This document shows, piece by piece, positions 1-64,000 of a DNA stretch of 64,000 nucleotides. The position numbers and the translations under genes are program-made. This DNA comes from Camelus ferus. Lineage: Eukaryota. Each line of letters starts with the position of its first letter. Position 1 is the first letter of the stretch. Where the stretch lies: the NCBI RefSeq assembly GCF_009834535.1, contig NC_045696.1:48982001-49046000 (forward strand). The letters run 5' to 3'. A model generated the notes under the pieces. It was given only the letters and a program-made list of their open reading frames with translations, did not search any database and was not told the origin of the DNA.

Positions 1-486
1 CAATTAAGAAGTATGCATTACACCTCTACTATGTGCCTAGTGTGTGCTGGACACTGAGTACTGCTGAGGAGCAGAAGAGACAATCTCTGTACTCCGAGCT
101 TACAGTCTCATGGAGGATATAAAGCTAGGAATATAGCAATAAAGCATCCTGTGTGGCACACTGTAAGTTGTAGGGATAGAAGTTTCATTCATTGATTAAT
201 ATTCTCACTAAATATTACATTATTTATTACATACCTTTTATTGCTATAAAATAGTTGCAAAAGAATTGATCCTGGTATTCATGGAACTTTTGGTCTGATA
301 GGTATAAACTGATATTGACTGATTAACCATAATAGGTGAACAGAAGCTCCACTTCCTCCCTTGATTTGAGTATAAAGTCTTCCCTTAGTTGTTTTTTCTA
401 CCTCACTGATCACTCATTTTTAATATCTTTTCTTAATCCATGAGCCTCTTTTCTTTAAAAAAAAAAAAATCTATGCTTGGTTCCTA

Positions 487-950
487 ACATGAGTTGAATT
501 GTGTCCCTCCAAAATTCATGTTGAAGTCCCAGTCCCCAGGACCTCAGAATGTGACCTTTATATGGTAATAGGGTTGTTGTGAATGTAGTTAGTTAAGATG
601 AGGTCATACTGGAATAGGGTGGGCTCCTAATCCAATATGACTGATAGCCTTATGAGAAGGAAAAACTTGGACATAAACACACACACAGGGAGAACGTCAT
701 GTGAACATGAAGGCGGGATCGGGGTGATGAATGGATCTACAAGCCAAGGAACACCAAAAACTGCCAGCAAACACTAGAAGCTAGGAGAGGGGCGTGGAAT
801 AGATTCTCTGTTTTACAACATTGGAAGGAACCAACCCTGCTGACACCATGACCTTGGGCTTCCAGCCTCTAGAACTGTGAGACAATAAACTTGTGTTGAT
901 TAAGCCACCTAGTCTGTGGCATTTTCTTATGGCAGCCCTAGCAAATTAAG
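487..950 (+). mobile_element. MaLR solo LTR (MLT1C-like)
   Basis: Starts 'gagttgaattgtgtccctccaaaattcatgttgaagtcc', contains 'agaagctaggagagg' and 'ctagaactgtgagacaataaac', ends 'ggcagccctagcaaattaa'. About 465 bp. Confidence 0.85.
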
Positions 951-1235
951 TCAGTCTCTAAGTAATCCCATTTGTCTCATAGCTTTAAATACCATCTCTA
1001 TGCCACCACCTTCTAAATTTACATCTCAGTCCCAGAACTTCCATCCTCCAGACTCACAGATATAAGTCTACTGGCATTTCTACTTGGAGGTCTTACAAAC
1101 ACATCTCAAATTCAACATGCCCAAAACTGAACTTTTGATCTTCTCCTACAAAACATGTTCACCCACAGCATTCCCTGTCTTATTTGATGGCAGTTTCATC
1201 CTCTTGGTTTTCAGGACAAAAACCTTGATGTCATT

Positions 1236-1600
1236 TCCTATGGACTGAATTGTTTCTCCTAAAAATTTATATGTTGAAGCCCTAACCCCCAGCATGATTG
1301 TATTTGGAGATGGGGCCTTTGGGAAGTAATTAGAGTTAGATGAGGTCATGAGAAAGGGTCCTCATGGTGGGATTAATGCCCTCTTAAGAAGAGACACCAG
1401 AAAGATGGCTTACTCTCTCACCACATGAGAATACAGCAAGAAGGCAGCTGTCTGCAAGCCAGGAAGAGATTCTCACCAGAATCCAACCATGCTGGCACCC
1501 TGTTCACAAACTTTCAGACTCCAGAACTGTGAGAAAGTAAATTTCTCTGTTTAAACCATGCAGTCTATGGTATTTTGTTACGGCATCCTGAGCTAAGATA
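1236..1600 (+). mobile_element. MaLR solo LTR (MLT1A/A0-like)
   Basis: 'ctatggactgaattgtttctcctaaaaatttatatgttgaagccctaacccccagc ... ctccagaactgtgagaaagtaaatttctctgtttaaacc ... gagctaagata'. About 365 bp. Confidence 0.85.
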
Positions 1601-2518
1601 TCACCCTTGACACCTATCTCTCATATCTCAAATTCAGTCTTCCAAAAAGTCTTGCTGGCTCCACCTTTGAAACAGATTCAAAATATACTCTGTTCACTGC
1701 TTCCACTGCTGTCACCCTGATCTGAGCTACCGCCTCTCTCCCCTGGATTCCTGCAATAGCCCTCTAACTGATCTCCCTGTTTTTGCCCTTAAGCCCCTCA
1801 TTCCACTCAACACAGCAGCCAGAATGAACCTTTTAAAATGTAATTCACGTGGTATTGAACCTCTGCTCAGGACCTGCAATGGCTCTGATTTTCTTCAGTG
1901 GAAATGTCAAAGGTGTGCAATGGCCTAAGCCAGGTGCTCTGACGCCAGACTCTTCTACTCTGGCATATTCTCCTCTACCACACTGACTGGACAACAGATA
2001 AAAATGTCTCAGATTCTAGAAAGTGTTCTGAGTTAGAATTAATTGCACTGATTGAATTGTCATTTCTGTGAGCCTCAGTTTCTTCATCTGTAAAACGAGG
2101 AGGTTTAAATAATCTGTAGGGATCTTTCCAGCTCTAACACTTAGAATTTTTACTAACACAATGATTTACTCTGCTGTGTGTAGTGCTAACACTGTATTGA
2201 AGAAGCCCAAAATGAAGTGACTGTTTTGTAATTACTGGGTTGATCTAATCATCACAGGCAGCATTCTAGGTAATTTAATCCCTGAAGTGAATTTTATTCA
2301 GTTTAGATGTCTACATTCAAACAAATTAGGTACTTAGATAACCTCAGCCACTATGTAGGACACCAGTATCTTTAAACAAGCTGCATGTTCTTAACGGGCC
2401 ATCGCTGATCAAGAGGACATATGCATATGTAAGAACACTCACAAGTTATACTTACACGACTAGTATGTATATGTTAGATTTCACATGGAGAAAAAAATGG
2501 CTGAAAATCTTGATTCAG

Positions 2519-2624
2519 AAAATATGAAAAGAAATACATATGTATATGTATGACTGAAACATGCTATACACCAGAAATTGATACAACATTGTAAACTATA
2601 CTTCAATAAAAAAAAATTTTTAAA
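2519..2624 (+). mobile_element. Short 5'-truncated young L1 3' end with TSD
   Basis: L1 3'UTR end ('tacaccagaaattgatacaacattgtaaactatacttcaataaaaaaaa') resembling the tail of the 6426-9510 element. Flanked by direct repeat CTTGATTCAG at 2509-2518 and 2625-2634. Confidence 0.85.
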
Positions 2625-2839
2625 CTTGATTCAGGCCTTTTAAGATATAACTATTTTTAAAAGCACATTTAATTAGCATTAAATTAAAGACAAGCTGATA
2701 AAATTCTTTTTATTTGCTAAAATGTTTTCATTAATGTACTTTTTTCAATTTATTTCATCAACTTAAAGATTGTTTTTAATAGTTAAGCATTTCTTTATTT
2801 CTGAACTTGAAAATTGTTTTAAAGAATCCCTATTAATTA

Positions 2840-3280
2840 TCTCTCCTTGCTCCCTCCCCTCCAGGCACACTACCTGCTTCTTGTTCCTGGAGCACATGAC
2901 TCCTACACAGGGACGCTGGCCTGGCTGTCTTCTTAGCCTGAAATGTTCTTCCTTCAGATGTACGTACGTATCACTATTTCCCTCACTGCCTTGAAGCCTT
3001 TGCTAAAATGTCACTTTCTCAATGATCCCTTCCTTTCATTCCACATTCATGACATTTGTTCGCTATTTTTTATTGATAACACTCTACACCTCATAACATA
3101 CAATATAATTTTTATATCTTTTATGTTTTTATTTATTTGTGGTCTCCCTTCCCTGCACCAGAATGTTAGTTTCATGAGGCACACACCTTTGTTTTCATTC
3201 ACTGATGCATCCCAAATGCGTAGAATAGTGTCTGGAATATAATTGGTGCTCAACAAATATTTATTACGTGAGTGAATCTG
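2840..3280 (+). mobile_element. L2 3' end fragment
   Basis: Ends 'tagaatagtgtctggaatataattggtgctcaacaaatatttattacgtgagtgaat', the typical L2 terminus. Confidence 0.75.
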
Positions 3281-6200
3281 ACAGTGTTCTTACATGTATA
3301 AATTTAGATGATGGCTAATGAGATCTTTGAAAATAGTAAAAGTACTGGAAATGAAAAAATCAGTTTGTAATAGGGTGACATTAACATTGAGAAAATATTT
3401 ACAAATAGTATAGTAAGGTATTTTAATTGTCCCTTTAACTTGTGGTTCCTAATAACCTCCCACTCCAATGCCAGAGCTTGAATATTATTGCTACATGAAA
3501 ACAGTGGGCAGAGATTTGAGTTACTTATTAGTAAGATAATAAATAGGCTTGAAAACCAATTTGGAAAGAGAGATAATTTTTCTAAATTTTGCTAGCATAT
3601 TTATCCAAGCTGACTCAGATCATAGAGTTCTTGTTATGGAGAAGACCATTGTCCAGAAAGGAAGACTAGGCCGAGAGTTTTGGTGCCCTAAGGCAAAAGG
3701 AAAGAACTTTCACCCTTGACACCGGGAGGTATTTTAGATAAGGGAAGAGACACACTGAGAGCAGATATTACTTATTGATGAATCTGGAAAAACAGCATGA
3801 TAGAGAACAGGTCTACACCAACACAGCAGGCCCCAGCGTGGTTGAGAGTGGGAGACAACATGGTCAGCAGAGAGGGTGTCCAGCTGGTACTCCTAAGTGT
3901 CCTCAGTTTCTGTGTGGCCTTTTTGATGAAATGAGATGAGGCAGGTCTTCCGCAAAGACTATGGGGGCCCTCACACTCATGCCAATCATCCACGTTTTGC
4001 TGACACTTGCTTTTACCCGAGTCAATTAAGAGAGAAAGTTCTTTGTGAAGGTCTCCCACGTGTGTTCATAAATCACCCACTGCTGTCCTTTCTCTCTGGC
4101 CCCCATATTGATGATCATGGCTTACTAAGACCCTTGAGGGGATCAGCTTACCCCACACTTCTGCCAAGAGCCAGCTAAAGGAATTCCGAGGGTACTTCTT
4201 CCTGATGCTCAAAAAGCACCCAACCCTCAGTATTCCAAAGCCTTTACACTGAGCTAAGCTATTAGCACTCCACTGTCCCCACCCTACTCATAAATCTCAA
4301 ATTACTGAGATGCCACTGTGTATGCCTTAAAGTCAGAGCCAAATGCCAGAAACTGAAGCAGTCATACGACTTGTAGTTGGTATTCATTCCCACATATGCT
4401 AAGAGTGTGTTGGGATGACTGGAGTAATCATATGTGCATGACTTTAGTCCAGAAAGACAACAAGGAGGAGGTGAGTTTTGAGCCAATTTCTTAAGGAAGA
4501 TTGGAAGGCAGGAAGGACCTCGGACATTCCAGGCAATGGTAATGAAACAGCACAAGCCAGAGGCCAGTTATCTGAGATGTATAAAAGAAGCACATTTGTT
4601 TTGCTGGAGTAGAAACTCCACATCAGGAAGATGAGACAGAGATGGAATCATTACAGAGTAAAACCTGAGGGTAGCTGTGGAGGAATAATTTGATGTAACT
4701 TCTTTAAGGCCAAATCTCCCTACCTCAAAAGTACTTCACACTTCTGAAGCAAAGCTGCATCCAGTATCACCCTTCATCTGAGATTATATGTAGAAGCTTT
4801 TTTTTTTTTTTTTTAGTATTTCCTAAGAAGAATTTTATCCTTGGGAGTATTATTAAAACTACTGCTATAATGAAACTTCTCAACAACTGTAGCTACATTT
4901 GTAATGCTTGACTAGTGCTTAGCTGAGGTACCATGACACCAGAAAACACAACAAATCCTTTGGAGGGACAAGGAGTGGCCTCTATACTTAGCAACACTGT
5001 GTCTACATATATCAGAGGTGGACAAGCCTCCTGGAAGAAGCTTTGAATAACAAGGGATATGATTCACTTTTGCTGAAAATTCTCATTAAGAGTCTGAATT
5101 TGACTTTATGGCTAAGGCAGCAAGTATATTAGGACAGAAGTATTGAAGATGTGTGTGTGCATAGTATTGATAGTATAAATTCTGTATAAATCGAAATACA
5201 CACACACACACACACATACATGTGCACAAACATATATACATATTTGTGGGAGTTCAGTCACATCTGTTTGAGAGCTTATCTTGGAGAATAACTACCTCCA
5301 TGACTCTAGATCAGTCAACTAATATCTATGAAAAAAATCTGTTTATTATGTTACCTGAGTTGGGAACTTAAAACGCTATCTCAGACCCTCCAAGAAGTAT
5401 AATCTGTGTGACCTTAGAGCAGCAAGGGCGGGAAGACAGAGGATGGAGCTTGGACCTGACACATGTCCAGATTACTGTGCAGTCCAGTGTTCACAGGGCT
5501 TGACAAGACCAAGCATGCTTCAGGCAATGGTGAGCACATTATTACCAAGAGAAGGTCAAGTTTCCAGCAAGTATGCACTTTTCCTTCTAAGAAATCCAAG
5601 GCAGAAACATTTGTGATTTGCCTTCAGCAATGGAGGTTTATTCCAGGATACAAGAAAGTTACACAAAGTCACAAGAAAGTTACCCCACCAGCCTGAGAAT
5701 CATGTTGAGATGTATAGGACATTCAGGAAGCAACCCAGAAAATGTGTTCAGCATCTGCTAGAGGACATCCTGATACTGAGACTCTTCCAGAAGTTATAAA
5801 TCTCAAAATAAAAGAAGTTATTAGGATGGTTTGCCACCATTCTTTACTGTACAATCATTGGGGAGTGTTTGCCCCAAGCCACCTCAGAAGCTCCTGAGCT
5901 CCCTCATATGCACCATTTACAGTTATCTCATGCCTCCATCCCTAACTCAAAGTGGCTGGCTAGTGCACTAGAGCGATCTTCATTTAAAAAAAAAAAACAA
6001 CATAATTTAGGAAAGAACAGTTTCTGGCCACTTTCTCTCTCAAAGACAGTTGCATATGAAATGAGTCTTTCCAGCAACATCGCCTCCACCAGCTTGCAAT
6101 ACCAGACAGCACAGAATGAGAGGCAGAAAGAATCCATGAGTTCACATAGCAAGAGGTCACTTAGATAGAAGTCTGTCCATGGATGACCTCAGCCAAGGAA

Positions 6201-6433
6201 ATTGAAGGGAATGGGTATCACTTATCAGGAACCCAAGCAAAATTCCAGTCCTGAGAAGTGAAATCATAAAGCGAAAGTCATGAGTGGGGCACCAGAGCTG
6301 GGCCAGGTTGTAAACAATGTATGAGCGGGGTACAGCTAAGTCTTCAGGGGAATAAAGATGGGTAGACTGAGCTGAAGAGCTAGGATGATAAAAGCAGAAG
6401 AAAAAGATAGAGTTAAAAGAAGCCAGAGAGAAG

Positions 6434-6444
6434 CAAGATGGCGG
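6434..6444 (+). promoter_or_regulatory. YY1 motif of the L1 internal promoter
   Basis: CAAGATGGCGG at +9 of the element, the position where mammalian L1s carry the YY1 site. Confidence 0.8.
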
Positions 6445-7752
6445 AGTAGAATGATGCTCGTAGCTCACCGTCTCCCACAAATACACCAAAACTCACATCT
6501 ACGGACCTACTCAGCCAACCAGAGCACCTGCCGAACTCCGACAGAACATCACCCTCTTCGAAAGACAAAGACAACAAAAATCTGGTAAGAGAAAAGGAAA
6601 AAAGAAGAAAAAGCAAAACAGTGCAGGACCGATTCCACAGGGAGGGAGCGACAAAGGAGGACTAGTGCTCGTTCATTGGGTCTCCCCCCTCCAACAGAGA
6701 GGCCAGCAGGATGGAGGGGGAGCCTCCGAGGCTCAGATCTGCCCTGAGCACCCCTTGACCAACAGAACTGAGTTAAACAGGCACAAAGGGTCCCCACGAC
6801 ACCTAGCCCTAGATGCGAGCCAGCAGCTGGGGCCAGGACAGGCCGCCTGAGCCAGGTGGAGGACTGGGGCAGCTGCACTGAGGCAGCCCCGGGGGACTGC
6901 AGGGTGCTGTGCACCATGGCTGGGAGGGGATACAGAGCAGAACCACCTTGGTCCCCATAAATTGCGAAAAAAGAAAAGCAACACGGCTGGTGTGCCCTTG
7001 GTGGAGGGGTGCCATAGCCTTTGTCTCCTCAGAACTGCACCACCATTACTGGCACTTCTCGCGAGAAGAGAGGCAGGGCGCAGCCACAGCTGCCATCTCC
7101 TCCTGTGCACAGCAGCCAGGCGGGGGCAGGGCCAAGCCCTGAGTCCACACACGGGGGCTCAGCAACCTCCTGGGCAGGACTGAGACTTGTTTATAGCCCG
7201 AGGCAGAGAGGATCTTTCTGCCCTGGCACCTCAGAGAACTTGCACCGCCAAGACAAACAAGGAGCTGACATTTGGCACGGAGCAGAGGCGGGGCATTCCA
7301 AGGTCTTCCCAGAGCCCGCCTTTGAAGCACTGACCCAAGGCAGAGCGGGCAGCTGCACAGAACAGCGGAGCAACCGGCTGGGAGAAGGTGGGCAACCACC
7401 AGCCTTCCTGGCAGGAACACAGCACCTGACCACGGTGCTGGGAGGGGGCGTGATCCACCCACCTGCCTCCCCTGAGTGCAGCATCTGCCTGCAGCATCGG
7501 GAGGGGGAGTGACCCACCTGCCCACCAGGTAAGAACTCAGCTCCTGACCCAGTGTTAGGAGGGGGCGCGATCTGCTAGCCCACAGCCACTGGGAGCAGCA
7601 CAGATGAGGGCGCCAACAGAGGGCCTCTGGAAACAGCAAGCTGAGTTCGTGAAACAGAGTGAACAAAAACCTCTCAATAAAATCATTAAGAGCACACTGT
7701 CTCCAGGAGAACTAGATAACTGATACCCCTTAAGCCACAGTGCCAGAGAAAT

Positions 7753-8653
7753 ATGAGAAATATGAAGGAGCAGAGGAACCACTCCCAATTAAAAGATCAA
7801 GAGAAATCCCCTGAAAGCACGATCAAGGAAATAGACATTGATGGCCTACTCGATCAAGATTTCAAAAAAGGAGTGATCAAAGTACTGAAGAAACTAAAAG
7901 AAATCATGTTTAGAGATATAAAATATGTCAAAAATGAAATAGAAGCTATAAAGAAGAACCAAGTAGAATTAGTAAACTCACTTGCTGAGATGAGAGCTGA
8001 CCTAAAGGCTGTGCAAAGCAGGCTAGATAATGCAGAGGAACAAATAAGTGACCTAGAAGACAGGACAACAGAAAGCACCCAATCAGAACAGCTGAGAGGA
8101 AAGCAAATAAAAAACAATGAAAACAATATAAGGGACCTATGGGATAATATAAAGCATGCCAATCTGCACATAACAGGGGGTCCAGAAGGGGAAGAAAAAA
8201 ATAAAGGGAATTGAAAAGGTCTTTGAAGAAATCATGACTGAAAACTTCCCAAACCTAAAGGAATCAGATATCCAAGTACAGGAGGCTCAGAGGGTCCCAA
8301 ACAGGAAGAACCCAAACAGACCCACACCAAGACATATCATAATCAAGATGTCCAGAGTCAAAGATAAAGAAATGATCCTCAAGGCAGCAAGAGAAAAACA
8401 AACAGTGAGTTACAAGGGAACCCCCATAAGGCTCTCAGCTGATTTCTCTACACAAACACTACAGGCCAGAAGGGAGTGGCAAGATATATTCAAAGTCCTG
8501 AATGAAAAAATAATGCAGACTAGGATACTCTATCCAGCAAGGCTATCCTTTAGAATAGAAGGAGAGATAAAGAACTTCACAGACAAGCAAAAACTAAAAG
8601 AGTTTAGCAACACTAAACCCATGCTAAAAGAAATATTAACAGGTCTACTCTAA
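7753..8653 (+). pseudogene. L1 ORF1: L1 ORF1p (RNA-binding chaperone), about 299 aa, with one +1 frameshift near 8206-8208
   Basis: ORFs 7753-8214 and 8234-8653 join into one ORF1p when one G is removed from AAAGGGAATT. Motifs: coiled coil (SRLDNAEEQISDLEDR), LWDNIK, ENFPNL, PRHIIIK, ARREW, YPARLSF, FTDKQKLKEF. Confidence 0.93.
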
Positions 8654-8796
8654 ATAGAAAAGAAGCAGGATGCTACAAACATGAGAAACTCATAACTGGA
8701 GAGGAGATAACTGCCATGAATTACAAAAAGAATAAACACAAAATTGTAAAAGAAGACATCTAAATCGTTAAGAGTGGGAGAGCGAAGCAAGGAAAG

Positions 8797-9165
8797 CCAC
8801 TGTGGAAAATAGTATGGAGATTACTCAAAAGACTATGAATAGACTTGCCCTATCACCCACAAATCCCGCTTCTGGGCATATATCCAGAAGGAACCCTACT
8901 TCAAAATGACACCTGCATCCCAATGTTCATAGCAGTACTATTTACAATAGCCAAGACATGGAAGCAGCCTAGATGTCCATCAGCAGATGACTGAATAAAG
9001 AAGCTGTGGTATATTTATATGATGGAATACTATTCAGCCACAAAAACCGACAACATAACGCCATTTGCAGCAACATGGATGTTCCTGGAGAATGTCATTC
9101 TAAGGGAAGTAAGCCAGAAAGAAAAAGAAAAATACCATATGAGATCACTTATATGAGGAACCTAA
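8797..9165 (+). pseudogene. L1 ORF2: C-terminal remnant of L1 ORF2 (last ~123 codons, three internal stops)
   Basis: Reads PLWKIVWRLLKRL*IDLPYHPQIPLLGIYP ... PMFIAVLFTIAKTWKQPRCPS ... MEYYSATK ... FAATWMFLENVIL. Internal TGA at 8836, 8992 and 9154. Confidence 0.92.
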
Positions 9166-9371
9166 AAACAAAACAAAACAAAACATAAATACAAAACAGA
9201 AACAGACTCATAGACATAGAATACAAACTTGTGGTTGCCAAGGGGGTGGGGGATGGGAAGGGACAGACTGGGATTTTAAAATGCAGAATAGATAAACAAG
9301 ATTATACCGTATAGCACAGGGAAAAATATACAAGATCTTGTGGTAGCTCACAGCAAAAAAAAAATATGGCA

Positions 9372-9372
9372 A

Positions 9373-9416
<44 letters not shown>

Positions 9417-9417
9417 T
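9372..9417. repeat. (TA)18 microsatellite forming a perfect 46-bp palindrome
   Basis: ATGAA-(TA)18-TTCAT inside the L1 3'UTR. Confidence 0.9.
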
Positions 9418-10591
9418 GTATAACTGAAAAAATTGTGCTCTACACTAGAATTTGACACAGCATTGTAAAATAGCTATTACTCAATAAAAAAATGTAAAAA
9501 AAAAAAAAAAAAAAGAAGCCAAACAGAGAAACTACCAAAATAGTGAAAAGCTAAATAACAGTATAGACAATAAATCATGATTCATGACACCAGGGTGGCT
9601 CTTCAGGCCTCCTTCAGTCACTGCCACCACCATCACCACAGAAGTCGCCGTCATAGACTAAGCAAATGAATAGGCACTCATCAGGCAGTGGGGGAAGAAA
9701 ATCAATGTGACTACAGCACAGGGTGAGTGGAGGGCAGTAGCAAAGATAAACCTTCTATAAAGAAGTTAAAAATGAAAGTTAGCACACCACTGGAATAGAC
9801 TTTAATAAAGTTTGCCTCAGCGACAGTGAGACCTAGGTGAGAAACTTTCACTTCACGCCCACTTTTATTTGAATATTCAAGAAGAACATTCACAAAAAAT
9901 TTCATAATCCCATTACATTCTTCACACTAAACTTAAAACAAAAAGATACAAGTCTCCCCAGATGTAGAGAGCGTTAAGTCTGCCTTAATGAGGCAGAGCA
10001 GAGTCTGTCAACTAATGTTGAAATAGAGTGCCTCCCTTCCCCACCCTGCCCCACCAGCCAGGTATGTCAGGAAAACACTGCATTAGATATCTCAGTTCAT
10101 CAATCTAATAAATGAGTTCTCAAATGTCATTTTCCCTCCATATGCAGCAAACATTCCTCTATTATTTAGTTATGCTGTTTTAATTGGGTTAACTCTCAGC
10201 GCACCAGCACAGTTCCATCTGCAAGAGACGCCTATGTCATTTGAAGGAGAGAAAGAAACTGCAAGAGAAACGGGATGACGGTTCAGAATGACATGTGGTA
10301 TATACACTTGTCAGGACGGAAAAGAAGCATGCTACATTCATATCTTTTAATTTGAGATAATAAAATCTGCCAGTAATATGCCTTCTCTTCCATTAAGAGA
10401 AACATTATCCATTTTGAATATCTTTTAAAGCAAAATAAGCATTTTAATTAAATCCTACATACAGGGGATATTCTCCTGGTCTATTTGTCATATGTAACTA
10501 CTGTAATGGAGTTATCGACAGCATTGGAGAAAAGAGCGCAAAATGATACACATAGAGTTTAAACCTGGGTGAAATAACTACAAACTGGCAC

Positions 10592-11164
10592 ATGGAACAG
10601 GAGGGTAGGAGGTCATGCCAGTCCAAAATATGCTACTTTGGCATATTGATTACTTTTAGCTGAAGACAACTGAGGAGAAGCAGATATAAGTGAAGCTCTC
10701 TGCTCTTTGCCTGTTTGCTTAAAAGCAGGACATAAATTTGTAAAGATGTTCTCCTCCCCCTTCTCGATCGGGAAGGATCGAAGTTAACCACTGGAGACAA
10801 CTCTAGACCCTCATCAACCCAGAGGATTCTATGTAATAAATCTTGATAAAACTGGCCTTTATCTACAATTAGTTTCCCCATATTTACCTTCCCCAAATTT
10901 GCCACTCCCAGAAGCTCAAAGTCCTTTTCCTTTATCACGTCTCTACAAAAATATTTTGCTTCACTAAGATGCAGGATAAACTCAAGTTCTAACCACGCCT
11001 TTGAGTTATTACTCGCTGAGTTTTCCCATGTTCATGTGTAATGCATGTGCTATTAAACTTCTGTTTTTCTCATATTAACCTGCTGGGTTTTTTTTTTTTA
11101 GCCCAATTTCAAGGCCCCAGACAGTGAACCTAAGATGGTAGAGGAAAAATAATTTTCTTTCTAC
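10592..11164 (+). mobile_element. ERV1-class solo LTR (MER34/MER39-like)
   Basis: 'ccaaaatatgctactttggcatattgattacttttagctgaagacaactgaggagaagcagat', 'ttaaacttctgtttttctc', and end 'gaacctaagatggtagaggaaaaataattttctttctaca'. Confidence 0.75.
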
Positions 11165-12336
11165 AGAACCTTCTCATGTGCAACAAAAATCTTGAATGAA
11201 CACTTAAAATGAGCATAAATTTAATTATTAATATATTATGTTACTTCAGAAGTGGTTAAGTCAATGGAAAATATTGTTTCAATTGTAAACGAAAAAACTT
11301 AACCATGAAAAGAAATTTGGCCAAGCTCCAAAATGTTGTATTAACTTCTTAAACTTAAACATGTTTTAAATCATTTTCTTCTATTATTTCAAGTATGAAT
11401 CAAGTTTTCCCAGCACTTGGTGGCTTTTCTATACTTGAGCTTAATATATCCACCACTTTCATATGTATAATATTAAGTGTGTATGACCCACATGAAATGA
11501 GGATCAGTCTGTTCAGAAACTACAACTTGACTGCAGATTGCTGACTTCTCACACAGGGACCATGGTTACCTAATCACTCAATTTATGTGATGAATATAGA
11601 CAGCCAAACTGAATAAAATTCACTTCAGGGATTGAATTACCTAGTTGGCTGTCTGCACTGATCAGATTTACTACATAATTATAAAACAGTAATTCCAATT
11701 GGCACTAGCTCAAATATATATACTATATATATATTACCTTGTTCACAAAGAATTACAGAATTTTTATGCTAGGGAGAGCTTAGAGACTAACCCTTTTTTT
11801 TAACAGATGAAGAGCTTGAGGACTCACACTTGCCCAATTCAATTAGTGTGTCTTAATCAGGAGCACAACACATTCTGGACTCTGAACCGCCTCAGTTATC
11901 AGTGTGGTAAATTAGCACGTTAGGCCACTTGGGTTCTAACCTTGAAACTTCTGCTGTCGTGATTTTAGGCTAGATTTTCCCAAACAAGAGGGCGTGCCTG
12001 GGGGAAGACACTGACCCTTTAGGCTGCAGCATGCCTGGGCAGGTCCTGAGGCTGCCTGAGCTCCTGGGCCAGCGACCCAAGCAAGTGTGACTATTCACCC
12101 AAGTGAGCCAAACACTATCATCTTCCATTAGAGCAGTGACATGAAGGGATTGGAAAGAACGTGATCTTTAGTATTCGAGGCAATTAAATCTAATCTACCC
12201 ATACCTCAGACACGTTCCCTGTGAAGTGATGGGCTCGGACTCTACTACTGGCACAAATACTTACCAACAGTTCTTCCATTTATTACATTCCACTGGATTC
12301 TTGGGAGGATACAGTTATGAATAAGACACAGTGCAT

Positions 12337-12600
12337 TGTATTAGTCAGAATAGGCAAGGCTATGCTATGGTAACAAATAAACACCAAAATCTCAGGGGCT
12401 TAACCTAACTCAAACCAGTGTAAGTCAAGGTGCCCTCCTCCATCTGGAACATGTGGGATCCGAGACAATGGCAGCAGGGGAAAAGAGAAATGTGGGAGAC
12501 ATACCAACTCTTCACTGCTTGACTCAGAAGTGAGACACATTAATTTTGCTCTCATTTCATTGGCCAGAATTAATTACATGTTCCTAATTGCCAGGGTGCT
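12337..12600 (-). mobile_element. MaLR LTR fragment (MLT1J/K/L-like)
   Basis: 'tgtattagtcag...gctatgctatggtaacaaataaacaccaaaatctcaggggcttaa' is the reverse-complement 3' end of old MLT1 LTRs. Confidence 0.7.
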
Positions 12601-12779
12601 GGTCATGGTTAACTTGTCCTCAGCCTCTACATTTAAGTACAGATAATGGCCCTGTTACACTTTCCAACTAGATACCTAGAGGACTGTTCAAATCTATGGT
12701 CCTTTCCTCTCTTTTAGGCAAACACGAACTACTAGTCAGTTATTACTCAGCCATTCCTAATTGTCCTTCAGTGTCAAAC

Positions 12780-13120
12780 ACAGTCACGCTGTGACTGGCC
12801 ATGCAGCTCTTATGGGTTAAAATGATAGATTATGATGCCTAAAAGACCAATTCTTGATTTGGGGAAAGAGGGAAGAACTGAGTAATAGGTTAACTTGACT
12901 GATCCTCTGAAAGCTAGTCTCACATGAAAAGAGTGGATCTCTTGCAAAGTTCCATGGAAACTGGCTACAGCCCAATGATTAAAGCCATCAATCACCATCA
13001 ACAGCAGTGCTTGTATCCCAGGTCTAATAAGTCAGGGAAGGACTGATGCTACACCCAATCTGAAATTCACCAAGGGGCAGGATAAGGCTGTAGTCAATGT
13101 GCTGCCATGTCATATAACTT
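12780..13120 (-). mobile_element. Decayed LTR-retroelement integrase remnant (Gypsy-like)
   Basis: Minus-strand translation across frameshifts gives EFQIG..ISP / GYKH / LLMVIDGFNHWAVA ... LLGIIIYHFNP*ELHG, resembling the integrase core layout QID-FIGPLP / GYKYLLVVVDYFSKWVEA / LLGI..PYHPQSNG. Confidence 0.5.
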
Positions 13121-15789
13121 TTGTAAATCAGCCTCTGAATACAGCAGAGGAGCTGGCACTTCACCAATCATGCAGTGTAAAAGCCCACAACCCAAAGGGT
13201 GAGGATAACCTCTCATGGAGTCTGATGAAGAACCCTGATAGGTTTTTGTGCACTGCCCTAGAAAGAATGGGTGTGGGAGGGGCATAGCCCACACATCTGC
13301 TACTGATCCTGTAGCAATGAATTGTCCAGAATGCTACTCTGGTAGGCCTTCTGTGATTGCTGTTTTGCAATCCATCTTTATTTGCACAACAGAGACATTA
13401 CAATTTATCATTGAACCAACAACACTGTAAGGGTGAAAGAGAGCACTGTTACTATTTACACCTGGACAGCAGTACTATCCCTGGACATCCAGGACATGTG
13501 GCGACCTTAGATACATTACCTTTCAGAGGAGAAAAATCAATCAGTGAAAGGCCTGGGATCCTGGAAATCATATCAGCACACTGAAGACATTCAGTATGGA
13601 GGGAAACCTGATAGTTCATGGCAGTTTGTGTATATTTGTGTGCATTGTAGGTAAAGGAGGACAACAGAAACTTACTCAAAGGGCCATGATATGACAAAGT
13701 GAAAGGTTTGTTCTCTTCTGCTCCAAAAAGCAGAATCATAATCAAGAAGTAGATTCAGGGTCAATATAAGAAATCAAACATCAGAGCTACTCAACCACAG
13801 AGGAGGCTCCCTCACCAGAGCACTCTGCTCATACTCCGGAAGCATGCAAGCTGAGGAAGAGTGATACCTCTCATGGGTACAGTGGGGTGTTTTCTACAAT
13901 GAGTGAGGAATTATACACATAGCTCCTAAGACTCTGAAGATTGTGTTTGCAAATGGTTATTATCATGAAAAAAATATGGTATCTTGGTTTTGTAGTATCA
14001 AAAATCTCATGCGCTGGTAAACAGTCCACAAACCAAAGAAGGCAGTGAGACCTAACACAAGAAAGGAAAATTAGAGATTTTCCGGTGTGTGACTGGTCAT
14101 CCAGGACAGGCCACAAAGGATAACACAATTCCACGCCTGCTTTGCATGCATAAAGGAAAATCATAGTAATATATTGTTACCAAGGATGCAATTAACTGGT
14201 ATTACCTCAAAAAAATGAAAGTTCAGAATTCCATTCAAAATCTGTTTACTTACATGAAATTTAAAGATTTAAGCACTAATTGAACAATGATGAAATTTTA
14301 TTAACTCTTGAATCCTTTGGCTAAATGGCATATTTGTGTATAATATTAATTCTTTTGAAATAGGGTTGAACTTTGACTAAATTAAGAAGGTGGTAAAATT
14401 TGTCTTCAAATAAACACCACCTCCTTTTCCTCCATATTGTCATCCTTGGGGCAACCCTTCTTCAAAACTTCCTCATGTTTCCCACCTCTTGTTTTTTCTT
14501 TTTTACTCTCAGAAAAGGATGGAATCAAATCAGGTCCCCTACATTTAAAATGACTAAAAAAGGTGACATCTACCATCCACCAATTATTTTATATTTTAAA
14601 TGCATTTAATTCAGTGCAATAAAATTCTAATAATGGAATTCCAGGAGTCAATCTTATCAACTAAGAGCCATTTGGAGAATTCTTGGATTATGAATTTTTG
14701 CTATGTAGGAAGCTACCAATTCTTCATACTAGGATAATCATATCCTACATTTACGTACTCTAGTTACACCAAAATAAGGCTGTTACAGTCTTCATTGATT
14801 AATAATAATAGCTGGGTATTTATTCAGGATTCCATGTACTAAGCATTGCACTAATCACACATATTATCTCATCTTTTAATCTTCACAATAAGAGTATATA
14901 CTGTTACATATATTATATAGTATATATATAGTATAAATTATATACTATTGTCACAGCACAGATAAAACTAAAGAAATTTAGGTGACAAAGATTGAGAAAC
15001 ATGTTTAAAATCGTAAGAGTAAGTGGTGTGGTTGCAACTTATCACCTGGTGTGTCAAATTCCCAACGCTGGGCTCTCAATCTATAGGCTCCACACCACAT
15101 GAACATGCTGAAACTACCCACAAGAACGTCAAATATATGTACTGAAAAAATGTATAGAAATGAGAGAGTGTCTTTTCTCTGTAACTTGCCCAATGTCTCA
15201 TATCTTGTTTTCTTCCACTGATGCTTATGCCTGTGGCAAATTTAATAAGAATTCACCCAGATATTCCAGGGCCAATTAGAGACTATTAAGCCCCTCTCAA
15301 GCTTCAATACCTTCTCCTCCCACACACCTCCCCTTTTTTCAGAAATAAATGAATTTAACACCTCATTCTTCTTTTTGATTAAATTCTTTTAGGTAAAAAT
15401 GATTTCTTTCTTCTGAAAATTAAAACATACGATTTCCTTTCTTCTATCGGTTATTTTAAACAGAAGTTTGGGTAATTTAACAGAAGAACAGAATCAATTA
15501 CCTCCATATTAACTCAGAGGGGAAAACAGTAGAAATTGAAAAGTTCTATCTGATCAGTATCGAACATCTGACCAAACTGTATGGTCAACGAGGCTCTAAA
15601 TTATCCTTCACTTTATTGCTTGTTAATGAGGAGAAACTGAAGAGATGGTTGCAGATTGAATACCAGAAGGTAGGTTCAAACACAGCTGCCCATGAGGGAG
15701 GGGGGAGCCTTGCTCATCATTCTCAAAGCCTCAGGTTTGCCCCATTGTAATAACTAGTAATCAGATTCATTCTAAGTAAGCACAAGACT

Positions 15790-18100
15790 GTGTGCCCTTT
15801 TGGACAAGTTACAGAGAGGCACACTCACACTGAGTGTGAAAGGAGGGAAATTTGTGACCACACAGAGAGAAATCAGGCAAACCATTGGAACTTTGGCTGG
15901 TTCAACTGAAAGACGAGGAAGGGAAACTGTACTTGCTAAGAAAGGATGGCAACAGCTGGTCTGTGAATGGGTCTGCCCCTCCTGCAGTCTGGTATGGCAA
16001 TCCTAGATCCATTCAAAGGCAACAGGAATAATTTTCAGAAATTTCTCCAGTTGATCCTACTGCTAAAAGGAGCTTTGGCCCTTCTTAAGGAGATGTCTCC
16101 GAGACAGGCAAAAACATCTGTGGGAAGCCATGAATGAGGCATTGACTAGTATTCAGGTTCTCATTGGATTGGATTTACAGTGTTGATAAAGGAAACTCAC
16201 TAGACAATGAGAAACTGACCCAAAGAAATCTGAATAAATGTTTGCTGTGAGCCCTGCTACCTTGGAAAACTCCCCTAGTCCTATGCTGAACAAGTCAGAA
16301 TTTAAGGGAATTTGATGATGTGGCAGTGAGTACTACAGATTAAGGTAAACTTCTTTATAAAAATTGTCTCAATGAGAATAAAGACCAAGCCAGACAATAA
16401 GCATAAACCCTGAGACCACAAGTAGGAATCAATGTGCCTGTGGCGTTGAGTTAAGGGGTCTCCAAAGGTGTACTGATGGTGTTGGTTATGATGACCTCGC
16501 TGCTTGATAATGGATTTTGATTGGATCAAAAACATTGGAGGTTCATTTGGTTGAGTCATGTACAGCTGCTGCACCACTCAAAATGGAAAGTAAATATGAC
16601 CTGCTCACTGAAGCAAGTCATTCTCTCCCTCACAAGACCCCCGATTCTCTCTCCTCCTCTAATCCAGACTCGACTGCTTTAAAGAGAAAGTTGATTAGGG
16701 GTGGAGCCAAAGTCTTCTTGTCCCCACAGGCACCAAAAAGCCATATGCACCAACCCAAGCATGCTAAGGAACAGTGGAGAGAGGACTCAAGGTTGTATGC
16801 TTTGCTGGGTAGATGGGAGTCACAGTCACCATACTACCCTTTCCAAAGATGAGGGGGTGGGGGGAATGCCCAGATTCAGATCCTGGGGTTTGGGCAGCAT
16901 TCACAGAAAGGAAGGGAAGCTAACCTGACCTGGTAGGTGGGCTCTTTGGGATGATTCAGTGTACTGTCACTGTGACTTGCGCTGCTGAATAAATAATTGG
17001 TATTGGTGTTTTACATACCTGTGCTGTGAATGCTTACAAGCACCAGAAGGGATTCTCCCATTCAGCATCTACTGCATGTAGAGAAATGCTAGAGAAACAT
17101 GTGAGTCACTCTACAACCCATGTTCCCTCCCAGGTGGTCGAACAGAAACAGAAGAGAATCCTAGTAGAAAAAGAAATTACAGCCCTTACTGAGGACTTAA
17201 AGGCCACAGGATGAAAGATGCTACATCCTTGAATGGCTAATGCAGAAGGCCAGGATGAGCTGGAGGATTAGAGTAGCTTGACCACCAGTGAATTCAGGAG
17301 TTGCTCCCATGGCCCTGGCTGTTTCAGACATTGTGACTGGAACTGAATCACTGCATAGACTAATGGCACTCGATACGCTGCCTAGGATGTTGCCAAAGCT
17401 TTATTTTCTCGGTGCTGGCACTCAGTGGCCAAAACCAATTCACATTCATATGGCTAGGCTTCCGGTATATATTTGTCAGGGCTAACTAAACTCTGACCCT
17501 ATTTGCCATCCACAAGTGGGTCGGGATTTAGCACAAGTGCCTCTACCTTATGGTGTCCAAAGCTTTCACTCTATAGTTGATCTCCTGTGGAGGTCTCTGC
17601 TAACAGCCCTGACTGCACTGTTATCATAGCTCTACCAGCAGGGGTAGCTGATAAACCCCAAAGAAATTCAGGGGCTTATTCACCAAGTAAACTTAGGGCC
17701 ATGTGGACAGATTCACAACACTCAATCTCTCTGGCAGTCAAGGAAAAACTGTTGTCTTTTAGCTGCTCCCATGCCCCTAGCAAAAAGAAGGCTCAGCACT
17801 TTATTATACTCTTTGAACACTATAGACTTGGTCCTTTTATTCACTAATCTGCAAATAAGTAGCCTTTGAATGAGGACCAACCAATGGGCTGAATTGGAAG
17901 CTGTACATCAAGGTAGGGCACATTCTCTACTTTCAGGGCCCCCGAACAATAATGACCGCTTTGAACTAAAATTCTCAGTGACTGATGATTTTGCTGATTG
18001 AAGCCTCTGGCAAAGGGCATCTGTGAAACTGTGGCCAGCTGTCTTGTTAGCTTGCAAGTGGGGTAAAATTTGAGGCCCTTTGCAGTTTATAACACCTACC
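15790..18100 (+). mobile_element. Decayed class III ERV (ERVL-like): probable 5' LTR, gag region and pol
   Basis: Pol motifs in order: EKEITALTEDLKATG; NSGVAPMALAVSDIV; QFTFIWLG; QG*LNSDPICH..VGRDL..P..V..FHSIVDLL (degenerate HYIDD); KEKLLSF..PSKKKAQ; FELKFSVTDDFAD*SLWQ. The LTR and gag part (15790-17000) is less certain. Confidence 0.75.
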
Positions 18101-18709
18101 TGATCTTGAATTTTCATATTAGAAATTTGTTAAAATGTATACTACACTGACTTCTAGTTTTGAAAAAGCATTGTTTTTTGGGGTAGAACGTTCCAGTACA
18201 CTGTTTTGTTTTGTTTTGTTTTTTCCAAAGCATCATTAACACAGTCACTCAATTTAAGTAAAGCTTCTAACTCAAGTCTCCCCTATTAGAAACAAAAGTT
18301 TATGTGTCAGAATAAATTGAAAAAGATGCAGAAATGGGCACTGAGGAGAACAGCAAAGATTTTCATCTTATTCTATTTTTTTAAAGCATTACTAAAAATA
18401 AATGATTACATATTTTATAGAAATTATCATTTTAATTAAAATGCAGACTAGAGATCTTAGTATATGAAGAAGTAACACTAGGGGCTTAAAATCCTTGAAA
18501 GCATCAGAATGTAAAGCTATTAGTTTTCATATTATCCTCTGGGCCATCTATTAAGTTCCTAGCTGAATATTAAAATATATTAATAAAAGAACAAAATACT
18601 GAATACCTTCATTTAATGTATAACTACAGGTTATAAATAGAGCTGAAAATACAATGAGTTATTTCCCCAATTCTACATTAAACAGTGCTGATGATCCAAA
18701 TGAATTTCT

Positions 18710-20480
18710 ATTTTATTTACAAACAGTAAAAATTCACTTTTTGATGTACAGTTCTGAGATGTTTTAACGTGTATAGATTCTTCAACCATCCTGCAAAAGA
18801 ATGCAGAGGAGTTCCAGCCCCCAAAAGAGTTCCCTCCGGCTGCCACCTGTGTTCAGACTCCTCACTCCTAAGCCCTGGCAAACCTTGATCTGTTCCCTAT
18901 TCCTTTTTGGGGAGTGGGGGAGCATTTCTAGAAGGCTTTATTAATGGACTCATACAGTATACAACCTTTTGAGTTTGAGTTCTTTGACTTAGCATTATTC
19001 TCTGGAGATTCATCCAAGTTCTGTTATGTATCAATAGTGCGTTCCATTTTATTGGTGATTAGCATTCCATATGTAGATTACCACAGTTTGTTTATATATT
19101 CACCCACTGAGGGACGTCTGTGATGCTTCTTGTTCTAGATGGTCATTAATAAGGTACTATAAACATTTATGTACAGTTTTTCACGTGAACATGAGCTTTC
19201 ATTTCTCTAATATACGTACCTAAAGGTGGGACTGCTGGGTCATATAGTTGAGTGTATGCTTAATTCTCGGAAAAACTGCCAAACTGTTTCCCAGAGTGAC
19301 TGTAACTTTCTGCATTCCTACAGGCAATGTACAAGAGCTGCTTTTGCTTTACATCCCTGTCAACACTGGATATCATCAGTATTTCTTATTTTAGCCAAGC
19401 TAACAGGTATGTAATGCTGTCTCAAGGTGGTTTTAATTTTTATTTCCCTAATGACACAGAGCATATTTTCATGAGCTTACTTGCCAGCTATATATCTTTT
19501 TTGGTGAAGTGCTTGTTTAAACCTTTTTTCCATTTTTTTAATTGGATCTTTTTTAAATTTTTTAATATTGAGACACTTATATATTCTGATAGAAATCCTT
19601 GGCCTGAGATTGATCAGCAAACATTTCCTCCCTGTCTGTGGTTTGTCTTTCTATTCTTTAAACAATGTCATGCATAGAGCAAAAGTTTTTACTTTTGATA
19701 AAGTTCAATTTATCAGTTATTCCTTTAATGTTGTTGTATCTAAGAATTCTTTCCTAATTAAAGGTCAAGAAGATTTTCCCCTATTTTTTTCTTCTAAGTA
19801 TTTTATAGTTTACTTTTTCATTTACAGCCATGAGGCACTTTTAGTTAAATTTTGTTTATGGAGTAAGGTGTAGGAGAAGGTTCATAGCTTTGCATGTCTA
19901 TTTCTAGTCATTCCAGTACTAGTTGTTGATAAGACTGTCCTTTATCCACTGAATTGCTATTATACCTTTGTCAAAACTCAGCCATTTTTGTATAGGTCTA
20001 TTTCTGGATTTTCCCTTCTGTTCCAATGTTCTAAGTATCTGTTCTTTCATTAGTACCACACTGCCTTGACTACTATAGCTTTATAATATGTCTTAAAATT
20101 CAATAGTGTGATTTTTTCAACTCTTTTCTTTTTAAAAATTGTTTAGCTATTCTAATTCCTCAACCTTTCCACATACATATTTATGATCATCTTGTTGATA
20201 TCTACCAAAAAAATAAATCCTGCTGAGATATAGTTTGCAATTGCATTAAATCTATAGATAAATATGGAGACAACTGACATTTTAACTATACTGAGCCTTC
20301 CAATCCACGTAGATATGTTTCTCCATTAATAGCGTCTGTATTTTATCATTTTCAGCATACCAATCCTGTAGATATTCTGTTGTATTTATTCCATAGTATT
20401 TTCATTTTGGAACTACCATAAATATTACTGAATTTTAAAATTTTAATTTCCAATTGTTCATTACTAGTGTATAAAATATA
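18710..20480 (-). mobile_element. Ancient L1M-type LINE-1 3' portion
   Basis: T-rich antisense L1 text: 'ccacagtttgtttatatattcacccactgagggac', 'aaactgccaaactgtttcccagagtgactgta', 'taccacactgccttgactactatagctttata', 'attgcattaaatctatagat'. Confidence 0.9.
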
Positions 20481-20639
20481 CACAGTATATATAATGATAA
20501 ACGCACCACTCATAGGAATGACATTCTTATTTTAACGGTAGTGTTTCCATCTCAAATGTCTCCTACTTCCCCGAAAGATATAGGACACTGGGGAATATCT
20601 AGTATTTACTCTAACCCGATTAAAACAGTTGCCAACTTA

Positions 20640-20800
20640 TTGAATCCACATAAAACTCTTATGAGGCAGATACTATTATTATCCACCTTTTACAATAAAG
20701 TAAGTAATGATCAGAGAAAGTAAGTGACTTGTCAATGGTCAGATAGCTAGTAAGTGACAGATCTGTGATTCAAATGGTGAGAGCTTAGCCCTGAAGCCTG
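20640..20800 (-). mobile_element. MIR SINE
   Basis: 'ctcttatgaggcagatactattattatccacc...aagtgacttgtcaatggtcagatagctagtaagtgacag'. Confidence 0.75.
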
Positions 20801-21103
20801 AACAAATATTGAACACACCAGACCATCTCTGAAGGCAGACTTTACATAGCCCTCTCCAACATCTTGTTCACGTGTGGCCTGGTCCTATGATTACAGTCAG
20901 CAACCTTTTCCTTCCGTCCTACAACATGAGCACACCTCGAGACTTCCATTCCTCCCCACGCTTCTACCAATCAGGACTACACAACCACAGCCAATATTCC
21001 CTCCACAAACTATTGGTCTCTATTTCAAAGGATTAAACTTCCTCCCACCATTATGAGCCCTGCTGCAAGATTTTTAAAAGTCCTTTGTTTCTTCAGGTCT
21101 TAC

Positions 21104-21179
21104 CAGATCAGAACAGGATGCAGTGAATTGAGAGCAAAGAGCCAGTTGGACAGGAATGAAAAGCGTAGTCCCAATACAG
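21104..21179 (-). other. Candidate 76-nt non-coding (5'UTR or lncRNA) exon
   Basis: Minus strand: 'ctctaacttctctacag|CTGTATTGGG...CTGATCTG|gtaaga'. Branch-like CTAAC, pyrimidine tract, CAG acceptor and GTAAGA donor in unique sequence. No ATG inside. Confidence 0.6.
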
Positions 21180-21609
21180 CTGTAGAGAAGTTAGAGCGCT
21201 GTAACATAAAGCCTGAAGTTTTTCAATACCATTCCTTGACATAAATACCTCTATGCTTATAAATTTTTGCATATCACTACAGAAAGCTATGATTTTTTTC
21301 ATCCGCCACCAAAGTCAAAAGAAGGGTGTAACAGCTTAAAATGAAGTCATTCATAGAATTACCAATCCTAATAATTTGGTTGTTTCATAAATTAATACAA
21401 GCGTAATCTAAGTCAATTTTGAATATTTTCTAGAACATACATACAAAAAATAAAATGTGAACCAAAGAATCAAAATGAGTTTTAAATGCTTCATGTGACT
21501 CTAGATTAGCTCTGACATTTTTAAAAGTACAAATGTCTTCTATTCAAGTGCCATGTTCTCCTTTCATATTGTACATATGTTATCTGCTCCAACAGTTCTA
21601 AGACTTGGT

Positions 21610-21770
21610 AGCTATCAGAACCACATTTGGATAGTGGGGCAAATAACAATGTTAAAAATACTCATTCCTGAAGCCTAGCCTCAAGAATCTTTGAGGGTGG
21701 AGCCCAAGCAAAAACATTTTGAAGAAGCTCCTCCAATGATTCTGACACCCACAAAGTTTCAGAAAGACTG
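21610..21770. mobile_element. MER5-family hAT MITE
   Basis: 'gaatctttgagggtggagcccaagc...aagctcctccaatgattctgac...aaagtttcagaaagactg'. Confidence 0.6.
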
Positions 21771-22093
21771 ATACAGAATAGACAGGTAAAATTTAAATTA
21801 ATCTTTATAACATCCCTACTCCAATATTAAACTCTTATTCATATTGACCTTTGTGTTGATGTCTTTCCTAATTTTCTACTGCTTGAATATCTCTTTGGAG
21901 AAAAGTACAGTGTTGGTTCTTCAATATAAACATGTGTTTTCTCACATTCCTTCCTAGAACAAAATAGCATAAATAAGCATAATTATGACTTAAAGAAGAA
22001 TCTGGTTCTAACTGATATAGGTAAATGTAATACCCCATTTTGTTTATTTATTTACTTGTGAGTTAAAACATTTCTTGTCAATTTATTTTCTGG

Positions 22094-22121
22094 ATATATA
22101 TATATATATGTGTATGTATAT

Positions 22122-22154
<33 letters not shown>

Positions 22155-22214
22155 AAATTCCCTCTCTCTCATATACATATATATATATATTTATATATAT
22201 ATATATATATATAT
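22094..22214. repeat. Compound (TA)n/(CA)n/(CT)n microsatellite
   Basis: Directly visible alternating dinucleotide runs. Confidence 0.9.
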
Positions 22215-22259
22215 TTGAATACATGAGGCATTTAAAAAGATTGGCAGCTAGATAATTTA

Positions 22260-22730
22260 AAATCTTTTCTTACCATGTAGCCTTTTGGCTTTTTATATAT
22301 CATCTGCTAAAACTCAACCAGTTAACAAAAAAAAAAAATTGTGTTGAAATCATTGAAGAAATACTGAAATATGTCATGTGCATTTGCTTCAAAAACATCT
22401 TTAATAGCTCTGTTAATACTTGTCAGTCATCATGTATTCTTGATCTTCTTGGTTATTTAAACATAACTTCCAGTTCCTTGTTGAAGTCTTTTTCTAGTAC
22501 CTTCAGTATCTTCTACATAACTGCACATTTTCCACATTAAAATCAGAACTCCTTTCCATTTGATTTGTCTTCATAGCCCTTCAATTGCCAAAGTTGCTAC
22601 TACAATTCACAAAATATTCAAATTTCAAACTTTCTTGTCATTTGTTGAATCAAAACAGTCACCTGAACGCTTTTTGAATCACTTTATTGTATGTTTATTT
22701 CTGCCAGGCAAACCATTTCAGGATGCCTAA
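22260..22730 (-). mobile_element. Possible decayed pogo/Tigger transposase fragment
   Basis: Minus strand reads FAWQK*TYNKVIQKAFR, similar to the AW....I.K.F motif at the C-terminal side of Tigger DDE domains. Many stops. Confidence 0.35.
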
Positions 22731-24490
22731 CAATAAATTACCACCTGTCTAAAGAAGTCATGCTATTTGAAGGGCTTTTCTAAGCTTAACTCCTTAAAGT
22801 AAAATGTAACAGGTTCATTTAACATTTCTTCAGAAAGAGGAGCATACACAATGCAAAGCAAACTGTTTATATGGTATGTCATACTAGTATCTTAAGACAT
22901 GTTACAGTGACTTTTCTGAAAGCAACGGTAGTCATTCAAAAACAGAAATGGAACCTAGAATATAAAGAGAATTAAACTTGAAGCAGAGAGACAGAACACC
23001 GAGCTTCAAAATAACTCCTTTAGGAACACGCTTCCAAACATACTATTAAGTACATTCAAAAAGTTCCAGGTCAGAGGTTAAAGAACTTGTGGAACTCACA
23101 GAAAATGTACAACTTTCAACCCCATGAATTTTTATCACTGCAAGGAATTGAAATAAATACTACAAGTTTGTTTTCAGTCTCTGCCTACTGTCACGGAGAA
23201 TAACCCAGCTGCACGATTTCTATGCCCTGGCAGCCTAAGAAGGTACTGACATTTAGGTGCTGTGATCAGAGCAATGCCTTTAATCCTGCACATGAAGACA
23301 TCTAGACTCAATAAGTTATCAGATACTAATCCATAAGTGACAAGAAGGCTTAATGACATTGGCAGTCATATGATCCTACTCCCAGGGCTGTGCCCAACTC
23401 TCCTAGGTAAATGAGCCCACAGCTCCATTCATAAAAGTGCCCGGGTAAGGAGATGAAAATCCTACTTCCATTGCACGTTCCCAGTTCTTTAGGTCGAGCA
23501 TTTTCCATTCTAGTCAAACTATCCATGTCCTGACAACAGTGATCAGACATAAGGTACACATGGTTGTCACAAACACCTCATCATTTAACTATTCCTGATT
23601 TTTCATCAGGAGGCTAAATTATTAAACAAAAGAAAATTATGGAAGCATATGGGATCCATTAAAATAATATCATTGTGGAAAATGAATGATGGAGTACTTC
23701 TCAGAGGCTAGTAAAGAGGCCAACCATGATTACCCTCTCCTTGGCCAGGGCAGATTCTGTCTGCCAGATTAACATCCCCTAAGAAGAGAAAATAATTGCC
23801 ATGTTGAATCATAACTTGTCTTTAATTGCCTTCTTTGGGTGAAAAGAAGCAAACTGAAAGTAACAAATCTATTTTGAAGAAGAAAATGTATTGTTATTGG
23901 TCTCTCTTTCCCACCCCAAATCCTAGACAGGGAACGGCTTTGGGAGAAGCTATTACTTGTATGCTATTACTTCATTACACAAATCAATAGCTGTTCAATT
24001 GTGAATAAAGCAGACGCAGGCAGAGACTATGAAAAGTCACCCGGGCCAGCCAGTATAGATTTTAGCAAACTGATTTTGCTGGGTTTCCATGCAAAGTCCT
24101 AAAATAGATAATTTAAAAAACCACTTTAAAAAAACCTCTCCTCTGGCATAGAGGTCAAAGCTGGTGTTTGATTTTCTGAATACTGTTCTCAGCGGAACTC
24201 TAATCTGCCTTGAAGGAAAACTGCAGTCATTATTTATATTTCACCTGTGAGAGCTAAATAAATATTTACTAACAAAGAATGTTGATACATACTTCAGATA
24301 TAGATTTTCCTATGATTTTCCTGTCTACTTTCAATTTGGTGGTTAAGGATTTTCTGAGCTTTTAGTTGTGATGGAAAATTCTGTGCAGTCACAGATAGAG
24401 AAAAACTAGGTTTAGCTACCTATGCAGACTCCATGCTGTATCAAAGGAGTCATAGCTGAAGGCCCTTGATTGTTCAGAATACCAGCTTTT

Positions 24491-24718
24491 GGGATTAAGA
24501 GGCACAAACCTCCAGTTATATAATAAATAAGTCACATGGATGTGATACAGCATAAGGGATGTGGTCAATAATACCATAATACTTTTGTATGGAGACAGAT
24601 AGTAACTAGACTTATGATGATCATTTCATGACGCATGCAAATGTCAAATCAGTATGTAGTACACCTGAAGCTAATGTGATACTGTACATAAACTACATCT
24701 CAATTAAAAAGAAAAAGA
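24491..24718 (+). mobile_element. L1 3'UTR fragment (older subfamily)
   Basis: 'aaacctccagttatataataaataagtcacatggatgtg...tacacctgaagctaatgtgatactgtacataaactacatctcaattaaaaagaaaaag'. Confidence 0.85.
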
Positions 24719-25029
24719 GTATCACCTTCCACTGGCATCAAGAGGACAGAGTGAGGATTCTTAACTTTATTTAAGTCACTGACATTCAGCTCTCCATGCT
24801 AAATTACCTAAGCTAGCTAATGCCCCCTTCCCTTTGTCCTACTCATATTGTTGGGAACCTTCTTCAGAGAGAAGTATCATGGCACCTCTTGCATGTAATC
24901 AATCTATCTTTTCCAAATCTGCACAAAAATATCTCCTCCATTTGAATATGCATCTTCCAAAAAATATTTCCTATATACCAGAATATTCTTGTCACTCTGG
25001 GACCTTCAGAACTTGAATTAACACTTCTC

Positions 25030-25575
25030 TAAGTAGCAACTGTACTTTCCAAGATGGCCACAACAAGATCTCCCATTCCACACCGCCTTCTACAATGAGA
25101 CACTGACACTCCTTCTCTGGAGCTTGGGGGTGGGAAGTACAGAGTGCCTAGACTTCTTTGAATCTAGCGACCTATAACAGAATTAACTTTACATGCTTTG
25201 GAGATAGATCATAAAACCTAGCTTCTACCTGGTTCTCCTAGGAAGCTCACCCTTGGAACACAGCCACCATGCTGTGAATGGATGACGGTCTATGAAGAGA
25301 CTCCATGTAGAAAGGAACTTAGGCCACTGGCCCACAGCATGGCTGGGCAAGCAGATGACAGCCAGCATGAACTTGCCAATTATGTGAGTGTACCATCTTG
25401 GCTATGAAACCTTCAGTCCAAAACAGAGCTGCCCCAGCTGTGTTGCATGGAACACAGAGGAGCCTCCCTGCCAAACTCTGACCAAATTGCAGATTCAGGA
25501 GCTAAATGAATGTCATTGTTCTAAACTACTAAGTTTTGAGGCAGGTTGTTATACAGCACTTACCCAAAATTACTA
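25030..25575 (+). mobile_element. MaLR solo LTR (MLT1F/G-like)
   Basis: 'ccaagatggccacaac', 'cagccaccatgctgtg', 'ccaaattgcagattcaggagctaaatgaatgtcattgttctaaactactaagttttgagg'. Confidence 0.8.
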
Positions 25576-26264
25576 AAGGTATATTTTAACTGTGATATTT
25601 TGGGGTATTTGTGCAAGTGTGTGTGTGTGTGTGCACATGTGCATTATAAAGCAAAGTACTGAGACTGTTGAAAAGGGTAATATATTACTTCTTCTTAAGC
25701 ACTGAATATGTAGTTCTGAACCTTTTTTTAATCAGCCTAATGCTGATCCCATGCCCCATCCCACTTAACTGATGAAAACTTCGTACTCACTCCCTTTAGG
25801 GGTTCTCCCATTATGTGCCCTGATCTGAGAGCTGTCTTCAGTGTCAAACACTGCAAAAGCTATCTGAAAGTGAAACAAAGTGTTGTTTCTGTGAATGGCA
25901 CATTTAATTTTGCATATACTGGAATTCTGTTCTTCACTGAATTGTTTATTCATTTTCTTGACAGTCATTTATTGAGAAATTATTATGTGCTTTTGTGCTT
26001 GGCACCATGCTGAGCACTAAGGATTAAAGATGCATTAGATTCCTTTGCGGTTAGATGCTAAGAAACTCATCCTATAGTCATGTAATAACTGTGTCTAAAC
26101 ACACAGAACCCCTCAGGTACGGTGATGAGCCATACTCAGAATGTCTGGTGAAGCTGGGGGCCCCTGCAGGGCGGGTCAGACTCCCCAGGGACCTCATACA
26201 ATCCTCCCGCTTTGAGACCTTACTACCTCTTCCCACACAAATCAAAAAAGGATCCTGCCCATCT

Positions 26265-26500
26265 GATGATAACAGATGCACATTTGTTGAGCTTGCACTG
26301 TGTGTCAAATTCTAAGTTCTTTAAATGTATTATCTGATTTAATTCTCGCCAAAGCTCTATGATGTAAGAATAATTATTCTTATTTTTCAGATGAGCAAAC
26401 TGGGGCACCAAAAAAGGAATCTGTTTGAGGTACATAGTTCCTAAGCGGTGAAGCCAGGAACTGAAGTGTATTCTCAGATGCTGGGTTTTACTGCTCTGTT
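26265..26500 (-). mobile_element. MIR SINE
   Basis: 'atttgttgagcttgcactgtgtgtc...tttttcagatgagcaaactgggg'. Confidence 0.7.
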
Positions 26501-26619
26501 ATCCTCACGGGCAAAGACCGGGAGCAATTCCCAGGAAATAAAAATACAAACTACATAATAAAATAAAGTCTAACCTTTTTTTTCCCTTGTGCTTCCTCTA
26601 GTTTCACTTGCTCTTAGGG

Positions 26620-26900
26620 TACGGCGCACTGAGGCCGGGCACCCGGCACTTCAGACCAGAGCTCCCGGTGCCAGACGGCCGCGCCGACACCTCAGCTCTG
26701 GAGTGTGTGCTGAAGCGCCGCCTGGGGCTCACCCAAGATGGCGGCGGCGGGCGCGTGCAGAGACGCCTGGAGCAGGAGCCTCGCGGCTGCGCGGGCCCCT
26801 CCCCCCTCCCTGCTGAGGAGGTGGGATCCCTGTACAGCAGCCCCGCCCAGGCCCCCCGGGGTGGGGGAGGCGTGTGGTCTGGAGCCTCAGCTCGCACCTC
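26620..26900. promoter_or_regulatory. Small CpG island / promoter with YY1 motif and GC box
   Basis: The most CpG-dense non-repeat segment in the window. CAAGATGGCGGC at 26734-26745 and CCCCGCCC at 26841-26848. Confidence 0.8.
26733..26830 (-). other. Candidate first exon of a minus-strand transcript (5' end uncertain)
   Basis: Minus strand 'gcccgccgccgccatcttgg|gtgagc' gives a GTGAG donor at 26732 inside the CpG island. Confidence 0.5.
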
Positions 26901-28055
26901 TCCAGGCTCTGATCAGAGAAAAAAAGCTCTCCTCTGCTTCTGAACCAGAGCTCCGTCTCATTCTACTGGTGCAAGTGACACAGGGCAGAGAGGACACTTG
27001 TTGGGGACCTGCTTGGGAGGGTTAGTAACATCACCTTCTGAATAAGCATTTAGAAGTTTCCACTGAATGTATTAATTTAATTTTTGATTAATGTAGAACG
27101 TCAAACCATAAGTCAGCTCATGATTTCCTACATTCTTCATGATACAAAATACTGTATTTTCATGTAGGGGTTACTTTGTAGCTGTTCCTTTAATTTTATC
27201 CACCCTTCTAATGAAAATACAATATTTGTAAGCAGGTGGTGAAAAAAAGCCAATCATCCATCTAGCCCAAAAGTATAGCAGAAGGCAGCTAACCAAACAA
27301 CATGTTCTTAGAGGTCATTACTGAGTCGAGGTTGATGCCCTGGCACATCTCTACCCCCACACCTGCTCCTTCTTAGGCTTGCTAACTTAGGCAATGTTAT
27401 CTTCTTAGAGAAGATCAAGAATTTACAACAGTTCTCTCTCAACTATGAATCAAAGCCACGTATAGAATACAAACATAGAGTTCAAATGGCCCCGTCTTAT
27501 TTCTCAGGACTTCCTCCTCCACACTTCTAAGCTACTCTTGTCTCCCCAGCATGTGGCCTGCACTGCCACACCTGTACTTTTCTTCACGGTGTTCTCCATC
27601 TAGATCATGACTTTCATGTCCTTCAGTGTTGTCCTGTTTTTCCTTCGAGGGGGACTTCCCCCTCAAAACACATCATGGCCAACACCTTATTAGGCCTCTC
27701 TACTGTTCAGATAAAGTCCTACGCCCTCTCTGTTCTCTCCCTTGTGACTACCTCTGTGCCATTTCTACCTTTACTCAAGGCCTAAGTTTCTGGCTCTGTC
27801 TTCTATCCCTGACCCATCTCTTAGACTGCCTACCCTTGGACAAATGACTCGTCTGAAATGGCTTCCCCATTTCTGCCAGCTTCCCATCAGATCTGGTCAC
27901 ACTTGTGCTCTGGCTTCATCCAGCCTCCAGGACTCATCCCAGTAATTTTAACTTGTTTAGCTGTGGGATTAGATAAGTCTAAACCATATTCTTCCTTCAA
28001 ACCCAACTCAGAATTACCTGTTCAAAGCACTCACCTCCTATATTCTGTCTTGCAG

Positions 28056-28158
28056 TAATCGTTCCTGTACAAGGCGGCCTATCAGTGTTCACTTACACAC
28101 TGTCAAACACACTCCTGAGCTCATCTGGAGACTTCTGATACTGTTCAGTAGTCGCAGG
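28056..28158 (+). other. Candidate 103-nt non-coding exon of a divergent plus-strand transcript
   Basis: 'tattctgtcttgcag|TAATCG...GTCGCAGG|gtgagt'. Consensus-like acceptor and donor, about 1.2 kb from the CpG island. Confidence 0.4.
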
Positions 28159-30809
28159 GTGAGTTCTTGTCTTACTTTCTCTGAACAGTCTGCAAATTAT
28201 TTGGCAGCACAGACAGGTTTTTCTACTTCTTCTATGTTTCCTGTGTTTTACTTTGAGAAAAAATAGCTTCAGTTTAGGCACAGATGTTCCATACTTGCTT
28301 ATTGAGAAGAACAAAAGAAAATTCTAGATCACAAACCCTGGAATTTATTGGCCACTTATATGGCCAGTCTTGGCATATTATTCAACAGATGGAAAAAGGA
28401 AATGGTAAAAGAGATTATTAGCATGTAGGAAGGGCTTCTCCCAATGATAATTTCTCCAAATTTCAATATACCTGGTAGGTGCCTCTATCATCATTTCATA
28501 AATAATCGTTGCCATAGTGAAGTATTGTTATTGACAGCGTATCTCCTATCATTCAGGAGGGTTTAAGCAGAAAAAGTTAAGAACCACTAATCTATTACAG
28601 CCATTGAGTAAACTGTCTTCACAATGAAGTTTTCTTAGAAAATGCTAATGACTTATAAAAAATGTTGCATTAAACTACGGCAGCTTATGATCAGATGAGT
28701 ATCTGTTCAGCCTTACAAATAAAAAATAAAGGCCAAATAATATTGATTTCACAGGTTTTAACAATAAAGGGGTTTTGACTTGTCAAATTCTGAGAGAAAA
28801 GTTTCCTCGAGAGAAACTCAAATTGGGAATAAATAAATATGAAAACTATTTGCTCCCTGTGATTCCCCCCAGAAATGAATTTAGTTCTCTTTGAAGTAAA
28901 GATTGCCATGAGTTGCTTAACCCTTGTATATCACGTAGTGAAGTTAATGTTTTGTTTTGTTTTCTAAGAATTCAGTAAGCATTACAATGTCAAAAGCTTT
29001 CTACTACAAAACAGCCACTAGGCTTTTTCAGAGATACTACCTCATGAAATTCTCAAAACCACCTCTGGGGTGTTACTATCCCCCTTTTTCAGATGAGGAG
29101 ACCAAAGATTAATGCACTTACGCAAACAGCCAAAGCTACACAATAGCAAATGGCAAAACCAGGATTCAGTATTTACTTTTAACTTTAAAATCCTGACTCA
29201 GACAGATATTTCCCAACCACTTATTACATAATTATGTAGCAGGTAGAATTAAACAACTTAGAGTTAAAGAGATACAGACTTTTGCTTCATCATTTTAATT
29301 TTAAAATGGAAACAAATTTTAAATTAAGATGGATGAGAGCTTTTCAAAAAGGAGTTATGGGATTACTGTTTTATTTTTCATCTATGATCTTCTTTGCATA
29401 AATTTTAGCCAGAGATTCTTATTGAGGATCACAGGCCAAGTAGAAGTTTTGGTACTAAATGCTGACTGAAATGTGTTCTTTTTTTTGTATTTACAGTCAT
29501 TATAATTCTGCTTTCTCTCAAGTAAAGGGCCAGATATTAGGAGATACTTCTCACAGCGGTTGTTAAAAACCCCAGTTACTGTGTCATCACTCTGTGAACT
29601 GACCCATTGTCCTGCTCACCAGAAGGGCTACCCTGTGATGAGCCAGCACTGTGTATGTTCACAGGCACCCAAGAATCAGAGCAGGTGACTACAACTAGGA
29701 AAGAAGTCAAGTTCACATTAGAAATCAGTTGAAACAGAATCTCAGTATTTTAAATTAATTCAAAATTATATAACTTTAAATTTAAAGATTCTTTTAACCT
29801 GCTCTGAGGGTTTCTCTTCACGTAGACTATAAACCTCAATTAAAATAACCTTCCTGTATTAAAATAGCCTTTCCTTGAGCCTCTCACCAACTGCAGGACT
29901 GACTCTAAGGCTCAGGGATCAGTGGGGAGGGGAGAAACAAGAATCCTAGTCAAAGACAAAGACAGTTCCTCCAGCACTGTGAACCAGAGCGGTGAGAAAG
30001 CCCACCCCACAGCGTCCAAGCTGGGAGCAGAGCTGCAGTTCTTTACAGCTGACAGAGTATCGCTCAAGAAGTCTGCACCAGTCCCATCTCCCATATACAA
30101 CAGCTGTCCTCATGACCTGAATTTGAAAAAATGAAGAACACTATGCCTTGGCCACACAGTCCAGTGGTTTGAATCCTCCAGTTTTGTTTTTCTTTCCTTT
30201 TGTCTTGAAAGAGGCCTTGTCAAATCAGAATGAAAAGAATGTTCTAAAGTGTGAGAAAATTCGAATTTCCTATTTAAAGCCTGGAGTTAGAAGGAGTATG
30301 CTCACTTATTTCAGGGTCACTGGGTGACACAGAAGAGGCTGTCTCCCTGCTACCCAAGTCCCACACCATTCACCTGAAAACGGTTTAGAAACATTCTCAA
30401 GTCTATTCGCTTTCTATGGGGCCTAATGCATCTTTGCCGTGCTTTGTCCTGTGACGCTGTCAAGTGGAGGGCCCTGCTTTGATTATGTACTAGCCGTGTT
30501 TTCTTGGTCATTTCTCAGTTAAGTTATTGTCTCAGCTTAATTGGTTGTAATAATTAAAACTTTGTTTATATTACACTGCAATTTTCTTTTACCAATGATA
30601 CTTACGTTAACTATTTTATTATCTACTGCCTAATACAGAAATTCTATCTGGAAGAGATAATCTTATTAAATGGATTCTTTTTTATAGGACTATTATTATT
30701 ATATATGTATTAAGGCTAAAATTTAAATTTTTGCAAATAAGAGAAATTGCCTGCTCTTGACATTACAGAGTTAGACTAGAAACAAAGAGAATTTATCATA
30801 TTATAATAA

Positions 30810-31110
30810 CTGAGAGGTAGAATGTAATGCATATAAGCTTCAGAGACTAATAAATCTGGGTCTGGATTCTGCATTAAGACTTACCAAGTCCTGGGACCTT
30901 TCTGAACTTAAATTATCTTATCTTTAAAATGAAAATATTAATACCAGCCCTATGCAGATTGCTTGAAGATTACAGATGATTTATAAAAAGCACAATATTT
31001 GATCTGTTAGCTATTATTTGTTTTAGCTTTGCCACTAACCAGCTACGTCATCTTGAGAGAGCTACTTTTGTATCAGGTTCCCCTGATAAATAAGAGGGCA
31101 GAACTAGATA
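30810..31110 (+). mobile_element. MIR fragments
   Basis: 'aaatctgggtctggattctgc...ttatcttatctttaaaatgaaaatattaatacc' and 'ccactaaccagctacgtcatcttgagaga'. Confidence 0.6.
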
Positions 31111-33691
31111 ATTTCTACTTTTTCTGCCAAAACCCATTTAATAAGTAGACCTTCTCTGTTGGTTCTTTGCATAACTTTACATGAGCCAGAGTTTTTTCAT
31201 GTTAAAATTGACAGGTGAGTAAAGATGACATTAGCTGGAATTTGGACAGTAATGTGAGGACAAAGTGACAAAAACAAAATGGTTAGAGGAAGTATTTCAG
31301 TCTGGGATGGTGGAACAAGAGCCAGAGCAAATGCAACCACATGTAGAAAAGAAAACCATAGATTCCTGGTTAATCTGCTTAAAGAACTAGTATTATGATT
31401 CCCTATTGGTTTTAACGGGTGATCTTAGAAAAGTCACTGGAAAAGTTTAATCAACCTACAGCAATGAGACACCTGCCACCTACCAGGTTCTTGGAGTTCT
31501 CGTGGAAAAAAAGGGAAATAAATACATTAAATATGATCATTTTCGTACTTGTCAATTATCTGTGTTTACAATATATTTGTAATATCTGCTTATCTGCCTT
31601 GCAGGAAAACAATTTTCAAAAATGACCCCTAAGCTTTATCTCCCATCAACAGTAGTAGGCTTTATTTTTTAATTTGTTTTTCCTTTGATACAGCCATACT
31701 AACTTTCTAAATATATTTTACAAAAACAACTTTATTAAGCCATAAACCATGTTTAATAATTCAAGCCATAAAGACAACAACACAAAATTTGAAACCTGAG
31801 AACATACAGTTCTTTATTTACAAATGCATCAGAAGAGAGGTGGACACCTTTCTCCCATTTGTAAGCAAGGGGTCAAGACACATAAGCAAAAGAGTTTCTA
31901 GATTAAGTGCTTACACAGATCTTTCCTTTTCTGAAATCTGTCCTTTAAATTTGGAGTAAATAAACCTTATATGAAAATCAGTATGGGAGACAGGGTTGGA
32001 GACATGGCTAACTAGACTCCAACTAAGTTTTTCTATGATAGAACAGCTCATTCTGAAACATCTTATGAGAAGAAACAATAACAATAATAAAGTATTAATA
32101 GCAAAACTAATATCTACCTTCCTTTGCACTTAACTAATAGGCTCAATGACTCAAGACTTTACATATATTATGCCTTGCCTGGGAGTACATTTCTTGTATT
32201 AAATTGAGAAAATATATACACAAATATAGTTATGATAATTTGAAATTTCATGTAATAGCTTGAGCCCATTTATAATGGTCTATTAGCTCTGTCAAAATCA
32301 TATACTCTCTAAAACAAAAAATCAATGACTTTTTAAACAACTAAAGGTATCAAAGCATGACTTTAGAAAGGTGCCCCATTTTATTCCAAGCACTGAGATG
32401 ACATTTTGCAAAATTTCTAATTCCAATTTGAGATTCTCAACACACCACACCACAAGACTTCTTCAATTCCGATCTTTACCAGTTACCTCCAAGGCAGTCT
32501 TTGGGATCTTTGCCACTGCCCTTGCAACTCTTTCTATTCGCTTCCCAACTACATTCTCTCAACAGTTCAAAGCCCTGTTCCAGGTAAGAAAAAACCAACA
32601 TGCTGGTCATCTTCTCTAATTCTAATACAGTAACTATTAGGGTCAGTCTTAAGGAAGGAAGAAAATAAAGTATACAACTTCCTTCTTACACAGATATTTT
32701 ACACATTTATTGATGTGTATAATTTTATTTATTAACCTTATATGAGTTGGGAAACCGGGATGAGTAGGAAGTAACAACAGGTAATTAAAGCTACAGAGAA
32801 ACACTCAAACTTTTCTTAAATGTACTCCCTCCTCAAAGGGGGGCTATAAGATTAATTTAAACTCTTATTTTATATCCTGGGAAGAGGATTAATCTAGCAC
32901 ACAGGAAAAGGAGGAAATGAAATGATTTTGAACTTTTTTTAAACTACTTACTGTCTTTAGGATTCTCAGAAGAACTCAGGATTCTGTGAGAGTCCGGCTG
33001 AAGAATGACAAGGAAGGAGCACTACATAGTGCGACTGTGTTTTCAATGCAGAGAGAACACCAGAGGCACACTTCAGAAGCCAGGTATCTTACTAAAAAGT
33101 AACAGAAAGAAAACCAGACAATGCTTAGAGATTGGAGAATAATAGTGGTTTCGTGTCCAAGAATAGTAGCCACCACCACCCAGCGAGGCATAGCCAAATC
33201 AAGTAGAAAGTGGCAGAATTTCAACAAAGTACTGAAAATGACGAATGCAAAATGAATCTTTAGCCAAAGGTTAAAAAAAAAAAAAAAGGGAGGGAGGAGT
33301 GGGACATAAGAAGTCTCCACTTGGTGGTCGTTATCAGGAGACATTATTCAAAATGATGAAATTGTATGGCTTCCATCCTCAGAGAAGTTAGCAAAAATTA
33401 AGCCAAATGAATACATGAGTAAAATACGCATGAATGTTGGGAACCACTGCCCCAGTGTGACTCCCACATCAGCATAATGGGAGGAAGTAGGAAGCAATCC
33501 CACTACTGCACACAGTATTAAAAGCCTCAAAGTTACTTTGCTTTTACTACCTCTTTAGGCTGGGGGATCTCAACCTAAGAGGAGCTCTCTCTTTGACAGA
33601 CAAGAACTCAACTGACAGGAACAAAGACATAGAGAAAACTATAAAATTAAATGCAAGGGAAACCTAAATCAATTTCAACTTGCTACAGGGT

Positions 33692-35043
33692 TTAGTGAGG
33701 CTGCGCTTTGTTTTTGCCCCAAACCTGCAGCAGACCAGGTCTCAGAGCCTTAGCATCACCTCCTGCCTCAGCCTGCTTGGTGCTCTCTCTTCTGGGAGAC
33801 TTCCTCTTTCTAGCCCTTGAGAAGGTCTGGCAGACACAGTTTAAAAAACGACCGAAGCAGAGCGGTGGTGATGCCAAGGATGTTACTGCAGGAGAAGAGG
33901 GTCCGAGCTCCTGGGATACTGAGAGCTCACAGGGCTGGATCTGACATTCCTGATGCATTACACAAGCACTTTTATTTGCCGACTCTGTAATCTGTCCTGC
34001 AAGTAGAAGAAGAAGGCTAAAAGCCCTCAACGCTGACGCACATACTCTGAGCCAGTTCTTTCATGCTCTATGTGGGGCCCGAGGATCCTAGTTTGCTTCT
34101 CAAGCTCCTTACCCCCAACTCCTCCCACTCCAGGTGAAGAGTTGTCATGTTTTCTCCTATGGAAGAGTGGCAAGCCCAGAGTGTTGCCACCCACTGCCCC
34201 ATCCCTACCTCATTGGGACAGTCAGGATCATCTTCCTTGGCACTGAGTAAGGGTCCGCTTTTTATCTACTGCCTCATCTTCTTCAATTTGTGGTGGTACC
34301 GAAGGCGCTGGAAGAATGCTGGGGCAGTGGGTCTGCACCTTCTCCTCCCTCTTGCTCTTTCTCATTCTCCTTTTCCATACGACCTTCCTACGATGTCTGT
34401 GCCTTTTTGGAAGTGGATCGAGCTTTCTCTTCGGAACTGGAGGCATGACAGGATCTTTTGAAACATCACCCACTTGACTCTCAGATGTCCCCTCCAATGG
34501 CTCTGATGATAATTCTGAACTTCTCTTCAGAGGGTCATTCTCCCATGGGTGGAATCCATCCTCTGTATCTTGAGTATCTGGTGATATGTTCAAGTCATCA
34601 GTGATATGATTTGGGATGGAGATTGGAGACTCCCAACCTTTCTCACTGAGGGTTTTTTCCTGATCCACTATGCTGATCCCAGCCAGCTTTGCAGAAACAA
34701 GGAGCTCACAACAAAAGGACCAAGAGTCAAATGCTAAAGAAAGTAGTTGGTTACCTGACTCTGACTCTTTCCAATGATTTACCCTCAGCTACCATAGACA
34801 TGGCAGCTGAACTGATCTCAGATTTCCCCTCTGGACTTATCTAAAGGAGTTCAATGGCCTTAAGAAATGGAGTCCTCAGGCTGTTCTTCCTGGTCTGGGA
34901 GATCTCAGCTTCCCTAGAAGAGGAGAGAAAGTCACTGAAGGAATTGCTCCATGGACAATGGAGTCCCTCCTAGTCACATAAAATCCATGGTTTAATAAGA
35001 TTCAGCCAAACCTAGCATAGATTCCTTGGCAGAAACTTACCAT
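33692..35043 (-). pseudogene. Spliced gene model for an uncharacterised ~260-aa basic/Pro-rich protein, broken by two frameshifts
   Basis: Exon 34686-34209 (aag|CTG ... GAG|gtaggg) and exon 33996-33692 (cttctacttgcag|GAC ... TAA), both with long open frames in unique sequence. In-frame candidate initiator ATG|gtaagt at 35043-35041. A +1 shift near 34252 and a -1 shift near 33975 are needed to join the frames. Confidence 0.6.
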
Positions 35044-35053
35044 CTCTCCAGAG

Positions 35054-35223
35054 TAGCGGTCTCCATGTATGTCAGAATCACCTGGGGTGCTCATTGGAAA
35101 AGCAGACTTCTGGGACATACCCTAGATTTGTAATCAAAATCTATAAAGCTGGATTCCAGGAATTTGCATTTTTTCTTAGTTATTTAAGTGATTTTCATGC
35201 ACTCTGAAATTTGAAAACTACTG
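35054..35223. mobile_element. MER5-family hAT MITE
   Basis: 'tcagaatcacctggggtgctc...ccaggaatttgcatttttt...gtgattttcatgcactctgaaatttgaaaactactg'. Confidence 0.75.
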
Positions 35224-35723
35224 CTTTAGAGGGACACTACATCTAGTATTCTACAGGGGTTACAGGGATGATGGTTTTTTAAAAAAATCCCACTTTCCCC
35301 TACAGTTTTTCCTGATCATTTCAGTCCATGGCGACTTCTCTCCTCTGAGCTCCTTTAAGCATTATCACTAAATTTGGAATGTTATCCTTATTATTTTCTA
35401 TTATAATTTAACTTCTGAGCCTTGTAACTCTGTCGTCTAAATAGATTATAAGCTTCTGAAGGGCAGAGAGTCTCTTAGACTTGTTACTTTCCACAGTGGC
35501 TTGCCAGTATTAGATGCTTAATAAATTGAATAAGCGAATGAAAATATGAATAGGTTTGTACCCAGTGGACAGTGATTGTACGAGATGAGGCTTCTCTGTA
35601 GGAAGAGTTAGAGAGTAATAGGATGCTAACAAGGACACAGGCCCTGGGGAAAACCTAATCCAGTTCTCAAAATTTACAGATGGAGAAGCTGACACTCAAG
35701 TAAGATAATGACCACCTAATGCT

Positions 35724-35940
35724 GGCCCTGGCAAATATTTTCTATAAAGGATCTAATAGGAAATACTTTACACTCTGTGGGCCATGTGGTTCTGTTACAA
35801 ATACTCATCTCTGCTCATAGCATGAAAGATCCACAGTCAATAAGTAAACAAATAATCATGGCTGTGTTCCAATAAAACTTTATTTACAAAAACAGGTTGT
35901 AGTCCAGATTAGGCAGCAAGCCACAGTTTGCCAGTCCCTG
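35724..35940. mobile_element. MER58A-like hAT MITE nested in a MIR (about 35660-36020)
   Basis: 'ggcaaatattttctataaagg...catggctgtgttccaataaaactttatttacaaaaacagg...cagtttgccagtccctg'. MIR text resumes on both sides. Confidence 0.85.
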
Positions 35941-37279
35941 GCCTAGAGTCATACAAGTAGCCGGCAGCACAGCTGGGATCGGAAGTCAAGTCACCTAACT
36001 CCCAGCAAGTGCTCTTTCCACAGAAGAGTGGGAGATTATAGAATAAGAAAGGGCCTTTTTAATTAAAAGGGAGACTTCAAAGAAGGAAAATGTGTCTGGG
36101 TTGTAGCACTTCTAAGATGGTCTCTTACGACCGGTTGTCATCTTCACAAACAACTAGTAGTTGATTCTGAAACTGATCAATTTTCAAACAGATCCATCAG
36201 TTGGGAAGTGGGCGGAGTACATTGAATATTTTCTATCATACTTCCCTAGGAAAGCATGCTATTCGGTCCCTTTTTGACTGAGGGAAAAATCCTACAGAAA
36301 GATAATGGAAAATATTTTCATTATTCATTTCTTAAAATGATCATGACCTGGTGAATACAAATTCACAGTCCAGTGATCAAAAACTTCAAGTAGCTACCAG
36401 AGGACCATGGAGGCAGAGATAGGAGAGGTTATCTAAGAAGCTAAAACCTCACTTCCTAACCCAAGATGCTCTTTAATAATGAAAGTGACCCTAGTATTAA
36501 AGATTATGTTGTCCAGAATCCTGAGGTTATTTTTGTATTCTGGGCTTTCCAGGAACTATGAGGTCCATCCAAATTCTGTTCTATTTTTATTTCTACCCCT
36601 AATGTGTTCTTCGTGTCCTTGCTTTGCCTTCACAAAGTAGATGCTCAACAAATATTTGTTGACTGGTGGATTAATGGATGGATGAGTAAATGAATGAAGG
36701 AATGAATGAACCCGGTGCTTTTAGGAAGTTCCTTGTTTTGGAGCTATAAAGAATAAAGCAGAGTTGGTACACTTGGCAAGAGGACACCGAGTACGAAGTT
36801 ACCTGTCTGTAAATCTAACAGTGCCTTCACATAGCAAATGTCAATAAAAGTTTCATGAATGAATTAATGTATTTGGTGTAAGCCACTTAAATTACATGTG
36901 AAGTCCAAAGAATATTGCTTATCACAAAAGATGGTATCTGAGGACAGACTTTATTTACCAATACGTTAACAGAGAATCCTTTGTAATTTGCTTCAGTTCC
37001 ACAGTGTTAGGGAAGTGTGGTAAAATCTTTGAGAGAGAGAAAAGCTCCATTGAATAAGTGGGAGAAGTATGTAGGCTCAAGTTCTATCTCTCTGCTGTAT
37101 CAGAAGCAACTAGGAAGACAGCAACTGTTGAAACAGCAGCCAGAGGAGCCTTCAAAGAGACGGGGATGGAACTAAAAAAGAGAAGTCATCTGGGCAGTCA
37201 AGACTTTAAAAGTCAATCCGGCTTCTCTGCTGCCTAGAAATGGCCCTGAGTCGTATCTTCATCAGGCCTCAACTATACT

Positions 37280-37820
37280 TTGACTCATGCTTCAACCATA
37301 CCTCTAATTCACCCTCCACAAATGAGCTAGAATAATCTCTCTAAAACAAATCTGATCACATCACTCTCCTATTTAAAGCTCTGCTCCCTATTCCCCCAGA
37401 AAGATACAGGTCCTTTGTGATCTGATTCCGTGTCACCTGTCCAACTTCAAGTCCACCAGCCACCCTCAGATATCTTGTGCTGCTGTGAAAACTGACCACT
37501 CGCCACTTCCTGAGAGCACCATACTTCTTTAAACACTCTTCTTTTTGTCTGAAATGCCCCGTCCCCTCTTTGCTACCCGGCCAAGTGATAGTATCCTCTC
37601 TCCTAAGAGGACTTAGCTGACTTTCCCAGGCAGAAAAAAAATTGTTGATTCAGGTAACATTCTGCACATACAAAAATCATCACTTTGAATTGTAATAACC
37701 TATTTAGATACCTGTCTCCTTCACTAGGCTCGGAGCCCCCTGAGGGCAGGAAGTCTTGCTCATCCCTTGGTCCCTAGTGTCTCCATGGGGCTTGGCACCT
37801 GGAAGGTGTTCAGTGTTTGT
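37280..37820 (+). mobile_element. L2 fragment
   Basis: 'ctaaaacaaatctgatcacatcactctcctatttaaagc', 'ctgtctccttcactaggctcggagccccctgagggcagg'. Confidence 0.7.
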
Positions 37821-39206
37821 GGACATCAAAATGCACATCTTTACAGGTTGCCTCCCAGGGCCTGGGCTATACAGTCCCATTCACCCCTCCCTCTGAATGA
37901 ATGAACACACTGAAGTTTGAGGGACAAAGCTGAGCAGTGCTGGCCAGGATGCAGGTACAAATCCAGCTACTAGTGCAAAGCCTGTGATGTCAGAGGCTGG
38001 CTTCACTCAGGGAAAAAAAAGAGCTGCTCATGTAGTGGTTAGCATTACTCAGCACACTTCTACACTAGATGCATTCTCTCCTCCACTTCCCCACTAGAAT
38101 CACAAGGAATGCTGCCTAGGGAGGCCATACAGTTATTCCAATTCCTGGCTCCCTGCAGGACCCCTTCTCTCCCACCCCACCATACTTCCTTGTCTTCCTA
38201 GTAGAGTGTCGGCACCCCCTGACTAGCCCTATCTCCCCATCCTCCTCCATGCGGGGCTGCTCCAAAATCTCAATGATCCCTGGATTGCAAATTTTTACCC
38301 AGAATCTGCTATTTCATTCCCATAGGATACATACCCAACTCTAGTCCCTGACTCTCCCTTTTGATGCCCCAACCTAGGAACCTCCCCACAAGAGCTCAGT
38401 GTGCCCACATGCAGGGATGCTGTTCAGCCCCCAGAGGTCATTTGCCAGACAAGATGCAAAAGAAATTTGTACCACATGAATCTCACTAAACCTGAAGTCC
38501 ATGATTCCTCTGGATTCCACATGTCAGAAATTATTGGGTGTATAATATATATAAATTCACATGTCACAATCTGAACCCATTTGTCTCCATAAACCTATTG
38601 CACTTCAAAATTCTTCGTGACTGATTTTCCCCATTTTCACATATCACTTGAAGCAAAGCTGAGATTATTAAAGCTCTTGGGTGAATTTGCTGCCTAAGCA
38701 GACTCAAAGCCAACTTAGAAGTCCTAAAACAACAAGCTTGTGGCCACTGAACTTCTGGCTGGTCCTGCAGAAGAGACCAGAAAAAAATTTCTCTAATCAA
38801 CTAATCATTATTGAGTGAAGTGACTATCATTCTTTAAAAAATGGTAAAGAAATGACTGGCAGGAACCACCTTTGCTTCTCAGCAACTCTCCAGAGAATTA
38901 AAAAACCGAAGCATCAGACAACAATTTTCTCTGAAGATGACCCTTCATATTAAATAAAAAGCTGAAGAGCTAATCTTAAAGGGAAAGAAAATGAATAATC
39001 TGTGAGGGCAACTACTCATTCCTGAGTATACAGTAACAAAGGGACTAAAATATGGTAGGAAGCATCGCAGAGCATCGCACTACAAATTAAGTATATTTTC
39101 GTCTTCAAGGTAACATTTACTGAGAGCCTACTATGAATCAGACATTGGAAAAAGCTGCTGTTTGATATGGTTATCAAAAAGTGTATACTGATCAACATAA
39201 TGTAAA

Positions 39207-39370
39207 TCAGTTGTTTTCTAACTTTAGCAGGCATGAAAATTACATGGAGGGCTTTTAAAACTCAGATTGCTGGGCCCCATCCCTAGTGTTTCTGGTTCAG
39301 CAGGTCTGGATTAGCAAATGAGGAAGTAGACTTCTAACAAGGTCTGGAGACTGGACTTTGAGAACCACTG
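39207..39370. mobile_element. MER5A-like hAT MITE
   Basis: 'cagttgttttctaacttt...cagattgctgggccccatccctagtgtttctggttcagcaggtctgg...ctttgagaaccactg'. Confidence 0.85.
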
Positions 39371-41209
39371 AATTAAATCATCTCAGGTATAAGATGAGAC
39401 ACACTTACTCGGAACAGGTTAAACAGGGGGCATTCCTAACCACTTATTATGACCAAATGAAGACGTATGGACTCTGAAATGATTATCCACTGGGTTGACT
39501 CCTCCAGCCACGCTGCCTTCCCACCTACATTTTGAACTTTTAGAAGGACATGGCCAGAAGGCACTATGTTGAAATGTGGATACTGGTGACACTGGGTTTG
39601 CCAACAGGTCTTTTCTCTAGGAGCACCTCTGTCTGTACCGCTCCCCCCCCACCCCCAACAACTCTCCTTCCAGTTTCAACCTCAGACTTGTTACAAGCTT
39701 CAGAAAGTAGACATCAAGGTAGCTAATTATTAAAAAGCTAGGAATGTACATATAAAGCAGTCATGAAAGTTTTATTTTTCTAAAGAAAAAAATTGAGCAT
39801 TTTCCTTTTCTTAAGTTCTTGCTCTTTTCTAAAATTTCATCATCTCATTTTAAAACTTTACCCCTCTGGGCTGAAAATCAGCACAGAAAAAGCAATGTGT
39901 GACCTTTGATTTAGCCTAATAAAACAGTAACAAATAACACACTCAGTGGGTGGTTAAATCTGATAATATTTTGTGCTGAATTTTCTGTAGTAATTCAATT
40001 AGAAATCCTGTGGCCAGCCACCAGAAAGCATGCAGATGGCTAAAGTTTTATAGTATTATATATTTAGTCTTAAAATAGCCTATATTAATTTGGTATCTTT
40101 ATTTATTAACCTAAATACTTCAAGTGAGTTTCTCCCAAATATAATTTAGGATAACCATTTATATTTGTGCTGCTTAAAAACTCCAGCTGGCTCACATCAT
40201 TATGGTGCTTAAAATTCCAATTAAAGAGGGAGAAACACTAATCAGAAAGAGAGTGCATTACAAAAGCTGCATGAATATGTCCACCACAATATCACTGTTT
40301 CTTAAAGGTTCTCCGGAACCGATGCATGCTGGGTCTTCTATGTCCTCCTGCAAGCAGCAGGACCCCTGGAAAAGGAATACTGCCACACAAAGCAAGCTGA
40401 AGCCATTCAGGATCACTGAGTCGTTCGGTCACATCTAATCCTGCCAGGGTTCCCAGCCAAAGAGCCAACGATCCTGGGCTGTCTTCATGCCTTCTCTAAT
40501 GACAGCCTTGGAGCATTCCAGAAAACTTTAGCACTTCCTTTTTTTTTTTAACCATAAATTGCACAGAACTCTTCCAGATTCTTAGTCTATAATTTCTCAT
40601 AAAACTCTTTGAGATCCTCTGGTGAAGATAAATGGCAAGAATTATTGGACTTTAAATTGTTATCCTTCAATGTTATATGCACTGGATCATAACTCCATGG
40701 CTTTGGTTCCCTCATAAAACTAAACCACGAAGCCATTCTTTTCATTTCAAGCTTAGCAGCACACAGGCCCAGGGGTGAAGCAATATAAACACTCTTGAGT
40801 AATTTCTCAAAACCAAATCTCTTCTGCAAAAACAGACTTGCAACTCAGTAGTGTATAATCCTCCTCTGAACCTGTGAAGTTTGTAGTCCTCCTGCCACCC
40901 ACGTAAAACAGTGAGAATGACGTTCGTGGGTTAAGGTGGGACAGGCCTGGGAACTGTCTGGAATCACAGAGCTTAGGTTTAGTCCCAGCTCCACTACTCT
41001 GTTGCCCTAGATAATTTACCAAGTTAGATGATTGTTTTGAGGGGAGAAATGTGACACCTCAGGTTCACAGAACTCTTTTTTAACCTCAGGTTCACAGAAT
41101 TAGTTTAATCAAAATTACTGGTTAATGACACTTGTCATCATTGCTCCCCTGCATGGCCTTCTTTTTTACTTACTGCCTTAAGTGTTCATTTTCAACATAC
41201 ATACGCTTA

Positions 41210-41860
41210 GGGATACACTTAAGAAAGAGTTATGCAAAATGTGCACTAGATATATGCATATAAATGTTCATAGAGGAACTATTTACAATATAAAAAGTTT
41301 GGAAAAATCCAAATGCCCATTGTTAGGATAATGTGGTAGACACTCACAATGGAATTGCAAACAAACAAAGAAGCTACAGCGACCTACAACAATATGGAGT
41401 CATTTGATGTTTCTGAGCCTCTGTTTTGCCCTCTTAAATGGCAAATGACAATGATACCACTTACCTTACCCTTTTCTGAGGATTAAGCAGATATTGTATG
41501 TAAAAAATCCTCAGAAAATTACAACTAATAAATGTTGGTTATTTTCCTCCCACATTCTTTACTACTTCTCCAGTTATCCAAGAATAACCTGGAGACATCA
41601 TAGTAAAGAACAAGCAAGCAGAAGACAATCCAGAGGACACAAGTTTGGATTGCACTGCGGGGAAACACACCTCTAATCCTGCAATTATTCTGCATGTGGA
41701 TTCGGATAAGTTAATTAACCTCTCTCAACCTCAGTTTTCTCTCATGTGAAATGGAAACAAAATGAGTACCAATTTAAGGGGGCTTTAATGAGGTAATTCA
41801 AGTGTTTAGCACACTGCCTGATATACCATAAGTATTCACATAATTGATAACTATTATATT
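41210..41860 (+). mobile_element. Old L1 3' fragment (about 41210-41400) followed by two MIR fragments
   Basis: 'atgttcatagaggaactatttacaata...ggaaaaatccaaatgccc', then 'tctgagcctctgttttgccc' and 'aacctctctcaacctcagttttctctcatgtgaaatgg'. Confidence 0.65.
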
Positions 41861-42349
41861 AACAGGGACTCCTTTTGCATTTGTCAAATGAACAGAGTTG
41901 CTATGCTCTGCCCTTTCTCACCATTCACCCTCTCCACACACACACACTCACTCATGCAAATATATTTTCTTTGCTTTTGCCTATTCTTCAGCTCTTCATA
42001 TCTATATTAGGATTGAGGGCAATAAATAAGTGCAATAATTAGGCCCAGAGCTCCTGGCCATGAACATCAGGACAGAAACAGGCACAATTTCATTAGATGA
42101 TAGCAGTCTTAAATATAAAGTTCTTGGAATTTTACTCAGAAAGTCCATTAGAAGCAAGGTTCGTTTGCATTTTATTATTTAAAAAACCTGCAAATAGGGA
42201 AAGGCAACCATTTTCACTATCCACATAAAATAATAAAAGAAGTGTGGAAATAATCCTTTCAATGCCACACAGCCTAGTTGGAGTGAAAATGATTCAGCTA
42301 CAGTCTTTGAAACATAAACATTGGGAAGGACATATCTCACATTTGCTGA

Positions 42350-43063
42350 ATTTGTTAAAACAGTCCTGGGCAGGTCATAGTGGAAGAAGCTGGGACCTGA
42401 AACTAGATCTGCCAGCAGGGAGGCCAGCCCAGCTGCAGGTGCTGGGAGAGTGTCCAGTCTGGCAGGCAGAACAAAGTAGCTGAAGAAGATGGCAGTGCAG
42501 GAGAGTTGATAGTGCAGCCAGGAAACTCTCATCAGGAGGCAAACATGAAACAGTGGAAGTTCACTCAGTATGAAGTCACAGCCTGGTGCCAAGGAATCCA
42601 GAAGGAAAAAGTGCCCCGACAGTCAGGCAGGCAGCATGAGAGCCTAACATGAGACAGCGGAGGCTCAGTCAGCCTATGGAGCAGGGGCTGGACCCTGGTG
42701 GCTGAGAAAGAGGAGGAATGGCAGGTGTAAGGTTGAGTCTTATGTGCGCTCAGAGGACTTGGGCACAACTAGCAAATTCCTAAGACAGGAACTCAGTCCT
42801 TGGTAACGAGACAAAAATCCAGGTACAAGAACTAAAGTGCAAGGTAGATGAAACACAAGGAACAAGACACAAATATGATTCTAGAAATACGGCAGAAGCC
42901 AAAGGCAGACTGAAGCCAAAATAACTTGATGCTGAGAACAAAAGTATTGGGTTAGCGTTCTTTAAATGCCTCCTCTCCCAGGTCAAGTCTGGCCACAGAG
43001 AGCTTAGCAGGCTCATCATGGTGAGAGGAGGGGCAGCAGCTGGACAACAGGAAGGACCTGACA
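42350..43063 (-). mobile_element. Possible ancient solo LTR (Gypsy-derived mammalian LTR type)
   Basis: Strand-skewed block, purine-rich on the plus strand. The minus strand begins TGTCAGGTCC, has a TTTAAA box about 100 nt in and then a long pyrimidine-rich body. Family not firmly recognised. Confidence 0.35.
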
Positions 43064-44569
43064 ATAACAAGACCCAGAAAGCCAGGCCCGCCGTCCTGAA
43101 ATTACAATCAATATAATTAACCTGAAACTTTCTAAACAACAAGTAGCAGCACTTTTATTTAACCCAAATCCCAGCACAACAACCACAAAAAATTAGGAAA
43201 GTCCATGTGGGCTTGTTTTAATGAACCTGACCTATAGTAAAATGATAGGTTTTTAAATTTGGAGGCAGCTGCCCTGCCCACAGAAAATGCAAAAGCATCT
43301 CTTTTCCTAGTTTCTCTCCTTTTCATTAGTGTGTGAATTTAATCTATAAGAATGAAGTAACTTTTGAATTTCTTCTCATCTCTGAGATACACAGGCTTTT
43401 TTGTCCTTGTCCTCCCTCTAAAGAATAAAGACATTTTTCAAGTCTTGGCCATTCTTCTGAGAAAAATAGCTTTAATAGGGCCCTAAAGCAGTGAACTCTG
43501 ATAATAAAAATCCAATATAAAAGTTATTTATGTATTTAGCACACCACTAGAATCTACTGCCTACCACAAAGTGACGCACACACACACACAAATGTTGGTC
43601 ACACCCATGGCTCCATTCATGTAGAAGAAGAATCACCACAAAGCCATCCTTGGAAGTCAAGAATCTCCTCTTTTAGATGTGAACACTCATGAAATGGAGA
43701 AAGAGTAGTTTCATAAGCCAAGTGCGACGGCCACCGGCAGCCTGACCGCCAGGCCATGCAGATGCAACCAATCACCAACTGGCACATGTCTCCGCCATCG
43801 ATGTCAGCGTGTCCTAACGAGCGAGGGATCTTCAGCTAAATAGGTACTCATGAGCAACTGCTCCTGGAACGCCTGATAATTAACAGCTGTGTGCTGCAAT
43901 TAATTTTTATTTATGCCTTAGATATTCAGGCAAGATATTATTTCTTGGTTATGACAGATTCATACTTCATGCCGAGTCTCAAAGCAGCAATAAGAAAACA
44001 ACATCCATTTTGTTTTTGTTTTTATTTTTTTCTTAATTCAACTGCTCTGCCATTTGTATCTCAAAACACCGTGTTGCCTTGTGTTCAGCAAGCAAATTCC
44101 AGAGTCCATGCAAAGGACCATGGGGGAAAAGCTGGCAGAGGCATCCTAGGCTTTCCCTAGGCATTCACAAACCCTTAGAGGGTGCCAGAAGGGACCATCT
44201 AAATTAAGGCGACGACACTGAGGTCTCAGCAGTCTTAATTCACCTCTGTGGCCCCTGTGGGCATGTTATTTCATTCAGCAATTGTTAATTGAATGTCCAC
44301 TACGCACATGGTGCTGTTCAAAGGTTTGCAAAATGAAGAGGCTAGATAGTATTTTTCCAGATCCCTTCCAGCTTTACAATTTCACAAGTTAGTAAATCTA
44401 GAAAACACACAGACCAGGATCCTCAAGGAGTTTACAATTCTGAAAATGAAATCAGATCATACTAACAAAAAAATCATAAGACAAAACAGGAGCAATGAGC
44501 ATCAAATATAAGAGGCAAGTGTTAGAAGACTGTAGAGGAGTACTGTGAACGCCAGGCTGTCTTCCATGG

Positions 44570-44712
44570 CAAACTTCAGCACGCTTCAGGGCTTATTAAA
44601 GCACATCAGTGGGCCCCACTACCAGAGTTTCTAATTCAGTAGGTCTGGGGAGGGGACCCCAAATGTACATTTCTCACACCTTTCCAGGTCATGCTGATGC
44701 TGCTGGTTCAAG
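44570..44712. mobile_element. MER5A-like hAT MITE
   Basis: 'gggccccactaccagagtttctaattcagtaggtctgggg...ttccaggtcatgctgatgctgctggttcaagaaccacatcttgag'. Confidence 0.85.
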
Positions 44713-46310
44713 AACCACATCTTGAGACCCAACGTTCCGTGGGAAGCCACCAAAGTTTATCGCCACAAAATAACATGATGGAAGCAGTGTTTTGGGAAAG
44801 TTAATCTAGAAAGGGTGGGTAGGATCAGCTGGAAGGAGGCTGACAGATTTACAGAGGCCCCAGGAAGGCAATGGTCCAGGCCAGATGACTTAGATTTTAA
44901 AGAATTGACCTGACTAGCACAGAATTGACTCAAATAGCAAATTGGCTATTTGGTGACTCAAAAGGATTTCTGATGCACAGAATGGAACCCTGAATAGCTT
45001 AACTTAGCAATGCTATGTCCGGATATCTCTAGGGGTAAATAAGCCCTTAGAAACCACATCTAGCTTTAATATGGAGCTGTTGAGATTGTCCAGATATGAG
45101 AGGCTCAGAAGCTCCTATTCATCTCCCTCTCAAGTTATTCACAGTACATAAAATTCCCACCATGAGAGGGCGGTCAAGGCGCAGACTCCTTGAAGCCTGT
45201 TGAAGTTGGTGCGTATCCATCTCAATTAGAAACTTTTGCTCCTCTGTTGCCACTAAGGGACAAAAGTGGTTTTTCTCTTGAAACTCCAGCTTCGGGAATG
45301 CAGGTCTCCCCGATGCTGCCTTTCACAGTGAGTCACTTGGATCCTCACATGTTCCAGCCAGTAATTTAAGACACAAGAATCCCTGCAGCTTTACTACACG
45401 GAGAGGAATTTGGGAACACGAGTGACATGCGTGTCGCCAAACTGCAGGCATGTGGTGGTTACCAAGCTGTCTTCTCTAGCTTGCCTTCCAAAGACCTTCC
45501 TCCTTTATCGTTTCAGGTCAGGCAGTCGAGGCCCTTAGCACTCAACCCACACCATCTATTTCTTCTCTGTCTCTCCAGACCAAACATCCCAAGAGCTTTA
45601 GCTACTTGACTCCCACCTGTCCTTCCCCACACCCCAAAACCAAAGGACATTCCTAACCTCCATCATGCGGTTACAGAGTTTAAGCCCAGCAACATGGGAG
45701 TCTGTCTGAAGTCACACTGAGCCTCCTGTTCCCAAGGCCTGGCCCCTCTTTGCTTGGCTCACCTGTTCTGGTAATTCATAGTCTATGCCAGAGTCCCCGT
45801 CTCTATTTCTGGCATATATGGAGCCTACTGACTCTGATACTTGTCACTTTGTCAGCCCGGGCCCTGTCCCAACCCTTCCTCAAACATTTCAGAGTGAATT
45901 TACAGCTACCTATCCTCCATCGCATCCCTTTCCCCCCTAAAAAAGCAACAAACCAAAGAGATTTAATAATGGTCTTTGCAACTCGTTGTCCAAAGTACAA
46001 AGCGTCCACAGTTCAGTAACAATGTGGGGGAGATTCCAGCTGGATTCCCAAGCTCCCCTCTACCAGCTCCTCCCCAGTTTGTCCATATTATGACAGAGTC
46101 TGCTCAGTCCCCTTCTGCCCAGGTCTCTTAGGGTTTCTCTGTCCTTTATGCAGGCACCCTTCCCCAGGGAGAAGGGAAGAGAGCTCTGTTCTGTATCCTA
46201 GTCAGCTGGCTTAAGGGCCTCTTTCTACCCTGTTCTGTGGGAACTTACTAAATGTCAGGCCTTAGGCCAGATGCTGAGAATCCAGAGATGAATTAAGAAC
46301 AGACAGACAA

Positions 46311-46464
46311 GGAGGAGGGTATAGCTCAGTGGAAGAGCACGTGCCTAGCACGTCCTGGGTTCAATCCCTAGTACCTCCATTAAAAATAAGTAAATAAATA
46401 AAACCCCAATTACCTCCCCCACCCCAAAAAATAAAAAAATTATAAATAAATAAAATTTTTAAAA
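46311..46464 (+). mobile_element. tRNA-derived camelid SINE (Vic-1-like) with 16-bp TSD
   Basis: Head 'ggaggagggtatagctcagtgg', A box TAGCTCAGTGG, B box GGTTCAATCC, A-rich tail. TSD AAGAACAGACAGACAA at 46295-46310 and 46465-46480. Confidence 0.9.
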
Positions 46465-48189
46465 AAGAACAGACAGACAAACAGACATCATTCCTTCTTT
46501 CGTAGAGCTTTCAGTCTAGCAGTCAGACTTCCCTACCTAGGAAGCTTTCAGACTTCCTAAATATAGATAAAAGACAAGAAAATTAATATGGAAGTGACCA
46601 TCTTAATACTATTTGGAAATAGGCCAGATTTTTTTAATAATCAATGTGCATCCCAATGTGTAAGACGTCTTCTTGAAAATTACTTTAAAAAAAAGAAAAA
46701 GGATTTACACCTGTTGCAGTCTGTTTGGTTGCCCAGACAGAAAAGCGTTTCTAAAGATTTTGTCACAGTGTAATGCAATCTCCTGCAATTGTTGCCCCAG
46801 GTGCCTTTCCCTCACTGAAATCTATCATTAAAAGAGGCTCCTACATATCGGATGAAATGAAATGTGGAGAAGAATAAAAAAGGCCCTTTTCTCACCTTCC
46901 AGAATTGGCACTAGTTAAAAAAAATGTATTCATGAAATTGTGTTTCTAATACAAACATCAACTTTTCACCTAGCAGCAAAGTTAGAGAACTTTGCTTTCT
47001 TTCACTTTCCTGCTAACAAGTTTCTGATTATAAAAGGAATACATGCTTATTATAGAAAATATTGAAAATATAAGGAAGGAAAGTGAGAAGGAATCACCTC
47101 TAATCTCACTGACTAGAACTAACCACTTTTAATGTTGTGGTTTATTTCCTTCCAGTGTTGTTTTTCTATCTGCACTCATCATTAGACAAAAAGCGTGTCC
47201 TTGATAATTAGATATTATTTGAAAACATCAGCAAGGCTAAGTCTTTATATTTATAATGAGGTCATTTTCTCCCATGAATCTCAGCCACTATCTCTTGTCA
47301 GAGAGAGCAACACCCACTTCTCATTTACTCTAAATGTGACCTTGAGATCATACCAAAAGAAAAAGAAGAAAAGGTAAGGAAAATACTGATAATAAAAATC
47401 TCTGAAATGAACTGAGGAATAAAATGCTCCTGCAACTGCACTTTCCTCCCTGAAGAGAATTCCAATAAACTCAAGAGAGGTAAGGGATGGTGTCCAACTC
47501 TGTCTTCAGTCCTAACAGATTAGTCTTTAAGGTTTTGTAGTAATTCCAGTCTCCCGGCATTGACCCTCATCCTGGAAGCATGAAAGTATTAAAAAAAAAA
47601 AAAAAAAGTAAAGTTCAGAATTCTAGTTTGCAAACTCCAGGTAACCTGGCTTGGCAACAATCTATTTAAAAAAAAAAAAGAATTCAGAGATTTTTATTAA
47701 ATTGGCATCAGCCTAATGTGAGCCAATGTGTGATACGTTTTCTATAGAAGCAAGAGAAAAAAAAACCTTTAAAAACCTAATAACTCTTATTTTATATGGA
47801 GTGTTAGGGTAACAAACCATTTTCTATTTTGTTTGTTTTAATTTTTAAAAAAATCTTAACTTTTTAAAAAATTATTATTCTTGACATCACTTCATAGTTA
47901 TGTTGATTTAGTCATAAAAGTAGCACATAATCATTTAAACTGCTTTCTTTCACATTTTGTCCTCTGAACAATCCTAAGAAGTGAGTAGGCAGATGAAGAT
48001 TGCTATCCCAGTTTCAGAGATCAGTCTTCCAGCATCTGGATGTGCTGACTGACTCATCTAAGGTCATGTAGGAAGTCAAACAGCTGGAGCTAGAAACTGC
48101 TAACTTCAATGAATCGTTCTTTTCAAATAATCTATTTTGAGCATTTTTTATAGAAATATGGATTGTCTATATTCTGTCCTACTAGGAAA

Positions 48190-48610
48190 TTTATAGCATT
48201 CTATTCAAGTCTGTCACAAAACACATTTTAAGAGGAAAATTGGTAGTCTCAAGTGGGCTCCAGAGGAGGGTGACTAAGATTGTGAGAACTATAGAAACTA
48301 TGTTCCATGACCAATAATGGCGGGAGGAACTTGGTCTATTTAGCTTGAAGACGGAAAATCAAAAGGAGATAAGAGATCGCCTTTAAAGTTTAAAAGTCTG
48401 TCAAATGGATGAGTGAGTAGACTTTTTTCATATTGCTACAAATATCAGGCAAGAATAGAACTTCAAAAGAAGAGATTCCAACACAGTAAGAGATGTCTTC
48501 TGAACCAATGGAACTGTTCAACTGTAGAGAAAACTGCTCTTTCTATAAGATGGTGAACTCCCCTTCCCTGGAGATATTGAAGGAAAAATTGTCGAAGATG
48601 CTGTGATGAC
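48190..48610 (+). mobile_element. CR1/L3 LINE 3' fragment
   Basis: 'ctccagaggagggtgactaagattgtgag...ggaacttggtctatttagcttgaag...ggtgaactccccttccctggagatattgaag'. Confidence 0.75.
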
Positions 48611-48706
48611 TTTTTGGTTCTATATCTTTACTTTTCCTTTGTTTTTCTTGGCTCGCTAAGACAACATAGACTGCACAGAATGTGACAGAAAAGAAACTAC
48701 TGTAAG

Positions 48707-48868
48707 CCAGGTGTCTCCAAACTGTTTTCAGAGGGAAAGAATCTCCTGGGGTGGCTGATGGCCACCCCTGAATCAGTAGGTGCAGAGACCTCAGAGAAAG
48801 AGCCTGGGAAAATGTTGTGACAAGTGCCCCCAGGTGATTTTTATCATCATGGAAGTTTGATAAACACT
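48707..48868. mobile_element. MER5-family hAT MITE
   Basis: 'gtgtctccaaac...gaatctcctgggg...ccccaggtgattttt...aagtttgataaacac'. Confidence 0.55.
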
Positions 48869-51289
48869 TTCAAAGCATCCTTTTGTCCATGTGCTTCTCA
48901 CAACAATCCTGGAGGGCAGAAGAGAAACTAAGGCTCAGAGTCAGCACTGTGCACAAGGTCTCACAGCCCTGAAGTGCTGGTGCCCTCGAGGCATGAGCAC
49001 CTGGGGAGTTTGATCTGGACTCAGGGATCTTTCTTACCCTCTGCGAGACTGAAAGACATGAAGCAAGGAAATGTGTACTTTGAAAGGGGGGTTTATTAGA
49101 TGTGCATTTTGGATTTTTTTAAAAATAAGTCATGAGTCCTTGGCGTGCCTGGTAAAATGTGGAGGCACCTAATTGGTAGTGTCCCAATTTAGGCAGGGAC
49201 TACGTTGAAGTTCACGTCTTTGTCTTTCATGAATAATTGTGAAAGGGTGTACTAACCAAATAAATAATTTCAACGTGATTACAAAGAGAACAACATTTTA
49301 ATGCACTTAGCAGAAGCAATTTACATGCATACAATTATTGTGCTAATTTCAGTGATCTTTAGCTATTCATTAAAACAGGCCTGGCAGGTCTTACACTTGG
49401 CAACACTGTTAGTCATTTCCTGCCATTACTTTATGTACTCAAAAGTAATCAGTCATCTATAATTTAAGACTTTTCACTAATTAAATAGCCCTTTCTCTAA
49501 TTATGTCCAAATTAGAGAGGTTAGTATGTGGATAAATATATTTGTATTTGGTCCATGTATTCAGAGATGGTGACTCCTCTGCATGTGGCAACAAAAACCA
49601 GTATGTGATCTACAGTCTTTAACACAAGGAGAGGAAAATGGTAGAATGCATAAGAAAGACCTTTCGACTTAAAATCTCTGCAGCAGAGGAAAAGTATTCT
49701 CTTTGAGGTGGGCTTTACGTTCAGCCTTGTAAACCCAGAGATGTCTGGATTTGTTGACCTTCAGGGAATAATACAATAATCATCTGTTTTTTCAGGCCTT
49801 TGCCTAAGAGGTGAAATGGAACGAGGTTCAGGGAGAAAAGGAGTTAAAGGTTGTGTTTGCAGGAATGTGTTTGCTGACATTGATCAATGGGTAATTTTGT
49901 GATTGTAGGTTTATTCACAGAGAGGGTTCAAAAGCAGATCAATAATAAAGCAATGGTGAAGATGCCAAAGAAAAGGTGATTAATGAAAAACATGGTGGAG
50001 CTGCAATCTGCCACGTAGTACGAACACTCCTGCATTCAGCACCCTATAAATAAATACGCATCAGATGGAAAGAGAGCATTCCCTTGGAATGCTGTTAGCA
50101 CCAGGCAGAATCTCATCAGAGCCCATGCTTCAAAGGGCAGTTCCTCATGTCCACAGAAGCAAGTTTAAATTCTCTTGTGTAAAGTCTCTGTAAGCAATTC
50201 CACTCTTGCATTATGCATGACTCTGACATTGTAACATGAGCAGTGTTCTAATAGTGATTTCCAGTTTTATTTCCTGTGTTACATTTAACGATGCTATTTA
50301 GGTTAGCATTTTTCTCTGGCCACATAATATCTTGTTACATTTCCTCATATAGCATTTAACTATGGTAGTAGTACTGTAACCCAGTAATGTACAGACAAGA
50401 ATTTAGTGCAGACTTTAAAGGATTTGTTGCTTTTAAAGCCAGTGCTTTGTTGCATCATTTTCATTGTGGCAATTTAGTGTGTAATGATGAACATTAGGCA
50501 GGATGCCAGCGCCCTACACCAGGGAATGATGATAGTAATAACGAGCTGTGTAAAAGTGAATGCCAAAGTCTAAGACAGCCAGACCTGACAGCAGGTGATG
50601 CGCCTTTCCCAGGGTAAGAACACCCAAGTTCTTAAATGTAGAGCTCCAGGAACGGTCAACCCTAGGTAAACTTGTGAAGAAGCCAAAAACCTCACTCTTC
50701 CCCTTCTTATGCCTCCCTCTTCACCCTCCTTTTGCAGAAGCCCAGGCTTTTCTTCCTGGTGACCTTTGCCCATAAAAAAGGATGTGAAACCAGACTTCAG
50801 CACCTAGAGGATATCATGTCAGGGAATAGCCTCTCCACAAGTCATGTGTATCTAAGTCTTATTTATTATTTCTCAATGTCAATGCCCTATTTAAATTACT
50901 GCATCACTCATTAGGTAAGTCATGGGTGATATCTGAGTGGCAAACGTGAACAGTTTTCTTTTCAGATCTTGTTTTTAACCGTCCAGAGAGGATATATCTA
51001 CACTGCATGAAGGGTAAAATCAAATGCTTTCGATTAACCTGTTAATTCGATCCATGCATCACAGCATTGAGAAATGCGATGATTCTTCTTAAGCTTTTAC
51101 TAGGCAGTTTCAACATCTTCACTGATAAGCAAGTGACTTCCCAGTACTTTCCTCTCCATGAACTGTGATGGGTGCATATAAAGAAAATTATGTTTATGTG
51201 TGATGTGTGTTATTATGTAACATACTGTATAAAAAGCAACTCTTATATGCCATGTGCTTTATAAACATTATCTCATTCAGAACTCTGTA

Positions 51290-51465
51290 TATACATGTGC
51301 CCTGGACAGAGGAGTCCAGATAAGCAGGCAGAAGTCAGGGCTGAAGTCCAGCCCAGGTTCTCTTCACCAAATTTAGGAAGACACGTGGACAATATTAGCT
51401 TCCCCTCATCAGAGGGCACCTTTTTCTAATTCACATAAAGGCACTGTATGTGCTAGAGTCTGCCG
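51290..51465. mobile_element. MER91-like hAT element
   Basis: 'agagggcacctttttctaattcacataaaggcactgtatgtgctag' resembles the MER91 terminal segment. Confidence 0.6.
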
Positions 51466-51791
51466 GATCTCACTTCATACTCAAAACAACTCCATGAAGA
51501 ACGTGCTTACAGGTGGAGGGGTCAAAGAACTGGTTTCAAGCCCTACAACTACTAAAACACCCCAGACACTTGAAACGAGACCTTTAACTACCTGCCTTTA
51601 AGTATCATGCTTCCTTCCAAAAAAGGGAAAGTAGGGGGAAGGTCACATATTTCCTTTATCTATACCTGCTTAGCTCAATTGTTTGAAGCATTGTGCTTAT
51701 GAAACTACAAAGTGAAAGGCAGTGAATTATACTTTTTGCTAAGTCTTGGCTGCATACCACGCTTGGAATGCAAAATAAGGAGAGTGTAATT

Positions 51792-51958
51792 CAGTGGTTC
51801 TCAAACTTTGGTGGGCTTCAGAATCATCCTGGAGGGCTGGTAGAACAGAGATCCCCCAACCACAGAGTTTCTGATTCAGTAAGTCTAGGACTGACCTGAG
51901 AATCTGCTTTCTTCATAAGTTTCCAAGTGATGCTGATGCTCCCCATCCAGGGACCGTA
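51792..51958. mobile_element. MER5A-like hAT MITE
   Basis: 'cagtggttctcaaacttt...cagagtttctgattcagtaagtctagg...aagtttccaagtgatgctgatgct'. Confidence 0.85.
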
Positions 51959-54448
51959 CAGGATCTATTCATTCAATAAAATGAACAAAAAAGCCACTAG
52001 TTTGTGAGTCAGGAGTATTATCTAAGAACATAAAAACAGTCCAGGTCTTGGGTCTCATTTTTTCCCTCTGTTAAAATAAAACTGCTTGTTGGATTAAAAT
52101 GCTATCTCTAGCTTCCTATTTACAGCGGAATTATATTAAAAGATTGAAATAACACCAAGAGATAACAGGGTACCAGGCTGACTAGCTTTGGTATTGATGC
52201 CCTGCTTAATATTATTATCTTTGGGAGAAATGATATTGGTAGAAATGTTAGAAAATGAATAAAGAATTGGAAGCCTGCCTCTGAATTGCATATTCATTCT
52301 TCTTCCTTTACTCATTTTTAATATGTGGGCAATCACAGTTAATCACAAAGCATTTCTCTCAGGATCATTCCTGAAGTGTGAAATAAATATTCCAATAAAA
52401 TGTTTAGTAGAGTGTATCCAGTTTCCAATTAAAGAAACATGCTTGTATGGTGTCATGAATTCCTTCCACAAAACATTTCCTTTGTGCAGAAACACTTTAT
52501 GGTAAATCTGAAAATAACCCAATTTTGTAAGGATGACTTCAAGCAGGGTGCCTGGTGAATTCTCCTTCTGCCACCTCCCCCACTGCACATCCTAAGAAAT
52601 AGTCTATACAAAATAACTTGATCTTATCTGAACATGCAGTCACCAGTGTGGTGAGAAAGGCACCATTAGTCATCTTAATAATCTATACATATCACTCCAT
52701 AATCAATATGGCGAGCGTACCACCTGAGTGATCATGCAAACCAATTCTGTCAGCACACACTGAATGATTACCTAGGGCCATCATTCACTTAATCACAGGG
52801 GATCCAGAATAGCCTTGTCCTTACTTTCTGGTTTTTCTTTTTTTTTTTTCCCCCTTACCCTACTATTTTTTTGTCCCTTCCATACTTTTAATCTTCTTTA
52901 AAAGAATCTCAATTCTCTGACTCCACTAGTAACATTAAAAAAAAAAAAAACACACACACACACACAACGAGGCAATCTATTTTCTGAATGGTGGAACAGC
53001 ATATTCACAGCATTTAATTAGAGCTAATTTAAGAGAGTTTTCTTAAGTCTTCAGGAGCAAATCCCTCAAGGGAAATAGTGATGCAATTGTTTGATGTCTT
53101 TCATTTGGCTGGTTGGCTTCTCTTTGGAGTTCTTAGCCATGTCTGGGAAGAAATCAGACAGGTGGGCTTGTCTTGATTCCCATGGAAGCAGCACTGCCCT
53201 GACAGTTTGATCACAGTTCTGGAAATCAAGTTTTTCTGGTTCCGAGGTACTGACAAGTCTGGCTCTGGTTTTAAGGACGGGCTTGCTTGGAGAGCTGTCT
53301 TCTTTGATGAGAATGTCAAACTAACAGTGACCACACTGTAACAGCAAGGCTCTTTCTCCCTTTATTACAGCCACAGGTAGAAGGTGGTTACCTGGTTTTC
53401 ATGTGAACTATGACAAATGAGAATTTCCTTTTTTAAAGGGACAAACTACTGAGAAATTCTTAAATGAAAAAAATTACAAATGTGGTCATCTGAAATGGAT
53501 CTTATATTCAATATATCATACAAGAAAACCTCGTTAGAAGGTTAGGGTATCATCTTGTGTATGACAGACCAAGGCTAGAATGGTGATTGACTTGAGGGCA
53601 GGATTTTTAAAAAATCAGATTTATCTTTCTCTCAAGTTGTCTTCTCAAGGGGCTTTTTTAGCTCCTCATTTCTGAAATAACAATAATAAGAATAAAAATA
53701 AGAGTGTAGAGGGATGACTGGTGAGGCAGAACTTTAAGTTTTCTAATGAGAGAACATGCATTTTTAAAACTGCCAACCCCTTTGGTTTCTACAAGGAGAA
53801 ACATCAATTAGCTGTGGGAAGAACCATTTTGCATTAAGTGGTGTAAAACAAATAGGCATCCATTGTCGAAGGTAAAGGCATAACAGGCTTCCTTTTTCTT
53901 TTTACCTTGTAACTGAAGCTGTTCCACCATAGGTCCCTTGGAATCGGGAGCTCTAAGAATGCTGGCATAGAAATGGGCACATTTCTAAAGTGATTTCTGG
54001 AAAGAAAGAGATAAAAAACTTCACCCTCATCCCCTTTGAGGTTGCAGGTTATTCAAACACCTCCAGCAGACTAAGGTTGACACGGCTGAAATTAGCTGGT
54101 GCTTTAGCTGCTCAGAGAAGATTCAATATGAGAAACAAATTCTGTACTAGAGAGCCAGGCTCCAGACAAGGCCTAGACTGTTTTAGACATAGATTATTTC
54201 TGTGGAAACTTGCCTAAACCAGCCATTCTGACAGAGTGTATCTGCCATAGAAGCGAGGGATAAAAGCTGTGTATGCAAGTTTGAGTGTGTGCACGCAAAC
54301 CTGAGAGCTGCCTGATGTCGGAGGCCCAGCTGTCTGCTGGCTCTGGGTGACCGACCATGGCTTGGATGACCTTGGTTAAGAAGACTTCCTCTCCCTGTGC
54401 AGACCTGCACCCGGAGGCACCTCAGTGGGGCACAGCAGAAAGGCAGTA

Positions 54449-55288
54449 CAGTCGTCCCCACTCCTTACCTGCAGTTTCCCTTTCAGAGACTTCAGTTCCA
54501 TGGTCCAAAAAAACTAAATGGAAGATTCCAGAAATAAACAATTCAGAAGATTAAAATAGTGGGCCATTCTGAGTAGTGTGATGAAATCTCACTCTGTCCC
54601 ACCTGGGACGTAAACCATCCCTTTGTCTGGCGTATCTCACCCAGTAGTCACCTAGTAACCGTCTCGGTTATCATCTCAACCATTACTGTATCACAGTGCT
54701 GTGCAAGTAGCTATTATTTTACTTAACAATGGTCCCCAAATGCCAGAATAGTGGTGCTGGCAATTTGCTATGCCAAAGAGAAGCTGTATTTACCTTAAAT
54801 GAAAAGGTGAAAGTTCTAGACTTATAAGAAAAAAAATTGTATGCTGAGGCTGCTAAGATCTATGATAAGAACAAATCTTTTGGTGAAATTTTGAAGAAGG
54901 AAAAAGAAATTGGGCTAGAAATGAACTAGAAAATGAACCAGAAATTCGTTCTAGTTTTGCTGTTGCACTTCAAATTGCAAAAGTTATGGCCACAAGGTGT
55001 GATACGTGCTTCGTTAAGATGGAAAAGATACCAAATTTGTACAATAAGATATTTTGACAGAGACAATATTCACCTAATTTTTATTATACTATATTGTTAT
55101 AATTGTTCTATTTTACTATTAGTTGTCATTGTTAAGCTCTTACTGTGCCTAATTTATAAATTAAACTTTATCATAGGTATGTATGTACAGAAAAAAACAT
55201 ACTATAAATAGGGTTCAGTACTGTCTATGGTTTCAGCCTCCACTGGGGGTCTTGGAATGTATCCCCCACAGATAAAGAGGGAGTATTA
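54449..55288 (+). mobile_element. MER44-like (Tigger-derived) DNA transposon
   Basis: TA-flanked start 'cagtcgtcccc', 'aaatggaagattccagaaataaacaattc', 'taaattaaactttatcataggtatgtatgta', end 'gggggtcttggaatgtatcccccacagataa'. Confidence 0.9.
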
Positions 55289-56199
55289 TACTATTTTCAA
55301 TAGCCAGCACCTACGTAGTGAGACCAAAGGATGCAGACAACCAACCAACTGATTTCCTCTTGATGGGATTTGATTACAATCCCAATTAACCACAAGATCT
55401 AAGATAGCCTCTGGGTTCTGGGCTCTGCCAGGGCAGAGTTGTTCTTACAATGGCAAGATGCCTTCTTCAGGTCATACTGAATGAGATATTTAAAGAAATG
55501 TGACCTTATTTTGTTCTGGGGTTCAAAATACATTACCCAAATTTTATTCAAAGTTTATCAGCTTACGCCAAACGTTGCAACAAGTCCTTCACACATATTA
55601 ACTCACTTAAATCTTCACCACGTCTTACTCTACCAAGGGAACTGCTTTGACAAAAGATCATATGGTTATTAAGTAGAGAGCAAGGATTCAAACTCAGTCC
55701 CATCTGACTCAATAATCATTTAGCAATATAGATGAATTCAACTAGCATTACCAATCTCAAATTTCAAATGCTATTATGAAAATCTCTTAGTAAAGAAAAT
55801 AATAATTAACTGAAGCCTTATTCATTTAAGGAGTTAGCTACTTAATATTTAAAACAAATCCCCTAGAGATAGTACTGATGTATTGGAGAAAAATGAATGC
55901 AATTCCATGTAACAGTGACATTTTCAGAGAATAATTTCTAACAAATTCAGAGGGTAGTCAATGGTGTCAATGTATTTGACCCTTTACCTAACTGCTTTAT
56001 ACTATACAACCCACTCTCACGTGCTTAGTCTTAATTGCTCTCAGCAGATGGCCTTTACAGGCCTTGAGATCTGAATGGAACTAAAGTTTGCCAGGGTGAA
56101 AGATTTCTTAAAAAGGACATTTAGGAAGACAGCAATAATCCAAGCAAAAATTCATTTCCTCTCTTGATCTTCCCACTTCTGCTGTTGGTCCCATCATCT

Positions 56200-57070
56200 C
56201 CCAAGCTTATCCCGGCAGTCACCTCTCATTCTCCTTCTTCCTTCTTCTTTGGAGTCAGTAAGTCGCCAAGTCCTGTGACTCTTCACAAACATGTTTACTT
56301 ATTTAATTATTTATTCCCACATTATTCTGGAGGCTTTTCTTTCTAGATCAACCATTAGCTATTCTAAATTCTACCAAAGATCAACTCACATAATATTCTA
56401 AGCCTCTTAACTGGCCTGCCTATTTTTAGTCTCACCTCCCGTGAACCATCCCTCACACTTTCAAGACTGACTCTCCAAAACATGACTTTGTGCATTTACA
56501 AGAAAGTACATTACAAAGCCATCATACATCAATTGTTCAAAAAGGATTCCAACATGGAATAATCCAGCTTCAAAGGTGCTCTTTTTGACTATTTGAAAAT
56601 ATATTAAGTCCTTAGCCTAGCACTCAAAAATTCACAACAGAGCTTCAACCTGTATCCCAGCTTTCCTTCCACAGCTGTCCCCCTAAATTCATCCCTTTGC
56701 TCCAGCCTAAACAGTCTACTCACAGTCCCCACAAAAACACCTTGTATTTTCCTGACTCTGGCTTTTCTCTTTACTTCATTTCTGTAACAAAACAGTTCCT
56801 TTCCTCTTAACTATCCACCTATATTCACTTTTCCCATCTTTCAAAGACCAGCTTAGATCACATTTCCTGTAAGAAACTCCCCTGGCTGTCCCAAATAAAG
56901 GGAATACTCCATTCTAAGTGTCAATGTATCTATTCCACTTATTTGTCATGGAATTATTTCATGGAATTACCAGTTCCTTTTTCATGTATGTATCTTTATT
57001 CAAATTAGAATGTAGAAAGTTGCAAGTAGGAACAAACAATGTATATATTGTTAATCCCTTGTGGCACTTC
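56200..57070 (+). mobile_element. Diverged L2 fragment
   Basis: 'agcctcttaactggcctgcct', 'cccatctttcaaagaccagcttagatcacatttcctgtaagaaactcccctggctgtccc'. Confidence 0.55.
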
Positions 57071-58569
57071 TTATTACTTATAAATTTACATTCATAATAT
57101 TATACATTTTATATTGTATATAAATATTCATATTTCTGCCTCAAAAAATTCTAATTAACTTATTTTAGGAAATCCACTCCTTTATAAGGCTTTGACCCTA
57201 AATCCATGACACTAAAAGAAATAAAACAGAGTGATGGCAGCAGACTGGAACTAGTAAGGTCAAATTTAGCTTCTATTTTGGTTGTTACTTAACATTAAGC
57301 TCTTTTTTTCAGAGCCCTAAGGTGAGTTACCTGTCTAGTGGCTAAATCAGTTCTGTTCTCCCTCATACACAGTCTGTAATTGGCATAAATGTTCAGTTTC
57401 TGTAGATGTACCAAGTGTCACCTGTCTGACTTGGTGACTCGGATAGATTTTACAGCTCATACCAAAGAAAAAAGATTCTTTGATGACCAGTGACATTCCT
57501 TAAGCTGACAAATCACTTCCTTGTTATCCCTGGCATCTCCCACACCTAGTCCCTTAGTAAGTGGCAGCTGAAGAGATGCTGAAGGTTGAAGCCAAAAATG
57601 AGAACCAATACCAGTCACTTAAACACTGACAGGCCTTAGGCAGACCAGATTTTTAAATTAGCCATTCTGAAACAGATATAAGATTTTGCTGTTAAGATGA
57701 AAAAGTTAAGTCCATAGCTTTCCTGTGTGGCAGGTTTTAATGCCTGGGAAAAGTTTTAACTGTGACTCAGGTGGTGGCTGGTCACACACACTGTGCTTTA
57801 CTCCCTCCTCTTAAATGAGTTAATATCTTCCTTAAGTATTACTGATATGAATTCTGCCATTTCAAATTAAATGAACGTTAACAGGGGCCGCATAGATGAG
57901 ATTCAAACATGCTTGGGGAAATCTTATGGACTCGACACCTGGCTACTAACTGTTTATTGGCCCAAAGGATTCTGGAACTTCTTGGAAGATAATTCTTCCT
58001 AAGAAAAGTAGGAGTCAGATCCAAAGGCTCCGCTGATGAAACCAGCTTGGTTTCTGCCATTCCAGCCCTCCAGGGACTCAGATCTACAGACAGAAGCTCT
58101 GAGTCAAAACTAAAAGGCATTGGAAAGCAAGTTACAACTACTTTGGAAGATCTTCTAATAAAGGATAGCCCCTTAAAAGGGGAGAGAGGCATTTCCCCCA
58201 CCTCAGTTCACTACAGAATAAGCCCCAGTTTCCGCGGCGGCAGCAACCCCAGCAGAAGAGGCCAATGCAGGAGAAATCGACGGCAGCACCTGCACCAGAA
58301 GAGGCAGGAGCACCGTGCAAATGTGCCACAGGATAAATGCCCAGTCTTGCTGAGACTGAGCACAAGGGAGAAACACCCTTGTTGTCTTCTCAGAGATACC
58401 TGAGCAGGGGCAATAAAGTTGTGTAGAGGTCTAGAGTCCAGCAATGACCAGTGACAGCCAATGAGATATGGTAGAACTATCAAAGTGACCCCATTTTCAC
58501 TCAGGATCTCTTAACTAGGAAAAAAAAATGGTTAATGTTTCCCAAGTGCCTTGAACATGCCAGTGATTT

Positions 58570-58750
58570 TTGCTTACAAGTTTATTTGATCCTCAAGTCA
58601 ATTCTATGAGGCTCCTAATCTTTTCTTCATTTTATAGCTGAGAAACCTGAGTCTTAAAGAGACTAAGTAATTGGTCCCAAGGCTAGAAACTCATCAGTGC
58701 TAGCCTGGGGATTCAAATCCAAGTTGGGAGGTTCCAGAACCTGATGAGTA
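58570..58750 (-). mobile_element. MIR SINE
   Basis: 'cattttatagctgagaaacctgagtcttaaagagactaagtaattggtcccaagg...ggattcaaatccaag'. Confidence 0.7.
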
Positions 58751-59436
58751 ACCATTAAGGTGTACAGGCTACTTGTTTGTGCTCTGGACAGAGCCGGGAG
58801 GGCTGGTGGTGAAGCTAAATGAAAATTCTTTGCTCCAAGAAAGGCCAGAATTGGTGCAGCCATTTAACATTAGCTGAGAATCCACTACAGCAAGGTGAGG
58901 ATCAGGACTGGGGAATCTCCATCACCTAGTAAGGGGACATCCCAGCGCAGCCAGCCTGGCGTCCAGCCAGACCAGCAGGGGCAGGTGCCGGATTCTTGAC
59001 AACTCCTGCAGCTGCTGCCACACCATCTTTGAGACGTCATGGCAAGTGCTCACAGAGGCTAGCACATTGGGGGAGCCCTTATCCCCTGCATGTGGACAGA
59101 GGAGGGGTGGGACAGTGTCACAGCCTCTGCATGGCAGGAAGGCTCACTCTTGGTACCGTTCTGGGCTAGGCTCTGGGGGATTGGAATTCTTTTTCCTGAT
59201 TTTTCCTGAAAGAAGAAAATTACTTCCTCATTCTGAATGTCAGTTTCCTATGTTATAAACTGAGGGAGTTGGAGCAGCTCACCTCTGAATTTCTCTCTTT
59301 GACTAAGAAAGACTTTGAATTAGAAAACTGGGAAAACAGCTTTTATATGTACTGTGTATATATATTTACTGTAAAACATTACTGTGTAAGAAGGAGGGGG
59401 GGATAAGGAGAAGAAGAAAAGCAACAGAAAGAAAAT

Positions 59437-59493
59437 GAAAGAGAAAGGAAGGAAGGAAGGAAGGAAGGAAGGAAGGAAGGAAGGAAGGAAGGA

Positions 59494-59557
<64 letters not shown>

Positions 59558-59574
59558 GAGAAAGAAAGAGAAAG
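59437..59574. repeat. Pure-purine tract with (GGAA)12 followed by (AGAA)15
   Basis: (GGAA)12 at 59447-59494 and (AGAA)15 at 59495-59554. No pyrimidine on the plus strand from 59437 to 59574. Confidence 0.95.
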
Positions 59575-60789
59575 TAAGAGAGAAATTTTTAAATAAACCA
59601 ACGGAGGTAGGGCTTCAGGACTGCAGTGACTGTAAGAAAGGTAGAACAGGTAACAGAAAACAAAAGAGAGAGAGGGAAGGCGTCCCAGGGTTAGTAGCTC
59701 CTGGAGAGGAGTAAAAGGTTTTCTCCAGGTTTTAACAAAAATAGATTAAACCTTTCCTCAGTGTGTTAAAACATCCTGCAGGGCATTTTATGGGCCAAGA
59801 TAAATCAGAGCCTTCTCCATTCAAGACCTGATGTTCAAAAAGAGTGAGGTGGGGAATGCTAGGAAGTTCTGAAAGTGACTGTTGGCTGACGGTCAGGGAC
59901 ACATTTCTTGACCTTGTAAACAATGGGATTTTCAGATTCGTCTCCTTTAAAAGAGAGTGAAACCTTTGTTCCTTAGAAAGTTTAAACTCAGCTAGACAAA
60001 GAGTGCACTGTTTTAGAAATGTTCTGCATTGTGTTAAAGAGCCCATGGTAGAGAATGGTCTGATGGGGATCCCCGGGGTAAAGAACTGGGTGACCTATAA
60101 CTTCTCTATTCTTGTGGATTTCTGCTATCTTAAACCTTTTGCTGCAAGCCGCCAGGTCTCTGAGGAATGGAGAATTGAAATACAACAGGTGGCTTGGCTG
60201 GCTCTTTCCAACAGATGTAGAAGCATGCCAAATGTTTTGTCACCAGCATCACCCAGTGCTTGTTCTTTCTCTCTCTCTCTCAGACACACAGAACACACAT
60301 GCACTCACACCTTTTCTCCTGCACAGCACTTGGGAGGGGCCTACATAGGCAAAGCGAGGAAGAACACTTTATGGCTGTGCAGTGTTAGAGCTCCCCATAA
60401 GTGGGGCCCAGGAAAGAGGCCAGTCATGCTTTTTATTTCATCATTGCCCTAGAAATGTACCTAATTTAGATCTACCTGTAAGCAATCATAGACAGAAACC
60501 TAACCACAAAAAACTAAAGCATTTTGAAATGTAAGAACAATACAGGAATATGTACACTCAGGAATGATTCAATTCTCTGACCCCAAAATACAAACAAAAA
60601 CAAAAACAAAAAAACACCAAATAGACAGACTGAGCTGAGATGATGCTACTGTCTGTTACAACTTCAGTGTCATATGTATTTATAACATCAGATCTTGGAA
60701 AATGCCTAAAGATGATTCTGGGTATAGAAAATTGGGAGGGGGAGGAATTGTGCAGAAGAATCACGTAATTTCCATTTTATTGAAACATC

Positions 60790-61170
60790 ATCATATTTTT
60801 ACTGAATGTTTAGTATGTACTAGGCAAAATGTTGTCCCTGCCCTCAAGGGGCTTTCAGCTTACTAGAGAAAATGGTCATAGAAACACCCAATTATAATAA
60901 AAGAGAGTACATTTATAACTGAGGCAAAACAAGCACGATCAACACCCAGGAAGGAAGGATTCTGACTATGAGGTTCTGGTGAGAGTCATCAGAAAAAGGT
61001 TCACAAAGAAAGAGGCTGAGAAGGAGGAAAAGGAAAACATTTTTTTCTCACTTAGTAATCGTACATTATCCCCAATTTGCAGATGAGGAAATTGAAGCCC
61101 AAAGGGATCAAAAGACTCCCAAGAGAGCTAAGCTGTGAGAGACAGAACTTGTGCCCAGGCCTCTGTATGC
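60790..61170 (-). mobile_element. L2 fragment followed by MIR fragment
   Basis: 'tactgaatgtttagtatgtactaggc...gtccctgccctcaagggg' and 'cccaatttgcagatgaggaaattgaagcccaaag'. Confidence 0.65.
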
Positions 61171-62929
61171 CGTGTCCTTCCACCCTACCAAGGTAGTGAC
61201 CCTGGAGCCGATCCATCCAGATATGAAGGGTTTTAGCAAACGGAGACCGAGCAATCACCCTGATTCAAGACACAGGGGAGTGGAAGTGCACCGCAAACTT
61301 GGCGAACTTCAAGAAATCTAATGAGGTTAGAGAATCAAACACACGGGTGGATACAGAAAATGAGATTGGAAACATTTTAAAATGACAAATGGAGATACAA
61401 AAAGTTCAAATCTTAAAAAAATATGAATCATAGGTTACTCTCCCAGTTGCTTAGCTATGTCTCCCTCTCCCTCAGATCATTCTTGCTTTAAGAAAACTTC
61501 GCTATGCTGGAGACGTGTATGTTAAGAGTCTCAATACTCACTGGATGGCTAAAATTGTGATTCTTTTCTTTTAATTATTTTATTTCTAACAATCAGGTAA
61601 GAAATGATGGGATAGTTTAAAGTTTGACTCATTATATGACTTGAAGAAAGAAAAGGAAGAGGGGAGGAAGATCAGAATGGGAAAATAAGAGCCTAGAGAA
61701 ATCAAATCCACAGGTGATCCTGAATCCACATGTACTTATATAGTCCTCAAAGCACTTGAAATTCTATCACTGGCACATGTTAACCTGCTGCTGAAGTTTT
61801 ATAAAACAGGGTAGGAGGAAGAAAGGCATTTGGTGTACATAATTTGTACAAAAAAAAAATCAGAGAAATAATCTCCTTGGTTGCTGCCAGAAACTGAACT
61901 TTATATGGAACCTTCAAATTCAGCCTAATTCCTACACCTCTCAAAATACTTCATCTCTTGACTCAATTATTCTCAGGCTATGATCACACCACATATGTGG
62001 TCTATAAGATGCATGTTTAGTGTAATGTGATCATTGTAATAAACCATATCTACACTACATTAGATTCTTCTTCATAAGATAATCAAATTAAATCAGCATA
62101 CGCCCAATATTCCCTTTTTAAAGACTGTTTTTTATTCAAAGAATTGAATATAAATATATTCCCCTTAGTACTACTACCTCACTGCTCGAAGAATATAGAT
62201 GTTCTTATTTATATGCTTTATTATCTTCATAAAATATCAAACAAAAGTGCTTTCCATATTTCCCCACCAAGTCAAAGAGAAATCCAGAAATTTACTGGGT
62301 TTCTATTGACCCAGTAAATGTAAGACAGAAATCTAAAGGCTCTTAAGATTGTTTATGCTGAAAATGTATCAAATTCTATTCTACAAGTACACTGACCTGT
62401 AAAAAGTATTTGTCTTGCTCTGGTAAATAGGAGCCCTATGTAAATGGATAGCTCAGCTTGAACTGAAGTTTACTTTGTTCTAATCAGAACTGATGTATCA
62501 GATCACTTAATAAAGTCCTTCTTACACAAGAGAACCATCCATTCTCCAGTTTGCATTGCAGCATATGGTACTCCACCAAACTCAAAATGAATAAAGTATA
62601 ATTTTTTCATCCTACTAAATTGATAAATCTCTCTGAAGATAGACCATAACAAAAGATAATTCATTAAAATTGTCACTCTCAAAAATACACTCTTCAGAAA
62701 TAAACATTAAAAAACAACTTTAAAAATGGATTTGGTATAATCTCATAGACCAGAAGATCAAGAATACAAAGGCATTATGGATATTCAAATTCCAAGATTA
62801 GCTCCTCTATCAAGTCTATTTGACCTTGTATGAGATTTAAAAGGGGATTAAGAATCTAATTTTCATCTAACTTTCTTTTAGAATAACTTTCTTTCACTCC
62901 CTCTTGCCTTTTGTTCCATGTACACCAAA

Positions 62930-63225
62930 GCATAATATGGAATAAGACGTCCCTTTAAGACAATTCAAGTGTCACCTCCATGACAAGCCCTCCTTTAACT
63001 ACCAAGTTCCATTTAAATATCTCACCTCTGTGCTGCCATAGCCCCTGATGCAAAACTTCAAAGCTGCGATTACTTACTCTATCCTATAGTCTTTGACTCA
63101 CTAGTCTTCTTGTTTTTAAGAAGAATTAGGACCATTACTTACTCAGTTTTGTTTTCCCATTACCTAGGTCAGTATCTGGGACACAGTACCTGCCCAATAA
63201 ATGTTTATTTGATTGACTAAGTGAC
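62930..63225 (+). mobile_element. L2 3' end fragment
   Basis: 'caagtgtcacctccatgacaagccctcc...acacagtacctgcccaataaatgtttatttgattgact'. Confidence 0.65.
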
Positions 63226-63316
63226 AATTGATAAATATCTATTCCTATAATAGGAAGAGCATTCTGTACATACATCCAAAATTGCATCTTTAGACCTGTT
63301 TATTCCCTATCCTATT

Positions 63317-64000
63317 TAGGTAAACCTCGTTCTATTATGCTTAACTTAATTTCACCGCACTTCACATATATAGTGCTTCTTTTTTATTTTTTCACAAATC
63401 AAAGGTTTTCGGCAATTTTGCATTGAGCAAGTCTATTAGCACCATTTTTCCAATAGTATTTGCTCACTTCATGTCTCTGTGTCACATTTTCACAATATTT
63501 TAAACTTTTTCATTATTATTATATTTGTTATGGTGATCTGTGATCAGTGATCTTTAATGTTACGATTAGAGCTGTCTTGGGGTGCCACAAACTGTGCCCA
63601 TATAAGAAACAAACTTAATCAATAAACGTGTGTGTTCTGACTACTCCACCAACTGGCCATTCCCCCATCTCTCTCCCCCTCTCATCAGGCCTCCCTAATC
63701 CCTGAGACAACAACATTGAAATTAGGCCAAGTAAAATCCTGCAATGGCCTCCAATGTTCCAGTAAAAGGAAGAGTTACACATCTCTCACTTTAAAAACAT
63801 TAAAAATCTTAATGAGGAAAGCATGTCAAAAGCTGAAATAGGCCGAAAGCAAGGCCTGTTGTGCCAAGTTGTGATTGCAAAGGAAAAGTTCTTGAAGGAA
63901 ACTGAAAGGCTACTCCAGTGAACATACAAATGATAAGAAAGAGAAACAGCCTTGTTGCTAATACAGCAAAAGTTCTGATATAGAGAAGGTTAATGGTCTG
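63317..64000 (+). mobile_element. Tigger1-like DNA transposon, 5' part (runs past the window end)
   Basis: 'ttgagcaagtctattagcaccatttttcca', 'tggtgatctgtgatcagtgatctttaatgtta', decayed transposase start 'atggcctcc...aaaggaagag', 'aaggaaaagttcttgaaggaaa'. Confidence 0.9.

Follow-up and report, generated by a model that had tools for sequence, protein, structure and literature searches.

Known half-L1 elements and related L1 derivatives

HAL1 (half-L1) elements are reportedly treated in Smit 1999 and in Bao and Jurka 2010.

HAL1 is a non-autonomous L1 derivative that encodes ORF1p only and, according to the accessible sections of PMC5753468, has several independent origins in mammals; this agrees with the preliminary description of the present locus, which had stated that such elements arose independently in several mammals, and one is catalogued in the pig. 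HAL1 elements are also described in the accessible portions of PMC5786205, PMC13756887 and PMC4859970, while excerpts of PMC2241872 and PMC3183009 deal with the rat case and with the marmoset and guinea pig families, respectively. The pig element, HAL1_SSc of Repbase, is 3,016 bp long (N=1482 in the table), and its consensus is given in the supplements of PMC6501411. HAL1 is recurrent in mammals, the pig included, and a HAL1-like family in camelids would be a further case of a known element type.

The L1 element described here lies in the window, i.e., the whole 64,000-nucleotide stretch of Camelus ferus DNA that was analysed. Like HAL1, it has an L1 5'UTR and ORF1, lacks EN and RT, carries a poly-A tail and target site duplications (TSDs) and is about 3 kb long; by analogy, it would need borrowed ORF2p if it were mobile in its present form. 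Unlike the HAL1 families, it is known from one locus, its ORF1 is frameshifted and it retains a recognisable ORF2 tail of 122 codons. It shares with pig HAL1_SSc an approximately equal size, a host from the same mammalian order, the combination of 5'UTR, ORF1 and part of the spacer, and an L1-type terminal tail. However, by-eye comparison places the 5'UTR and ORF1 of HAL1_SSc in the pig L1A lineage, whereas the camel element resembles pig L1C/L1D, and the 3' half of HAL1_SSc is AT-rich with no ORF2 remnant visible by eye, whereas the camel element keeps one. Identity with HAL1_SSc was therefore rejected, and because both the 5'UTR/ORF1 lineage and the 3' half differ, the camel element appears to have originated independently of it.

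Other L1 derivatives are also comparable. SpIREs, as presented in the accessible sections of PMC5860796, are likewise two-ended, TSD-flanked L1 copies with a clean internal gap, but what they lack is a GU-AG intron within the 5'UTR or ORF1, whereas the camel gap runs from the spacer into ORF2. Ordinary internally deleted L1s (PMC5872511, in part) similarly keep both ends and the TSD and lose the middle; such copies should decay evenly, whereas the camel element appears uneven. No camelid HAL1 family was found in the literature searched, including the accessible parts of PMC8605555, PMC5203782, PMC4476161 and PMC12127551, with Repbase and Dfam outside its scope; in the available text of one camelid paper (PMC6726744), HAL1 is mentioned only as a 73-bp match to a bat entry.

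Structure of the camel element

The element extends from 6426 to about 9510 as a unit of ~3.1 kb flanked by exact 11-bp target duplications. Its two ends, 5'UTR, ORF1 and 3'UTR are as follows.

6415..6425, + strand: 5' TSD AAAAGAAGCCA, with TT upstream of the duplication, an L1 endonuclease-type TT/AAAA site
6426..7752, + strand: 5'UTR and internal promoter region, 1,327 nt, 58% GC, CpG observed/expected 0.33
6434..6444, + strand: YY1-type motif CAAGATGGCGG, also found at the start of pig L1D1
7396..7572, + strand: two ~60-nt internal 5'UTR repeats (7396-7455 and 7514-7572), 78% alike
7753..8653, + strand: ORF1, about 299 codons, ATG at 7753, stop at 8651-8653, one frameshift near 8195-8212
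9166..9495, + strand: 3'UTR, with (AT)19 at 9376-9413 and AATAAA at 9483
9496..9510, + strand: poly-A tail; the A-run (9496-9514) extends into the TSD
9511..9521, + strand: 3' TSD AAAAGAAGCCA, an exact copy of the repeat at 6415-6425

The motif CAAGATGGCGG at 6434 is one that we take to be a YY1-type site. The first ~70 nt of the element are similar to the opening bases of the pig L1D1 consensus (by-eye comparison; PMC6501411 supplement 1), and because of this resemblance the 5' end is regarded as the true one. The CpG content of the 5'UTR is partly decayed.

The repeat AAAAGAAGCCA is the sole match of at least 8 nt between the two ends of the element, and a match of 11 nt was reached in 0 of ~1,500 random end pairs with the same spacing as the element's TSDs; the reconstructed empty site, ..GAGTT/AAAAGAAGCCA, reads TT/AAAA. 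All of the marks of insertion by the L1 machinery are present, namely an EN-type site, the 11-bp TSD and poly-A; the 3.1-kb unit thus bears the marks of target-primed insertion, and EN and RT are absent from it. The same marks would persist unchanged through a deletion occurring after insertion.

Three L1 ORF1 Pfam domains are found in ORF1 (trimerization, RBD-like and dsRBD-like), which has no in-frame stop and a single frameshift. Its C-terminal half is 84% identical to protein P0122 and about 72% identical to pig ORF1p, and in a search of protein representatives no ORF1p closer than 76% was present among the best 150. The features reported in the preliminary description for this part of the locus are thus borne out: a true 5' end with a YY1 site, a 5'UTR of ~1.3 kb, a near-intact ORF1, and perfect 11-bp TSDs at a TT/AAAA site.

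The internal gap and its junction

Between ORF1 and the 3'UTR, the sequence passes from the spacer directly into the end of ORF2.

8654..8795, + strand: inter-ORF spacer, its first 142 nt; of these, the final ~50 nt align by eye with the pig L1C13 spacer as far as ..GGAAA
8794..8797, + strand: deletion junction, where about one base (A 8795) could belong to either side
8797..9165, + strand: ORF2 tail, last 122 codons and stop, with premature TGA at 8836, 8992 and 9154

An in-frame ATG in the spacer at 8716 was considered as a real protein start and rejected, as its frame stops at codon 16 and has no homologue.

The size of the gap was estimated against pig L1, which stands in for a full-length camel L1. 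In the pig L1C13 spacer, GGAAA is followed by a T, a T-tract and then about 270 more bases before ORF2 (by eye); because this remainder is about 270 bases and ORF2 in the pig spans about 3,800 nt, the missing segment amounts to ~3.7 kb including EN and RT, that is, by the pig proxy, about 270 nt of spacer and about 3,450 nt of ORF2. The deletion took out EN and RT and spared the promoter, ORF1 and the 3' end. A dromedary ORF2 gene model of 854 aa matches the element over 8794-9159 only, in the last 122 codons, and neither the element nor the rest of the window gave any match to EN or RT. Among the 120 hits listed for ORF2, the best named ones come from dromedary (79-84% identity) and all others stay at or below 73%, which supports a camelid as the host. 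The loss of EN and RT that had been proposed is borne out by these alignments, and the spacer of ~140 nt with a jump at about 8793-8796 is recovered with only slight adjustment (142 nt; 8794-8797). As for the last ~123 codons of ORF2, the tail itself is confirmed, but it counts 122 codons, and its three premature stops (codons 14, 66 and 120) had gone unmentioned. Taken as a whole, the element is a genuine camelid L1 with clean boundaries and an internal deletion.

In pig L1C/L1D ORF2, CAG stands directly before the point at which the camel sequence resumes, and dromedary ORF2 has Q there; the two sides of the junction therefore share about one base, A 8795. With only this base common to both sides, no repeat of at least 25 nt reported at the junction and the same TSD at both ends of the element, an assembly collapse or misjoin is hardly credible.

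The AG of that CAG also resembles a splice acceptor, and spliced L1 retrocopies are known in humans from the accessible sections of PMC5860796, so that the element might be read as a SpIRE-like retrocopy of an L1 RNA that had lost an intron, with its donor in the spacer and its acceptor immediately ahead of the PLW codons; such retrocopies might arise at many loci even if no family ever replicated. However, the pig spacer has a T and no following GT after the left break (by eye, with pig as proxy for camel), and a GTAAG-like donor ~9 nt upstream of the left break is retained in the element (by eye, pig spacer). Because the pig proxy offers no donor at the break and the upstream donor was kept, splicing is very improbable and was rejected as the main reading; it also leaves unexplained why, as described below, the remnant appears more decayed than ORF1.

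The position and form of the junction bear on another explanation, which is that a full-length camelid L1 lost 3.7 kb in a one-off event, during insertion or later, and never spread. In one variant, reverse transcription would have come to a halt ~720 nt into the RNA from its 3' end and then resumed in the spacer; in the other, the deletion would have been a genomic one closed by end joining. The overlap of about one base (pig proxy) fits end joining or a template jump, and the right break, ~720 nt from the 3' end, lies near a common endpoint of human L1 reverse transcription, the median 5' break of human L1 being at 5.5 kb of the ~6-kb element in the available part of bioRxiv 2024.08.27.596794. 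According to excerpts of PMC5872511 and PMC5860796, respectively, internal deletions build up in L1 copies and cis preference disfavours RNAs that lack ORF2. A one-off loss predicts even decay of ORF1 and the ORF2 remnant, but the decay observed is unequal, and we regard this explanation as a doubtful, though substantial, possibility.

Apparent excess of decay in the ORF2 remnant over ORF1

Decay was measured as departures of the camel copy at positions where a close reference has the residue found in most of the other L1 proteins. In ORF1, this comparison was restricted to the C-terminal half, with P0122 (84% identical and presumed camelid) as the only close reference and 119 outgroups. In the remnant, it was repeated for each of 21 references from dromedary-named clusters (18 of them named dromedary, 3 others) against 113 outgroups; P0019 and P0068, which are partial or chimeric, were excluded. 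The C-terminal half of ORF1 departs, at the 70% threshold, at 3/93 sites and the remnant at a median of 13/95 (range 9-16 over the 21 references), with a Fisher p of 0.009 one-sided and 0.016 two-sided. The counts are 4/111 vs 13/98 at 50% (p 0.010) and 2/75 vs 8/76 at 85% (p 0.051, two-sided 0.098). A three-way count, with 70 and 60 outgroups, gives 4/148 for ORF1 and a median of 11/122 for the remnant (p 0.023), and significance is lost (p 0.32) when every ambiguous site is counted against ORF1 only.

Stop codons are distributed in the same direction, with 3 in the 122 codons of the remnant vs 0 in the about 299 codons of ORF1. Under uniform neutral decay at 2-6%, this 3-vs-0 pair arises in 0.15-1.1% of simulations; given three stops, the probability that all three land in the remnant is about 0.05. 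The comparison was set up post hoc; the stops are not independent of the change counts, and an intact-looking ORF1 was part of the reason for choosing the element. Taken together, the comparison gives a modest statistical hint that the ORF2 remnant may have decayed more than ORF1, as expected of an ORF1-only lineage that went on replicating after the loss of ORF2. Decay in place is also present, because ORF1 carries a frameshift and the 5'UTR has lost CpG.

A more decayed 3' piece could also be obtained without a family if the element were a chimera made in a single insertion, in which an older or already defective L1 RNA served as the template for the 3' 720 nt before a switch, in the spacer, to a younger L1 RNA; one TSD pair encloses both halves, as such an event would have it. 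This scheme requires a rare event with two templates, and the remnant still has dromedary-type residues (79-84% identity), so that we hold the chimera to be improbable.

Proposed origin and searches for a second copy

With the unequal decay set against a single deletion, we lean towards the view, which we consider somewhat probable, that the element is a copy, now dead, from a HAL1-like lineage that encoded ORF1 only and descended from a camelid L1. In this scheme, a stretch of about 3.7 kb, beginning mid-spacer and ending where the last 122 codons of ORF2 start, would have been lost from an ancestral camelid L1, which retained its promoter, ORF1 and 3' end; its RNA would then have been recopied in trans by the ORF2p of autonomous L1s, by analogy with established L1 biology. 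Meanwhile, ORF1 would have stayed under selection and the useless ORF2 remnant would have drifted, and the present copy would later have decayed in place through the ORF1 frameshift and CpG loss. More specifically, and only tentatively, the element may represent an uncatalogued camelid HAL1 family that arose from one clean deletion in a then-active L1, with the 122-codon ORF2 tail serving as a built-in neutral clock.

Such a lineage would leave the same junction at other, dispersed loci, each with a TSD of its own. In the protein search, whose collections hold little camelid sequence, the junction peptide was matched by no protein, and none of 418 fetched proteins, with little camelid sequence among them, combined ORF1 with the remnant or carried the camel spacer-to-ORF2 join. 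The sole protein aligning across the junction, P0044, was rejected, being read as a different, ORF2-internal deletion at 60% identity. The spacer motif had 0 matches in viral contigs and 15 in metagenome contigs, all short and due to chance, in a set that covers little camelid sequence; an ORF1 search of viral contigs found nothing. A scan of genome contigs confirmed 1 of 264 candidate stretches, which is a 260-bp piece of ORF1 without spacer and not the junction. Words sampled from 8600-8905 (26 in number) occur at a fraction of 0.39-0.54 in 20 of the 22 listed sequencing runs, and this was not counted as evidence. The failure to find a second junction in these limited collections is in keeping with a one-off deletion, but the blanks carry little weight, the collections searched being poor in camelid DNA. 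The preliminary description had left the choice between a one-off internal deletion and a HAL1-like family; the family side of it gains indirect backing from the difference in decay between ORF1 and the remnant, and the searched collections added no second junction to it.

Significance

An origin by one deletion only would make the element an ordinary dead L1. If it belongs to a family, an independent origin of ORF1-only L1 parasites would be added in a poorly annotated lineage. It has been proposed, in the accessible sections of PMC2241872 and PMC5786205, that its own ORF1p helps an RNA to capture ORF2p in trans; in a camelid family, selection on ORF1 could be measured against the drift of the ORF2 remnant within the same copies, which would test this idea, and the time for which ORF1 stayed selected without ORF2 in cis would be directly measurable from the remnant.

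Sequence around the deletion junction

As a result of the deletion, a spacer ATG at 8716 shares its reading frame with the ORF2 remnant (window 8716–9165). Codon 16 of the frame that opens at this ATG is a stop; a homologue search with the joined spacer–ORF2 remnant peptide (window 8716–9165) found none. P0044, an ENA protein whose alignment crosses the junction, is an L1 ORF2 fragment with 60% identity. P0044 appears to carry an internal deletion distinct from that of the element; its right break lies two codons ahead of the same PLW motif as in the element, and this position near PLW may hint at a break-prone spot.

Other features of the window

2197–2319 and 11591–11713: 123-nt inverted pair, 76% complementary, one arm on each side of the element
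18939–19455, minus strand: L1 ORF2 3' fragment, old and decayed
41207–41332, plus strand: L1 ORF2 3' fragment, old and decayed
about 34243–34446, minus strand: coding sequence that aligns with positions 1–68 of Pfam DUF4672 (E 4e-17)

Both arms of the inverted pair are probably copies of the same older repeat. The two ORF2 fragments share 34–45% identity (range for both) with L1 proteins. The stretch with the DUF4672 match is probably a host exon.

The one confirmed locus of the genome-contig scan, L016:1–260, is a mammalian L1 ORF1 fragment. It lies in a Streptococcus mitis assembly, on a contig of 260 bp with low coverage, and most likely represents host contamination.
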